The notes beneath the pieces are model-generated. The model had not been told where the DNA came from and made no database searches. It saw only the letters and a program-made list of their open reading frames with translations. A stretch of 37,461 bases of DNA from Parcubacteria group bacterium LiPW_41 (GTDB lineage Bacteria; Patescibacteriota; Minisyncoccia; UBA6257; GWB1-50-10), in assembly GCA_007375535.1 (NCBI GenBank), contig VMEM01000001.1, positions 1-37,461 of the forward strand, written 5' to 3'. This document shows, one piece after another, positions 1-37,461 of the stretch. Position numbers and translations under genes: made by a program. Each line of letters starts with the position of its first letter. Positions within the stretch are counted from its first letter, which is position 1.

Positions 1-407
1 TTCACGTTCTGCCCTCCTGGACCACCCGCACGACAAAATGTTACCTCTAAATCTCCATCACGAACCTCAACCGCTTTCGCTTCAACAATTGGAAGCACCG
101 CAACTGACGCAGTAGAAGTGTGAATTCTTCCCTGCCTTTCTGTTGATGGAACGCGTTGTACTCGATGCACTCCTGATTCGTTTTTAAATGCTTCATATGC
201 TCCTTGCCCTTTAATTTCGGCAACGAGTGTTTTATATCCTTTTGCGCCTGATTCTGATGCATCAACAATAGAAAAATTCCATCCTTTTTTAAGGGCATAT
301 TTTTGATACATACGCACCAAGTCACCAGCAAATAATGATGCCTCGTCTCCCCCCGCTCCCGCACGAACCTCCATAACTATTTTATTTACATTTTGTACAT
401 CAGCCAT
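1..407 (-). CDS. prfA: Peptide chain release factor 1, N-terminally short form; partial, runs off the window start
   Basis: Not in the ORF track. Manual translation from ATG 407 gives MADVQNVNKIVMEVRAGAGGDEASLFAGDL...ESGVHRVQRVPSTERQGRIHTSTASVAVLP...RAGGPGGQNV, with an RF1-type PxT motif and the catalytic GGQ. In-frame TAG upstream at 422-420. Confidence 0.93.
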   Translation of the reverse strand, partial: MADVQNVNKIVMEVRAGAGGDEASLFAGDLVRMYQKYALKKGWNFSIVDASESGAKGYKTLVAEIKGQGAYEAFKNESGVHRVQRVPSTERQGRIHTSTASVAVLPIVEAKAVEVRDGDLEVTFCRAGGPGGQNV

Positions 408-477
408 ATCGTTCTTAATCTACCAACAAAACAACTTATAGACAAGCTTTAAATATATTTGATGTTATAATTTGTTC

Positions 478-909
478 ATGTCAGATCGCCCAACATTTCC
501 TATAGGAATAAACATTTTTGTTATTAGAGACGGGAAATTGTTATTCGGTAAACGCAAAGGCAGCGGCGGTGAAGGTATGTGGGGTCTCCCTGGCGGACAC
601 TTGGAGATGAAAGAAAATATGATTGATGCTGCTGCTCGAGAGCTCAAAGAAGAAACCTCTCTCGAATGTACAAATTTTTCATTTACTAATATTGTGAATG
701 ACAACGGCCCCGACAATGTGCGTCACTATATTCAAGTAGGGTTTATTGCTGAAAACTTTTCTGGTGAGGTTAAGATCATGGAACCGGAATATTGTTCCGA
801 ATGGCGCTGGTTTCCGCTCAATTCACTTCCAGAAAATATATTTTTTGCCCACACAAAACAAATAGAATTATTTATTAAGAAACAACAATTTGGAGATAAT
901 GCATCTTAA
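478..909 (+). CDS. Nudix hydrolase (MutT/NUDT15-like)
   Basis: Nudix box in WGLPGGHLEMKENMIDAAARELKEETSL. Start moved to ATG 478, 6 nt after TATAAT. Confidence 0.92.
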   Translation: MSDRPTFPIGINIFVIRDGKLLFGKRKGSGGEGMWGLPGGHLEMKENMIDAAARELKEETSLECTNFSFTNIVNDNGPDNVRHYIQVGFIAENFSGEVKIMEPEYCSEWRWFPLNSLPENIFFAHTKQIELFIKKQQFGDNAS

Positions 910-918
910 AAAATAAAA

Positions 919-938
919 ACTCCCGCAATAGCGGGAGT
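919..938. terminator. Hairpin between convergent genes, probable bidirectional terminator
   Basis: ACTCCCGC-AATA-GCGGGAGT preceded by an A-tract. Confidence 0.75.
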
Positions 939-944
939 AATATA

Positions 945-1286
945 TTAAGATCTTAAGACTAAACACACGACATACATCATAAGTGTACCTGGAACTGCAA
1001 AGAACATTCCACCAAATGTTAGAATCATAAAAAATCTAAAGAAAATTTTCCTTTTTTGTCTAACGAGAAAGTAAGACAAAGAAAGAAGGCTTCCTAAAAA
1101 AATCAATGAAATACCACCAAGTAATGTAGTTGAAGGAAGTGATCCAAAGCTCAACATGTCATAATTCTTGAGATTCAAAGCATATAACGTTCCCCCAAGT
1201 ACAAAACAGCAGAATAAAATAAGAAGATGATATACGTAAAAAACTTTTTTATCTAGACCTTCCTGTCCCCAAAAACCATATTTCAT
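945..1286 (-). CDS. Hypothetical membrane protein (about 3 TM segments)
   Basis: Three hydrophobic stretches; ATGA overlap with the upstream ORF. Confidence 0.7.
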   Translation of the reverse strand: MKYGFWGQEGLDKKVFYVYHLLILFCCFVLGGTLYALNLKNYDMLSFGSLPSTTLLGGISLIFLGSLLSLSYFLVRQKRKIFFRFFMILTFGGMFFAVPGTLMMYVVCLVLRS

Positions 1287-1741
1287 TTCTCACCCCCTCT
1301 CTTTTTTTTCGCTTCCATTTCATCTTCAAGTACCTTTTTTATTTTTTGTGTTTCTTCAAGAAGAATCCCCCGCTTTGCATATTCGTATTCAAACGTTCCC
1401 TTCTTAAACAAAAAACTCTTTGCAATAATTAGGTCTTGCTTCGAAAAATCAAAGAGTCCTTGAGGAGAATAAACACCGACACTGTCAGTGTTCGCCGAAT
1501 CAACCAAAACAAAAGATTCTTCAATAAATAGAAGATCATTTTTTTCAATCTTTCCAATCGAGGAACTATCCAATCTTATCCATTGAATTCCGCCCTTTTC
1601 TATATCCTTCATTTCGCTTTTTATCTCTTTCTCCAAATCACACGCCTGCTGGTATGGTGTTTTGTATGTTAGAAATAAATACAAAAATCCGAAAACAATC
1701 GCACCAAGAATTAACCAAGTGACATTATTTTTTGAATTCAT
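1283..1741 (-). CDS. Hypothetical protein with N-terminal membrane anchor
   Basis: N-terminal TM segment WLILGAIVFGFLYLFL; SD-like AAGGAG upstream of the ATG. Confidence 0.72.
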   Translation of the reverse strand: MNSKNNVTWLILGAIVFGFLYLFLTYKTPYQQACDLEKEIKSEMKDIEKGGIQWIRLDSSSIGKIEKNDLLFIEESFVLVDSANTDSVGVYSPQGLFDFSKQDLIIAKSFLFKKGTFEYEYAKRGILLEETQKIKKVLEDEMEAKKKRGGEK

Positions 1742-1827
1742 TTTCTCTCCTTTTTAAGTTGTGAATGATGAAACTATAATAAACCAAATCTTTGATTTAG
1801 TCAATTTATATGCTGTTTTTTGAGACA

Positions 1828-3084
1828 CTACAACACCTCTTCAATGCGAAGTAGCTGGTTATATTTTGCAACACGTTCACTACGCGAAAGCGATCCTGTT
1901 TTTATGAAGTCAGCTCCAATTCCTACCGCAAGATCCGCAATAGTTGTATCCTCTGTTTCCCCAGAACGATGAGAAATAATAATTTTATATCCAGCATCCC
2001 GCGCGACACGAATTGTTTCAAATGTCTCAGTAACTGTTCCGATCTGATTCAATTTTATAAGTATTGCATTTGCTACTTTCTTTTCTATTCCTCTTTTTAA
2101 ACGCTTCTCGTTGGTGACAAATAAATCATCTCCAACAATTTGTATCTCTTGCCCCATCTTCTTTGTAAATGCCTCATACCCATCCCAATCATCTTCTGCA
2201 AGTCCATCTTCAATTGAAATAAGTGGATACTTCTTTTTCCATTCTGAATAAAGTTCAATTAACTCTGCGCTCGTAAACGATTTCTTTTCAGAATCAAACG
2301 TATAAATAGTATTTGAGAATAATTCAGACGCCGCAACATCGATTGCAAGTGAAACATCTTTTCCTGAAACGTAACCCGCGCGCTCAATCGCTAAAACAAG
2401 AAGTCGCAATGCCTCTTCATTTGAAGGAAGTGAGACCGAGAATCCCCCCTCGTCTCCCACAGCAGTTGAAAACCCCTTTTCTGCAAGAATTGATTTTAAT
2501 GCATAAAATATTTCTGATCCGCAACGCAACGATTCTCTGTATGTACGAATTCCATTTGGAACAATCATAAATTCCTGTATATCAGTTGATTGCATCGAAT
2601 GCTTTCCTCCATTCAACACATTCATCATTGGAATTGGCATTTTCTTCTCGCTATAAAATGGTGCAATCTCATTAAAGTATTCAAATAATGGAATTCCATG
2701 TGCAAGTGCCGAAGCATGAGCAAACGCAAGAGAAACACCAAGAATGGCATTTGCACCCAATCGTTCTTTTTGTTCGGTACCATCAAGCGCACATAATGTT
2801 TTATCAAGTGTCCCCTGGTTCCATTCTCTTCCTACGAGTGCAAGTCGTAACTCACTATTGATGGAATGAATGCAATTCAAAACCCCCTTTCCGTTATATC
2901 GCTTATTATCTCCGTCTCTCAATTCATGCGCCTCGTAACTTCCTGTTGATGCTCCAGAAGGAACGGAAGCCCTCCCAATAAATCCACCACTGATTGTTAG
3001 TTCAACTTCAACTGTTGGAACGCCACGCGAATCAAGTATTTCACGCGCATACATCTTCTCAATAGTCCGCATCGTTATCTCCAT
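1828..3084 (-). CDS. eno: Enolase (phosphopyruvate hydratase)
   Basis: Motifs AREILDSRG.PTVEV, VPSGASTG, VGDEGG, VGDDLFVTN, SHRSGETED, IKTGSLSRSERVAKYNQLLRIEE. Start is at 3084 or 3072. Confidence 0.98.
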   Translation of the reverse strand: MEITMRTIEKMYAREILDSRGVPTVEVELTISGGFIGRASVPSGASTGSYEAHELRDGDNKRYNGKGVLNCIHSINSELRLALVGREWNQGTLDKTLCALDGTEQKERLGANAILGVSLAFAHASALAHGIPLFEYFNEIAPFYSEKKMPIPMMNVLNGGKHSMQSTDIQEFMIVPNGIRTYRESLRCGSEIFYALKSILAEKGFSTAVGDEGGFSVSLPSNEEALRLLVLAIERAGYVSGKDVSLAIDVAASELFSNTIYTFDSEKKSFTSAELIELYSEWKKKYPLISIEDGLAEDDWDGYEAFTKKMGQEIQIVGDDLFVTNEKRLKRGIEKKVANAILIKLNQIGTVTETFETIRVARDAGYKIIISHRSGETEDTTIADLAVGIGADFIKTGSLSRSERVAKYNQLLRIEEVL

Positions 3085-3154
3085 AATAAATATATTATAC
3101 ACGTGAATTACTAATATTTAAAAAGGTCGAAAAAAGAAGTATAATATGCGCGAT

Positions 3155-5278
3155 ATGACCTCAAGAAGTAAAAACTTGTCTGACATCCGAGGCATACAAA
3201 CACGTTTTCTTCCAAAGCTAAAAAAACTAGGAATAGAAACAGTAAAAGATTTACTTCTCTATATTCCAATCCGATATGAAGATTTTTCAAAAATTTACAC
3301 CATTGAAGATCTCATTCCAAATCAGGAAGCAACTATAACAGCGGAGGTGCTTTCAATCCAATCACGCAACACGTGGAAAAGAAATTTGTATTTAGTTGAA
3401 GCAGAGCTTCAAGATACCACCGGCACCATTCGAGCAACGTGGTTCAATCAGCCATACATAAAAAATATCTTAGCCCCAGGCCGTCGTGCCAATTTTGCGG
3501 GGAAAGTAACTCAATCAAAGAAGACAGGAGAAATATATCTATCAAATCCCACCTATGAACTTGTAAGTGAACACATGAATCACGAGACAAGGCACACTGG
3601 ACGCATTATCCCTATCTATAAAGAAACAAAAGGCCTCACTTCAAAAGGCATCCGCTTTCTCATCCAGCCAGCACTCAAAGAAGAAATTGATATTCCTGAT
3701 ATTATTCCAAACTCAATACAAAAAACACTTGAGCTTCCCGACGTCCAAACTGCAATACAAACAGTTCACTTCCCAGACACAATCGAGGACGCACTTTCTG
3801 CAAAACGTCGCTTTGCATTTGAAGATTTGTTTTTACTCCAAATCGTAACACTAAGAGAACGAATGAAAATTGCCGCAAAAAAGGCACACTCAATTCAAAC
3901 CGATATTTCTTTTATTAAATCTCTTCTTGAAACACTTCCCTTTGAACTTACTGAATCACAAAAACGATCATTGTGGGAAATCATTAAAGATATAGAACGC
4001 GAATTCCCAATGAATCGACTTCTCGAGGGAGATGTTGGTTCGGGAAAAACAGTTATCGCGGGAATTGCAGCACTTGCAACATCTAAATCAGGATTTCAGT
4101 CCGTGCTTATGGCACCAACCGAAATTCTCGCCCAGCAACATTACCGAACACTCACAACACTTTTCAAAGAACAGGAGGTAAACATTCTTTTGCTCACAGG
4201 AAGCGAAGCGCGTATGCGATATGATTCAGATCTTGAATCTATACTCACAAAATCTGAAGCAAAAAAAGCAATTGAAAATGGATCGGCATCAATTATTATC
4301 GGCACACATGCACTTATCCAAAAAGGAATAACATTCAAACACCTCGCACTCGTCATTGTTGATGAGCAACACAGATTTGGGGTTGAACAACGAGCAACAC
4401 TTGAACGTGAAAAAACATTTGCGCCACATTTTCTTTCAATGACCGCAACACCAATCCCCCGAACGCTCTCACTCACCTTGTTTGGAGATTTGGATATCTC
4501 GCTCATTACCGAACTCCCAAAAAATAGGAAACCAATTATTACAAAAGCAATTCCAGACACAGAGCGAACAACCGCATACAATCAAATTCGAGCAGAAATA
4601 AAAAAAGGAAGACAAGCATTCGTTATCTGCCCTCGCATCAAACCAACTGAAACTGAAGGACCACTCTCTGCGCGTGAAGAGCAAATGCTCTCCATAAAAA
4701 CGGTAACGGAAGAATATGAAAAACTCTCAAAACACGTTTTCAAAGAGTTCGCCGTAGGAATGGTACACGGGAAACTCACACCAAAAGAAAAAGAACAGAT
4801 AATGAAATCATTTGCAAAAAATGAGATACAAATTCTTATTGCAACTTCAGTGGTTGAGGTGGGTGTCGACATTCCTAATGCAACCATAATGATGATTGAG
4901 GGGGCCGATCGATTTGGACTTGCACAACTTCACCAATTTAGGGGACGAGTAGGACGAGCAGAACATCAGTCATATTGTTTTCTATTTTCTCAAGGAAATT
5001 CCGACGCAACAAAAAAACGATTAAAAGCAATAGTCGAGGCAAAAAATGGATTTGAACTTGCAGAATATGATCTTCGTCTACGTGGACCTGGAGAATTTTT
5101 GGGAACCTCACAAACAGGAATGCCTGACATTGCAATGAAAGCAATTCAAAATCCAGACCTAGTAAAAGAGGCCCGAACACTCGCATACAAAACACTTAAA
5201 TCAAACCCAACACTCTCCGAAAATTCAGCACTAAAAGAACGCCTCATTCAATTTGAAAAAGAAATCCACTTTGAATAA
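3155..5278 (+). CDS. recG: ATP-dependent DNA helicase RecG
   Basis: Wedge/OB region; RLLEGDVGSGKT, MAPTEILAQQH, VDEQHRFGV, MTATPIPRTL, QLHQFRGRVGR, DLRLRGPGE. Start is at 3146 or 3155. Confidence 0.97.
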   Translation: MTSRSKNLSDIRGIQTRFLPKLKKLGIETVKDLLLYIPIRYEDFSKIYTIEDLIPNQEATITAEVLSIQSRNTWKRNLYLVEAELQDTTGTIRATWFNQPYIKNILAPGRRANFAGKVTQSKKTGEIYLSNPTYELVSEHMNHETRHTGRIIPIYKETKGLTSKGIRFLIQPALKEEIDIPDIIPNSIQKTLELPDVQTAIQTVHFPDTIEDALSAKRRFAFEDLFLLQIVTLRERMKIAAKKAHSIQTDISFIKSLLETLPFELTESQKRSLWEIIKDIEREFPMNRLLEGDVGSGKTVIAGIAALATSKSGFQSVLMAPTEILAQQHYRTLTTLFKEQEVNILLLTGSEARMRYDSDLESILTKSEAKKAIENGSASIIIGTHALIQKGITFKHLALVIVDEQHRFGVEQRATLEREKTFAPHFLSMTATPIPRTLSLTLFGDLDISLITELPKNRKPIITKAIPDTERTTAYNQIRAEIKKGRQAFVICPRIKPTETEGPLSAREEQMLSIKTVTEEYEKLSKHVFKEFAVGMVHGKLTPKEKEQIMKSFAKNEIQILIATSVVEVGVDIPNATIMMIEGADRFGLAQLHQFRGRVGRAEHQSYCFLFSQGNSDATKKRLKAIVEAKNGFELAEYDLRLRGPGEFLGTSQTGMPDIAMKAIQNPDLVKEARTLAYKTLKSNPTLSENSALKERLIQFEKEIHFE

Positions 5279-5308
5279 ATCCCGCTAGTCCATGGACTAG
5301 CGGGATTT
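5277..5308. repeat. Perfect 32-bp palindrome; REP-like family member and probable bidirectional terminator
   Basis: AAATCCCGCTAGTCCA|TGGACTAGCGGGATTT between convergent recG and pheT. Confidence 0.85.
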
Positions 5309-5310
5309 TA

Positions 5311-7281
5311 TTATCTCATCTTTACTCCAAATCGTTTCTGTAAAATCTGAATTATTTCTTTCATTATCTCATCAACTTCTTCCCCTTTTAAGGTTCTCTC
5401 CTCTGACTGAAAAATAATTCGAAGTGTTATGCTCTGCAAGTTAGCCCACTTTTCATCAACATATTCATCAAGTAAATCAACATCTTTTATAAGTGAGTTC
5501 GAAAGGATTATCTCTTCGATAAGCTCTCCAATGCGGACATCAAGATTGGTGAACATCGAGACATCCCGAACTACCGATGGAAACTTTTCAATCTCTCTAT
5601 ATCCAAACGATCCCCCTTGTACAGAAAGAAGTGCATTTAAATCTAACTCAATAAATGATACGTTCGATCGATTAAAACCAAGGAACCCAATTATCTTTTT
5701 CCCCGATTCAATTTGCAACGCTTTCTCAAAAAAGAATGTTTGTGATTTTGATTTAACTTCAGCCATTTTAAAATCAGAAATACCCATTCCTTTTAATATA
5801 AAATCTGTAATTCCTTTTATTTCAGAGAATGTTTCTCCATTCTTTCTTCCAATAACAATTCCTGCGTGAAGAGATTCAGAATACTCACCCTTCTCTGTTT
5901 TTATAAATACATCCCCAACTTCAAACGCGCGAACTTCATCATAAAATCTAAAATTATCTTCAACATTTTTTGAGAGTCCTAACAATAACGATGGACGAAG
6001 ATATTGTGACTCTGCGCTTGGTGGATTTATAAGTGAAATTGCCTCACCTTGATACGTAAGCCCAAGCTCAAGCACATCACGAGAAATAAACGAGTGATTG
6101 TACACCTCATTACACCCAAACGCCCGCAATATCCCACGAATTTTTTCTTTTGCGATAACACTCTGATTTTCTTCTGGAGAAAGTAGAGATGTCCTTGGAG
6201 CCACTACAGGAATATTTTGGTACCCGACAATACGAGCGACCTCCTCCGCTAAATCCTCTGGAGTCTCAATATCAGTGCGAAGTGCTGGAACTTCCCATAA
6301 ATTCTTTTTTGTATTTTTAAATCCAAGTCGAACCAAACATGTTGCCGCCTCTTTTTCTGAGAGCTTCGTTCCAAGTAACTCATTACATTTTGAAATATCA
6401 AATGCAAGAATTTTCTTCTGAATTTTATGCGTAAGAGAGTCAAATCTATCCCCTACTTTTGCTTTTGCGATTTCCTTCAATAAAAATGCGGCACGTGAAA
6501 GTGCAATTGCAGGTAGTTCAATGCTAAGTGTATGAACAAATCGTTGTGATGCATCTGTCGAAAGATTTATTTTTTTTGTTGTTTTATAAATTGATACTGG
6601 GTTGAAATTCGCTGCTTCTACAATAATCCTTCGGGTATTTGAAGAAACCTCACACCCAATACCACCTTTTATTCCTGCAATAACAAGAGGTTTCTCACTA
6701 TCAGCAATGAGTCCAATTGATGGATCGAGTGAATAACGAATCGCATCAAGAGAAACCAATTCTTCTCCCTTCTTTGCGCTACGTATGTTGATAACGGGTT
6801 TTTTCTTCGGAGACAGAAGATCATAATCAAACGCATGCATTGGTTGCCCCGTTTCCATCATTACATAGTTCATTACATCAACCACATTATTTATTGGGCG
6901 CATTCCTGCAGAAACAAGTGCATCTTTGAGCCATTTTGGTGATTCCTTAATCATCAACTCATCAAAATATTGCGCACAGTAGCGAGGACAAAATTCTTTG
7001 TTTTCAGCTCTCACACTAAATTGCTTTGGTGTTTTTGTAACTTTTGATTCAAGAAGTTTAACTTCTTTTACTTTTTTTGAATTCAAAATCGCAGAAAGTT
7101 CTTTTGCAATTCCAATGTAGGAACCCGCATCAGAATATCGATTTGGTGGAAGCTTTACCTCAATAAGCGCTCCCCCAGCATCTTCTGCTTCAAACGCATA
7201 CATCGAAAGTAAATCAATAACCTGTGATTTAGTTTTGATTTCTGGCAAAAAAGTTTTTAGAACTGGAAATGAAAGTTTCAT
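5311..7281 (-). CDS. pheT: Phenylalanine-tRNA ligase beta subunit (short form)
   Basis: PNR.D, RPINNVVDVMNYVM.ETGQPMHAFD, R.DIETPEDLAEEVARIVGY, C-terminal FP...RD anticodon-binding domain; directly downstream of pheS. Confidence 0.96.
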   Translation of the reverse strand: MKLSFPVLKTFLPEIKTKSQVIDLLSMYAFEAEDAGGALIEVKLPPNRYSDAGSYIGIAKELSAILNSKKVKEVKLLESKVTKTPKQFSVRAENKEFCPRYCAQYFDELMIKESPKWLKDALVSAGMRPINNVVDVMNYVMMETGQPMHAFDYDLLSPKKKPVINIRSAKKGEELVSLDAIRYSLDPSIGLIADSEKPLVIAGIKGGIGCEVSSNTRRIIVEAANFNPVSIYKTTKKINLSTDASQRFVHTLSIELPAIALSRAAFLLKEIAKAKVGDRFDSLTHKIQKKILAFDISKCNELLGTKLSEKEAATCLVRLGFKNTKKNLWEVPALRTDIETPEDLAEEVARIVGYQNIPVVAPRTSLLSPEENQSVIAKEKIRGILRAFGCNEVYNHSFISRDVLELGLTYQGEAISLINPPSAESQYLRPSLLLGLSKNVEDNFRFYDEVRAFEVGDVFIKTEKGEYSESLHAGIVIGRKNGETFSEIKGITDFILKGMGISDFKMAEVKSKSQTFFFEKALQIESGKKIIGFLGFNRSNVSFIELDLNALLSVQGGSFGYREIEKFPSVVRDVSMFTNLDVRIGELIEEIILSNSLIKDVDLLDEYVDEKWANLQSITLRIIFQSEERTLKGEEVDEIMKEIIQILQKRFGVKMR

Positions 7282-7286
7282 ATATA

Positions 7287-8276
7287 TTATCTGAAATTTT
7301 TTGTAAATCGGACGTCACCTGAATAAAACAATCGAATATCGGGAACTCCATACTTTATCATCGCAAGACGATCAAGCCCCATACCAAATGCAAATCCCTG
7401 AACTTGGGTATGATTGTATTTCACCCCATCAAATACATTTCGGTGTACCATTCCAGCACCCATAACTTCCAACCACTTCCCCCCCTTAAGACGAATGTCT
7501 ACCTCAATTCCTGGTTCAACAAACGGGAAATAACTTGGACGATAACGAAATTCAATTTTTTGTTTAAAGAATTTTTTGAAAAATGTCTCAATGATAAATT
7601 TTAAATTCGCGAGCGTAATATCTGGACCAACCATCAATCCCTCAATTTGATAGAAATTTATCTCATGTGAAGCATCAGTTGCTTCATATCGAAAACAGCG
7701 TCCAGGAACAATAATTTGAAATGGCGGGTTGTGTGATTCCATATAACGCGCTTGCACAGGACTTGTGTGTGTCCGCATAAGCAATCCATTTGTCCCTTCT
7801 TTTTTCACCCATAACGTATCCCACATATCTCGCGCAGAATGTCCCGCAGGAATATTCAATTTATCAAAATTATATGTCTCTTTCTCAAGCTCTGGACCCT
7901 CGACAATAGTAAAGTTCAATGACGAAAATATAGTTCGAACTTCTTTATCTACTTTTGTAAGTGGGTGAAGATGACCAGAAGCAATTCTCTTTCCTGGTTT
8001 TGTTACATCAAATCTATTTTTTTTCTCCTCTTCGCTCCTTTTTATTTTTTCTATCTTTTCTTCAAGTTCGTGTTCAAGAAGTTGGTGCAATTCGTTTGCC
8101 GCTGTTCCAATGGTCCTCTTTTCTTCTACCGACATATCCTTAAGAGACTTTAAAACCTCAATAAGCTTCCCCTCTTTTCGTCCTAAGTATTTTATCCGCA
8201 CTTTCTCACACGCCTCCTGTGTTGATGCTTCTTTTATTTCCTTTATTGCTTCAATTCGTAGTTGTTCAACGCTCAT
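7287..8276 (-). CDS. pheS: Phenylalanine-tRNA ligase alpha subunit
   Basis: GHLHP, NFDKLNIP..HSARD, RTHTSPVQAR, RPSYFPFVEP, GFAFGMGLDR. Likely start MSVEQ at 8276; the ORF track starts at 8294. Confidence 0.97.
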   Translation of the reverse strand: MSVEQLRIEAIKEIKEASTQEACEKVRIKYLGRKEGKLIEVLKSLKDMSVEEKRTIGTAANELHQLLEHELEEKIEKIKRSEEEKKNRFDVTKPGKRIASGHLHPLTKVDKEVRTIFSSLNFTIVEGPELEKETYNFDKLNIPAGHSARDMWDTLWVKKEGTNGLLMRTHTSPVQARYMESHNPPFQIIVPGRCFRYEATDASHEINFYQIEGLMVGPDITLANLKFIIETFFKKFFKQKIEFRYRPSYFPFVEPGIEVDIRLKGGKWLEVMGAGMVHRNVFDGVKYNHTQVQGFAFGMGLDRLAMIKYGVPDIRLFYSGDVRFTKNFR

Positions 8277-8346
8277 ATAATCTATTCTTCCCATTATATC
8301 CCGAAATATCGAGAGAGAAAAGTTTCTTGCAGAGGTCTATCCATTC

Positions 8347-8355
8347 TGGTACTAT
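8347..8355 (+). promoter_or_regulatory. Putative extended -10 promoter for the initiator tRNA
   Basis: TGGTACTAT (TGn + TACTAT) ends 5 nt before tRNA position 1. Confidence 0.5.
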
Positions 8356-8360
8356 GCATC

Positions 8361-8432
8361 TGCGGGAGAGAGCGGTGGTTGCTCGTCAGGCTCATAACCT
8401 GAAGGCCGTTGGTTCGAATCCAACTCCCGCAA
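8361..8432 (+). tRNA. tRNA-Met(CAU), initiator-like; no encoded CCA
   Basis: Cloverleaf TGCGGGA/TCCCGCA, D stem GAGC/GCTC (A11-U24 initiator signature), anticodon arm TCAGG-CTCATAA-CCTGA, T arm GTTGG-TTCGAAT-CCAAC. Confidence 0.93.
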
Positions 8433-8585
8433 CAAGTTGTGGTTATAAACCAACTGCTTGGTTTATAAGTTGGTTCGAAGGGCGGAGCGTTGTGCGAGTA
8501 GTAACGAGCACCGCGAGCCCGGGCTCGAAACAATTGCGAGCGACGGCGAGCAATTAGTCGAGAGGAATCCAACTCCCGCAACAAG
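8433..8585 (+). mobile_element. tRNA-linked structured mini-element 1
   Basis: 21-bp direct repeat of the tRNA 3' end and trailer (8416-8436 = 8565-8585); core homologous to 10144-10229. Mobility is inferred, not shown. Confidence 0.7.
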
Positions 8586-8587
8586 AC

Positions 8588-8609
8588 AAAAACCATTAAA
8601 TGGTTTTTT
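8588..8609 (+). terminator. Weak hairpin plus T-tract after element 1
   Basis: AAAAACCA-TTAAA-TGGTTTTTT. Confidence 0.5.
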
Positions 8610-8697
8610 CTATTTTTGAGGACTAGGATAGCGAATCAAGGCAATAATTTGGTATAAACTTGGCGAATTAAGTAAAATAATATATAAATGAATAAAC

Positions 8698-8771
8698 GGC
8701 AGGGTAGCTCAGCTGGTTAGAGCGTGGGACTCATAAGCCCAAGGTCGTGGGTTCGACCCCCACCCCTGCTA
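8698..8771 (+). tRNA. tRNA with CAU anticodon, probably elongator Met (Ile2 not excluded); no encoded CCA
   Basis: GGCAGGG/CCCTGCT acceptor stem, GCTC/GAGC D stem, TGGGA-CTCATAA-GCCCA, GTGGG-TTCGACC-CCCAC. Confidence 0.93.
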
Positions 8772-8917
8772 CTTGAAAATTGGTTTTTCTTTTTTGGGGT
8801 CGAAGAGTATTTGAGCGCGCGAACGCGAAAAGTGAGTGGAACGAACGGCAGCGAAAAACTCGGGCTCCGAAGGAGGAGCGAAAGCGACGGGTGAGGAGGA
8901 CCCCCACCCCTGCTACT
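8772..8917 (+). mobile_element. tRNA-linked structured mini-element 2 (different core)
   Basis: 19-bp perfect direct repeat of the tRNA 3' end (8755-8773 = 8899-8917); antisense T-loop copy GGGGTCGAA at 8796-8804. Confidence 0.65.
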
Positions 8918-8923
8918 AGTAGG

Positions 8924-8943
8924 AAACACCATTGGTGTTTTTT
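8924..8943 (+). terminator. Hairpin plus T-tract after element 2
   Basis: AAACACC-ATT-GGTGTTTTTT. Confidence 0.55.
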
Positions 8944-8989
8944 ATTTAGAAATTCCATTAAATACAAATCTCTAGTATTCTCAATATAT

Positions 8990-9430
8990 ATGACAGAACA
9001 ACAAAAACTTCAAATTATTGAAATTGCCAAAAAACAAATTGGAAAACCATATGTTTTTGGAGCACACGAAGCAGAAGAAGGAGAGGTTTTCGATTGTTCA
9101 TCATTTGTACAATTTGTTTTTTCTTCAATAGGAATCGATCTACCACGAAGCAGCATCTTACAAGCAGGAGACGAAAAAGGAAAAGAAATAACGCTTGGAT
9201 CAGAACTAGAAGTCGGCGATCTTTTATTTATGCGTGGAGTACGCGGATATTATCGTGATTCATTTTTTGGTGGAAGAGAATTATATATTGGACATGTTGG
9301 TATCTATCTAGGAAACAATAAAATTATCCACGCACAAGCACATAAGGAACCACACGGAGTAATCGTAGAAACAATTGAAGAATTGGAAAAAGAGAAAAAT
9401 TATAAAATCAATTTAGTTAAACGATTCTAA
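8990..9430 (+). CDS. NlpC/P60 (C40) family peptidase
   Basis: GKPYVFGA, FDCSSFVQFVF, LPRSS..Q, GDLLF, GHVGIYLG..IIHA. Real start likely ATG 8990; the ORF-track extension runs through tRNA element 2. Confidence 0.92.
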   Translation: MTEQQKLQIIEIAKKQIGKPYVFGAHEAEEGEVFDCSSFVQFVFSSIGIDLPRSSILQAGDEKGKEITLGSELEVGDLLFMRGVRGYYRDSFFGGRELYIGHVGIYLGNNKIIHAQAHKEPHGVIVETIEELEKEKNYKINLVKRF

Positions 9431-9432
9431 TA

Positions 9433-9975
9433 ATGAAAAAAGTTCCTCAATATTCACAATTCCTTGATGTAACAAAAAAGGGATGGAAAATACGTGCATG
9501 CGGAGTTGCTTCACTTGCAATGGTCCTTGATCATTACAAAAAAAATAAAAAAACATCAATCGATAAACTTATTGATTATGGGGTTTCTATTGGAGCACAT
9601 AATAAAGAACTTGGATGGATACACTCAGGAATTGTAAATATTGCAAAACATGAAGGATTCAAAGGAGAACGCTACGACTGGAGAGATATAGACGCAAACA
9701 TTTCATTTAATAAAATGAATGAATATTTAAAGAACGGACCGATCATTGCCTCGATTCATAAAAACTTTAATCCAAAGAATTCAGGACACCTAGTTGTTGT
9801 CACATCAAAAAATAAATCACACATCACTATCCACGATCCAATTGCTCGGAAACGAGAACAAATAAAAAGGGAAATACCAATAGACGTATTCCTTACTGGG
9901 TGGAAGAAGCGAATTGTTGTTGTCCGTCCAAAATCAAAAAAGATTTGCGAATGCAAAAAAGGAATGATACAATAG
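9433..9975 (+). CDS. C39-like cysteine peptidase
   Basis: VPQYSQ...ACGVASLAMVL, GHLVVV, IHDP give the Q/C/H/D catalytic pattern. Confidence 0.85.
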   Translation: MKKVPQYSQFLDVTKKGWKIRACGVASLAMVLDHYKKNKKTSIDKLIDYGVSIGAHNKELGWIHSGIVNIAKHEGFKGERYDWRDIDANISFNKMNEYLKNGPIIASIHKNFNPKNSGHLVVVTSKNKSHITIHDPIARKREQIKREIPIDVFLTGWKKRIVVVRPKSKKICECKKGMIQ

Positions 9976-9991
9976 GTTTGTTCTAATAATT

Positions 9992-10065
9992 GCGGTGGTA
10001 GCTCAGCTGGTTAGAGCGCTGCCCTGTCACGGCAGAGGTCGAGGGTTCAATTCCCTTCCACCGCG
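9992..10065 (+). tRNA. tRNA-Asp(GUC); no encoded CCA
   Basis: GCGGTGG/CCACCGC acceptor stem, G73, CTGCC-CTGTCAC-GGCAG, GAGGG-TTCAATT-CCCTT. Confidence 0.96.
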
Positions 10066-10262
10066 CAGACAAAAAACATTCGTAAGAATGTTTTTTTGTT
10101 TGTTGGTGGAAGCGAGCCAACTGCTTGGCTCGCGTAGGGAATTGAAGCCCGGAGCGTTGTGTGAGTAGTAACGAACACCGCGAGGGCGGGCCCGTAGACA
10201 ATTGCGAGCGACGGCGAGCAATTAGTCGGAGTGGCAATTGCCTTCCACCGCGCAGACAAAAA
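10066..10262 (+). mobile_element. tRNA-linked structured mini-element 3 (homolog of element 1)
   Basis: 28-bp direct repeat with 1 mismatch (10048-10075 vs 10235-10262); antisense tRNA pieces GGTGGAA (10105-10111) and AGGGAATTGAA (10136-10146). Confidence 0.7.
10071..10097 (+). terminator. Terminator-like hairpin immediately after tRNA-Asp
   Basis: AAAAAACATTC-GTAA-GAATGTTTTTTT. Confidence 0.6.
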
Positions 10263-10291
10263 TATCGCCCCTTACTAGGGGCGATATTTTT
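10259..10291. terminator. Bidirectional terminator between the tRNA-Asp unit and gatA
   Basis: AAAATATCGCCCCT-TACT-AGGGGCGATATTTT. Confidence 0.8.
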
Positions 10292-11729
10292 ATTCTTTTT
10301 CGTACTCCTTTCCTACCGCAAACAAATCTGCCTCATGAAAATGTTTCCCAATAAGCTGAAAGTTCACCGGTAATTCCCCACTCCCCACAGCAAACTTTTT
10401 TACTGGAATTGAGATTCCTGGAAGTCCTGCAAGGTTCACTGGAATAGTGAAAATATCCGAAAGATACATAGAAAGTGGATCATTTGTCTTCTCTCCAAGC
10501 TTGAATGCTGGAGTTGGTGTAGTTGGTGTTAATATAACATCAACTTCATCAAACGCTTTTGCAAAATCTTGAGATATAAGCGTTCTTACCTTCTGTGCTT
10601 TTGAATAATATGCATCGTAATATCCAGACGAAAGTACAAACGTTCCAAGCAAAATTCTTCGTCGTGATTCCTTTCCAAATCCAACGCCTCGCGTTTTTAT
10701 ATATAGATCTTTAAGGTTCTCTACATCTTTTTTAATCTCACTCACTCCCAAATACCGAACGCCATCAAGACGCGCCAAGTTTGTTGAAACCTCTGCTGGC
10801 ATAATTATGTAATATGTCGACAATGCGTATTTTGTGTGTGGTAACGAAATTTCTTTAAATGAAAAACCAAGCTTTTTTAACCTCTCTATTGCATCACTTA
10901 TATATTTCGAAACATATGGATCAATTCCTTCAATAAAATATTCTTTCGGAATTCCAATAACCATTTTCCTTTCTTCCCCTATCGGTTTTGATCTCAATTC
11001 TTTTTTCTCAAAAGTAGTCGCGTCGTGTAAATCTTTTCCACGAATTGCATTAAAAAGAATTTCTGAGTCAGAAACGGTTTTTGAAAATGGTCCAATTTGA
11101 TCAAGACTCGATGCCATTGCAACAATTCCAAAACGAGACACCGCTCCATATGTTGGTTTCATTCCCACTACACCACACAAGGCCGCAGGCTGCCTGATTG
11201 ACCCACCGGTGTCCGATCCGAATGATCCAAGTGTTGCACCACACGCAACCGAAACCGCAGACCCACCAGACGAACCACCGGAAACACAGGTTTTATTATG
11301 AGGATTTTTCACTGGACCAAATGCGGAATTTTCGTTTGAAGAACCCATAGCAAACTCATCCATATTTGTTTTTCCAACAATTGTTGCGTTAAGTCCTTTT
11401 AATTTCTCAGCAACCCACCCATCATAACTTGCAACATACTCACTTAATATTTTTGATCCAGCGGTAGTAACCGACCCCTTCAAGAGCATGTTATCTTTCA
11501 GGGCAATTGGAACTCCACCAAGCAACGGCACATTTTCGCCGCGCGCGATCATTGCGTCTATTGTATCCGCAGAACGGATTGCATCCTCTTTTGTAAAAGA
11601 AATAAATGCATTCAAATCCTTGTTTTCTTCTATCGCTTTGTAACTTTCATCCATTGCTTCGCGCGCAGAAAATTCTTTTGCACACAACGCATCGTGAAAT
11701 TCTTGTATTGTTAGGTTTTTGATATCCAT
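10290..11729 (-). CDS. gatA: Asp-tRNA(Asn)/Glu-tRNA(Gln) amidotransferase subunit A
   Basis: Amidase signature GKTNMDEFAMGSS, GGSSGGSA, GSDTGGSIRQPAA; RRILLGTFVLSSGYYDAYY; follows gatC. Confidence 0.97.
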   Translation of the reverse strand: MDIKNLTIQEFHDALCAKEFSAREAMDESYKAIEENKDLNAFISFTKEDAIRSADTIDAMIARGENVPLLGGVPIALKDNMLLKGSVTTAGSKILSEYVASYDGWVAEKLKGLNATIVGKTNMDEFAMGSSNENSAFGPVKNPHNKTCVSGGSSGGSAVSVACGATLGSFGSDTGGSIRQPAALCGVVGMKPTYGAVSRFGIVAMASSLDQIGPFSKTVSDSEILFNAIRGKDLHDATTFEKKELRSKPIGEERKMVIGIPKEYFIEGIDPYVSKYISDAIERLKKLGFSFKEISLPHTKYALSTYYIIMPAEVSTNLARLDGVRYLGVSEIKKDVENLKDLYIKTRGVGFGKESRRRILLGTFVLSSGYYDAYYSKAQKVRTLISQDFAKAFDEVDVILTPTTPTPAFKLGEKTNDPLSMYLSDIFTIPVNLAGLPGISIPVKKFAVGSGELPVNFQLIGKHFHEADLFAVGKEYEKE

Positions 11730-11730
11730 A

Positions 11731-12027
11731 TTATTTTTCAAATACTGGTGGCACTTTCAATAAATTCCCCTCTCGATCAGGAAATGATTGAATTACAAGA
11801 TCTTTTTCAACTCGCAATTCACCATTTCTATCATCCCTCAATTCATTTACCGTAAGTGATCCACCCGTCTTTGGAAGAATTGCATCAGTGTTTACCTCTT
11901 TTAATTCGTCAAAATAAGACAAGATACCCTCTAAATCTGAGACAAGTGCTTCTTTTTCTTCTTTTTGAAGTCCAATACGGGATAAATCTGCGAGATGTTC
12001 AATTTCTTTTTCGGAAATATGAGTCAT
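11731..12027 (-). CDS. gatC: Amidotransferase subunit C
   Basis: IEHLADLSRI...IL.YFDELKEVNT...N.LRDD...KVPPV; immediately upstream of gatA. Confidence 0.93.
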   Translation of the reverse strand: MTHISEKEIEHLADLSRIGLQKEEKEALVSDLEGILSYFDELKEVNTDAILPKTGGSLTVNELRDDRNGELRVEKDLVIQSFPDREGNLLKVPPVFEK

Positions 12028-12102
12028 ATACACACTCTAATGAAGAAAATGACACAACGCAACACCAACCCAAAGATATAGCCAATGAGGTATAATGACC
12101 GT

Positions 12103-12714
12103 ATGAAGCTACATTGTATTACAAGAACGGTAGTGGGAAAGGGAGTGAAAAAACTACGCACGACAGGACAAATTCCAGCAGAACTTTTTGGAAATCACAT
12201 AGAAAACAGACATCTCTCAATCGACATAAAAGAATTTGCGCGGATTAATAAACTTGCAGGAACACATGGAGTTGTTGAGTTAATAATTGATAAAGAGGCA
12301 CCAATTAATGTGCTTATCACAGATGTAATAGAAAACCCATATGAACGGATGCCTCTTTCGATTGGCCTCCACGCGATTCGAATGGATGAAAAAATTCATA
12401 CATATATTCCAATAGTATATGAGGGAGAATCACCAGCAACAAAAGACGGACTTCCAATTATAAAACTCATAGACGAGGTTGAAATTGAGGCTCTTCCTAA
12501 AAATGTCCCAGAATCAATTATTGTTAAACTTTCAACACTTACAGAAAAAACACCAAAAGTTCACATAAAGGATCTTTCTGTTCCAAAAAATGTGAAAATA
12601 TTACATGCAGACCCGGATCAGGTTGTGGTAACAATTGGAGAAAAATCAGAAGAAGAGACAAAGGAAGTAATTCAGGATGTGATCGAAGAGAAAGTAACAA
12701 ACCAACCAGAATAG
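12103..12714 (+). CDS. rplY: 50S ribosomal protein L25 (Ctc-type)
   Basis: GKGVKKLR..GQIPAELFG, EVEIEALP..VPESI.V, acidic tail. Start ATG 12103, 6 nt after TATAAT. Confidence 0.9.
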   Translation: MKLHCITRTVVGKGVKKLRTTGQIPAELFGNHIENRHLSIDIKEFARINKLAGTHGVVELIIDKEAPINVLITDVIENPYERMPLSIGLHAIRMDEKIHTYIPIVYEGESPATKDGLPIIKLIDEVEIEALPKNVPESIIVKLSTLTEKTPKVHIKDLSVPKNVKILHADPDQVVVTIGEKSEEETKEVIQDVIEEKVTNQPE

Positions 12715-12813
12715 GAGTTTTATATAGAGAAAGAAGTGTTTTCCATTAGATGTTTATATGTCTAGTAAGGATTTTGTTTGCACGAGATTTAACGATATAC
12801 TTAATTAATAGAA

Positions 12814-14187
12814 ATGAAGCGCAGATTGTACACCGTTTGGATATATATAACGATCATCATTCTTGTTGGTCTTTTTGTTATATCTCCAAAAGCAAATGTA
12901 CGCGCAGAAGGAGATGATTCAATAACCGCTCAACAATCACAGATTGTTGATAAACAAACAGAGCGTGCAGAACTCGAACGCCAACTTGCGGAGCTCGAAA
13001 AAGAAATCGAAGATAATCAAAAGAAAATTTCTGAATACCAGAAACAGGGAAAAAGTTTGTCGGGAGAAATATCGACACTTAATGCAAAGATAAACAAAAT
13101 AACCTTGCAAATAAAAGGAATAAATTTGAATATAGCAAAACTCGGACAAGAAATAACCGAAACACAGAAAAACATAAACAATACCGAGAACAAGATAGAT
13201 GGGAACAGAGAAGCTCTCGCAAAAGGAATACAAATGCTCCACGAGTCGGATCAAGAACGTATGTTTAACATTCTCCTTTCACATGAAAAGCTTTCCGATT
13301 TTTTTGGGAACTTGAACGATATTGTGTTAATGCAGGAGGGAGTAAAATCAAAACTCGAAGAAACGAAGAAGCTTCGCCAAGAACTTCTAGAACAGAAACA
13401 ACAACTATCAGATGAGAAGCAGGATGTGGAAAATTTGAAAGCAATACAACTTGCTCAACAAAAAGCCGCACAAAGTACAAAAACACAAAAAAATACCCTA
13501 TTAAAAGATACCAAAGGAAAAGAATCTGAATATCAGAAAATATTAAAAAAGACACAAGAAAGTGCTGCTCAAATACGAAGTAGAATATTCGAATTGCTGG
13601 GCGGTGGAGAACTAACATTCGAAAAGGCATACAACCTTGCAAAAATAGCAGAGGGCGCATCAGGTGTGCGTGCCTCACTTATTCTTGCAATACTAAACCG
13701 AGAATCATTACTTGGAAAAAACGTTGGGCAGTGTACTTATCAGAAAGCAATGCATCCAACACGCGACATTCCATATTTCCTCGAGCTCACAAAACGACTT
13801 GGTGTTGATCCAGAAAAAGTAAAAGTTTCCTGCGCAAACCAACATGGTGCATACGGAGGAGCAATGGGACCAGCTCAATTCATTCCATCGACATGGAAGA
13901 TGTATGAGGCAAAGATTTCTGCAGTAACTAAAAGCTCCCCTCCTAACCCATGGAACAATTCAGATGCATTTACCGCAACTGGTGTATATATAGCCGACTT
14001 AATGAATACATCCGCATGTATTAATTATGGGAATCAAATTCCAGCCGAAAAAACAAAACTAAGAGAACGCTGTGCGGCCGCAATGTACTATGCTGGAGGT
14101 CGTTGGTACACCTACCGCTTCTGGTATGGAGAACCAGTGGTAACAAAGGCAGACCAATACGACAAAGATATCGATGCCATTAAATAA
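12814..14187 (+). CDS. Secreted/anchored coiled-coil protein with C-terminal lytic murein transglycosylase (SLT_2/MltB-like) domain
   Basis: N-terminal signal/TM, long coiled coil, AIL..ES catalytic-Glu motif, GGAMGPAQFIPSTW. Confidence 0.85.
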   Translation: MKRRLYTVWIYITIIILVGLFVISPKANVRAEGDDSITAQQSQIVDKQTERAELERQLAELEKEIEDNQKKISEYQKQGKSLSGEISTLNAKINKITLQIKGINLNIAKLGQEITETQKNINNTENKIDGNREALAKGIQMLHESDQERMFNILLSHEKLSDFFGNLNDIVLMQEGVKSKLEETKKLRQELLEQKQQLSDEKQDVENLKAIQLAQQKAAQSTKTQKNTLLKDTKGKESEYQKILKKTQESAAQIRSRIFELLGGGELTFEKAYNLAKIAEGASGVRASLILAILNRESLLGKNVGQCTYQKAMHPTRDIPYFLELTKRLGVDPEKVKVSCANQHGAYGGAMGPAQFIPSTWKMYEAKISAVTKSSPPNPWNNSDAFTATGVYIADLMNTSACINYGNQIPAEKTKLRERCAAAMYYAGGRWYTYRFWYGEPVVTKADQYDKDIDAIK

Positions 14188-14226
14188 AAAACTGCTAAGT
14201 TCTTGGACTTAGCAGTTTTTTATTTA
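14181..14226. terminator. Long palindrome, probable bidirectional terminator
   Basis: TAAATAAAAAACTGCTAAGT-TCTTGG-ACTTAGCAGTTTTTTATTTA between convergent genes. Confidence 0.8.
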
Positions 14227-16250
14227 ATAAGTTTAAGAAATTCCTTTTCTGAAAGAATTGGGATGTTTAACTCATTGGCCCTCTTTAATTTTGACCCAGG
14301 ATTTTCCCCAACTATAACGAATGTTGTGTTTCGAGAGACAGACTCAGAAATAGTTCCACCGAACATATTTATTATTTCCTTCGCTCTGTCTCGTGAGAGC
14401 CCCTCAAGGGTCCCAGTTATTACAAAAGTTTTCGATGTGAACTTTCCAACTTTCTTTTTAGAAGGAATGATGGAAACACCATATTTATGAAATTTTTGTA
14501 ATAATGCAATATTTTTTTCGCTTTGAAACCACTTAATAATACTCTCAGAGACCTTCGGTCCAACATCTTGAATTTCCTCCCACTCTTCTTTTTTTATTTT
14601 CGGATATTTTTTTATGAGCTCTAATATAGAAGACACAGGAAATCGCTCACTAATCACTCGAGCCGTTTCTTCCCCAACATGAATAATACCAAGCGCAAAA
14701 ATAAAACGAGCTTGCTGAACTACCTTCTTTTGGTTAATTTCTTTTATAATATTTTCTGCAGATTTTTCCCCAAATCGTTCTAATACCTTTATATCTCCCT
14801 CAGTAATAGAAAAGATATCTCCCGCATCAACGATGAGTCCCTCATCAAGGAATCTATCAATAATCTTTGCCCCCAGTCCACGCATATTAAGCGCATATCG
14901 AGAAACAAAATGATACAAAGATTCTTTATGTCTCGCACCACACCGTTCATTTGAACATTGATGAAATACACCATTCATAACAACTTTTGATCCATCAATC
15001 GGACATAGTTTAGGCATAGAAAACACCCGCTCTTTTCCTGTTCGAAGTTCCTTTATCACGCGTATTATCTTCGGTATAACATCTCCCGCCCTACTTATCA
15101 CCACAGTATCTCCAATCTTTAATCCCAAACGTTCTATTTCATCCGCATTGTGAAGTGTTGCATGCGTTATTATTGTTCCTCCGACAGATACAGGTTTTAG
15201 ATCTGCAACCGGGGTAAGAACACCAGTCCTACCGACTTGTATTCTAATGTTTTCAATTATTGTTGTTGCTTCCCGAGGTGTAAATTTGTATGCAATTGCT
15301 CCACGTGGTATTTTTCCAATTATTCCCAAAGAATCAAACAGCCGCGCATCGTTTAAAAGAACTACAATTCCGTCAATTTCGTATTCTAATTTTTCTCGTT
15401 TTTGCTCCCAATTATTTCTTATTTTTATGACCTCATTTATATCTTTTGCACACACGTTATGTTTGTTTGTAGTAAAACCCCACGAAGCAAGTGCTTTGTG
15501 TTTTTCTTCGTGTGTAGAAAACTGCTTCTCTGCGTCCCCTACAATATCATACTGAAATGACTCTAATTTCCTTGACGCAGTGATTTTTGGATCAAGCTGT
15601 CTAAGAGAGCCTGCTGCAAGATTTCTTGTGTTTGCATATATCTTTAATCCATTCTTCTTTTGTTCAGCATTTACTCGCTCTAATTCTTTTTTGGTAAGAA
15701 ATATTTCACCCCTCACAATAAGCTCATCTGGAATTTGAATAGTTCCCAACTGCATTAGTTTTTGTGGAATAGACTTAATTGTTGAAATATTTTGAGTTAC
15801 ATCTTCTCCAATCTTTCCATCACCCCGAGTAGATGCACATACAAGGAATCCCTTTTTATAAATGAGTTCTATAGCAAGTCCATCGATTTTTAATTCACAA
15901 TAATATTCCTTTTTTTCCAATGATTCTTTTGTGATTTTGAGGAAATTTGAAAGCTTTTCAACCCACTCCTTCATCTCATCTTCATCAAATGCATCTTGGA
16001 GGGAGAGCATTGGATACTCATGTTTTACCTTTGTAAATTTTTCAAGAGGAACACCGCCAATACGATGAGTTGGGGAATTTTCTGAGGTAATATTCGGATG
16101 TTTTTTTTCTAATCCTTCAAGTTCTTCCTTTAGAGCATCAAACGCCGCGTCTGAAATTTCAGGGTCATCAAAAGTATAGTATCGCGACTGATGATACTCT
16201 ATGGTCTTTCGAAGTTTTTCTATGCGGTCGTATAGCTCTTTTTTCTCCAT
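14220..16250 (-). CDS. ligA: NAD-dependent DNA ligase
   Basis: YY..D.PEISDA.FD, ELKIDG, TRGDG..GEDVT, RNLAAGSLRQLD, QVGRTG, C-terminal BRCT (FVITGTL...GENPGSKL). Likely start ATG 16250. Confidence 0.97.
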   Translation of the reverse strand: MEKKELYDRIEKLRKTIEYHQSRYYTFDDPEISDAAFDALKEELEGLEKKHPNITSENSPTHRIGGVPLEKFTKVKHEYPMLSLQDAFDEDEMKEWVEKLSNFLKITKESLEKKEYYCELKIDGLAIELIYKKGFLVCASTRGDGKIGEDVTQNISTIKSIPQKLMQLGTIQIPDELIVRGEIFLTKKELERVNAEQKKNGLKIYANTRNLAAGSLRQLDPKITASRKLESFQYDIVGDAEKQFSTHEEKHKALASWGFTTNKHNVCAKDINEVIKIRNNWEQKREKLEYEIDGIVVLLNDARLFDSLGIIGKIPRGAIAYKFTPREATTIIENIRIQVGRTGVLTPVADLKPVSVGGTIITHATLHNADEIERLGLKIGDTVVISRAGDVIPKIIRVIKELRTGKERVFSMPKLCPIDGSKVVMNGVFHQCSNERCGARHKESLYHFVSRYALNMRGLGAKIIDRFLDEGLIVDAGDIFSITEGDIKVLERFGEKSAENIIKEINQKKVVQQARFIFALGIIHVGEETARVISERFPVSSILELIKKYPKIKKEEWEEIQDVGPKVSESIIKWFQSEKNIALLQKFHKYGVSIIPSKKKVGKFTSKTFVITGTLEGLSRDRAKEIINMFGGTISESVSRNTTFVIVGENPGSKLKRANELNIPILSEKEFLKLIK

Positions 16251-16251
16251 A

Positions 16252-16749
16252 TTAGTTACCCGAAGCAGTGATGATTGTATAATCAAGCACTCTTTCTGCC
16301 CGAACCGTAGTTCCTTTTGAAAGGATAAAAATTCCTTTTACTGTATCCTCTACTCCTGGTTGTGGCTTGCAAGAATCTATTTTTGTTTTATCAGTAGGAT
16401 CTACAAAGCAAGAAAGCTCTGCTTTTGATGATGCAAGCGACTTACACTGTGCTGGATTGCTACAATCATCATTCGTTTTTCCCAACATCTGCGTATCCGC
16501 TGATTTATCACAGTATGTATCAATATCATTACCTTCGTGATTTTCTCTATAATAGCAATATATCGCATTTTCTATACCAGTATCTGCTGCATAAAAAGCT
16601 GCAGCTGTTTGCCCTGCGTCTCCTGCTTGTCTAATTTGAAAAAATAATACAAACCCTGCAATTGCGGTTGCAGAAAGAAGTGCACCACCGATAAGTACAG
16701 TGCTTAAAATCATAACCTGTCCTTCTTTTTTTCTTACATTGATTTGCAT
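16252..16749 (-). CDS. PilX-like minor pilin
   Basis: KKEG|QVMILSTVL class III-like signal lacking E5; AFYAADTGIENAIY motif. Confidence 0.75.
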   Translation of the reverse strand: MQINVRKKEGQVMILSTVLIGGALLSATAIAGFVLFFQIRQAGDAGQTAAAFYAADTGIENAIYCYYRENHEGNDIDTYCDKSADTQMLGKTNDDCSNPAQCKSLASSKAELSCFVDPTDKTKIDSCKPQPGVEDTVKGIFILSKGTTVRAERVLDYTIITASGN

Positions 16750-17303
16750 TGATAAGGGTCCCCCTTCATATCAATAGGGAGTATTCGCGACGTAACTGTG
16801 GTCTGCACATTTATTGCTTCCTCCGGTTTATCCATACCAACACCTTTTGGAACTGCTGAAATAACTATTGTGATTCTCCACGGCTGACACTTATCCTTCT
16901 GATTAACAATAAATGTTGCATTTTTTATTACTACATCCGTTGGCGTTATTTGTGTCGATTGTGCGGCCGTTCTTACTATCTTGTCTCCATCAAACGAATA
17001 GGTAACATCAACAGGATTCTCTATGTCATGAGTAGCAAAACTCTTAAACGCTAATGATCCCATCGGCTGATTGTGCTGAACTATTGGAAAATCATACCCA
17101 ACACGCACTTCACGCGATATTGTCTCTATTGCAGTTCCGAGTGCACTTGTTATAACAATTCGACGTGCAAGCGTTCGCTGTACCTGAAGAATGCGAGTAA
17201 ACGACCCAACTGCAACCGCGAGAAAAATAACAAAAATTGCAGACGCCACAAGAAGCTCAATAACAGTAAATCCTTTTTTGTTTTCTAAAATATTTTTCTT
17301 CAT
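16734..17303 (-). CDS. Minor pilin with prepilin N-terminal methylation motif
   Basis: KKG|FTVIELLV. Confidence 0.88.
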   Translation of the reverse strand: MKKNILENKKGFTVIELLVASAIFVIFLAVAVGSFTRILQVQRTLARRIVITSALGTAIETISREVRVGYDFPIVQHNQPMGSLAFKSFATHDIENPVDVTYSFDGDKIVRTAAQSTQITPTDVVIKNATFIVNQKDKCQPWRITIVISAVPKGVGMDKPEEAINVQTTVTSRILPIDMKGDPYQCKSM

Positions 17304-17307
17304 ATTA

Positions 17308-17838
17308 CTATGATGGATTCTTTCTCCAATTCATAAACGTATTAGAAATTTGCACCTCCTCTTCTGTTCCACGGTTATCCCACCGAACAATCGAATATAT
17401 CACAACCGCATCTCCCTGCACGTCAACCACAACACTCCTCTTAAACGGGGTCTCTATCGTTCCCTCCTCATATGAATATACTCCGCTATCAGACCGCTTT
17501 AAAAAACGGGGACTCCTTCCCCCAGTTGGGAAATAGACACAAGGAAATTCATCAACGACATCACACGAATAATCAACTTCATACATTCCTTTTTTTACTC
17601 TGTTTGTTCCATCCCACCCATTCGTTGCTTTATACAAATCAGTATCAAGTGCGTTTTTCATTATTTCTATTCCTTCAGTAGCAAGATTTGTTGCAACAAA
17701 TTTATTTAATGCATCAACATTTAATTGAAATCCACGAGAAACAAGCGCAACAATACCACTGAAACTCATAACAATGAGAGATAAACCAACCATCGCTTCA
17801 ATAAGAACGCTCCCTGAATTTTTCTTTAAAAGATTCAT
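17308..17838 (-). CDS. Minor pilin (PilV/GspI-like)
   Basis: SG|SVLIEAMV plus a hydrophobic helix; ATNLATEGIE motif. Confidence 0.78.
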   Translation of the reverse strand: MNLLKKNSGSVLIEAMVGLSLIVMSFSGIVALVSRGFQLNVDALNKFVATNLATEGIEIMKNALDTDLYKATNGWDGTNRVKKGMYEVDYSCDVVDEFPCVYFPTGGRSPRFLKRSDSGVYSYEEGTIETPFKRSVVVDVQGDAVVIYSIVRWDNRGTEEEVQISNTFMNWRKNPS

Positions 17839-17839
17839 A

Positions 17840-18400
17840 TTAATTTACTTTTTGCATTATCGATCCTCCAGCGGTGACCTCAATCTGTGGTTCATTGGGA
17901 ACTCCAGCGACTTGAAGTGTAATAATCCCCGAAGCGCCCGTATCAGGAGAAAAGGTGGTCTCAAGAAACGGAGAAGAAAAATATATAAACGATGGCCCAC
18001 TTTTTATAGTAACTCCTTTTTCAAGAAGGCGTGATTCAATAGTTTGATTTGTTAACACCGCAGTAGCACCAACCGCATTCGATGGGCAGGTTGTTATTTT
18101 TTCGCTTTTTGCTCTCGTTACCGCGAGCGTAGAGATAGAACCACCAGAAAGATTTACAAGAATTCCACATGTATAAACCTCAGAACCACCAGTATATCGT
18201 TGAACAGCAAGCGAGCGTGCACGAGCTAATATACTCATAACACGTTGCTGTTCGGTCGCAAGGGCAATTGTTTTTTCTGATGATCTATTAAACCCAAGAA
18301 GAGTTCCAGAAAGAATACCAATAATTCCAACTACCACAAGCATCTCAATAACCGAAAAACCACCACTATGTTGTTTTTCCTTTGGCTTTCGAGATTTCAT
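17840..18400 (-). CDS. Minor pilin (FimT/GspH-like)
   Basis: GG|FSVIEMLVV; L.RARSLA motif. Confidence 0.85.
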   Translation of the reverse strand: MKSRKPKEKQHSGGFSVIEMLVVVGIIGILSGTLLGFNRSSEKTIALATEQQRVMSILARARSLAVQRYTGGSEVYTCGILVNLSGGSISTLAVTRAKSEKITTCPSNAVGATAVLTNQTIESRLLEKGVTIKSGPSFIYFSSPFLETTFSPDTGASGIITLQVAGVPNEPQIEVTAGGSIMQKVN

Positions 18401-18436
18401 TTCTATTATTATACCCTAAAAAGAAAGGAGAGAATA

Positions 18437-19342
18437 TTACAAACCAAAAAGAGAAAAATAAAGCCTTAGTAAATCGTATCCAAAAAATATTACAAGAAGC
18501 ACCCCAACAATAAAGAAAGGAGCGAAAGGAACCTTTTCTTTTAGGTGTTTCTTTTGAATAAGAACAAGCCCACCACTTACAATTCCTCCAATCATAAATG
18601 AGAGCATTGTGGCAAGAATAATATCTGGCCACCCAAGAAGAACCCCCAACGCAAGAGCAAGTTTCACATCCCCTATTCCAATTCCTCGCCCAAGAGTAAA
18701 AAGAACCAAAAGAATAAAAAACAATCCACCCGCAAGAAATCCAAATAAGTGCCCATACAAAAAGTTTTCAGTAGGCGAAAAAATCATCGCATAGTGACGA
18801 ATGAAAGAATTGTAGAACAAAGGCAAATCATCTCGCACAAAAAAAATCAAACCAGTATATAAAACACCAACAACACCCAATAACAAATTAAGCCCATTTG
18901 GAATTATAAAATGCTTCAAATCAATAATTACCATCAAAAGAAATATACAAAACACCACAATCCACAACAATGAAATTGCATACTGCCACCATGGAGCAGA
19001 AAGAGAGAAAAACACACTATTTGAAAATCCAAAAAAATAATTTATAAAAAGTGGAACACCCAAAAAAATGCATCCTGTTAGAAACTCTACAATCGGATAT
19101 TGTTTAGAAATTGAGTTGCTACACACCCTGCATTTTCCTTTTAAAAACAAAAAACTGAACAAAGGAAAAAGATCAAACCATTGAAGTGTTTGAGAGCAGG
19201 AAGGGCATCGCGACCTACCGTTTATAATATGAGGGCTCATCAATGCTTCTTTTTCGGGGTTATATCTGATTGTTACTACATTAAAAAAACTCCCAAAAAG
19301 GAGACCAAATACAAAAAGTATTAAACTTATCAAAAACATCAT
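18437..19342 (-). CDS. pilD: Prepilin peptidase
   Basis: GSFFNVV, RSRCPSC...W.DL.P..S...L.GKCR.C, catalytic D in IIDL and GIGDVKL, PFAPF. Confidence 0.93.
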   Translation of the reverse strand: MMFLISLILFVFGLLFGSFFNVVTIRYNPEKEALMSPHIINGRSRCPSCSQTLQWFDLFPLFSFLFLKGKCRVCSNSISKQYPIVEFLTGCIFLGVPLFINYFFGFSNSVFFSLSAPWWQYAISLLWIVVFCIFLLMVIIDLKHFIIPNGLNLLLGVVGVLYTGLIFFVRDDLPLFYNSFIRHYAMIFSPTENFLYGHLFGFLAGGLFFILLVLFTLGRGIGIGDVKLALALGVLLGWPDIILATMLSFMIGGIVSGGLVLIQKKHLKEKVPFAPFFIVGVLLVIFFGYDLLRLYFSLFGL

Positions 19343-19345
19343 AAT

Positions 19346-19801
19346 TTAAAAATTACATCGATAGGTATTTACTGGCTCTGTGGTAGTATATCCAGCATTT
19401 CCACGAGAATCAACACAATAGTAGTTTGTCATAAGATTTGGTTCTGCTCCTACTTTTACATTTACTTTTGAATAAGCAATATATGTTGTAGCTGCAGTTT
19501 GTGGACGTCGAACAACCAACTCTCCTCCAAACGCTTGAATGTCTTTCGCAAGTTTTTTTAATTCTTCATTAGAAATAGTTTCAATAGCCGTCACTCCCTC
19601 AACTATAGGCAGTGCATTATAATTTCCATTATATATGGTTTCAGCGAGTGAACGAACCTGATTAACTTCCTGAATTATACGCGAATCCCGCGCCTTGTCT
19701 CGCGCGGGGCCAAGAGAGGTGAGCAACACAGAAGAAAGTAAGCCAATTACGGCTACCACCACTAACATTTCTATAAGTGTAAACCCACCTCTTATTTTCA
19801 T
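19346..19801 (-). CDS. Type IV pilin
   Basis: GG|FTLIEMLVV, KARDSR, YYCVDSRG. Likely start ATG 19801. Confidence 0.9.
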   Translation of the reverse strand: MKIRGGFTLIEMLVVVAVIGLLSSVLLTSLGPARDKARDSRIIQEVNQVRSLAETIYNGNYNALPIVEGVTAIETISNEELKKLAKDIQAFGGELVVRRPQTAATTYIAYSKVNVKVGAEPNLMTNYYCVDSRGNAGYTTTEPVNTYRCNF

Positions 19802-19805
19802 AAAT

Positions 19806-20210
19806 TTAGTTGCAAGCACCACTCACCGAAGTTGAAGATGCCTTTCTCTTTCCACTACTATCAACACAATAATTTCCTCCACTTGGAAGAACTGAGGAAA
19901 TAGCAAATGTTGCGCTATTTGCAGCACCAATTGTATATGTTGGATCACTTCCTGCAATAGCCTTCACATCATCAACAGCAGTTGTGCCACCAGTAAGTGC
20001 CTTAATAGCAGCCAAGTCAGCTGGATATGTATTCCCATTAAATCCGGTCTCAGCAATTGCTGCAATTTGATTCAAACCAGAAATAACACGTGTATCTCGA
20101 GCTTTTTGACGTGATGGACCAAGTGCGGTCAATACTGCCGCAGCAAGCACACCAATCATTCCGACTACGACCAACATTTCAATAAGGGTAAACCCTTTAT
20201 TTTGTTTCAT
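19806..20210 (-). CDS. Type IV pilin, probable major pilin
   Basis: KG|FTLIEMLVV, KARDTR, YCVDSSG...C; Ala/Gly-rich, with its own upstream -10 (TGGTATACT). Confidence 0.92.
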   Translation of the reverse strand: MKQNKGFTLIEMLVVVGMIGVLAAAVLTALGPSRQKARDTRVISGLNQIAAIAETGFNGNTYPADLAAIKALTGGTTAVDDVKAIAGSDPTYTIGAANSATFAISSVLPSGGNYCVDSSGKRKASSTSVSGACN

Positions 20211-20266
20211 TGTATATTAAAAAAATTTCGACTTTTTTTGTTTATAAATTAAGTATACCACATCAA

Positions 20267-21481
20267 CTAACTTGCACCCAATGATTGAGAAACACTGTAG
20301 AGTGGAATTAAGATTGCAGCAAACAAAATTGCAACCATGATACCAATTCCCACCATTAAGATTGGCTGTATTAGGTTTACTAAATTATCAACCGTATCCT
20401 CCACCTGACGGGTGTAGAACATGTTCACTTTCTCTAAAAGAAACTCAAGTCTTCCGGTAGATTCACCAACCGCAACAAGCTGGGAAACAAGTGGAGGAAA
20501 TTCTTCCATCTCCCCAAGTGCTTGCGACAACAATTTTCCTTTTCGTACCTCATCGGCCGCTCTATGGAGTAATTCTTTGTAAACAGAATTTCCGATTGTT
20601 CGAGAGGAGATTTCAATTGCTTGCGGTATAGTGAGTCCTCCTTTTATAAGCACGCGCGCGGACTCGGAAAATCGTGCAATATATAATTTTCGAAATAATT
20701 TTCCAACTATTGGAGCGCGAAGCGTTAATTCATCAAGTACTGCCTTTCCTTCTTTTGTAGAAAAATAATCAATGATCATAAACACCACTACCACCAAAAT
20801 GATAATGAACGCCCACCACCAATCAGCAAGTAATTTTCCACTTTGAAGCATTAGGGTGGTAAACATTGGAAGATCTGTTTTTGTCTCTTCAAATATTGGA
20901 GCGATTTGTGGAAGAACCATTGTCACCATAACAATTACCACTCCAATGAACAATGCAATAACAAACGCAGGATAATAAAGTGCGTTTTTTACCTTTCCAA
21001 TAAGTGCTGATTGTTTTTCAAGATAATCAGCCAAAAAATCAAGAACCTCAGACAAGCGTCCTGTCACTTCAGCGGCGCGCACCATGTTAATATAAAACTC
21101 TGAAAAAACTCCCTGATGACGTTCAAGCGCCTGAGAAAGAGAAAATCCTGCAGAAACGTCATTCCCCACATCATAAATAACTTGTCTTAAGATAGGATTT
21201 GTCGTTTGTTTATATAAATTAGCCAAACTATCACTCAAAGGAACCTGAGAAGCTAAGAGAGTAGCAAACTGACGAGTAAATACCATCAAGTCTGCAGTTT
21301 TTACACGCTCAAAAAAACTCGACAGACGGCTCATGATCGAATTTTCTTTCACATATTCAACCGAAAGCACAAACAACCCATGAGTAAGCAACACATTTAC
21401 TGCTGCCTCACGTGAGCTTGCTTCAACGTTTCCAACCTGTAGATCCCCCTCTTTAGTTCGAGCTTTATAGTTGAACTTCAT
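20267..21481 (-). CDS. pilC: Type IV pilus platform protein PilC (T2SSF family)
   Basis: FTRQFATLL, G.SLSQAL, AAEVTGRL, ALYYP, VGESTGRL. Start is ATG 21481 or TTG 21487. Confidence 0.95.
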   Translation of the reverse strand: MKFNYKARTKEGDLQVGNVEASSREAAVNVLLTHGLFVLSVEYVKENSIMSRLSSFFERVKTADLMVFTRQFATLLASQVPLSDSLANLYKQTTNPILRQVIYDVGNDVSAGFSLSQALERHQGVFSEFYINMVRAAEVTGRLSEVLDFLADYLEKQSALIGKVKNALYYPAFVIALFIGVVIVMVTMVLPQIAPIFEETKTDLPMFTTLMLQSGKLLADWWWAFIIILVVVVFMIIDYFSTKEGKAVLDELTLRAPIVGKLFRKLYIARFSESARVLIKGGLTIPQAIEISSRTIGNSVYKELLHRAADEVRKGKLLSQALGEMEEFPPLVSQLVAVGESTGRLEFLLEKVNMFYTRQVEDTVDNLVNLIQPILMVGIGIMVAILFAAILIPLYSVSQSLGAS

Positions 21482-21513
21482 CTTCAATAATAATTATACC
21501 ACCAACAACTTAA

Positions 21514-22584
21514 TTAGTTTCTTTCTAGTAGCAACCTTAGCTCAGCAGGATTCAAAGAGTGAGCTTCTGCCTCTTCAAGTGAAATTTCTTTTCTCTTTAC
21601 TAAGTTAACAAGAGAACGATTCAACGACATCATTCCCTCTTGCACGCTGGTCTCAATAACCAAATCGATTTGATATATCTTTTTCTCACGAATCAAGTTC
21701 TTCACTGCAGAATTTGTAAGCATTATTTCTGTTGCGGGAATTCTTCCTCCACCAAGACGAGGAATAAGACGCTGTGAAACAATTGCCACAAGCGTAGAAG
21801 CAAGTTGGGATACCACCTGACCCTGTTGTTCTGGAGGAAATGAATCAATAATACGATCTATTGTTTGTGATGCAGAATTAGTGTGAAGCGTTGAAAAAAC
21901 AAGGTGACCAGTTTCAGACGCAGTCATCGCAGTCGCAATCGTCTCCGGATCACGCATTTCTCCAACCATCAAAACATCAGGATCCTGACGTAAAATTGCA
22001 CGAAGTGCATCATGAAATGATGTTGTATCCTGACCAACTTCACGTTGCGAAATAATACATCGGTCCTGAGCAAAGAGATATTCAATTGGGTCTTCAACGG
22101 TAATTATGTGATCAGTTCTTGAATGGTTTATCTCATCAAGAATTGCGGCGAGCGAGGTCGATTTTCCATGTCCCGCAGGACCCACCACAAGCACAAAACC
22201 TTGTGTTAGTTTTGCAAAATCATGCAAAATTGGAGGCATATTTAACTCCTCAAGTGTTTTTATCTGTGAAGGAATTACGCGAAGTGCGGCCGCCATAAAT
22301 CCACGCTGAATATATGTGTTTACACGGAAACGTGCCTTATCTTCAAAATTATATGAAAAATCTAACTGCTTTAGTTTCAAAAATCTATCTTTTTGGTCAG
22401 GAGAAAGCAAAGAAAATACCAACCCTTCAGCATCTTCTTTTGTAAGGATCGCCTCTTTGGCAAGAGGGACAAGAACACTATCTACACGAATTGAAGGACG
22501 TCGACCAACTCCAATGTGGAGGTCAGACGCATTTTGTCGCACGGTAGTAAGTAGCAACTCATTTAACTTCTCTTTATAATCCAT
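21514..22584 (-). CDS. pilT: Type IV pilus retraction ATPase PilT
   Basis: ASDLHI, Walker A GPAGHGKST, TVEDPIEY, LRQDPDV..VGEMRD, ETGHLVFSTLHTN, AVKNLIRE. Confidence 0.95.
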   Translation of the reverse strand: MDYKEKLNELLLTTVRQNASDLHIGVGRRPSIRVDSVLVPLAKEAILTKEDAEGLVFSLLSPDQKDRFLKLKQLDFSYNFEDKARFRVNTYIQRGFMAAALRVIPSQIKTLEELNMPPILHDFAKLTQGFVLVVGPAGHGKSTSLAAILDEINHSRTDHIITVEDPIEYLFAQDRCIISQREVGQDTTSFHDALRAILRQDPDVLMVGEMRDPETIATAMTASETGHLVFSTLHTNSASQTIDRIIDSFPPEQQGQVVSQLASTLVAIVSQRLIPRLGGGRIPATEIMLTNSAVKNLIREKKIYQIDLVIETSVQEGMMSLNRSLVNLVKRKEISLEEAEAHSLNPAELRLLLERN

Positions 22585-22615
22585 TATCTGTATTATACCT
22601 TATTTCTTACAGACC

Positions 22616-22659
22616 AAAAAATAATCCCGCTAGTGTATAGACTAGCGGGATTATTTTTT
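22616..22659. repeat. REP-like palindrome and probable terminator after pilB
   Basis: AAAAAATAATCCCGCTAGT-GTATAG-ACTAGCGGGATTATTTTTT; same family as 5277. Confidence 0.8.
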
Positions 22660-24383
22660 TATGTTGTTTCTTTCAATACCTCTTCAATTCCAATTTTTCC
22701 TTCTAAGACTTTTATTATTCCATCTTGTCGCAATGTTACAATACCCTGCCGCCTCGCCTCATCCCACAATGCACCAGATGTGAATCCTTTGCTTATTATA
22801 TCTCCAAGCTCTCGAGTCATTCGGAAAATCTCATACAATGCGATTCTTCCTGTTGTCCCCTTTCCCTTACACTTCTTACACTCTCTATCGTTGCCGTTTC
22901 TAAAAATGGTATATGGCTTTGAAAATGAAACCTCATCTCTAGCTTCTTTTGGTAATAACTCAAGGTTTTCATCAATAAGCTTTTCCATTTCTTTATCAGC
23001 TTTTTCTGAAATCCTACAATCAGGACACAAACGAAGAACCAAACGCTGTGCAACCATAAGATTTAATGCAGAAGAAAGGAGAAACGGTTGAACACCAAGA
23101 TCAATTAAACGTGGAATAACACCAAGTGAATTATTAGTGTGAATTGTAGAAAGCATTACATGTCCCGTAAGTGCAGCATTTACTGCAAGACCAGACGTCT
23201 CAGAGTCTCGAATTTCTCCAACCATGATAACATCAGGATCTTGACGGAGAATCTGACGAAGACCAGAAGCAAATGTATATCCAATTTCTGGACGAACTTG
23301 AGATTGATTTATTCCTTCCATAAAGTATTCAACTGGATCTTCGAGTGTCACAATGTTTACCGACTCACGATTAAGACGAGAAAGCACCGCATACAGCGTT
23401 GTTGATTTTCCTGATCCTGTTGGACCACTGATAAGAATCATTCCATATGGTCTTGCAAGAGCCTCTTCAAATATCTTTGCGTTGTATCCACCAATCCCTA
23501 ATTGATCAAGGCCACGAAGCCCTGTTTTTGGATCAAGCACGCGAATCGCAATTTTTTCACCTCCTGGAGTTGGAAATGTTGCAACACGATAGTCAATTTC
23601 TCTTCCTAAAAAGTTTGTTCTGAATCTTCCGTCTTGTGGAACGCGAGTTTCATCAAGTTTCAAACGCGAAAGAACTTTCACACGAGAAGTTATTGGTTGA
23701 ATGAGTGTTGGAGGAAGTGAAATTGCTTCAACAAGTGCACCATCAAGACGAAAGCGAATACGCAAACTTCTTCGTTGCGGCTCAATATGAACATCAGACG
23801 CACCAATTTCAACTGCTTGACGGAGTGTTGATGCAACAATTTTTATAATTGGCGCCTCTTCTCCTTTCCCTGATTCTTCTAGATCAATTGCAGAATTTTC
23901 TGATTTCAAATCTCCCATTTCAATCAATGCCGCCTCAATTTCTTTCTTAAATGGAGAATATCGCGTGAGTAATGCCCCAATATCACTTAACGTTACAAGA
24001 TAAACGCCCAAACTCACTCCTTGTTGTTTTGCGATAAATTTTAGTGCGTCTTGTGCTTTTATGTTATTTGGATGAAACATTCCAACAACAAGCATATTTG
24101 GAGTTCGTTCAATAGGGATAACTCGATAAGTGAGCACCATATCTCGAGAAATAATACTAAAGAGTTTCTCATCAACAGAGTTCACGTCTACCTTTCTATA
24201 TGGCGCTTTCAACAACTCACTTTTTATTTTTACTACATCTTCTTCTTTCGCGAGCTTTTTCTCATATAAAATTTCCTCTGCACTTCCACCAGAAAGTGCC
24301 GCCTCTTGTATGACTTTTTCTCCAGGAATTTTTTGAATAACTCCACGTTTTATGAGTTCTTCTATGAGTTGCTGATCTAACAT
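22659..24383 (-). CDS. pilB: Type IV pilus extension ATPase PilB (GspE/PulE family)
   Basis: ASDVHIEP, PQDGRF, GPTGSGKSTT, LRQDPDVIMVGEIRD, tetracysteine motif CPDC...CKKC. Confidence 0.95.
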   Translation of the reverse strand: MLDQQLIEELIKRGVIQKIPGEKVIQEAALSGGSAEEILYEKKLAKEEDVVKIKSELLKAPYRKVDVNSVDEKLFSIISRDMVLTYRVIPIERTPNMLVVGMFHPNNIKAQDALKFIAKQQGVSLGVYLVTLSDIGALLTRYSPFKKEIEAALIEMGDLKSENSAIDLEESGKGEEAPIIKIVASTLRQAVEIGASDVHIEPQRRSLRIRFRLDGALVEAISLPPTLIQPITSRVKVLSRLKLDETRVPQDGRFRTNFLGREIDYRVATFPTPGGEKIAIRVLDPKTGLRGLDQLGIGGYNAKIFEEALARPYGMILISGPTGSGKSTTLYAVLSRLNRESVNIVTLEDPVEYFMEGINQSQVRPEIGYTFASGLRQILRQDPDVIMVGEIRDSETSGLAVNAALTGHVMLSTIHTNNSLGVIPRLIDLGVQPFLLSSALNLMVAQRLVLRLCPDCRISEKADKEMEKLIDENLELLPKEARDEVSFSKPYTIFRNGNDRECKKCKGKGTTGRIALYEIFRMTRELGDIISKGFTSGALWDEARRQGIVTLRQDGIIKVLEGKIGIEEVLKETT

Positions 24384-24401
24384 ACTTTTATTATATCACT
24401 C

Positions 24402-24439
24402 AAACAACACCGCTAGTAGATATACGAGCGGTGTTGTTT
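24402..24439. terminator. Imperfect palindrome, degenerate REP-like member
   Basis: AAACAACACCGCTAGTA-GATA-TACGAGCGGTGTTGTTT. Confidence 0.65.
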
Positions 24440-24445
24440 TTTGTT

Positions 24446-24739
24446 TTATAATTGTTGAAATGGATTTTGTCTTCCTAGTTGTGGCGTATTAATTTTTTGT
24501 TCTTCTCCTTTTTTGTAGAACTTATTTAATTGCTCAACTAACTTTGTATAATCGGGCTTAATTTGTGAAAGCACCTCAACTTGCTTCTGATCTGGTGAAA
24601 CAGTTAATTCTTCTATTACTTGTGGATTTTTGAAAAATAAATAATACGCACTCACAAATAAGATAATCACAAAAATTCCGACTCCTCCTATAAGAACCCA
24701 GTTTTTCGGCTTATTCTCCTGTTCAATCATTATTGCCAT
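24446..24739 (-). CDS. Small membrane-anchored protein in the PilP position of the pilMNO operon
   Basis: Single TM, C-terminal GRQNPF motif, directly after pilO. Confidence 0.7.
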   Translation of the reverse strand: MAIMIEQENKPKNWVLIGGVGIFVIILFVSAYYLFFKNPQVIEELTVSPDQKQVEVLSQIKPDYTKLVEQLNKFYKKGEEQKINTPQLGRQNPFQQL

Positions 24740-24741
24740 AA

Positions 24742-25311
24742 TTATTCTTCTTGATAATACATTTGTGCGACTAATTGAAGTGTGAACTGCGTTGAACCAC
24801 TTCCCATCTCTGATGCGGTTGAAAGCTCAAAATTATTAATGTTAGTTACGCGAACATTTGTTTCAAGAGCACGCAAAAAGTCACGAATAGACTCATAAGG
24901 TCCTGAAACAGAGAAATTGAGATCGAGCTTCCCCAATCGCTTCGCAAGAATTTGCTTGTTTGCCTCTGCTGCTGTTGCCTTAATAGTGAGGGCATCAATG
25001 GTTACTTTATTCGAACGAATGACTGATTCAACTTGATGAAGTGCTTGAGTCATATTTGGACCGACAGGTAATGCCTGTGAAATTGCCTCACGAACTTTTG
25101 TAGCATTTTTCATTTCAACAAAAGCCTTGTTTACCTGTTCTGTCGCATTTTTTTGATTATTAAAAAGATTTTCTGCAACGCTTATCTCAGCGCGCTTCTT
25201 TTCAATTTCGGTATATGTTGGTCGAATAAGTGACCCATACACAACAAGCACACCAATTAAAAATATTGCTGCAATTCCTATACTTAATACTCGTTTTGAT
25301 GATGCTCTCAT
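24742..25311 (-). CDS. pilO: PilO-like protein
   Basis: TM, coiled coil, ALP, VSGPYESIRDFLRALETNVR. Confidence 0.82.
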   Translation of the reverse strand: MRASSKRVLSIGIAAIFLIGVLVVYGSLIRPTYTEIEKKRAEISVAENLFNNQKNATEQVNKAFVEMKNATKVREAISQALPVGPNMTQALHQVESVIRSNKVTIDALTIKATAAEANKQILAKRLGKLDLNFSVSGPYESIRDFLRALETNVRVTNINNFELSTASEMGSGSTQFTLQLVAQMYYQEE

Positions 25312-25314
25312 AAT

Positions 25315-25878
25315 TTATAATGCTGGTGTTACAAAGAAATTATCTCTAAATACAAACTCAATCTCAAAACTGACTTTATTTGCCTCTTTGAAACGCATTT
25401 GTGTCAATACTGCACTTTTTAATTCTGGAGCAGAATCAAACACAGAAAGTTGTTGAACTAATGCTTCAGACGTCGCCGCAACGCCTTGGATCTTTAACGA
25501 TCCCCCATCTGCGGCATATGACGCATTTGTGTAATATACATTTGTTGCAGTTTTCTCTTCTAAAAATTTAAAAATATTTCCAGAAAATTGATGTCTATCA
25601 AGAACCTTCTTTAAATTTAACGTCTGGGAATAAAAATTTACATATTTTGTCTGGTCGTCTGGATTTATTTTTTTTGCAAGAGCTGTTATTTCTGTCTTCA
25701 AAGTTTCTTGTCTCTTGTTGAGATATGATGCATATCCAAACTTCACACCAGCAAAAATGAATAATGAAAAAATAAACAAAACAATGGAAAACACCATAAG
25801 TTTCCAAGGAAGCCCAACTGAGGGGGTGTCAACAATGAACTGATCCGCGAGCGCAGTTTGTGGATCTCTTTGTTCCAT
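25315..25878 (-). CDS. pilN: PilN-like protein
   Basis: TM, coiled coil and ferredoxin-like domain (LKIQGVA...LVQQL); lies between pilM and pilO. Confidence 0.78.
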   Translation of the reverse strand: MEQRDPQTALADQFIVDTPSVGLPWKLMVFSIVLFIFSLFIFAGVKFGYASYLNKRQETLKTEITALAKKINPDDQTKYVNFYSQTLNLKKVLDRHQFSGNIFKFLEEKTATNVYYTNASYAADGGSLKIQGVAATSEALVQQLSVFDSAPELKSAVLTQMRFKEANKVSFEIEFVFRDNFFVTPAL

Positions 25879-25887
25879 TAGTATTAT

Positions 25888-26214
25888 TATAGCAAACGCA
25901 GCGAGAGAAATGGAAATGTCTTCATTTCTATTTCCGAAGCAAGTGCAGCTAAAAGCAAAGCTTTATAACAAATGGAATGAGGAAATGGACACTATGTGTA
26001 CATTTCCGAATGAAATGCGGTTACAAGCGAAGCTTTATAGCAAACGCAGCGAGAGAAATGGAAATGTCTTCATTTCTATTTCCGAAGCAAGTGCAGCTAA
26101 AAGCAAAGCTTTATAGCAAACGTAATGAGGAATATGCAGACGAAGTATGTATATTCCGAATGAGTGTAGCTGCACGAAGTGCTATAACAAATGGAATGAG
26201 GAAATGGACACTAT
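25888..26214. repeat. Tandem array of 71-76 bp hairpin units (A-B-A-C-B')
   Basis: Units start with TATA(G/A)CAA at 25888, 25964, 26036, 26112 and 26183. Units 1 and 3 are identical (76 bp); unit 5 is a truncated copy of unit 2. Confidence 0.92.
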
Positions 26215-26223
26215 CTACACCTT

Positions 26224-27324
26224 CTACACAAAGAATCGTAATGCAAGCCCAGAAGCAGATGCAAAAGTTCTCCCAACTTGTTTTCGAATCGGCTCAATTT
26301 CCGCAGGCAAAACAAAGTGTCGCAACGAATCTGTTGTTTTTACTAAAAGTCCTGTCGCATCTTTTACATATTGATCAATCCCCGCTAGATTGGCACCACC
26401 ACCAACGAGAACTATTTCTGAAACCTTCTTTTTACTTGTTCTCTCAAACTCATTTCTTACCCTTACGCACTCATTAAAAATAACATCGAGAAACGGGTAA
26501 AGCGCCTGCGAAATTTCATACTCTCCCCCAGAACCAAGAAGTCCTTTATGTTTTTTTAACTCTTCTGCACGAAGTGGGGAAATGCTTAACGAGCGAGCAA
26601 GCGACTTCGTGAGCGAGGACCCCCCCGAATCAACTTGAGTGGAACGCTTAGAAATTCCACCTTCAATAATATAAATTCCAGTTGATTCTCCACCTATATC
26701 AACAACTTGAACAATCGGATCTGTCGGAGACAAGAGCGACCGAATGAGGGACTGATGTTCCACTTCTAGTGCTCGCAATGTAATCCCAACACTTTCAAAT
26801 ATTTTCTTTGTCGTATTAATAACCGTAAGCGGTACAGCAACAATAAGATATCGGGACATATCCTGTCCCCTTTCATTTTGAAATGAGTCCATTTTCAACC
26901 ACTCGATGTTCACCTGATCCATTGGAAGTGGAACATATTGTTTCACTTGAAATTTTAATGCCGCCGCAGCTTCGTTTGGTGGAAGTGTTGGCATATCAAT
27001 TGTTACAAAAAATGCATTATAAACAGGAATCGACACAATAGCATTTTTTGTTTTTGGATTCACCTCTTTTAATAATTTTGAAAGCAACTGTGAAATATCT
27101 CGTTCTGATATCTTCAGTGCACTTGTTTGAATTGCTGCATTTCCCCTACTTAAATAATCTTTCGTTTCGAGTAATCCATAGTTTTCAAGCGCCAAAGAAT
27201 CTCCCCGTTTTCCCACCTCAACAAGTTTTATTGAAGTAGTCCCAATATCAATACCAAGAACTCGCGCTGAAGAAAGCGAGTTTTTTACATCAGAGAAAAA
27301 AGATTTTATCCAAAAGTCAATCAC
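26224..27324 (-). CDS. pilM: Type IV pilus assembly protein PilM
   Basis: Actin-like motifs LGIDIGTTSIKLVE, YVPLPM, VDIGGEST, AEELK, LVGGGANL.GI. Likely start GTG 27324, 7 nt after TGGTAAAAT. Confidence 0.93.
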   Translation of the reverse strand: MIDFWIKSFFSDVKNSLSSARVLGIDIGTTSIKLVEVGKRGDSLALENYGLLETKDYLSRGNAAIQTSALKISERDISQLLSKLLKEVNPKTKNAIVSIPVYNAFFVTIDMPTLPPNEAAAALKFQVKQYVPLPMDQVNIEWLKMDSFQNERGQDMSRYLIVAVPLTVINTTKKIFESVGITLRALEVEHQSLIRSLLSPTDPIVQVVDIGGESTGIYIIEGGISKRSTQVDSGGSSLTKSLARSLSISPLRAEELKKHKGLLGSGGEYEISQALYPFLDVIFNECVRVRNEFERTSKKKVSEIVLVGGGANLAGIDQYVKDATGLLVKTTDSLRHFVLPAEIEPIRKQVGRTFASASGLALRFFV

Positions 27325-27372
27325 TGTGCTTATTTTACCATACTTTTTTGAGTATTGAGATACAATAAATAT

Positions 27373-28089
27373 GTGACACCACACCCAAGTGAAATACTCA
27401 AAAGTTCGTTGTTTCCTCCACGATGTGTAATTTGTAATATAGCAACGAACAATGAAAAATATGAAGCAATCTGTGATTCATGCATAAGGGGATACACTCC
27501 GCTTTCTGGATTTTCCTGTCCTGAATGTGGGAAAAGAATTCCAACACTTCATTCAATCTGTCACCGGACAAATTTTCTCCTCTGTGCATCACAACTATAT
27601 TCAAATCGTCCTACAGAAATACTTATTCAACATCTAAAATTCCTTTATATAAGATCAGCAGCAATTCCCGTCGCACATATGATGTTACAGACACTAAACA
27701 GTGTCATACAGGAAATCCCATTCGATCTTTCAAAAACTTTACTCACACCAATTCCCCTTGCTTCACGTAGAGAGCGAGAACGCGGATTCAATCAATCGGC
27801 GCTTCTCGCAAAAGAGATTCATTCGTGTATTCCACAACTTATCTATGCACCAAAAATACTAAAACGAATTAAATATGAGTTGCCCCAAACAAAAACACAT
27901 ACACAAAAGGAGCGTAACATAAATTTAAATAATGCCTTTTCTGCAGATATACCAACTACAATACAAGGACTTCCAATAATACTCATAGATGATGTTTATA
28001 CAACAGGAGCAACAATAAAAAATGCAGTAAAAAAATTAAAAGAAAAAGGAGCAGGAAAAATTATTGTTCTCGTTGGAGCGCGCACATAA
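27373..28089 (+). CDS. comF: ComF family competence protein (Zn finger plus phosphoribosyltransferase)
   Basis: LFPPRCVIC..CDSC..CPEC, RGFNQS, LIDDVYTTGAT. Likely start GTG 27373. Confidence 0.92.
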   Translation: MTPHPSEILKSSLFPPRCVICNIATNNEKYEAICDSCIRGYTPLSGFSCPECGKRIPTLHSICHRTNFLLCASQLYSNRPTEILIQHLKFLYIRSAAIPVAHMMLQTLNSVIQEIPFDLSKTLLTPIPLASRRERERGFNQSALLAKEIHSCIPQLIYAPKILKRIKYELPQTKTHTQKERNINLNNAFSADIPTTIQGLPIILIDDVYTTGATIKNAVKKLKEKGAGKIIVLVGART

Positions 28090-28094
28090 AAACA

Positions 28095-28116
28095 CCGCCA
28101 GTCCATAGACTGGCGG
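28095..28116. repeat. REP-like palindrome
   Basis: CCGCCAGTC-CATA-GACTGGCGG between convergent genes. Confidence 0.75.
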
Positions 28117-28155
28117 AATTCCTAAACCCAAGTTGCTAATAACTGACCCCTTTCT

Positions 28156-31100
28156 TTATTGTTCCTCTGTTGTCTGCCTCTTTCGTCCCACATTTATACA
28201 ATCACTATTTTCTTTGCATTGTTTTTCAGAAGACTCTTTTTTGGTAAGCCCGAGAATATCCGGCCCAACCCACTTCGTAAGCGAAAAGTCACAATAACTG
28301 TTTCGAACACAAACAGGAGATTTTTCAGTGGTATTTACAGCAGTATTTGGAAGTGTCTTTCCCGATCCATCAGCCATTGACCACTTTATTTTTGTTGGAT
28401 CACTTGGATTCTTTAAACCCACACGATAATAATATACTGTGTCTGGCTCTAACTTGTCATCTTTAAACGACGGCTGAGTTACTGGATTTACATTTGCAAT
28501 CACAAAATAATCTTCATTTGCATTATACGCAGCACCCGCAGAGAATATTCCCCCAATCATGTTTTTGATTTCTGAGGCAAATGAAGCAATCGCATCATAC
28601 ACACTCGCAGTAAATGAGCTCACCGGCGATGATTTTTTACTCGTTCCATCCCCTACAAGTAATTTACTTATTTTTACACGCAGACTCTCAACAACTGATT
28701 TTTGATCTCCAAATTGAGATAATTTGATTCCTCCAAGATGTGCACTTGAACTTGATGATGAAGCGGTTGTAGTAGTGAACCGTGCTTGAGCAGACATGTC
28801 AGATTGAAGATATCCAACATTCGGAGATCCAACCCACGTACTGAAATTACAAGTAGACAATTTGTCTTTATATCCAGCAGTGAGACTACTTCCTTTTTGA
28901 TATGCGCCACCAGAATATTGCACAGGACACGCCGTTCCACCACTAACTGTAGGGGTCGCACAAACACTCGGGGAAACACTCACATCATAATCGAAACAAT
29001 ATTTCCCAAAATTTGCTATAGCCGAGAGACTATTTTGGTTTATAGTAACTGTGCACGTGTCACTTGTACCACTACACGATCCACTCCAGTTTGTGAAATA
29101 ACAGGCGTTAGTATCATCTGAATGGTCTACAACTATTTGTGTATCACGTTGATATGCGCCACCAGTATGCGGAGATTGACAAGCTGTATATGATTTAATA
29201 CTGACGCTTCCACATCCGTCACCTCCAACATCAGCAGTAAAGTTATAACACCACTTCAAAAATTCTGCATTTGCATATATTTTTCCGAGTCTTGGCGTGT
29301 TACATGGATTTTGTGTTGTACATCCCGAAACACCATTCCACGTATTAAAGAACGCATTCTTTTCGCTGGTAGTGTCGGGTGGCATATAATTCCATTCAAT
29401 TTGTGCTTGTTCCTCCGGCTCGTAATCTGCAATAACCTTTCCCGTCCTCGTATTCAAATTTTTCAAATTTTCAGTAACATATCCAAAACCTGCCCCATCA
29501 CCATCAACACCAATAATCACACGATACGCAGTTCGCACCTCAACCGATGGTGCCTCATCTATCGAAATTACACGAACAAACTTTCCAGTTATTGGATCGG
29601 TGGTTTCATAATAAGGAACAATTTTGTATGTATATATTTCTCCCGCTTCTAATGTGTTATCCTCCCAACTTAATGTACCACCTCTCGTCGAGGAGCCCCC
29701 AAATTTAACAACATCAGGATTCAACGTTGTGGTTGCTAAATCAATATTTTCAAATGAAATGGCGTTACCTCTTTTAACCGCGGTAAGTCCGTTACGTTGA
29801 ATAATAGTCCCTGTTTCGCGCACCGAATCATCGGTCCATGTTAAGGTTGTTTTGTATGGCGAATAATCATAATTCCAATGGTTCGATGCAAGTGTTTTCA
29901 CAGGTCTTGTCGATGTTGCCTTTATGACTGGCAATGGCGGCGTTGTAGTCGCGACAAGTTTCCCATCAGTTGATGAGGCATTAAATAGTGAACACGCTGG
30001 TTTTGGACGATATTGATCATTCACACTACACTCGGACCCAAGACACTCTGTATATTTTGGAACAATTGATGAACATGCACGAATTCGATAAAAGAATGTT
30101 GTTCCCTCTCCCTCACGTCCCACGTTATCACTGAGATAAACAGAAGATGTAACACCAGTAAATTTCTTTGGATTTGTTGAAGTAACTACTACCGGTCGAG
30201 TATTGTGAAATGTCCTATTTGCAACACATGCTGGATCTCCTTTTGCTGCGTCCGTCGAACACCCTGGATATATTTCGCTTGCCTTATCTTCATTTCTAAA
30301 TCGATTCACTGTCGAACTACTTCTCTCAAGCCAAATATCAAATGGAGTACTCGTAGTAATATTTTTCCATGTAAGTGGGATGGTTTGTGAAGTAACTTTT
30401 GCTTGTGTAGTTGTAACACCAAACTGTGTTGTTGTTGCGGGGGTAAGTTTTATTCGCTCAACTTGGAACGTGTAGTTTGTGCTTGACGTTGCGTTGTCTT
30501 TCCAATTCAAAAGCAACGTAGTGAGATTTTGCGCATATACTCTAAGTCGTGATGGATTTTCAGCAACTGGAGCATCAGGCTTACACCCAGAAGTGTACAT
30601 ATAGTACACCTTGCTTGGCGTTGGATATCCTGCAGAAAGACGATAGTAGTAAGATGTAGATGTTGAAAGTGAATTATGCGTGTACACACCACTTCCAATA
30701 CTTGGATTCTTTATCGACTTCCAAGGACCGCCAGGAGATGTTGTTGTTGAATATTCCAAGATCAACATATGGTTTGCATATGTTCCATAATTTGGATCAC
30801 TCCACTCCTTAATCCACTCCACATTGATCGAGCCCTTGTCTGGTGTGCAATAAAATTGATATGGATTTTTTGTTATTGAAAGCGTAGTGCTCGCTTTTTC
30901 TGTAGTCGAAGAAGCAAAAACAATTGCGGTCCCCACATCAGTCATATCAGGAGCGGTGAATGTCGTCGTTGCAATATTCGAATCTGGAGAAACCGTCCCA
31001 AGAGTTGTGGACCAACTTACATTCTGACCAGGAACAACCCATAGTGTTACTCTTTCACGTGGTGCATAACTGATTGCATCTGGAGATTTCTTTATGGAAA

Positions 31101-32955
31101 GTGATGGAGGTGTAGAATCTTCAAATACAATCCATCCACCAACAGTGGGTCCGCCCCAAATAATACCCTTTAGTTTATTATTAATTGCACTTCCATTCTT
31201 TTTACACGTCTCTCCAGTTTGATAGGTTGTTGTTAAGCCCGTTTCTGGATTTGTATAAGGAATTGCTTTTGTCTCACTATTTCCAAAACAGAGTCCATAT
31301 TTAAATGAACCATCTTGTGTCGCCCCTCGTAAATTTACCCATCCGTCCCACCCCGGTGCGTTTGGATTTTCAAACAAAAATCGTGCCCACCCACTAATCT
31401 GGCCGGTTGCCTCATCATATACAGCACACCCACCAGTTGGACACTTAGCAGAATCAACAACCTCAAACGAAAGCCATCCAAATAATGGATTCCATGCTCC
31501 ACCACCAAGTTTATATTTACAATCAGTCCCCTCAATACAACTTGAATTTACTTTTTCCTCCGTAATATATGCACTATTCACCTTCAACCAACCACCAGTT
31601 TGCATCCAGCCCTCTCCATCTAGAGTAAACTTCTTTACAATTGGAACAAGATTTGCTGAAACGACGTTTGAATAAAGATCAGATTTCTTTTTTGATATTT
31701 TATCTTCGACATACGCCCTAAAAAGATAGGTCGAACCAATAGGAACAGATGCAGTCAATTCAGGAACATCTCCAACTTCCAAAACAGTGTGTCTCCCTAA
31801 TTCTGTATACGTTGATCCACCATCCGTCGATTTTTCAATTACTACATATCGAGGAAAATTATTTGCGGTATCAACCCATGTAAAGGTGAGAGGAACAGGC
31901 GATGGTGTGCCGGTCACTCGATTAAATAAATTTTTAGTGATAGTGAGCTCTTCAGGCGCGGGTATTCCAGTGACCACTGAACCTTCTGCATATTTTGATG
32001 TTCCAATTACTCCATTATTGTCTGTTTTTGCGAAAACTCGATAATAAATTTTCTGACCGCCAGAAAACTGCTGACTCACATTGTAATTTGTGTCACTTCC
32101 TGTACTAGACGCAAATACCGAAGAAAAATTTGAAAACAACGAAAGTTCAGCAATGTAACTTGTTGCCTCAGATGAAGTATCCCACGACAATTTAAGTTTC
32201 CATTCCCCGGTTGATCCAATCGGAGTCAATGTCGGACTTACATTCTGTGGTGTTGGAGGAATAATAAGTGTTTCAGAAGCATTAGAAAATGCAGCACCAC
32301 CATCATCGGTCAATGTAACTGTTCCAAGAGGACAAGAGTCCCCAATTTCATATGCTTTAATATTAAAATAATATGGCAGCGTCGAAGATGGTGCTCCCCA
32401 ATAAACTGGAGAAGAAAGAAGATTTATTGCTTTTGGTATTTTAGTTCCATCTTTCGCCTCATAGACGCGATATCCACTAAACAACGGCGTCATTCCTGAA
32501 GACGCATCCCAAACAATTTTTGCAGTGCCAGATTCCCAAGTTTGTTTTATATTCGCAGGGACTGATGGAGCTTTTATATCTAGTGTTGTAGTGGAAACCT
32601 GATCACTCCAATCAGAACTTCCAAAACTAGAATTTGCTCGTAATGAAACTGTATAAGATTTTTTCTTTTCAAGTCCTGTAATTGAGTGGGTTAGTGTACA
32701 CGTTGGAGAACTACATGAGAGTCCTGAAATCTGCGTAAACGAGTTTGAACTTACTCTTTTATCAAAAGAAGAGGCCACACTATCTTCCGAAAAATTTACA
32801 TCAATGCGACACGCAGAAATAGGAACGAGTGATGTTATTCTTGGCTTATTTGGCTTCGCTTGTGCATCACTATTGTTTGCTGAATAAAGAAAAATTCCAA
32901 CAAAAATAAAAATGGACGCGAGGAGTAAAAAACCAAAAAGTCGCTTTGGATTCAT
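28156..32955 (-). CDS. Large secreted surface protein/adhesin with fibronectin type III-like repeats
   Basis: Signal peptide; Thr/Ser-rich; several FN3-like units (L.W.D.S..E.G, DDKLEPDTVYYYRV); Trp/Gly repeats (GGAWNPLFGWLSF, GWARF, WDGWV.L.G); B-repeat-like units (FTNWSGSCSG). Confidence 0.85.
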   Translation of the reverse strand: MNPKRLFGFLLLASIFIFVGIFLYSANNSDAQAKPNKPRITSLVPISACRIDVNFSEDSVASSFDKRVSSNSFTQISGLSCSSPTCTLTHSITGLEKKKSYTVSLRANSSFGSSDWSDQVSTTTLDIKAPSVPANIKQTWESGTAKIVWDASSGMTPLFSGYRVYEAKDGTKIPKAINLLSSPVYWGAPSSTLPYYFNIKAYEIGDSCPLGTVTLTDDGGAAFSNASETLIIPPTPQNVSPTLTPIGSTGEWKLKLSWDTSSEATSYIAELSLFSNFSSVFASSTGSDTNYNVSQQFSGGQKIYYRVFAKTDNNGVIGTSKYAEGSVVTGIPAPEELTITKNLFNRVTGTPSPVPLTFTWVDTANNFPRYVVIEKSTDGGSTYTELGRHTVLEVGDVPELTASVPIGSTYLFRAYVEDKISKKKSDLYSNVVSANLVPIVKKFTLDGEGWMQTGGWLKVNSAYITEEKVNSSCIEGTDCKYKLGGGAWNPLFGWLSFEVVDSAKCPTGGCAVYDEATGQISGWARFLFENPNAPGWDGWVNLRGATQDGSFKYGLCFGNSETKAIPYTNPETGLTTTYQTGETCKKNGSAINNKLKGIIWGGPTVGGWIVFEDSTPPSLSIKKSPDAISYAPRERVTLWVVPGQNVSWSTTLGTVSPDSNIATTTFTAPDMTDVGTAIVFASSTTEKASTTLSITKNPYQFYCTPDKGSINVEWIKEWSDPNYGTYANHMLILEYSTTTSPGGPWKSIKNPSIGSGVYTHNSLSTSTSYYYRLSAGYPTPSKVYYMYTSGCKPDAPVAENPSRLRVYAQNLTTLLLNWKDNATSSTNYTFQVERIKLTPATTTQFGVTTTQAKVTSQTIPLTWKNITTSTPFDIWLERSSSTVNRFRNEDKASEIYPGCSTDAAKGDPACVANRTFHNTRPVVVTSTNPKKFTGVTSSVYLSDNVGREGEGTTFFYRIRACSSIVPKYTECLGSECSVNDQYRPKPACSLFNASSTDGKLVATTTPPLPVIKATSTRPVKTLASNHWNYDYSPYKTTLTWTDDSVRETGTIIQRNGLTAVKRGNAISFENIDLATTTLNPDVVKFGGSSTRGGTLSWEDNTLEAGEIYTYKIVPYYETTDPITGKFVRVISIDEAPSVEVRTAYRVIIGVDGDGAGFGYVTENLKNLNTRTGKVIADYEPEEQAQIEWNYMPPDTTSEKNAFFNTWNGVSGCTTQNPCNTPRLGKIYANAEFLKWCYNFTADVGGDGCGSVSIKSYTACQSPHTGGAYQRDTQIVVDHSDDTNACYFTNWSGSCSGTSDTCTVTINQNSLSAIANFGKYCFDYDVSVSPSVCATPTVSGGTACPVQYSGGAYQKGSSLTAGYKDKLSTCNFSTWVGSPNVGYLQSDMSAQARFTTTTASSSSSSAHLGGIKLSQFGDQKSVVESLRVKISKLLVGDGTSKKSSPVSSFTASVYDAIASFASEIKNMIGGIFSAGAAYNANEDYFVIANVNPVTQPSFKDDKLEPDTVYYYRVGLKNPSDPTKIKWSMADGSGKTLPNTAVNTTEKSPVCVRNSYCDFSLTKWVGPDILGLTKKESSEKQCKENSDCINVGRKRQTTEEQ

Positions 32956-32965
32956 TTGTATTTAT

Positions 32966-33120
32966 TATAGCAAGCGCAGTGAGGAAAATGAATGCGAAGT
33001 ATACATTTTCCGAGCGAGCGTAGCTGCACGAAGCGCTATAGCAAGTGTAGCGAGGAAATGAATACACTAAGTGTATTCATTTCTGAAACAAACGCAGTTA
33101 CAAATTTCACGCTATAACAA
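32966..33120. repeat. Two tandem hairpin units of the same family as 25888
   Basis: TATA(G/A)CAA boundaries at 32966, 33037 and 33113 (71 and 76 bp). Confidence 0.88.
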
Positions 33121-33125
33121 AAAAC

Positions 33126-33152
33126 AAAATCTCCCTTTTTATGGGAGATTTT
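33126..33152 (-). terminator. Terminator of the 406-aa gene
   Basis: AAAATCTCCC-TTTTTAT-GGGAGATTTT with an A-tract on the + strand left side. Confidence 0.7.
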
Positions 33153-33157
33153 AAAGT

Positions 33158-34378
33158 TTAGAAACAGTTTGCTCTACAAGCAATTCCACCACTCCCCCAC
33201 TTTCCCCAACTCATCTTCCACCTACCATCTCCAGCATTATAATAGACATCACAATATCCGCCATTGCTTCCGTCATGTAACATCTTACCAAGAGCACAGA
33301 AGCTGTGTTCTCCAAGATCCTGCACTTGATTTTGTGCTGGCCCATTATATGCACTACCAACCTCTGTAGTACGAATAACGCCAGAAGGAGAAAAAACGAT
33401 CTTTCCCGCTACAAGTTTTCCAGAGGACGCCCCTTGTCTCGTAAGTATAAACTCATCATACACAGAATCTGCTGGTACCGATTTATCGATACACGTCATA
33501 TTATCAATACTTCCACACGATTTATATGTAACACAATTCACTCCTTCTAATGAATATCCAGGATATTTATCACAACTATAACCCTCATCATATCCTAAGG
33601 CGCCCAACGTATTATTATCCCCCGCTTGTGGTACATATGGATTTGGACATTCAAAATAACTTGGGTTTGTATCACATTTTAATATGTTTTGAGGACGTGC
33701 TCTTTCTGCTAAAACCTTCTTAATTAAAGAATACTGTTTTGGATTATTATTAAAAGAAATAATGGTCCCCGTTCGATAATATTTCACAGGAATACTATCA
33801 ATAGAACCAACATACACATCTCCTCCATCATAATAAATTTCTGTTCCCGTTCCCTTAACCCAAAAGTTTGTTCCTCCCGTCCCACTTCCCGTTCCGATGT
33901 CAGTCCATCCTTTTTTGTTATACAACTTTACTTTTCCATCTCCAGTAGAATCATAATAAATCGTTCCAGGGGCTGGAGTCGTCCCACTATCAATTGGAAG
34001 TTGAAGTCCCTTTGTGTAAAGCCTAAAAGGACCAAATGCAGAGATTGAAACCGGACCACTCCCATTCTGAATATTGATCCCTAAACTTAAATCATTAAGA
34101 TCAATAAAATTATTACTCGAAGCATTTACGATTTTTCCACTCAATGTTACATTTGTTGCGCCCGGATCAGTGTTTAATCCAAATCTCAAAGTCTTTAAAT
34201 TAAGGTCTCCAGGTTTTTCTTGCCCCGTATTGCCTGTATCAACTGGTTTACTTTTTAGGCCCCCAGGAAATGGAGCATCTGGACCAAATGGATCCTGTTG
34301 TCCACGCACAATCAAAATTCCTGCAGACAAAAATAATACGACAACGGATAAAACAAGTGAAATATATCTCTGTTTCAT
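33158..34378 (-). CDS. Secreted fibre/adhesin-like protein with Cys-rich C-terminal modules
   Basis: Signal peptide; GTIYYDS...KLY...GW and W...GTEIYY.GG.V.VG fibre-like segments; 10 Cys in the C-terminal half. Confidence 0.8.
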   Translation of the reverse strand: MKQRYISLVLSVVVLFLSAGILIVRGQQDPFGPDAPFPGGLKSKPVDTGNTGQEKPGDLNLKTLRFGLNTDPGATNVTLSGKIVNASSNNFIDLNDLSLGINIQNGSGPVSISAFGPFRLYTKGLQLPIDSGTTPAPGTIYYDSTGDGKVKLYNKKGWTDIGTGSGTGGTNFWVKGTGTEIYYDGGDVYVGSIDSIPVKYYRTGTIISFNNNPKQYSLIKKVLAERARPQNILKCDTNPSYFECPNPYVPQAGDNNTLGALGYDEGYSCDKYPGYSLEGVNCVTYKSCGSIDNMTCIDKSVPADSVYDEFILTRQGASSGKLVAGKIVFSPSGVIRTTEVGSAYNGPAQNQVQDLGEHSFCALGKMLHDGSNGGYCDVYYNAGDGRWKMSWGKWGSGGIACRANCF

Positions 34379-34387
34379 TACTATTAG

Positions 34388-34468
34388 TATAGCAAACGCA
34401 GCGAGGAATGTGTACGCAAAGTGTATGTATTCCGAAGCAAGTGCAGCCGCACGAAGTGCTATAGCAAA
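34388..34468. repeat. Single 72-bp hairpin unit flanked by 9-bp direct repeat TATAGCAAA
   Basis: TATAGCAAA at 34388-34396 and 34460-34468; same family as 25888 and 32966. Confidence 0.88.
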
Positions 34469-34566
34469 TTGGAAAATAGTAGTTAGAACAAAAGGACTAG
34501 GGTTTTAAAACTAAAAATAAGCGTACTTGACAAATTGATATTGCTATTGATTTTTTAGTGGTTTGG

Positions 34567-34604
34567 TGGTATAATGTAATTACACATTAACAAATAAGGA
34601 AGGT
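34567..34604 (+). promoter_or_regulatory. Extended -10 promoter and Shine-Dalgarno site
   Basis: TGGTATAAT followed by AAGGAAGGT just before ATG 34610. Confidence 0.6.
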
Positions 34605-34609
34605 GCAAA

Positions 34610-35518
34610 ATGAAACGTACATTTTTCGTAGTACTCGTAACACTGTTCGCGCTCTTCCTTACTATAAATAGGATTGAGGCACAAACAGGATCTGGGTTGG
34701 ACACACTAACCCAAGTCAACGGATGGAGATTGGTAGAATATGCTCCTGGCGTAACACTTGCCAAGACATGGTTTGTCAATGATCCATTTCATGGAAAGTT
34801 CTCTCAGTTTTTTGAAGTAAATAGAAATAGTCCAAATGTTGCAAATGACAGAGAATATTATGCGATATTCAAAAAAAATCTAAAGACACGCATAAAAAGA
34901 TCCAATTATCTTCAATATAGTTTTAAATATTCCCATTCAAAACCAAATCTTGGGGTTGAAAGTCCATTATTGGATATTGCATTTGAAAATAATGGGACAA
35001 AAACAAACCTCAAAAATATTGTAAATATTGATAGAGATATCTGGACTACATATCCAATTTCAATTAATGATATTGGAGTTGATTCGGTTGATTGTATATA
35101 TTTGCGGATTAGTGGAAATTTCAAAATAACTGTTGTTCAAATTGATTATCTTGTATTTGCAGATTTGCCGCTTAATGGAATAACTTCGGTAATAGAAGAT
35201 TTCGAAGATAGCACAATCACCGATGTTAAGGATAAGTTCACTATTCCAATCAGTTATTACCTTTCTCAGAACTATCCCAATCCATTCAACCCAAGCACAA
35301 CAATCACATTTCACCTTTCAAAATCTTCGTTTGTAACTCTGAAAGTATTCGATGTTCTTGGAAGAGAGGTTGCGACATTGGTGAATGAGGAAAAATCTGT
35401 CGGCGAACACTCTGTTCAATTCAACGCCTCTCACCTTTCATCCGGTATGTACATCTACCAAATCAATATTGGTAATGGACAATTTGTCCAAACCAAAAAG
35501 ATGATACTGATGAAGTAG
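34610..35518 (+). CDS. Secreted protein with C-terminal T9SS type A sorting (Por secretion tail-like) domain
   Basis: Sec signal ending IEA|Q; C-terminus LSQNYPNPFNPSTTI.F...VTLKVFDVLGREVATLVNE...G...V.FNAS.LSSGMYIY...TKKMILMK. Confidence 0.9.
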   Translation: MKRTFFVVLVTLFALFLTINRIEAQTGSGLDTLTQVNGWRLVEYAPGVTLAKTWFVNDPFHGKFSQFFEVNRNSPNVANDREYYAIFKKNLKTRIKRSNYLQYSFKYSHSKPNLGVESPLLDIAFENNGTKTNLKNIVNIDRDIWTTYPISINDIGVDSVDCIYLRISGNFKITVVQIDYLVFADLPLNGITSVIEDFEDSTITDVKDKFTIPISYYLSQNYPNPFNPSTTITFHLSKSSFVTLKVFDVLGREVATLVNEEKSVGEHSVQFNASHLSSGMYIYQINIGNGQFVQTKKMILMK

Positions 35519-35534
35519 CTTGTAATAATATTCA

Positions 35535-35564
35535 AATCCCGCCAGTCCATGGACTAGCGGGATT
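35535..35564. repeat. REP-like palindrome and probable bidirectional terminator
   Basis: AATCCCGCCAGTCCATGGACTAGCGGGATT; one difference from the 5277 copy over this span. Confidence 0.82.
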
Positions 35565-35570
35565 ATTTTT

Positions 35571-36083
35571 TTATAATTTTCCTTCGATATATCTCTTACA
35601 AAACCTTATAAGCTTTTGATCACTCTGAACAAAATTTGTTTCTTTTTTTATTCCTTTGTTATTTTTCCACCATTGCTCTTCAAGACACTTGTCTAACCAC
35701 TCCACCTCACTTGCATCTCCAAATTTTTTTAGAAAATTCCTCTGAACTTTGTACGCATCTCGCTCTGCACTATCTCCAATATATTTTCTTCCTTGCTTCC
35801 ATTGAAACATATGCGCTCCCTCATGAATGAATAATGAAGCAAGATACACACCTGATGATTCAAGAATTGTCTTTGGCTCACACACATATATTCCTTCCTC
35901 TGGAAAAAGCATATTGTCATACGAACCAGTTGGACGAACAATAATACTCCTAATTAATTTAACTGACGAAAAAGAGCGCACCGCATTATTTTCAATAAAA
36001 CGTAGTGCAACTTTTATTTTGTTTATTTCCTTACTATCTGATGCCCCAATAGTAAATGTTTTAAATTTTTTTAGTATGTACAT
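35571..36083 (-). CDS. Hypothetical protein with HExxH motif (putative zinc metallopeptidase)
   Basis: LASLFIHEGAHMFQ...AERDAY. Confidence 0.7.
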   Translation of the reverse strand: MYILKKFKTFTIGASDSKEINKIKVALRFIENNAVRSFSSVKLIRSIIVRPTGSYDNMLFPEEGIYVCEPKTILESSGVYLASLFIHEGAHMFQWKQGRKYIGDSAERDAYKVQRNFLKKFGDASEVEWLDKCLEEQWWKNNKGIKKETNFVQSDQKLIRFCKRYIEGKL

Positions 36084-36097
36084 GTTCCATATCTGTA

Positions 36098-36385
36098 TTA
36101 CTTTTTGATTGATGGAACAGAATTTATTTTTTTAATCATTCCATGTGGGATAAAGAGAAATGTCGCTTTTTTCTCGATCTCTTTTTTTGAACGCTCCCCA
36201 GTTTCTCTATAAATTGAATGTGGATTTTTTATTACAACTCCTTCTCTATTTTCTAAAAACAAAATACCACGCGTACACATCAAAGTTGGAGCCAATCTCA
36301 TATTTCCCTCTCTATTCGTCGCTGAGTAAATAACTGCATCACGCCAATTAATCTCAACAATTTTATTTTGTTTTAATTTAGCCAT
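36098..36385 (-). CDS. Small hypothetical WRDA-motif protein
   Basis: IVEINWRDA...T.G.L...FIP...IKK; similar to the adjacent ORF. Confidence 0.72.
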   Translation of the reverse strand: MAKLKQNKIVEINWRDAVIYSATNREGNMRLAPTLMCTRGILFLENREGVVIKNPHSIYRETGERSKKEIEKKATFLFIPHGMIKKINSVPSIKK

Positions 36386-36633
36386 CCTATTTTTTTAAAT
36401 TTTATTATTGCCTTTTCTGGAATTACGAACCCGTCAACGGGCCACAATGAGTTTGATTTTGGATTATAGTTCACATTTGTAGCTATATTGGTAAAATTCT
36501 TTTTTGCCGAAACAATAAAGCCAGTTGTTACCTGCATTGGTGGCATTTCATTTGGAAATTGTTTGTCATATGAATATGCAGCATCTCGCCACCAAATCAC
36601 ACATACCGGATTCTTCTTTTTGTTCAAAGACAT
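36373..36633 (-). CDS. Small hypothetical WRDA-motif protein
   Basis: VCVIWWRDA...TTGFI...FVIP...IIK. Start moved to ATG 36633, 7 nt after TATAAT. Confidence 0.72.
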   Translation of the reverse strand: MSLNKKKNPVCVIWWRDAAYSYDKQFPNEMPPMQVTTGFIVSAKKNFTNIATNVNYNPKSNSLWPVDGFVIPEKAIIKFKKIGWLN

Positions 36634-36658
36634 ATTTGTAATTATATATCTTGCTATA

Positions 36659-36684
36659 AAAATCCCCACTCTCGTGGGGATTTT
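36659..36684 (-). terminator. Terminator hairpin
   Basis: AAAATCCCCAC-TCTC-GTGGGGATTTT. Confidence 0.72.
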
Positions 36685-37461
36685 AGTTGGTGTTTTTATT
36701 ATCAAGAAAATTGATTTCTTTCTCTAACACATCAAGAAGTTCCTTGTCACCAAGATTTGTTATATCAAGCGGAACACACATTGAATCCCTAAGTTCACCA
36801 GTACGTTTTTCGTATATTTCCGATAGTCTAGAAGGAATGTCGCCAGTTTTTAGTGTGACTTCTCCGTTTTTTATTTGCTCAGCAAGAACACTTAAACCCC
36901 TTAAAATTTGATAAGTAAATCCATGAGCAACAAGAACTACTTCCGTTGAAGAATCCAATTTTCCAACTTTTTGCGCCATTTTTTCAACCAACTTTAAAAT
37001 CCTTGAAAGCGACTCAGCATATGTTTCACCACTTGATTTAAAACACTTAGAAAGAAGTGGATATTTAAATTCTCCATTTTCCTGGAGAAGTGGATCTCCA
37101 AATTTATAGTGAAGATTTTTATTCGAAGGATTAAGAGATTCCTCATAAAAGATGCTTGAAGCAATTTTCAAACCCTCAAAAAAAGAGCCAGATGTGTAAT
37201 CCTCCGGTAAAATCAATTCTCCTTGATCAGGGGCACGCAACCCTTCGTCAGAGGAGTACCTGATTTTTATTTTTTCCCCCAAACGTCTTTTCAGCTCACC
37301 TCCAACTAAATGTGCAGTCTCTATTGCCCGAATTTTTGATGAAGAAATAAGCAAAACTGCCCCTTTATCCGCTTTTTCAATTCTAGACACTATCGCATCG
37401 ACGATCTTTTCCAGATCATTTCTATTCTTTTCGTTTTCAATAAGCGGAGCGTCTCTCCCAT
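36683..37461 (-). CDS. Histidine phosphatase (phosphoglycerate mutase-like) superfamily protein; partial, start outside window
   Basis: Frame is open to the window end (GRDAPL...); SSSKIRAIETA, SGET, VVLVAHG motifs. The N-terminal RHG motif is not visible. Confidence 0.7.
   Translation of the reverse strand, partial: GRDAPLIENEKNRNDLEKIVDAIVSRIEKADKGAVLLISSSKIRAIETAHLVGGELKRRLGEKIKIRYSSDEGLRAPDQGELILPEDYTSGSFFEGLKIASSIFYEESLNPSNKNLHYKFGDPLLQENGEFKYPLLSKCFKSSGETYAESLSRILKLVEKMAQKVGKLDSSTEVVLVAHGFTYQILRGLSVLAEQIKNGEVTLKTGDIPSRLSEIYEKRTGELRDSMCVPLDITNLGDKELLDVLEKEINFLDNKNTN

What the first reader, a model, noticed from the sequence alone, without database searches (positions are those of the whole stretch)
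8361..10262. All three tRNAs carry a miniature structured element bracketed by antisense and direct copies of that tRNA's own 3' end
Seen: each tRNA 3' end is duplicated downstream starting within the T-loop (21 bp, 8416/8565; 19 bp, 8755/8899; 28 bp with 1 mismatch, 10048/10235), at spacings of 149, 144 and 187 bp. Each insert also has, near its left side, the reverse complement of the same tRNA's T-arm: AGGGAATTGAA for Asp and GGGGTCGAA for the second Met tRNA are exact, AGTTGGTTCGAA for the initiator has one gap. The flanks are host-tRNA-specific while the core is shared between the initiator and Asp copies. Established: tyrosine-integrase elements duplicate tRNA 3' ends and the T-loop is a known crossover sublocation, but those elements are kilobases long and encode an integrase. 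Inference: a non-autonomous tRNA-targeting mini-element family whose inverted termini are templated from each target, or a conserved tRNA trailer structure. No cognate enzyme is in this window. This is my best candidate for an undescribed system.
Basis: partly seen in the sequence, partly recalled or inferred. Interest (0 to 1): 0.87.

Follow-up and report, generated by a model that had tools for sequence, protein, structure and literature searches.

The report
Mini structured cassettes nested in tRNAs
Most tRNA genes of this tiny bacterial genome carry a 100-190 base, tightly folding, gene-less insert that appears to have supplied a new tRNA tail and pushed the old tail downstream, which looks like a miniature and apparently undescribed kind of tRNA-targeting mobile element.

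Summary
All three repeats, spacings and the shared core are confirmed. Genome-wide, 28 of 48 tRNA genes plus the tmRNA gene carry the same layout: tRNA, often a terminator (T1), an antisense arm (S'), a GC-rich core, a direct copy of the tRNA 3' end (S) that starts in the T-loop, and a terminator. Cores fall into at least five families, occur only beside t(m)RNA 3' ends, and match nothing in Rfam. Family A has a strongly covarying fold: 34 of 35 pairs show double changes in 38 copies from 13 genomes. Occupancy turns over between congeneric genomes with identical tRNAs, including an empty site, an extra unit exactly between two S copies, and tandem arrays with the newest unit next to the tRNA. 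T1+S'+core are conserved at 82-100% while distal S, T2 and flanks decay. Best reading: miniature non-coding integrative cassettes that regenerate the tRNA 3' end and displace the original. No cognate enzyme was found. The RAYT-like gene does not co-occur, the RT belongs to a DGR, and there is only one Xer-type recombinase. The mechanism of movement is unresolved. Eight literature searches found no description.

The parts
8361..8433 (+). tRNA-Met (CAT), initiator-like. Its last 18 nt plus 3 trailer nt (8416-8436) form the proximal copy of repeat S.
   Evidence: ARAGORN; Rfam RF00005 60.6 bits; repeat D9
8436..8479 (+). Left arm S' of element 1 (family A). It comprises a 7-nt antisense-acceptor block (8436-8442), the conserved hairpin H1 (8443-8468), and an antisense/near-palindromic T-arm block (8469-8479).
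   Evidence: I16, D18; MFE fold; alignments
8480..8564 (+). Family A core of element 1: a three-way junction of covarying hairpins.
   Evidence: CM hit 138.9 bits; covariation; fold -60.5 kcal/mol, z -4.69
8565..8585 (+). Distal copy of S, 21 of 21 identical to 8416-8436. Read as the displaced original tRNA 3' end.
   Evidence: D9; G001 has the empty site
8586..8617 (+). Hairpin plus T-run after element 1 (T2).
   Evidence: sequence read; not listed by the simple scan (stem is AT-rich)
8698..8772 (+). tRNA-Met (CAT), elongator-like. The proximal S copy is 8755-8773.
   Evidence: D10
8797..8805 (+). S' of element 2: an exact 9-nt antisense of the T-loop/T-stem 3' strand. The same block is conserved in G001.
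8806..8898 (+). Family B core of element 2.
   Evidence: family alignment; RNAalifold 22 pairs, 11 compensatory (4 sequences). The single-sequence fold is not better than shuffles (z 0.0).
8899..8917 (+). Distal copy of S, 19 of 19.
   Evidence: D10
8918..8947 (+). Hairpin plus T-run after element 2 (T2), conserved in G001.
9992..10066 (+). tRNA-Asp (GTC). The proximal S copy is 10048-10075.
   Evidence: D6
10067..10103 (+). Terminator-like hairpin T1 between tRNA-Asp and the element. It is part of the conserved unit (82% identical to G001, against 44% for T2).
   Evidence: I1, I24
10105..10146 (+). Left arm S' of element 3 (family A). It comprises an antisense-acceptor block (10105-10112), hairpin H1 (10113-10133), and an antisense T-arm block (10136-10146).
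   Evidence: I13, D8
10147..10234 (+). Family A core of element 3.
   Evidence: CM hit 154.3 bits; 87% identical (S' plus core) to the orthologous G001 copy
10235..10262 (+). Distal copy of S, 27 of 28.
   Evidence: D6
10258..10296 (+). Intrinsic-terminator-like hairpin T2 (15-bp stem plus T-run).

Best explanation
These are miniature (about 100-190 bp), gene-less, strongly folding integrative cassettes that live in the T-loop of tRNA and tmRNA genes of Patescibacteria (CPR). Each integrated unit consists of a replacement tRNA 3' end (proximal S), often its own terminator (T1), an arm antisense to that 3' end (S'), and a GC-rich multi-hairpin core. The tRNA's original 3' end and terminator are pushed downstream, where they survive as the direct repeat (distal S, T2) and then decay. 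Shown: units are gained and lost exactly at the S repeats, new units enter next to the tRNA, and arrays form. Inferred: exchange happens by recombination at or in the T-loop, either by a tyrosine-type recombinase acting in trans or by homologous exchange using the tRNA and S as arms. Also inferred: the fold closed by S' pairing with S is what the mobility machinery, or the element's persistence, needs. That fold may form in a single-stranded DNA state.
For: (1) Architecture. In 25 of 48 tRNA genes a near-perfect copy of the tRNA's own 3' end lies 100-259 nt downstream, and 3 more have the core with a degenerate copy. The tmRNA gene has one too, 24 of 25 nt. The copy starts at tRNA position 56-58 in 18 of 25 and at 53 in 5 (family D). 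Its other edge varies from -4 to +12 or more, sometimes through the terminator. This is the pattern of identity blocks left by elements that integrate in tRNA genes: a regenerated target plus a displaced fragment (abstract of PMC4383910; passages of PMC9897764). (2) Site specificity. All core copies in the genome lie directly 3' of a tRNA-like end and on its strand. BLAST of all trailers against the genome found no other core copy. Of 27 copies in relatives, 24 follow an ARAGORN tRNA, 1 an intron-bearing tRNA, 1 a tRNA cut by the contig end, and 1 sits at a contig edge. (3) Mobility. Family A is present in 13 of 41 related genomes and in 4 of 150 other genomes sampled across the phylum, at different tRNAs in different genomes. 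G001, whose tRNAs are about 100% identical, lacks elements at 10 or more tRNAs that have them in G000, and has them at 4 where G000 has none. Val-TAC has family D in G000 and family A in G001. The first-Met site of the window is empty in G001. At tRNA-His, G001 has one extra 128-bp unit lying exactly between two identical 20-nt S copies. (4) Order of events. In arrays the S next to the newest unit is perfect and the most distal S is decayed. At two orthologous loci, T1 is 28/28 and 28/34 identical and S'+core 88% and 87%, while distal S is 74% and 57%, T2 44%, and flanks 46-77%. (5) The fold is selected. In 38 copies, 92.6% of cells are paired against 62.7% in shuffles and 29-45% in slid controls, and 34 of 35 pairs have double changes. 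Other families also show compensatory pairs.
Against: No enzyme is tied to the elements. The genome has one tyrosine recombinase of the Xer type. 11 of the 13 family A genomes have exactly one, 1 has seven, and in 1 none was found, so there is no extra integrase. The RAYT-like HUH gene is missing in 8 of 13 family A genomes. No IS110, TnpB, EndA or RtcB was found. No core motif appears in viral contigs apart from 2 chance hits. How one core family acquires the specific 3' end of more than 15 different tRNAs is unexplained. Cores conserved at 87-88% beside flanks at 46-77% could equally mean a function for the host. No excised or circular form and no insertion event has been seen. Classical integrase elements need neither an antisense arm nor a conserved fold.
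Confidence: 0.55

Rival explanations
1. Host-serving structured RNA modules. The trailer is transcribed with, or just after, the tRNA and folds into a stable small RNA. In family A it is tRNA-like, with an acceptor-like stem, one hairpin and an extended T-stem. It would serve tRNA maturation or quality control, or act as a decoy. The S' arm would be kept complementary to the tRNA 3' half for that purpose.
For: S'+core is conserved at 87-88% and T1 at 82-100% at orthologous loci where coding flanks are 46-77%. Loop nucleotides are invariant and covariation is strong. Orientation is always that of the tRNA, and a terminator follows S. Tandem G.A mismatches occur only on the tRNA-sense strand: 54 cells against 0 C.T. 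The family A fold resembles a minihelix with the host tRNA's own acceptor and T-stem sequence.
Against: Occupancy differs at more than 14 tRNAs between two congeneric genomes with identical tRNAs. 20 of 48 tRNAs lack an element. Five or more unrelated core families share one site. There are tandem and truncated units. A terminator (T1) usually separates the element from the tRNA. The helices show no wobble enrichment: G.U 25 against A.C 20 of 1290, compared with 33 against 6 of 782 in the genome's tRNA stems, Fisher p = 0.005. No solid RNA evidence was obtained.
Confidence: 0.2
2. Guide-directed insertion. The element moves as RNA or single-stranded DNA, its S' arm pairs with the T-loop-to-3'-end segment of a tRNA gene, and insertion with staggered breaks duplicates the paired target. 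Under this reading both S copies are a target-site duplication.
For: S' always keeps the antisense T-loop/T-stem block. The duplicated block has one fixed and one variable edge, as in target-primed insertion. S copies share the local trailer sequence and not just the tRNA. In family A the arm is split into two target-specific segments by a scaffold hairpin, like a guide RNA.
Against: The only RT is part of a DGR, with an adjacent Avd (PF22296, 50 bits). S' differences from a perfect antisense are not adenine-specific. T1, which lies between the proximal S and S', is conserved with the element, which fits an imported S+T1 better than a duplication. S' is degenerate even beside perfect S copies. 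No TnpB, IS110 or HUH partner was found.
Confidence: 0.12
3. Scars. Each unit is what remains of a kilobase-scale prophage or island that integrated in the tRNA and then lost almost everything between attL and attR.
For: The regenerated target plus displaced fragment is the hallmark of such integrations (PMC4383910 abstract; PMC9897764 passages). tmRNA is hit as well.
Against: Scars would not share five conserved, covarying folds across genomes and tRNAs. They would not be this uniform in size: periods are 100-259 nt, and 24 of 25 are 192 nt or less. They would not be 87-88% conserved where flanks are not. No core motif is found in viral contigs.
Confidence: 0.06
4. Assembly or binning artefact of short-read metagenome assembly at repeats.
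For: Some copies lie at contig ends in G002, so the repeats do break assemblies.
Against: The same architecture is found in 13 independent assemblies, with orthologous copies that have diverged by substitutions and compensatory changes.
Confidence: 0.01

Closest known systems
Genomic islands and prophages integrated in tRNA/tmRNA genes by tyrosine integrases (T-loop sublocation)
   Same: The target gene is split and regenerated by element-borne sequence. The displaced 3' fragment remains as a direct repeat that marks the far end. The crossover sublocation is in the T-loop, and tmRNA genes are also hit (abstract of PMC4383910; passages of PMC9897764; title and abstract of PMC1762012 for a T-loop attB; Williams 2002 seen only in a reference list).
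   Different: These units are two orders of magnitude smaller (100-190 bp against 3-120 kb). They have no integrase or any other gene. They have a conserved covarying fold and an antisense arm. They occupy 29 of 49 t(m)RNA genes in a 0.75-Mb genome that encodes only a Xer-type recombinase.
Cis-mobilizable elements (CIMEs): att-flanked elements without recombination genes, moved by a related element's integrase
   Same: Non-autonomous, bounded by attL- and attR-like repeats, and able to form tandem arrays with other units. The concept is recalled; PMC7563491 and PMC5704250 were seen only in a search listing.
   Different: No cognate integrase-bearing element was found in this genome or in 11 of the 13 family A genomes. 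The size is far smaller, and the folded core has no counterpart in CIMEs.
Single-strand recombination substrates: integron attC cassettes and the folded attP of CTX phage (IMEX, host Xer)
   Same: A short element whose single strand folds so that two inverted segments rebuild a duplex recombination site. New integron cassettes enter at the array's proximal end. Host Xer does the work for IMEX. (Abstracts of PMC4792948 and PMC3442271; details recalled.) Here S' pairs with S to rebuild the duplex of the tRNA 3' segment, helices are almost purely Watson-Crick plus G.A, and the newest unit is proximal.
   Different: The target is a tRNA T-loop, not attI or dif. No IntI was found. Nothing shows that the Xer-type enzyme acts here. 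20-nt target-specific identity is needed to keep the tRNA intact. This is a resemblance only, not a tested mechanism.
MITEs and REP/REPIN elements (RAYT-mobilised)
   Same: Small, non-coding, hairpin-forming, multi-copy intergenic elements with inverted ends (abstract of PMC3184786 in a search listing; otherwise recalled).
   Different: The insertion site is strictly tRNA 3' ends. One 'inverted end' is the target's own sequence. The duplication is 19-30+ nt with a variable outer edge. The RAYT-like gene does not co-occur, being absent in 8 of 13 family A genomes.

Membership tests
tRNA-integrating islands/prophages (tyrosine integrase) | Regenerated target gene plus displaced 3' fragment as direct repeats at the two ends | tested here: met
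   25 of 48 tRNAs plus the tmRNA
tRNA-integrating islands/prophages (tyrosine integrase) | Identity block starts at a fixed sublocation (T-loop) | tested here: met
   Positions 56-58 in 18 of 25 and position 53 in 5 of 25
tRNA-integrating islands/prophages (tyrosine integrase) | Element encodes its own integrase | tested here: not met
   Units of 100-259 nt have no gene. The genome has one Xer-type recombinase elsewhere.
tRNA-integrating islands/prophages (tyrosine integrase) | Excision to a circle, with attP x attB integration | not testable with these tools
   Only contigs of public runs were available
CIME | A cognate integrase-bearing element in the same host or population | tested here: not met
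   One PF00589 gene in 11 of 13 family A genomes. No core motif in viral contigs. The wider population was not testable.
REP/REPIN-RAYT | Co-occurrence with a RAYT (Y1 HUH) gene | tested here: not met
   5 of 13 family A genomes have it and 8 lack it; 10 of 28 genomes without family A have it
MITE | Element-specific terminal inverted repeats, a fixed-length TSD and a related autonomous IS | tested here: not met
   The ends are target-derived, the duplication length varies, and no transposase family was found
Integron cassette (attC) | IntI integrase and an attI platform | tested here: not met
   The only recombinase scores 127.7 against a cut-off of 265 for integron integrase
Integron cassette (attC) / IMEX | A folded single strand rebuilds the recombination site | tested here: inconclusive
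   S':S closing helix is predicted. The mismatch spectrum is Watson-Crick plus G.A without wobble excess. This is compatible with the feature but is not proof.
IS200/IS605-TnpB omega RNA, IS110 bridge RNA | Adjacent or genomic TnpB or IS110 recombinase | tested here: not met
   PF07282 and PF01548 not found in G000, 98.8% complete
Any Rfam family (ribozymes, tRNA-like, sRNAs) | Covariance-model match | tested here: not met
   Only tRNAs reach the gathering score. At E up to 10, nothing lies on the cores.
Archaeal-type tRNA intron / split tRNA | Splicing endonuclease and ligase present, with the tRNA interrupted | tested here: not met
   The tRNA is intact upstream. PF01974 and PF01139 were not found.
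DGR / retroelement product | RT linked to the element, with adenine-specific changes | tested here: not met
   The RT sits in a DGR with Avd at another locus. S' substitutions are not A-specific.

The most novel reading that the evidence does not exclude
A new class of selfish DNA in CPR bacteria: gene-less cassettes that exist functionally as folded single strands, for example on incoming transforming DNA or the lagging-strand template. Their S':S helix would rebuild the duplex of a tRNA's T-loop-to-3'-end segment. They would be recombined into tRNA and tmRNA genes by host machinery alone, either the cell's single Xer-type recombinase or RecA using the tRNA and S as homology arms. This would be an integron- or CTX-like single-strand pathway aimed at the most conserved genes of the cell, needing no element-encoded protein.
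Probability: 0.2. Interest if true: 0.9.

Novelty: new variant of a known kind. Interest (0 to 1): 0.8.

Why it matters
If the reading holds, streamlined CPR genomes of about 0.75 Mb tolerate, or use, a swarm of miniature elements on about 60% of their t(m)RNA genes, with no integrase of their own. That would show that the logic of integrating into a tRNA and rebuilding it can be miniaturised to about 100 bp of folded DNA or RNA. It raises a directly testable question of which host or phage enzyme recognises a T-loop. It explains assembly breaks and partial tRNA calls in CPR MAGs. It also provides natural, compact, site-specific landing modules for tRNA genes. If instead the cores are host RNAs, they are five or more new structured RNA families tied to tRNA biology in organisms with minimal RNA-processing machinery.

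Tried and rejected
RAYT-like HUH transposase as mobiliser: rejected. It is absent in 8 of 13 family A genomes, including the 100%-complete G001 with 6 copies.

The genome's RT: it is a DGR RT with an adjacent Avd and shows no link to the elements.

EndA, RtcB, IS110 and TnpB: not found in G000.

An extra integrase in element-bearing genomes: not found.

Phage origin: strict motifs of families A, C and D gave 0 hits in viral contigs. B and E gave 1 hit each, both inside GC-rich coding DNA without a tRNA, so both are chance. These scans find only exact motif matches, so diverged copies would be missed.

Rfam at the gathering score and at E up to 10: nothing on the cores.

Public reads: all runs were Logan contigs of metagenomes.
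- Cover outside the conserved tRNA bodies was thin and of uncertain organism.
- One contig of X2 joins 10076 to 10297 through 38 other letters (side 58, flank about 84% alike). That would be a relative's tRNA-Asp without the element.
- Another X2 contig joins 8434 to 8698 (side 26).
- A 151-nt contig of X10 (kind guessed as RNA) covers 8361-8511.
- I treat all of these as weak leads only, and make no claim about expression or habitat.

The strand test by G.U against A.C was not decisive for RNA against DNA. The first attempts at the tRNA control failed or were mis-indexed and were replaced.

Promoter scan: no promoter-like site lies directly upstream of any of the three elements, and 5 sites were found against 3.8 expected.

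Literature: eight searches and passages of PMC9897764 gave no description of such mini-elements.

Structure prediction and complex prediction were not used, because no protein is involved.

I did not build models for families B-E or survey them in relatives, so 'genomes without family A' may still hold other families. G026 holds a sixth type at 2 of 33 tRNAs.
Full report
**1. What is in the window**

ARAGORN and Rfam agree on three tRNA genes on the + strand: Met at 8361-8433, Met at 8698-8772 and Asp at 9992-10066.

Each is followed by an exact or near-exact copy of its own 3' end:
- 21 nt at 8416 and 8565
- 19 nt at 8755 and 8899
- 28 nt with one mismatch at 10048 and 10235

The first Met and Asp inserts share a core: 51 nt at 86% and 31 of 31 nt. 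The second Met insert has a different core.

Each insert begins with a block antisense to the T-loop and T-stem 3' strand. In the two family A copies, that arm is split by a conserved hairpin. Upstream of the hairpin lies a second block antisense to the acceptor 3' strand.

One correction: the first-Met 11-mer is also an exact direct copy of the T-stem 5' strand plus loop (D18), because the T-arm is nearly palindromic.

**2. Scale in the genome**

The window is part of a 746,768-bp, 6-contig genome with 37% G+C. It has 46 ARAGORN tRNAs, one tmRNA and two further tRNAs interrupted by group I introns (RF00028, 77 and 84 bits).

- 25 of the 48 tRNA genes have a clear downstream copy of their own 3' end. 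Alignment scores are 27-62, against 12-25 for the other 23.
- Three more have a recognisable core with a degenerate copy.
- The tmRNA gene has one as well, with a 24 of 25 nt copy and a family D-like core.
- Of the 20 tRNAs without an element, 8 are the upstream members of tandem tRNA pairs.
- BLAST of every trailer against the genome found cores nowhere except directly 3' of a tRNA-like end. The other hits were shared terminator hairpins.
- A same-order genome without family A (G026) shows the duplication at only 2 of 33 tRNAs, with a sixth, unrelated insert lacking the antisense arm.

That last result gives a background rate. It also shows that the direct duplication, not the antisense arm, is the common denominator.

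**3. Anatomy**

The layout is: tRNA; often a terminator-like hairpin T1; arm S' (antisense); GC-rich core; S (direct copy); terminator T2.

Cores fall into at least five families:
- A: 9 copies
- B: 5
- C: 4
- D: 6, plus the tmRNA copy
- E: 4

S starts at tRNA position 56-58 in 18 of 25 elements and at position 53 in 5 (all family D). Its outer edge varies from 4 nt inside the tRNA end to 12 or more nt beyond it. In tRNA-His and tRNA-Arg(GCG) it runs through the terminator.

S is nearly always perfect. S' reliably keeps only the antisense T-loop/T-stem block and decays beyond it with an AT bias.

**4. The fold is under selection**

For nine family A copies in this genome, RNAalifold predicts 35 pairs, 23 with compensatory changes.

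A covariance model found 38 copies in 13 genomes. On that alignment:
- 92.6% of cells are paired, against 62.7% in shuffles and 29-45% with slid partners.
- 34 of 35 pairs show changes on both sides.
- No shuffle in 500 reaches any measure.

The alignment was fitted to the model, which favours the structure, but the slid controls are far lower.

Families D, C+E and B also show compensatory pairs: 15 of 27, 3 of 16 and 11 of 22. In C+E and B the predicted closing helix is S' with S.

The first-Met element folds at -60.5 kcal/mol (z -4.69) into a 7-bp acceptor-like stem, the hairpin, and a T-stem-like helix extended into a three-way junction. The Asp element gives z -3.63. The second-Met element alone is no better than shuffles.

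Nothing in Rfam matches the cores.

**5. Which strand, and RNA or DNA?**

Tandem G.A mismatches are common in the helices read on the tRNA-sense strand: 54 cells, against 0 C.T. So that strand is the one that folds.

G.U pairs are not enriched over A.C: 25 against 20 of 1290 cells. The same genome's tRNA stems show 33 against 6 of 782 (Fisher p = 0.005).

This fits either a fold used as single-stranded DNA or neutral decay of individual copies. It does not decide between them.

**6. Turnover**

Family A occurs in 13 of 41 related genomes. That is 9 of 24 other genomes of the same family and 3 of 16 genomes of other families in the order, each a different family. It also occurs in 4 of 150 other genomes drawn across the phylum.

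A strict motif scan of 185,579 species genomes hit only MAGs labelled Patescibacteria, Paceibacterota, Yanofskybacteria or Saccharibacteria, or labelled only 'bacterium' (7 loci).

In relatives the family follows other tRNAs (Cys, Ile, Phe, Gln, Lys, several Gly and Arg), each time with a copy of that tRNA's own end.

G001 belongs to the same genus, but its coding DNA is only about 60-77% identical to G000 while its tRNAs are about 100% identical. Among the 36 G001 tRNAs examined, the comparison with G000 shows:
- 10 or more tRNAs occupied in G000 have no S copy in G001.
- Four (Trp, Gln-CTG, Arg-TCT, Ile-GAT) are occupied where G000 is empty.
- Val-TAC has family A in G001 where G000 has family D.
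- The window's first-Met site is empty.
- The second-Met site keeps the same S' block with a different, shorter core and no S.
- The Asp element is orthologous.
- At tRNA-His, G001 has one additional 128-bp unit lying exactly between two identical 20-nt S copies, upstream of the shared older family A unit.

G002 has two tandem units after tRNA-Cys. The middle S is perfect and the distal S is decayed.

Within G000, Arg-CCG, Arg-GCG and Tyr show partial tandem units.

**7. What is the unit?**

| Segment | Thr-CGT locus | Asp locus |
|---|---|---|
| T1 | 28/28 identical | 28/34 identical |
| S'+core | 88% | 87% |
| Distal S | 74% | 57% |
| T2 | not measured | 44% |
| Flanks | 46-72% | 59-77% |

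All values are G000 against G001 at the two orthologous loci.

So the conserved unit runs from the tRNA's 3' end through T1, S' and the core. The distal S and T2 behave as displaced, decaying host sequence.

That is the logic of elements that integrate into tRNA genes. The element restores the gene, and the displaced fragment marks its far end (abstract of PMC4383910; passages of PMC9897764, which describe 9-121 kb cases). The hit on tmRNA fits the same habit.

The two copies of S, and of the terminator at His, share genome-specific variants. This points to continued exchange between the repeats.

**8. Enzymes**

- G000 encodes one tyrosine recombinase of the Xer type. It scores above the NCBIfam cut-off only for the XerA-type model.
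- 39 of 41 relatives have at least one PF00589 gene. 11 of the 13 family A genomes have exactly one. So no dedicated integrase travels with the elements.
- The single RT is part of a diversity-generating retroelement.
- The RAYT-like HUH gene does not co-occur with family A.
- EndA, RtcB, IS110 and TnpB were not found.
- No core motif lies in viral contigs.

**9. Best reading and its limits**

Shown:
- site specificity for t(m)RNA 3' ends
- a fixed junction in the T-loop
- gain and loss of whole units at the S repeats
- the newest unit lying proximal to the tRNA
- a selected fold
- no cognate gene

Inferred:
- Units enter by recombination in the T-loop and bring a replacement 3' end.
- The S':S-closed fold is what the process needs, possibly in a single-stranded state, as with integron attC sites or the folded attP of CTX phage (abstracts of PMC4792948 and PMC3442271; resemblance only).
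- Alternatively, units spread by homologous exchange, using the universally conserved tRNA and S as arms.

Unexplained:
- how one core family acquires the specific 3' ends of many different tRNAs
- why the cores are so well conserved
- whether an RNA is made

The host-RNA reading therefore keeps substantial weight.

**10. Novelty**

Eight full-text searches and Rfam gave no description. Supplements and subscription journals could not be checked.

I file it as a new variant of a known kind: tRNA-integrating, non-autonomous elements that are extremely miniaturised, structured and integrase-less. There is a real chance that the mechanism is new.

Noticed in passing
G000:C5:163012-163351 (- strand) and about 200 nt downstream, outside the window: The tmRNA gene carries a family D-like element with T1, a decayed antisense arm and a 24 of 25 nt copy of its 3' end.
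   Followed up: partly
L027:57-288 and L028:36-266 (G000 contig C2): Two tRNA genes missed by ARAGORN are interrupted by group I introns (RF00028, 77 and 84 bits). Both also carry 3' elements. A third such case lies in a relative (L049).
   Followed up: partly
L060 (G000:C6:101287-104895): A diversity-generating retroelement: a 350-aa RT, an adjacent Avd-like gene on the other strand, and two upstream ORFs with similar Asn-rich C-terminal repeats that look like a template/variable pair.
   Followed up: partly
window 28083-28120 and 35534-35572; also G000 C1:124794-124851, C2:84209-84287, C4:9180-9224 and C6:105602-105650: A family of near-identical GC-rich palindromic terminator hairpins recurs after unrelated genes and after some elements. 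It may be a separate small repeat family.
   Followed up: no
L061:1285-1983 (G000:C1): A single RAYT-like Y1 HUH gene (232 aa). Homologues occur in 15 of 41 relatives, sometimes in 2-3 copies. Its repeat partner, if any, was not looked for.
   Followed up: partly
G000:C6:38651-38800 and C3:66739-66811: A tandem Lys(TTT)-Ser(CGA)-like tRNA pair and a second His(GTG) tRNA duplicate isoacceptors found elsewhere and lack elements. They could be foreign or mobile-element tRNAs.
   Followed up: no
G002 contigs C3:1-140 and C6:1-120: Family A copies sit at contig ends, so these repeats probably break short-read assemblies of such genomes.
   Followed up: no
G026 tRNA-Val(GAC) and tRNA-Phe(GAA) trailers: A sixth insert type of about 95 nt, with a 16-nt copy of the tRNA end starting at the T-stem 3' strand and no antisense arm.
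   Followed up: partly

Follow-up and report, generated by a model that had tools for sequence, protein, structure and literature searches.

A genus-restricted structured repeat that may insert into and rebuild extended -10 promoter boxes in a member of the Patescibacteria

Several families of short structured repeats are known from bacterial genomes. PATEs of the IS200/IS605 type, which move as single-stranded DNA by 'peel and paste', have neither inverted ends nor a target duplication, carry hairpins on one strand, and are inserted in a fixed orientation on the 3' side of a short constant sequence resembling the element end. REPs are palindromes of 20-40 nt with a conserved GTAG head, which are usually located at gene ends and flank their own RAYT gene. 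Integron attC sites combine conserved outer boxes with a variable terminal hairpin and are recognised as a folded single strand, and the BOX elements of Streptococcus pneumoniae are intergenic and composed of modules (boxA-boxB(n)-boxC), those in the middle being variable. To our knowledge, the promoters, repeats and mobile DNA of the Patescibacteria, whose genomes are tiny and packed, are almost wholly unstudied, and our search of the literature on MITEs in this group found nothing relevant. The Correia elements of Neisseria (CREE/NEMIS) are described as short non-coding repeats, often located just 5' of genes, whose ends begin with TATAG(C/T) and carry a partial -10 that is completed by flanking DNA, forming a 'Black promoter'; they have terminal inverted repeats of approximately 26 bp, a TA target duplication and more than 100 dispersed copies in many insertion contexts, and their presence or absence varies between strains (PMC2649163; review PMC10969869). 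In one strain, a potential Black promoter is reported to be formed by only 18 of 123 CREE (PMC2649163).

On our best reading, the Black promoter is the closest analogue of the repeat described here, which likewise has an end with a partial -10 completed by the flank and displays presence/absence polymorphism. Unlike CREE, every copy lies in a -10 box, long inverted ends are absent, the fold is strand-specific, the units stack head to tail, and each genome carries only about five loci.

The repeat was analysed in a window (the whole stretch of DNA under analysis) of 37,461 nt from Parcubacteria group bacterium LiPW_41, which we take to be an ultra-small groundwater bacterium of the Patescibacteria. 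A search of its whole assembly (G000; 746,768 bases) with nhmmer returned 11 full units (E 2e-11 to 3.5e-19; 11.5 including a partial unit), all on the + strand of contig C5, seven of them in the window. They comprise four arrays which, with one decayed copy, make up five loci on a single contig and in a single orientation (Table 1). An earlier note on this DNA had given the positions and approximate unit counts of the arrays at the pilN, 1599-aa and 406-aa genes and had claimed the same orientation for all of them; both claims were confirmed, the latter for all 11 full units. Five loci on one contig do not, however, amount to an element spread through the genome. Units are 71-77 bp long. In array 1, units 1 and 3 are identical (148-nt period, 2.3 copies), and the truncated fifth unit stops partway through its central hairpin, directly against the stop codon of pilM (26224-26226). 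Neither the 1599-aa nor the 406-aa protein matched a Pfam family.

Table 1. Coordinates of the repeat arrays and associated features (window positions unless a contig is named).
Feature	Position	Strand	Details
Array 1 (pilN)	25888..26182	+	Four full units: 25888-25963, 25964-26035, 26036-26111, 26112-26182
Truncated fifth unit of array 1	26183..26216	+	E 0.062
Predicted extended -10 box of pilN, TGCTATAAT	25886..25894	-	7 nt before ATG at 25876-25878
pilN-like gene, 187 aa	25315..25878	-	PilN 21.3 bits, under the 22.8 cut-off
pilO	24742-25311		Adjoins pilN; PilO 32.6 bits
pilM	26224-27384		Upstream of the pilN-like gene; PilM_2 114.5 bits
Array 2	32966..33120	+	Units 32966-33036, 33037-33112, plus terminal TATAACAA
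Predicted extended -10 box of the 1599-aa gene, TGCTATAAT	32964..32972	-	8 nt before ATG at 32953-32955
1599-aa protein	28156..32955	-	Hydrophobic signal-like N-terminal segment
Intrinsic terminator of the 406-aa gene	33125..33153	-	Directly distal to array 2
Array 3	34388..34468	+	One unit, 34388-34459, plus terminal TATAGCAAA
Predicted extended -10 box of the 406-aa gene, TGCTATACT	34386..34394	-	7 nt before ATG at 34376-34378
406-aa protein	33158..34378	-	Orthologue in G001 has the same promoter without a unit
Fourth array	C5:42541-42841	+	Four units; 5 kb beyond the window; edge TTGCTATAAT + 6 nt
Y1/RAYT-like gene	C1:10286-10984		Weak RAYT-like score, 33 bits (NCBIfam NF047646)

For comparison, a set of 17 arrays at 10 different promoters was assembled from three congeneric genomes (five arrays, one of them decayed, in G000; three, with five units in all, in G001; two in G002) and six metagenome contigs (seven arrays). 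The repeat family is restricted to the genus; no unit was found in 13 genomes of other genera. Twelve pattern matches on viral contigs were not confirmed by the model, and a scan of the genome collection with a loose pattern gave chance matches among those listed (0/80 examined loci confirmed by the model) and is uninformative on the distribution of the repeat. In the relatives, units are also found at adk, the GAPDH gene (gap), an sRNA-like gene and others; therefore the element is not specific to pilus and surface genes, at whose promoters the earlier note had placed the three arrays of the window.

The edge of the unit nearest to the gene reads TTG(C/T)TATA and is followed by flanking AT or CT in 17/17 arrays, which together give an extended -10 box. 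On the minus strand of the window these edges are TTGCTATAAT at both pilN and the 1599-aa gene and TTGCTATACT at the 406-aa gene, and in the pilN box the unit contributes TGCTATA and the flank AT. An ATG opening an ORF lies 6-10 nt past the box in 15 of the 17 arrays, while the remaining two precede a rod-like sRNA candidate; for the ATGs at 25878, 32955 and 34378 we measured 7, 8 and 7 nt, as the earlier note had it. Among the 843 ORFs of at least 100 aa in G000, 56 have an exact TATAAT 6-9 nt before their first ATG, against 0-4 at each of the other distances, and we read this spacing as the general leaderless-promoter layout of the genome. The 127 such TATAAT sites outside the repeats have G at -14 in 48% and T at -17 in 57%. 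The TGnTATAAT box of the arrays thus stands at the modal spacing of the genome before the start codon, as is typical of a leaderless sigma-70-type promoter with an extended -10, and from this position alone the boxes are predicted to function as promoters. The proposed overlap between unit boundary and TGnTATAAT-type box holds for every array found (17/17). A conserved -35 box was not found in the arrays. The 406-aa promoter was the only one to pass a two-hexamer scan; its box was also found by a consensus scan, with TACACA located 17 nt upstream.

Presence/absence polymorphism between genomes was observed at six promoters. Units are lacking from the 406-aa and 154-aa genes of G001 and from adk, gap and the 185-aa gene of G000, all of which retain a -10 box. 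The unit at adk is private to G001. One pair provides a clean insertion: the occupied locus L146 and its unit-free counterpart on contig C6 of G000 have approximately 60/70 nt upstream and 62/70 nt downstream in common, and differ by a 73-nt unit located directly after TATA. Since TATA alone is shared by the distal copy (CTGTTATA) and the proximal copy (TTGCTATA) of this pair, a 4-bp target duplication is indistinguishable from none. The idea that the element regenerates its target is supported by these orthologous sites, in which insertion directly after TATA is accompanied by a rebuilt TGnTATA(A/C)T.

We consider it probable, at a little under 60%, that a genus-restricted structured repeat was inserted one-way after the TATA of extended -10 boxes and rebuilt the promoters it entered. 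Each unit would have entered just behind the TATA of the hexamer, always in the same orientation, at promoters most of which would drive leaderless genes. The gene-sense end of the unit, TTTGCTATA, together with flanking AT or CT, would restore TGnTATA(A/C)T with its spacing to the start codon unchanged, and the old distal half-box would become TATAGC or TATAAA, without T at -7 and presumably dead; T at -7 is found in 0/11 internal and distal junction hexamers of G000. The very low copy number of the repeat, the lack of a cognate enzyme among those searched for (see below), and three promoter-like TTGCTATAAT sites of G000 that carry no unit count against this explanation. The direction of the event can be argued for pilN, where, judged by eye, no more than approximately 15 nt separate pilM from pilN in at least 9 of the 13 genomes of other genera, so that the array there is most likely the derived state. 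The other polymorphisms are unpolarised and a unit-free site could represent a precise loss; as only TATA is common to the target and the unit end, recombination at this microhomology may also have been involved.

Tandem stacking, also put forward in the earlier note, is evident from arrays of 1 to 4.5 units whose number varies by species and strain. At pilN the three species have arrays of 4.5, 3 and 2 units. Contigs of strains in two other studies span the array while omitting 165 or 241 nt, and their central hairpin is a different one. Contigs of the likely source sample, which are broken at the repeats, were not used as evidence, and neither was a chimeric joint (26204 to 33005) that reflects shared repeat words. 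Such arrays would arise from repeated insertion into the rebuilt box and from unequal recombination between units, and would moreover exchange modules and diverge from one species or strain to the next. The second units of array 1 and of the fourth array are nearly identical. At both pilN and the 1599-aa gene, arrays occupy the same sites in all three species, and the proximal pilN unit is approximately 90% conserved; this retention is as compatible with a kept function as it is with mobility. The unit could accordingly be a cis-regulatory promoter module (a binding platform, an upstream element that forms a cruciform, or an insulator separating a terminator from the promoter that follows) that is kept by selection and spread by recombination or gene conversion, not by transposition. 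Consistent with such a module are the retained sites, units far more conserved than the adjoining intergenic DNA, the exchange between arrays and the hairpin swaps between strains, and a location that is always between the end or terminator of the upstream gene and the -10 box. We nevertheless find it quite unlikely, given that pilN, secreted proteins, adk, gap and an sRNA candidate form no coherent regulon, that the -35 region falls within the unconserved, variable hairpin arm, that the orthologous promoters presumably work without the unit, and that a double-stranded binding site predicts neither the strand-specific G·T pairs nor the long-range covariation described next.

On the + strand, which is antisense to the genes, the unit adopts a rod-like hairpin fold. 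The rod is built of two short helices (4 bp and 2 bp), tandem G·A pairs and a variable hairpin with a GAA or AAA cap, and is followed by a mini-hairpin. The conserved scaffold that had been described around a variable central hairpin is real and is backed by compensatory changes: the 27 distinct central hairpins contain 302 Watson-Crick pairs, 21 G·T, 2 A·C and 8 others; the outer helices are 97.7% paired across 29 units; the 2-bp helix is paired in 29/29 (AU 17, GC 11 and GU 1 at one pair; CG 16, UA 10 and UG 3 at the other); and such pairing was reached by 0/500 shuffles. With RNA parameters, the consensus fold is the minimum-energy fold of the + strand, which is the more stable strand in 11/11 units. 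The strand of the fold, the excess of G·T over A·C and the covariation of the outer helices therefore argue that a single-stranded form of the + strand is under selection, be it ssDNA or RNA; under the insertion reading this form would most likely be an intermediate of spread. That the folded strand is antisense to the genes had escaped the earlier note. Readings of the internal loops as a kink-turn, a self-cleaving ribozyme or attC were discarded, there being no supporting motif and no Rfam match.

If the selected form is RNA, the arrays may be genes for divergent structured small RNAs, and it would be the RNA, not mobility, that selection keeps. The -10 region has symmetry, TATAATA of the gene strand being TATTAT on its complement. 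Transcription of the + strand would begin shortly inside the first unit, continue across 1-4 folded units and terminate at the bidirectional terminator of the upstream gene. The folded strand is indeed the + strand, G·U pairs are frequent, its z-scores are -2.9 to -4.3 with RNA parameters and weaker, -0.9 to -3.8, with DNA parameters, a TA..AT hexamer on it overlaps the unit start in 13/16 intact arrays, and hairpins set between an A-run and a T-run follow several of the arrays; A at -6 in 60/130 ordinary sites also speaks for this origin. This origin remains unlikely in our view: the + strand -10 has neither a TG extension nor a convincing -35, no terminator precedes pilM at the pilN array of G000, and the base-exact insertion polymorphism is left unexplained. 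Rfam, moreover, gave no match to the arrays: at gathering score it identified only three tRNAs in the window, and array 1 gave nothing below E 1.4.

Returning to insertion, the unit does not belong to the classical MITEs, to which it had been likened. The inverted ends are at most 7 nt (TATAGCA/TGCTATA is all that they have in common, and it overlaps the target), against terminal inverted repeats of approximately 15 bp or more in MITEs, the only inverted repeat within the units being the central hairpin; a target duplication is not demonstrable, and no related transposase was found. A search for a transposase flanked by the same ends had been suggested as well, and no unit flanks any ORF in the assembly. 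G000 gave no match to rve, DDE_Tnp_1, Resolvase or the TnpB zinc ribbon. Its sole tyrosine recombinase is Xer-like (XerC/XerD/XerA, 246 bits) and scores 128 bits with the integron integrase model, against a cut-off of 265, so that it is not an integron integrase. Like attC sites, the units have conserved outer parts around a variable hairpin, a constant orientation and a head-to-tail order; unlike them, they carry no RYYYAAC/GTTRRRY boxes (no R/L boxes are readable in the aligned units), have no cassette ORFs in between, and are not accompanied by an integron integrase. They resemble BOX elements as modular short intergenic repeats, but show no sequence or module similarity to BOX, which is not tied to -10 hexamers. 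With REPs and BIMEs they share the character of short structured extragenic repeats in tandem clusters, and the genome contains a weakly RAYT-like gene, although this gene is flanked by a different, unrelated 31-bp palindrome.

With PATEs the units share the absence of inverted ends, hairpins on one strand and an oriented insertion 3' of a short fixed target; they differ in the freely varying central hairpin, in the confinement of copies to -10 boxes and in the lack of a co-occurring TnpA. The likeness raises the possibility of a non-autonomous IS200/IS605- or REP-type element, inserted 3' of TATA on the folded strand and moved as ssDNA by a Y1 (HUH) transposase-like protein. In its favour, no clear target duplication is seen, an internal TA or TG is the partner of the final two bases of the target in the 4-bp helix, and G000 has a Y1_Tnp match (33.8 bits). 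A cognate Y1 TnpA is expected wherever a PATE is active, yet G001 (100% complete), which carries the repeat including its private adk site, has no Y1_Tnp at E <= 0.001, and of the 22 relatives (among 61) that have Y1_Tnp, 19 are without the repeat. On this distribution the Y1-like gene was rejected as the mobiliser. A four-base target would by itself not confine copies to -10 boxes, and GC skew, which is weak evidence here because gene orientation confounds it, puts the folded strand on the leading-strand template. We consider movement by a Y1 protein very unlikely.

The insertion reading may be taken further, to a promoter-homing element of a new kind. The folded single strand would be pasted into the melted -10 of active promoters, guided by internal pairing of the last target bases with a guide in the 4-bp outer helix, and everything upstream of -8 would be shifted away from the gene. 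The element would have no transposase of its own and would use an enzyme that is either the host's or of an unrecognised type. Because the interrupted box would be rebuilt, the element could be nearly harmless, and could so persist in a 0.75 Mb genome with little spare DNA. We regard this extension as conceivable though doubtful; if targeting is mechanistic, it would represent an unusual mode of site choice.

The repeat constitutes a rare case of one tied with single-base precision to the -10 of about ten promoters, and provides independent support for the predicted promoter positions and leaderless starts of an uncultured lineage. It is a tractable example of a repeat that apparently enters a promoter without destroying it, and its arrays offer a natural series of 0, 1, 2, 3 or 4.5 units upstream of extended -10 promoters. 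Two further genomes gave weak model matches (G031, 34-35 bits; G096, 35 bits), which may be distant relatives or due to chance and were excluded from all counts; one lies between convergent gene ends, and the other is intergenic in the sense orientation.

The assembly of LiPW_41 is comprised of 746,768 bases in six contigs with a G+C content of 37% and a completeness rated at 98.8%; size and gene content agree with a placement in the Patescibacteria (Paceibacteria). The window, which represents the first 37,461 bases of contig C5, carries a type IV pilus locus on its minus strand. An nhmmer profile built from the seven window units was searched against the whole assembly and recovered 11 full units of the 71-77 bp hairpin repeat (E 2e-11 to 3.5e-19), every one on the + strand of contig C5. 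Seven of the 11 fall within the window, where they form arrays of four (plus a truncated fifth), two and one at pilN, the 1599-aa gene and the 406-aa gene, respectively, and four are located slightly beyond it; the only additional hits were three weak matches, one of which is a decayed unit without the central hairpin. On the minus strand, TTGCTATAAT or TTGCTATACT terminates each array, and the ATG comes 6, 7, 7 or 8 nt later. Inspection of the sequence bore out the repeat positions of the earlier note. The element is not dispersed through the genome, all full units being on C5.

Features of the locus, sites carrying the unit and related elements
Feature	Location	Remarks
PilM	minus strand, pilus locus	114.5 bits
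PilN-like protein	minus strand, pilus locus	21.3 bits, slightly below cut-off
PilO, two T2SSE ATPases, one T2SSF protein	minus strand, pilus locus	
1599-aa and 406-aa proteins		hydrophobic N-termini; no Pfam family
ComF-like gene	plus strand, window	
Terminator of 406-aa gene	33125-33153	directly distal to the two-unit array (promoter/terminator scan)
Fourth array	C5:42541-42841	four units
Decayed unit	C5:111115-111143	weak match
Y1/RAYT-like gene	C1:10286-10984 (locus L159, 1285-1983)	
Sites in LiPW_41 (G000)		pilN, 1599-aa gene, 406-aa gene, 154-aa membrane protein; decayed copy upstream of 297-aa gene
Sites in G001 (same genus)		pilN, syntenic 1599-aa position, adk
Sites in G002 (same genus)		pilN, syntenic 1599-aa position
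Site in metagenome contig L152		same large-protein position
Site in metagenome contig L148		GAPDH
Site in metagenome contig L149		297-aa gene
Sites in metagenome contig L150		185-aa and 296-aa secreted proteins
Site in metagenome contigs L145 and L146		one common promoter, seen in both

Across LiPW_41, G001, G002 and the metagenome contigs, 17 arrays were tallied at 10 different promoters. The proximal (gene-side) junction consists of TATA followed by AT or CT in 17 of 17 arrays, placing the unit edge at an extended -10 box as had been claimed, and an ORF-opening ATG follows 6-10 nt beyond it in 15 of 17. None of the 11 hexamers at internal and distal junctions of LiPW_41 has a T at -7 (TATAAA or TATAGC). 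The targets include adk, GAPDH and an RNA candidate, and the supposed specificity for pilus and surface genes was not retained. The RNA candidate, rod-like and about 150 nt long, is preceded by the promoter common to L145 and L146 and itself precedes an LD-carboxypeptidase gene. In LiPW_41 its homologue (contig C6, ~104310-104480, outside the window) is a sequence of ~150 nt, 76% conserved between genomes, that lies downstream of a TGTTATAAT box and before the LD-carboxypeptidase gene. The predicted fold is a long closed rod, with -52.5 kcal/mol over 175 nt, and a small hairpin after it, a shape resembling 6S RNA; there is no Rfam match at E <= 1. Some promoter-upstream regions are filled by runs of 7-nt units (for example TTTTGAG three times, and TTTAGGA-like units), on C6 before 133206 (adk), on C1 before 21192 and in the locus L187.

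The clearest pair of sites with and without the unit is provided by L146 and C6 of LiPW_41, whose flanks agree at ~60 of 70 nt on the upstream side and at 62 of 70 nt on the downstream side. The additional 73 nt of L146 are placed immediately after the TATA of the native TGTTATAAT box, leaving TATAGC on the far side and TTGCTATACT on the near side. The distal copy reads CTGTTATA, unlike the TTGCTATA of the unit end, and the unit therefore supplies its own half of the box without a duplication of eight bases of the target. Unit-free promoters of G001 (406-aa and 154-aa genes) and of LiPW_41 (adk, the 185-aa gene and gap) retain a -10 box with unaltered spacing. The change at pilN can be polarised: all 13 genomes from other genera lack the unit, the pilM frame comes, as judged by eye, within ~15 nt of the pilN start codon in nine or more of these 13, and one of them (locus L182) carries TGATATAAT 7 nt before the pilN ATG with no repeat. 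At the other sites the unit-free state may be a loss. The majority of other genera have pilM touching or overlapping pilN; in LiPW_41 the truncated distal unit of the pilN array (window 26183-26226) extends into the final codons and stop of pilM, so that the insertion history reshaped the pilM 3' end.

The genome's own sequence pattern argues that the box at the unit edge is a promoter. Of the 843 ORFs of LiPW_41 with 100 aa or more, 56 have an exact TATAAT close to their first ATG, at a distance of 6 nt (24 ORFs), 7 nt (14), 8 nt (11) or 9 nt (7); all remaining distances between 0 and 43 nt have 0-4 ORFs each. The 127 sites of this kind that do not belong to the repeats (G at -14 in 48%, T at -15 in 39%, T at -17 in 57%) have the consensus of an extended -10 with a weak -35, with which the unit end TTTGC-TATA agrees. 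A Shine-Dalgarno-like peak (GGAG, GAGG or AGGA, 4-8 nt before the ATG, in 210 of 843 ORFs) is present as well, and both start types are therefore in use. Among the array promoters, a two-hexamer scan found only that of the 406-aa gene (TACACA, 17 nt, TATACT with TG). A textbook promoter is predicted at 34547-34575 (TTGATT, 17 nt, TGGTATAAT), with a Shine-Dalgarno-like AAGGA, for the plus-strand gene at window 34610-35518, whose 302-aa product carries a Por_Secre_tail domain (51.7 bits; type IX secretion C-terminal sorting), unexpected outside Bacteroidota.

The core idea of the earlier note, that the unit fills the predicted promoter from -8 upstream, rebuilds the -10 box split by its insertion and stacks, holds. 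The unit is no classical MITE, because it is without inverted ends, a clear duplication or a parent IS. The logic is closest to that of the "Black promoter" of Correia elements, which has a partial -10 at the element end that is completed by the flank (PMC2649163). The anatomy is closest to IS200/IS605-type single-strand elements, but the cognate transposase that membership would entail is missing. A single gene of LiPW_41 matches Y1_Tnp (33.8 bits); its 232-aa product is weakly RAYT-like, scoring 33 bits where the cut-off is 80. Y1_Tnp is present in 22 of 61 relatives and absent from G001, and hence does not track the repeat; this distribution makes the Y1-like protein an improbable cognate transposase. 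The sole tyrosine recombinase is Xer-like, and no match in the genome was obtained with rve, DDE_Tnp_1, Resolvase or the TnpB ribbon. A perfect 31-bp palindrome unlike the unit lies in frame within the Y1-like ORF and again right after its stop; with two further copies (C1:183998 and C6:99395), four in the genome, it looks like a separate small REP-like family.

RNAalifold folds the + strand into a 4-bp outer helix, a 2-bp helix, a G-C pair beside tandem G·A pairs and a variable hairpin; the minus strand has almost no structure. With RNA parameters the + strand is the more stable one in all 11 units; with DNA parameters this applies to 10 of the 11, the remaining unit being a tie. For four units, z-scores were -2.9 to -4.3 (RNA) and -0.9 to -3.8 (DNA) on the + strand, and -0.9 to -3.4 and +0.4 to -3.0 on the minus strand. 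Pairing in the central hairpins was scored strand-neutrally, with the same penalty for G·T and A·C, on 30 units less three duplicates: Watson-Crick pairs number 302, compared with 21 G·T, 2 A·C and 8 others. Of the 174 cells of the outer helices in 29 units, 97.7% are paired, and the 2-bp helix is paired in 29 of 29 units (AU 17, GC 11, GU 1; CG 16, UA 10, UG 3), which 0 of 500 shuffles equalled; shifting the partner by one to three columns reduces pairing to 14-49%. In relation to all downstream genes the + strand is the antisense one, and it is therefore a single-stranded form of the antisense strand that is under selection. The abundant G·U pairs lean towards RNA rather than ssDNA. The + strand loops of the central hairpin and the 3' mini-hairpin are mainly GAA or AAA triloops, and GNA-type triloops are a stable motif in DNA too. 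That the arrays are divergent sRNA genes, which would be compatible with an insertional origin, is unlikely. The GC skew of the + strand is negative across the whole window, by which the folded strand would be the leading-strand template, an inference confounded by gene orientation.

The stacking described previously was confirmed by arrays of four (plus the truncated fifth), two and one units and by differing counts among species, the pilN array having 4.5 units in LiPW_41, three in G002 and two in G001. The proximal pilN unit is conserved, with a compensated change at the loop-closing pair. A regulatory promoter module, likewise compatible with insertion, is a rather improbable account of the unit. 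The 1599-aa array of LiPW_41 has one more unit on the promoter side than those of the relatives, the pilN array is a 148-nt two-unit block in 2.3 copies, and its unit 2 and that of the fourth array, 16 kb apart, are almost identical. Two other studies (runs X2 and X4; run X3) yielded contigs of 90-99% identity that join pilN to pilM with 165 or 241 nt missing and a central hairpin of 18-20 nt of another unit type; short-read contigs may collapse repeats, and these are taken as supporting evidence only.

The family is essentially limited to one genus. A whole-unit covariance model matched four of 61 related genomes (LiPW_41, 11 hits; G001, 5; G002, 6; and, weakly at 34-35 bits, G031), and a specific pattern detected eight loci on seven metagenome contigs, six of which were upheld by the model. 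No unit was found in the viral contigs searched, and the library searched for literature contained no article that dealt with elements of this kind in Patescibacteria. A core model matched two of 151 genomes sampled across the order, LiPW_41 and G096 (one 35-bit hit). The latter match (G096:C1:71041-71100; L196 1501-1560) is flanked by two genes that share the strand of the fold, its transcript would be sense, and GATATAAT is found downstream, just before the next ATG; it may represent a distant relative of the unit used in reverse orientation.
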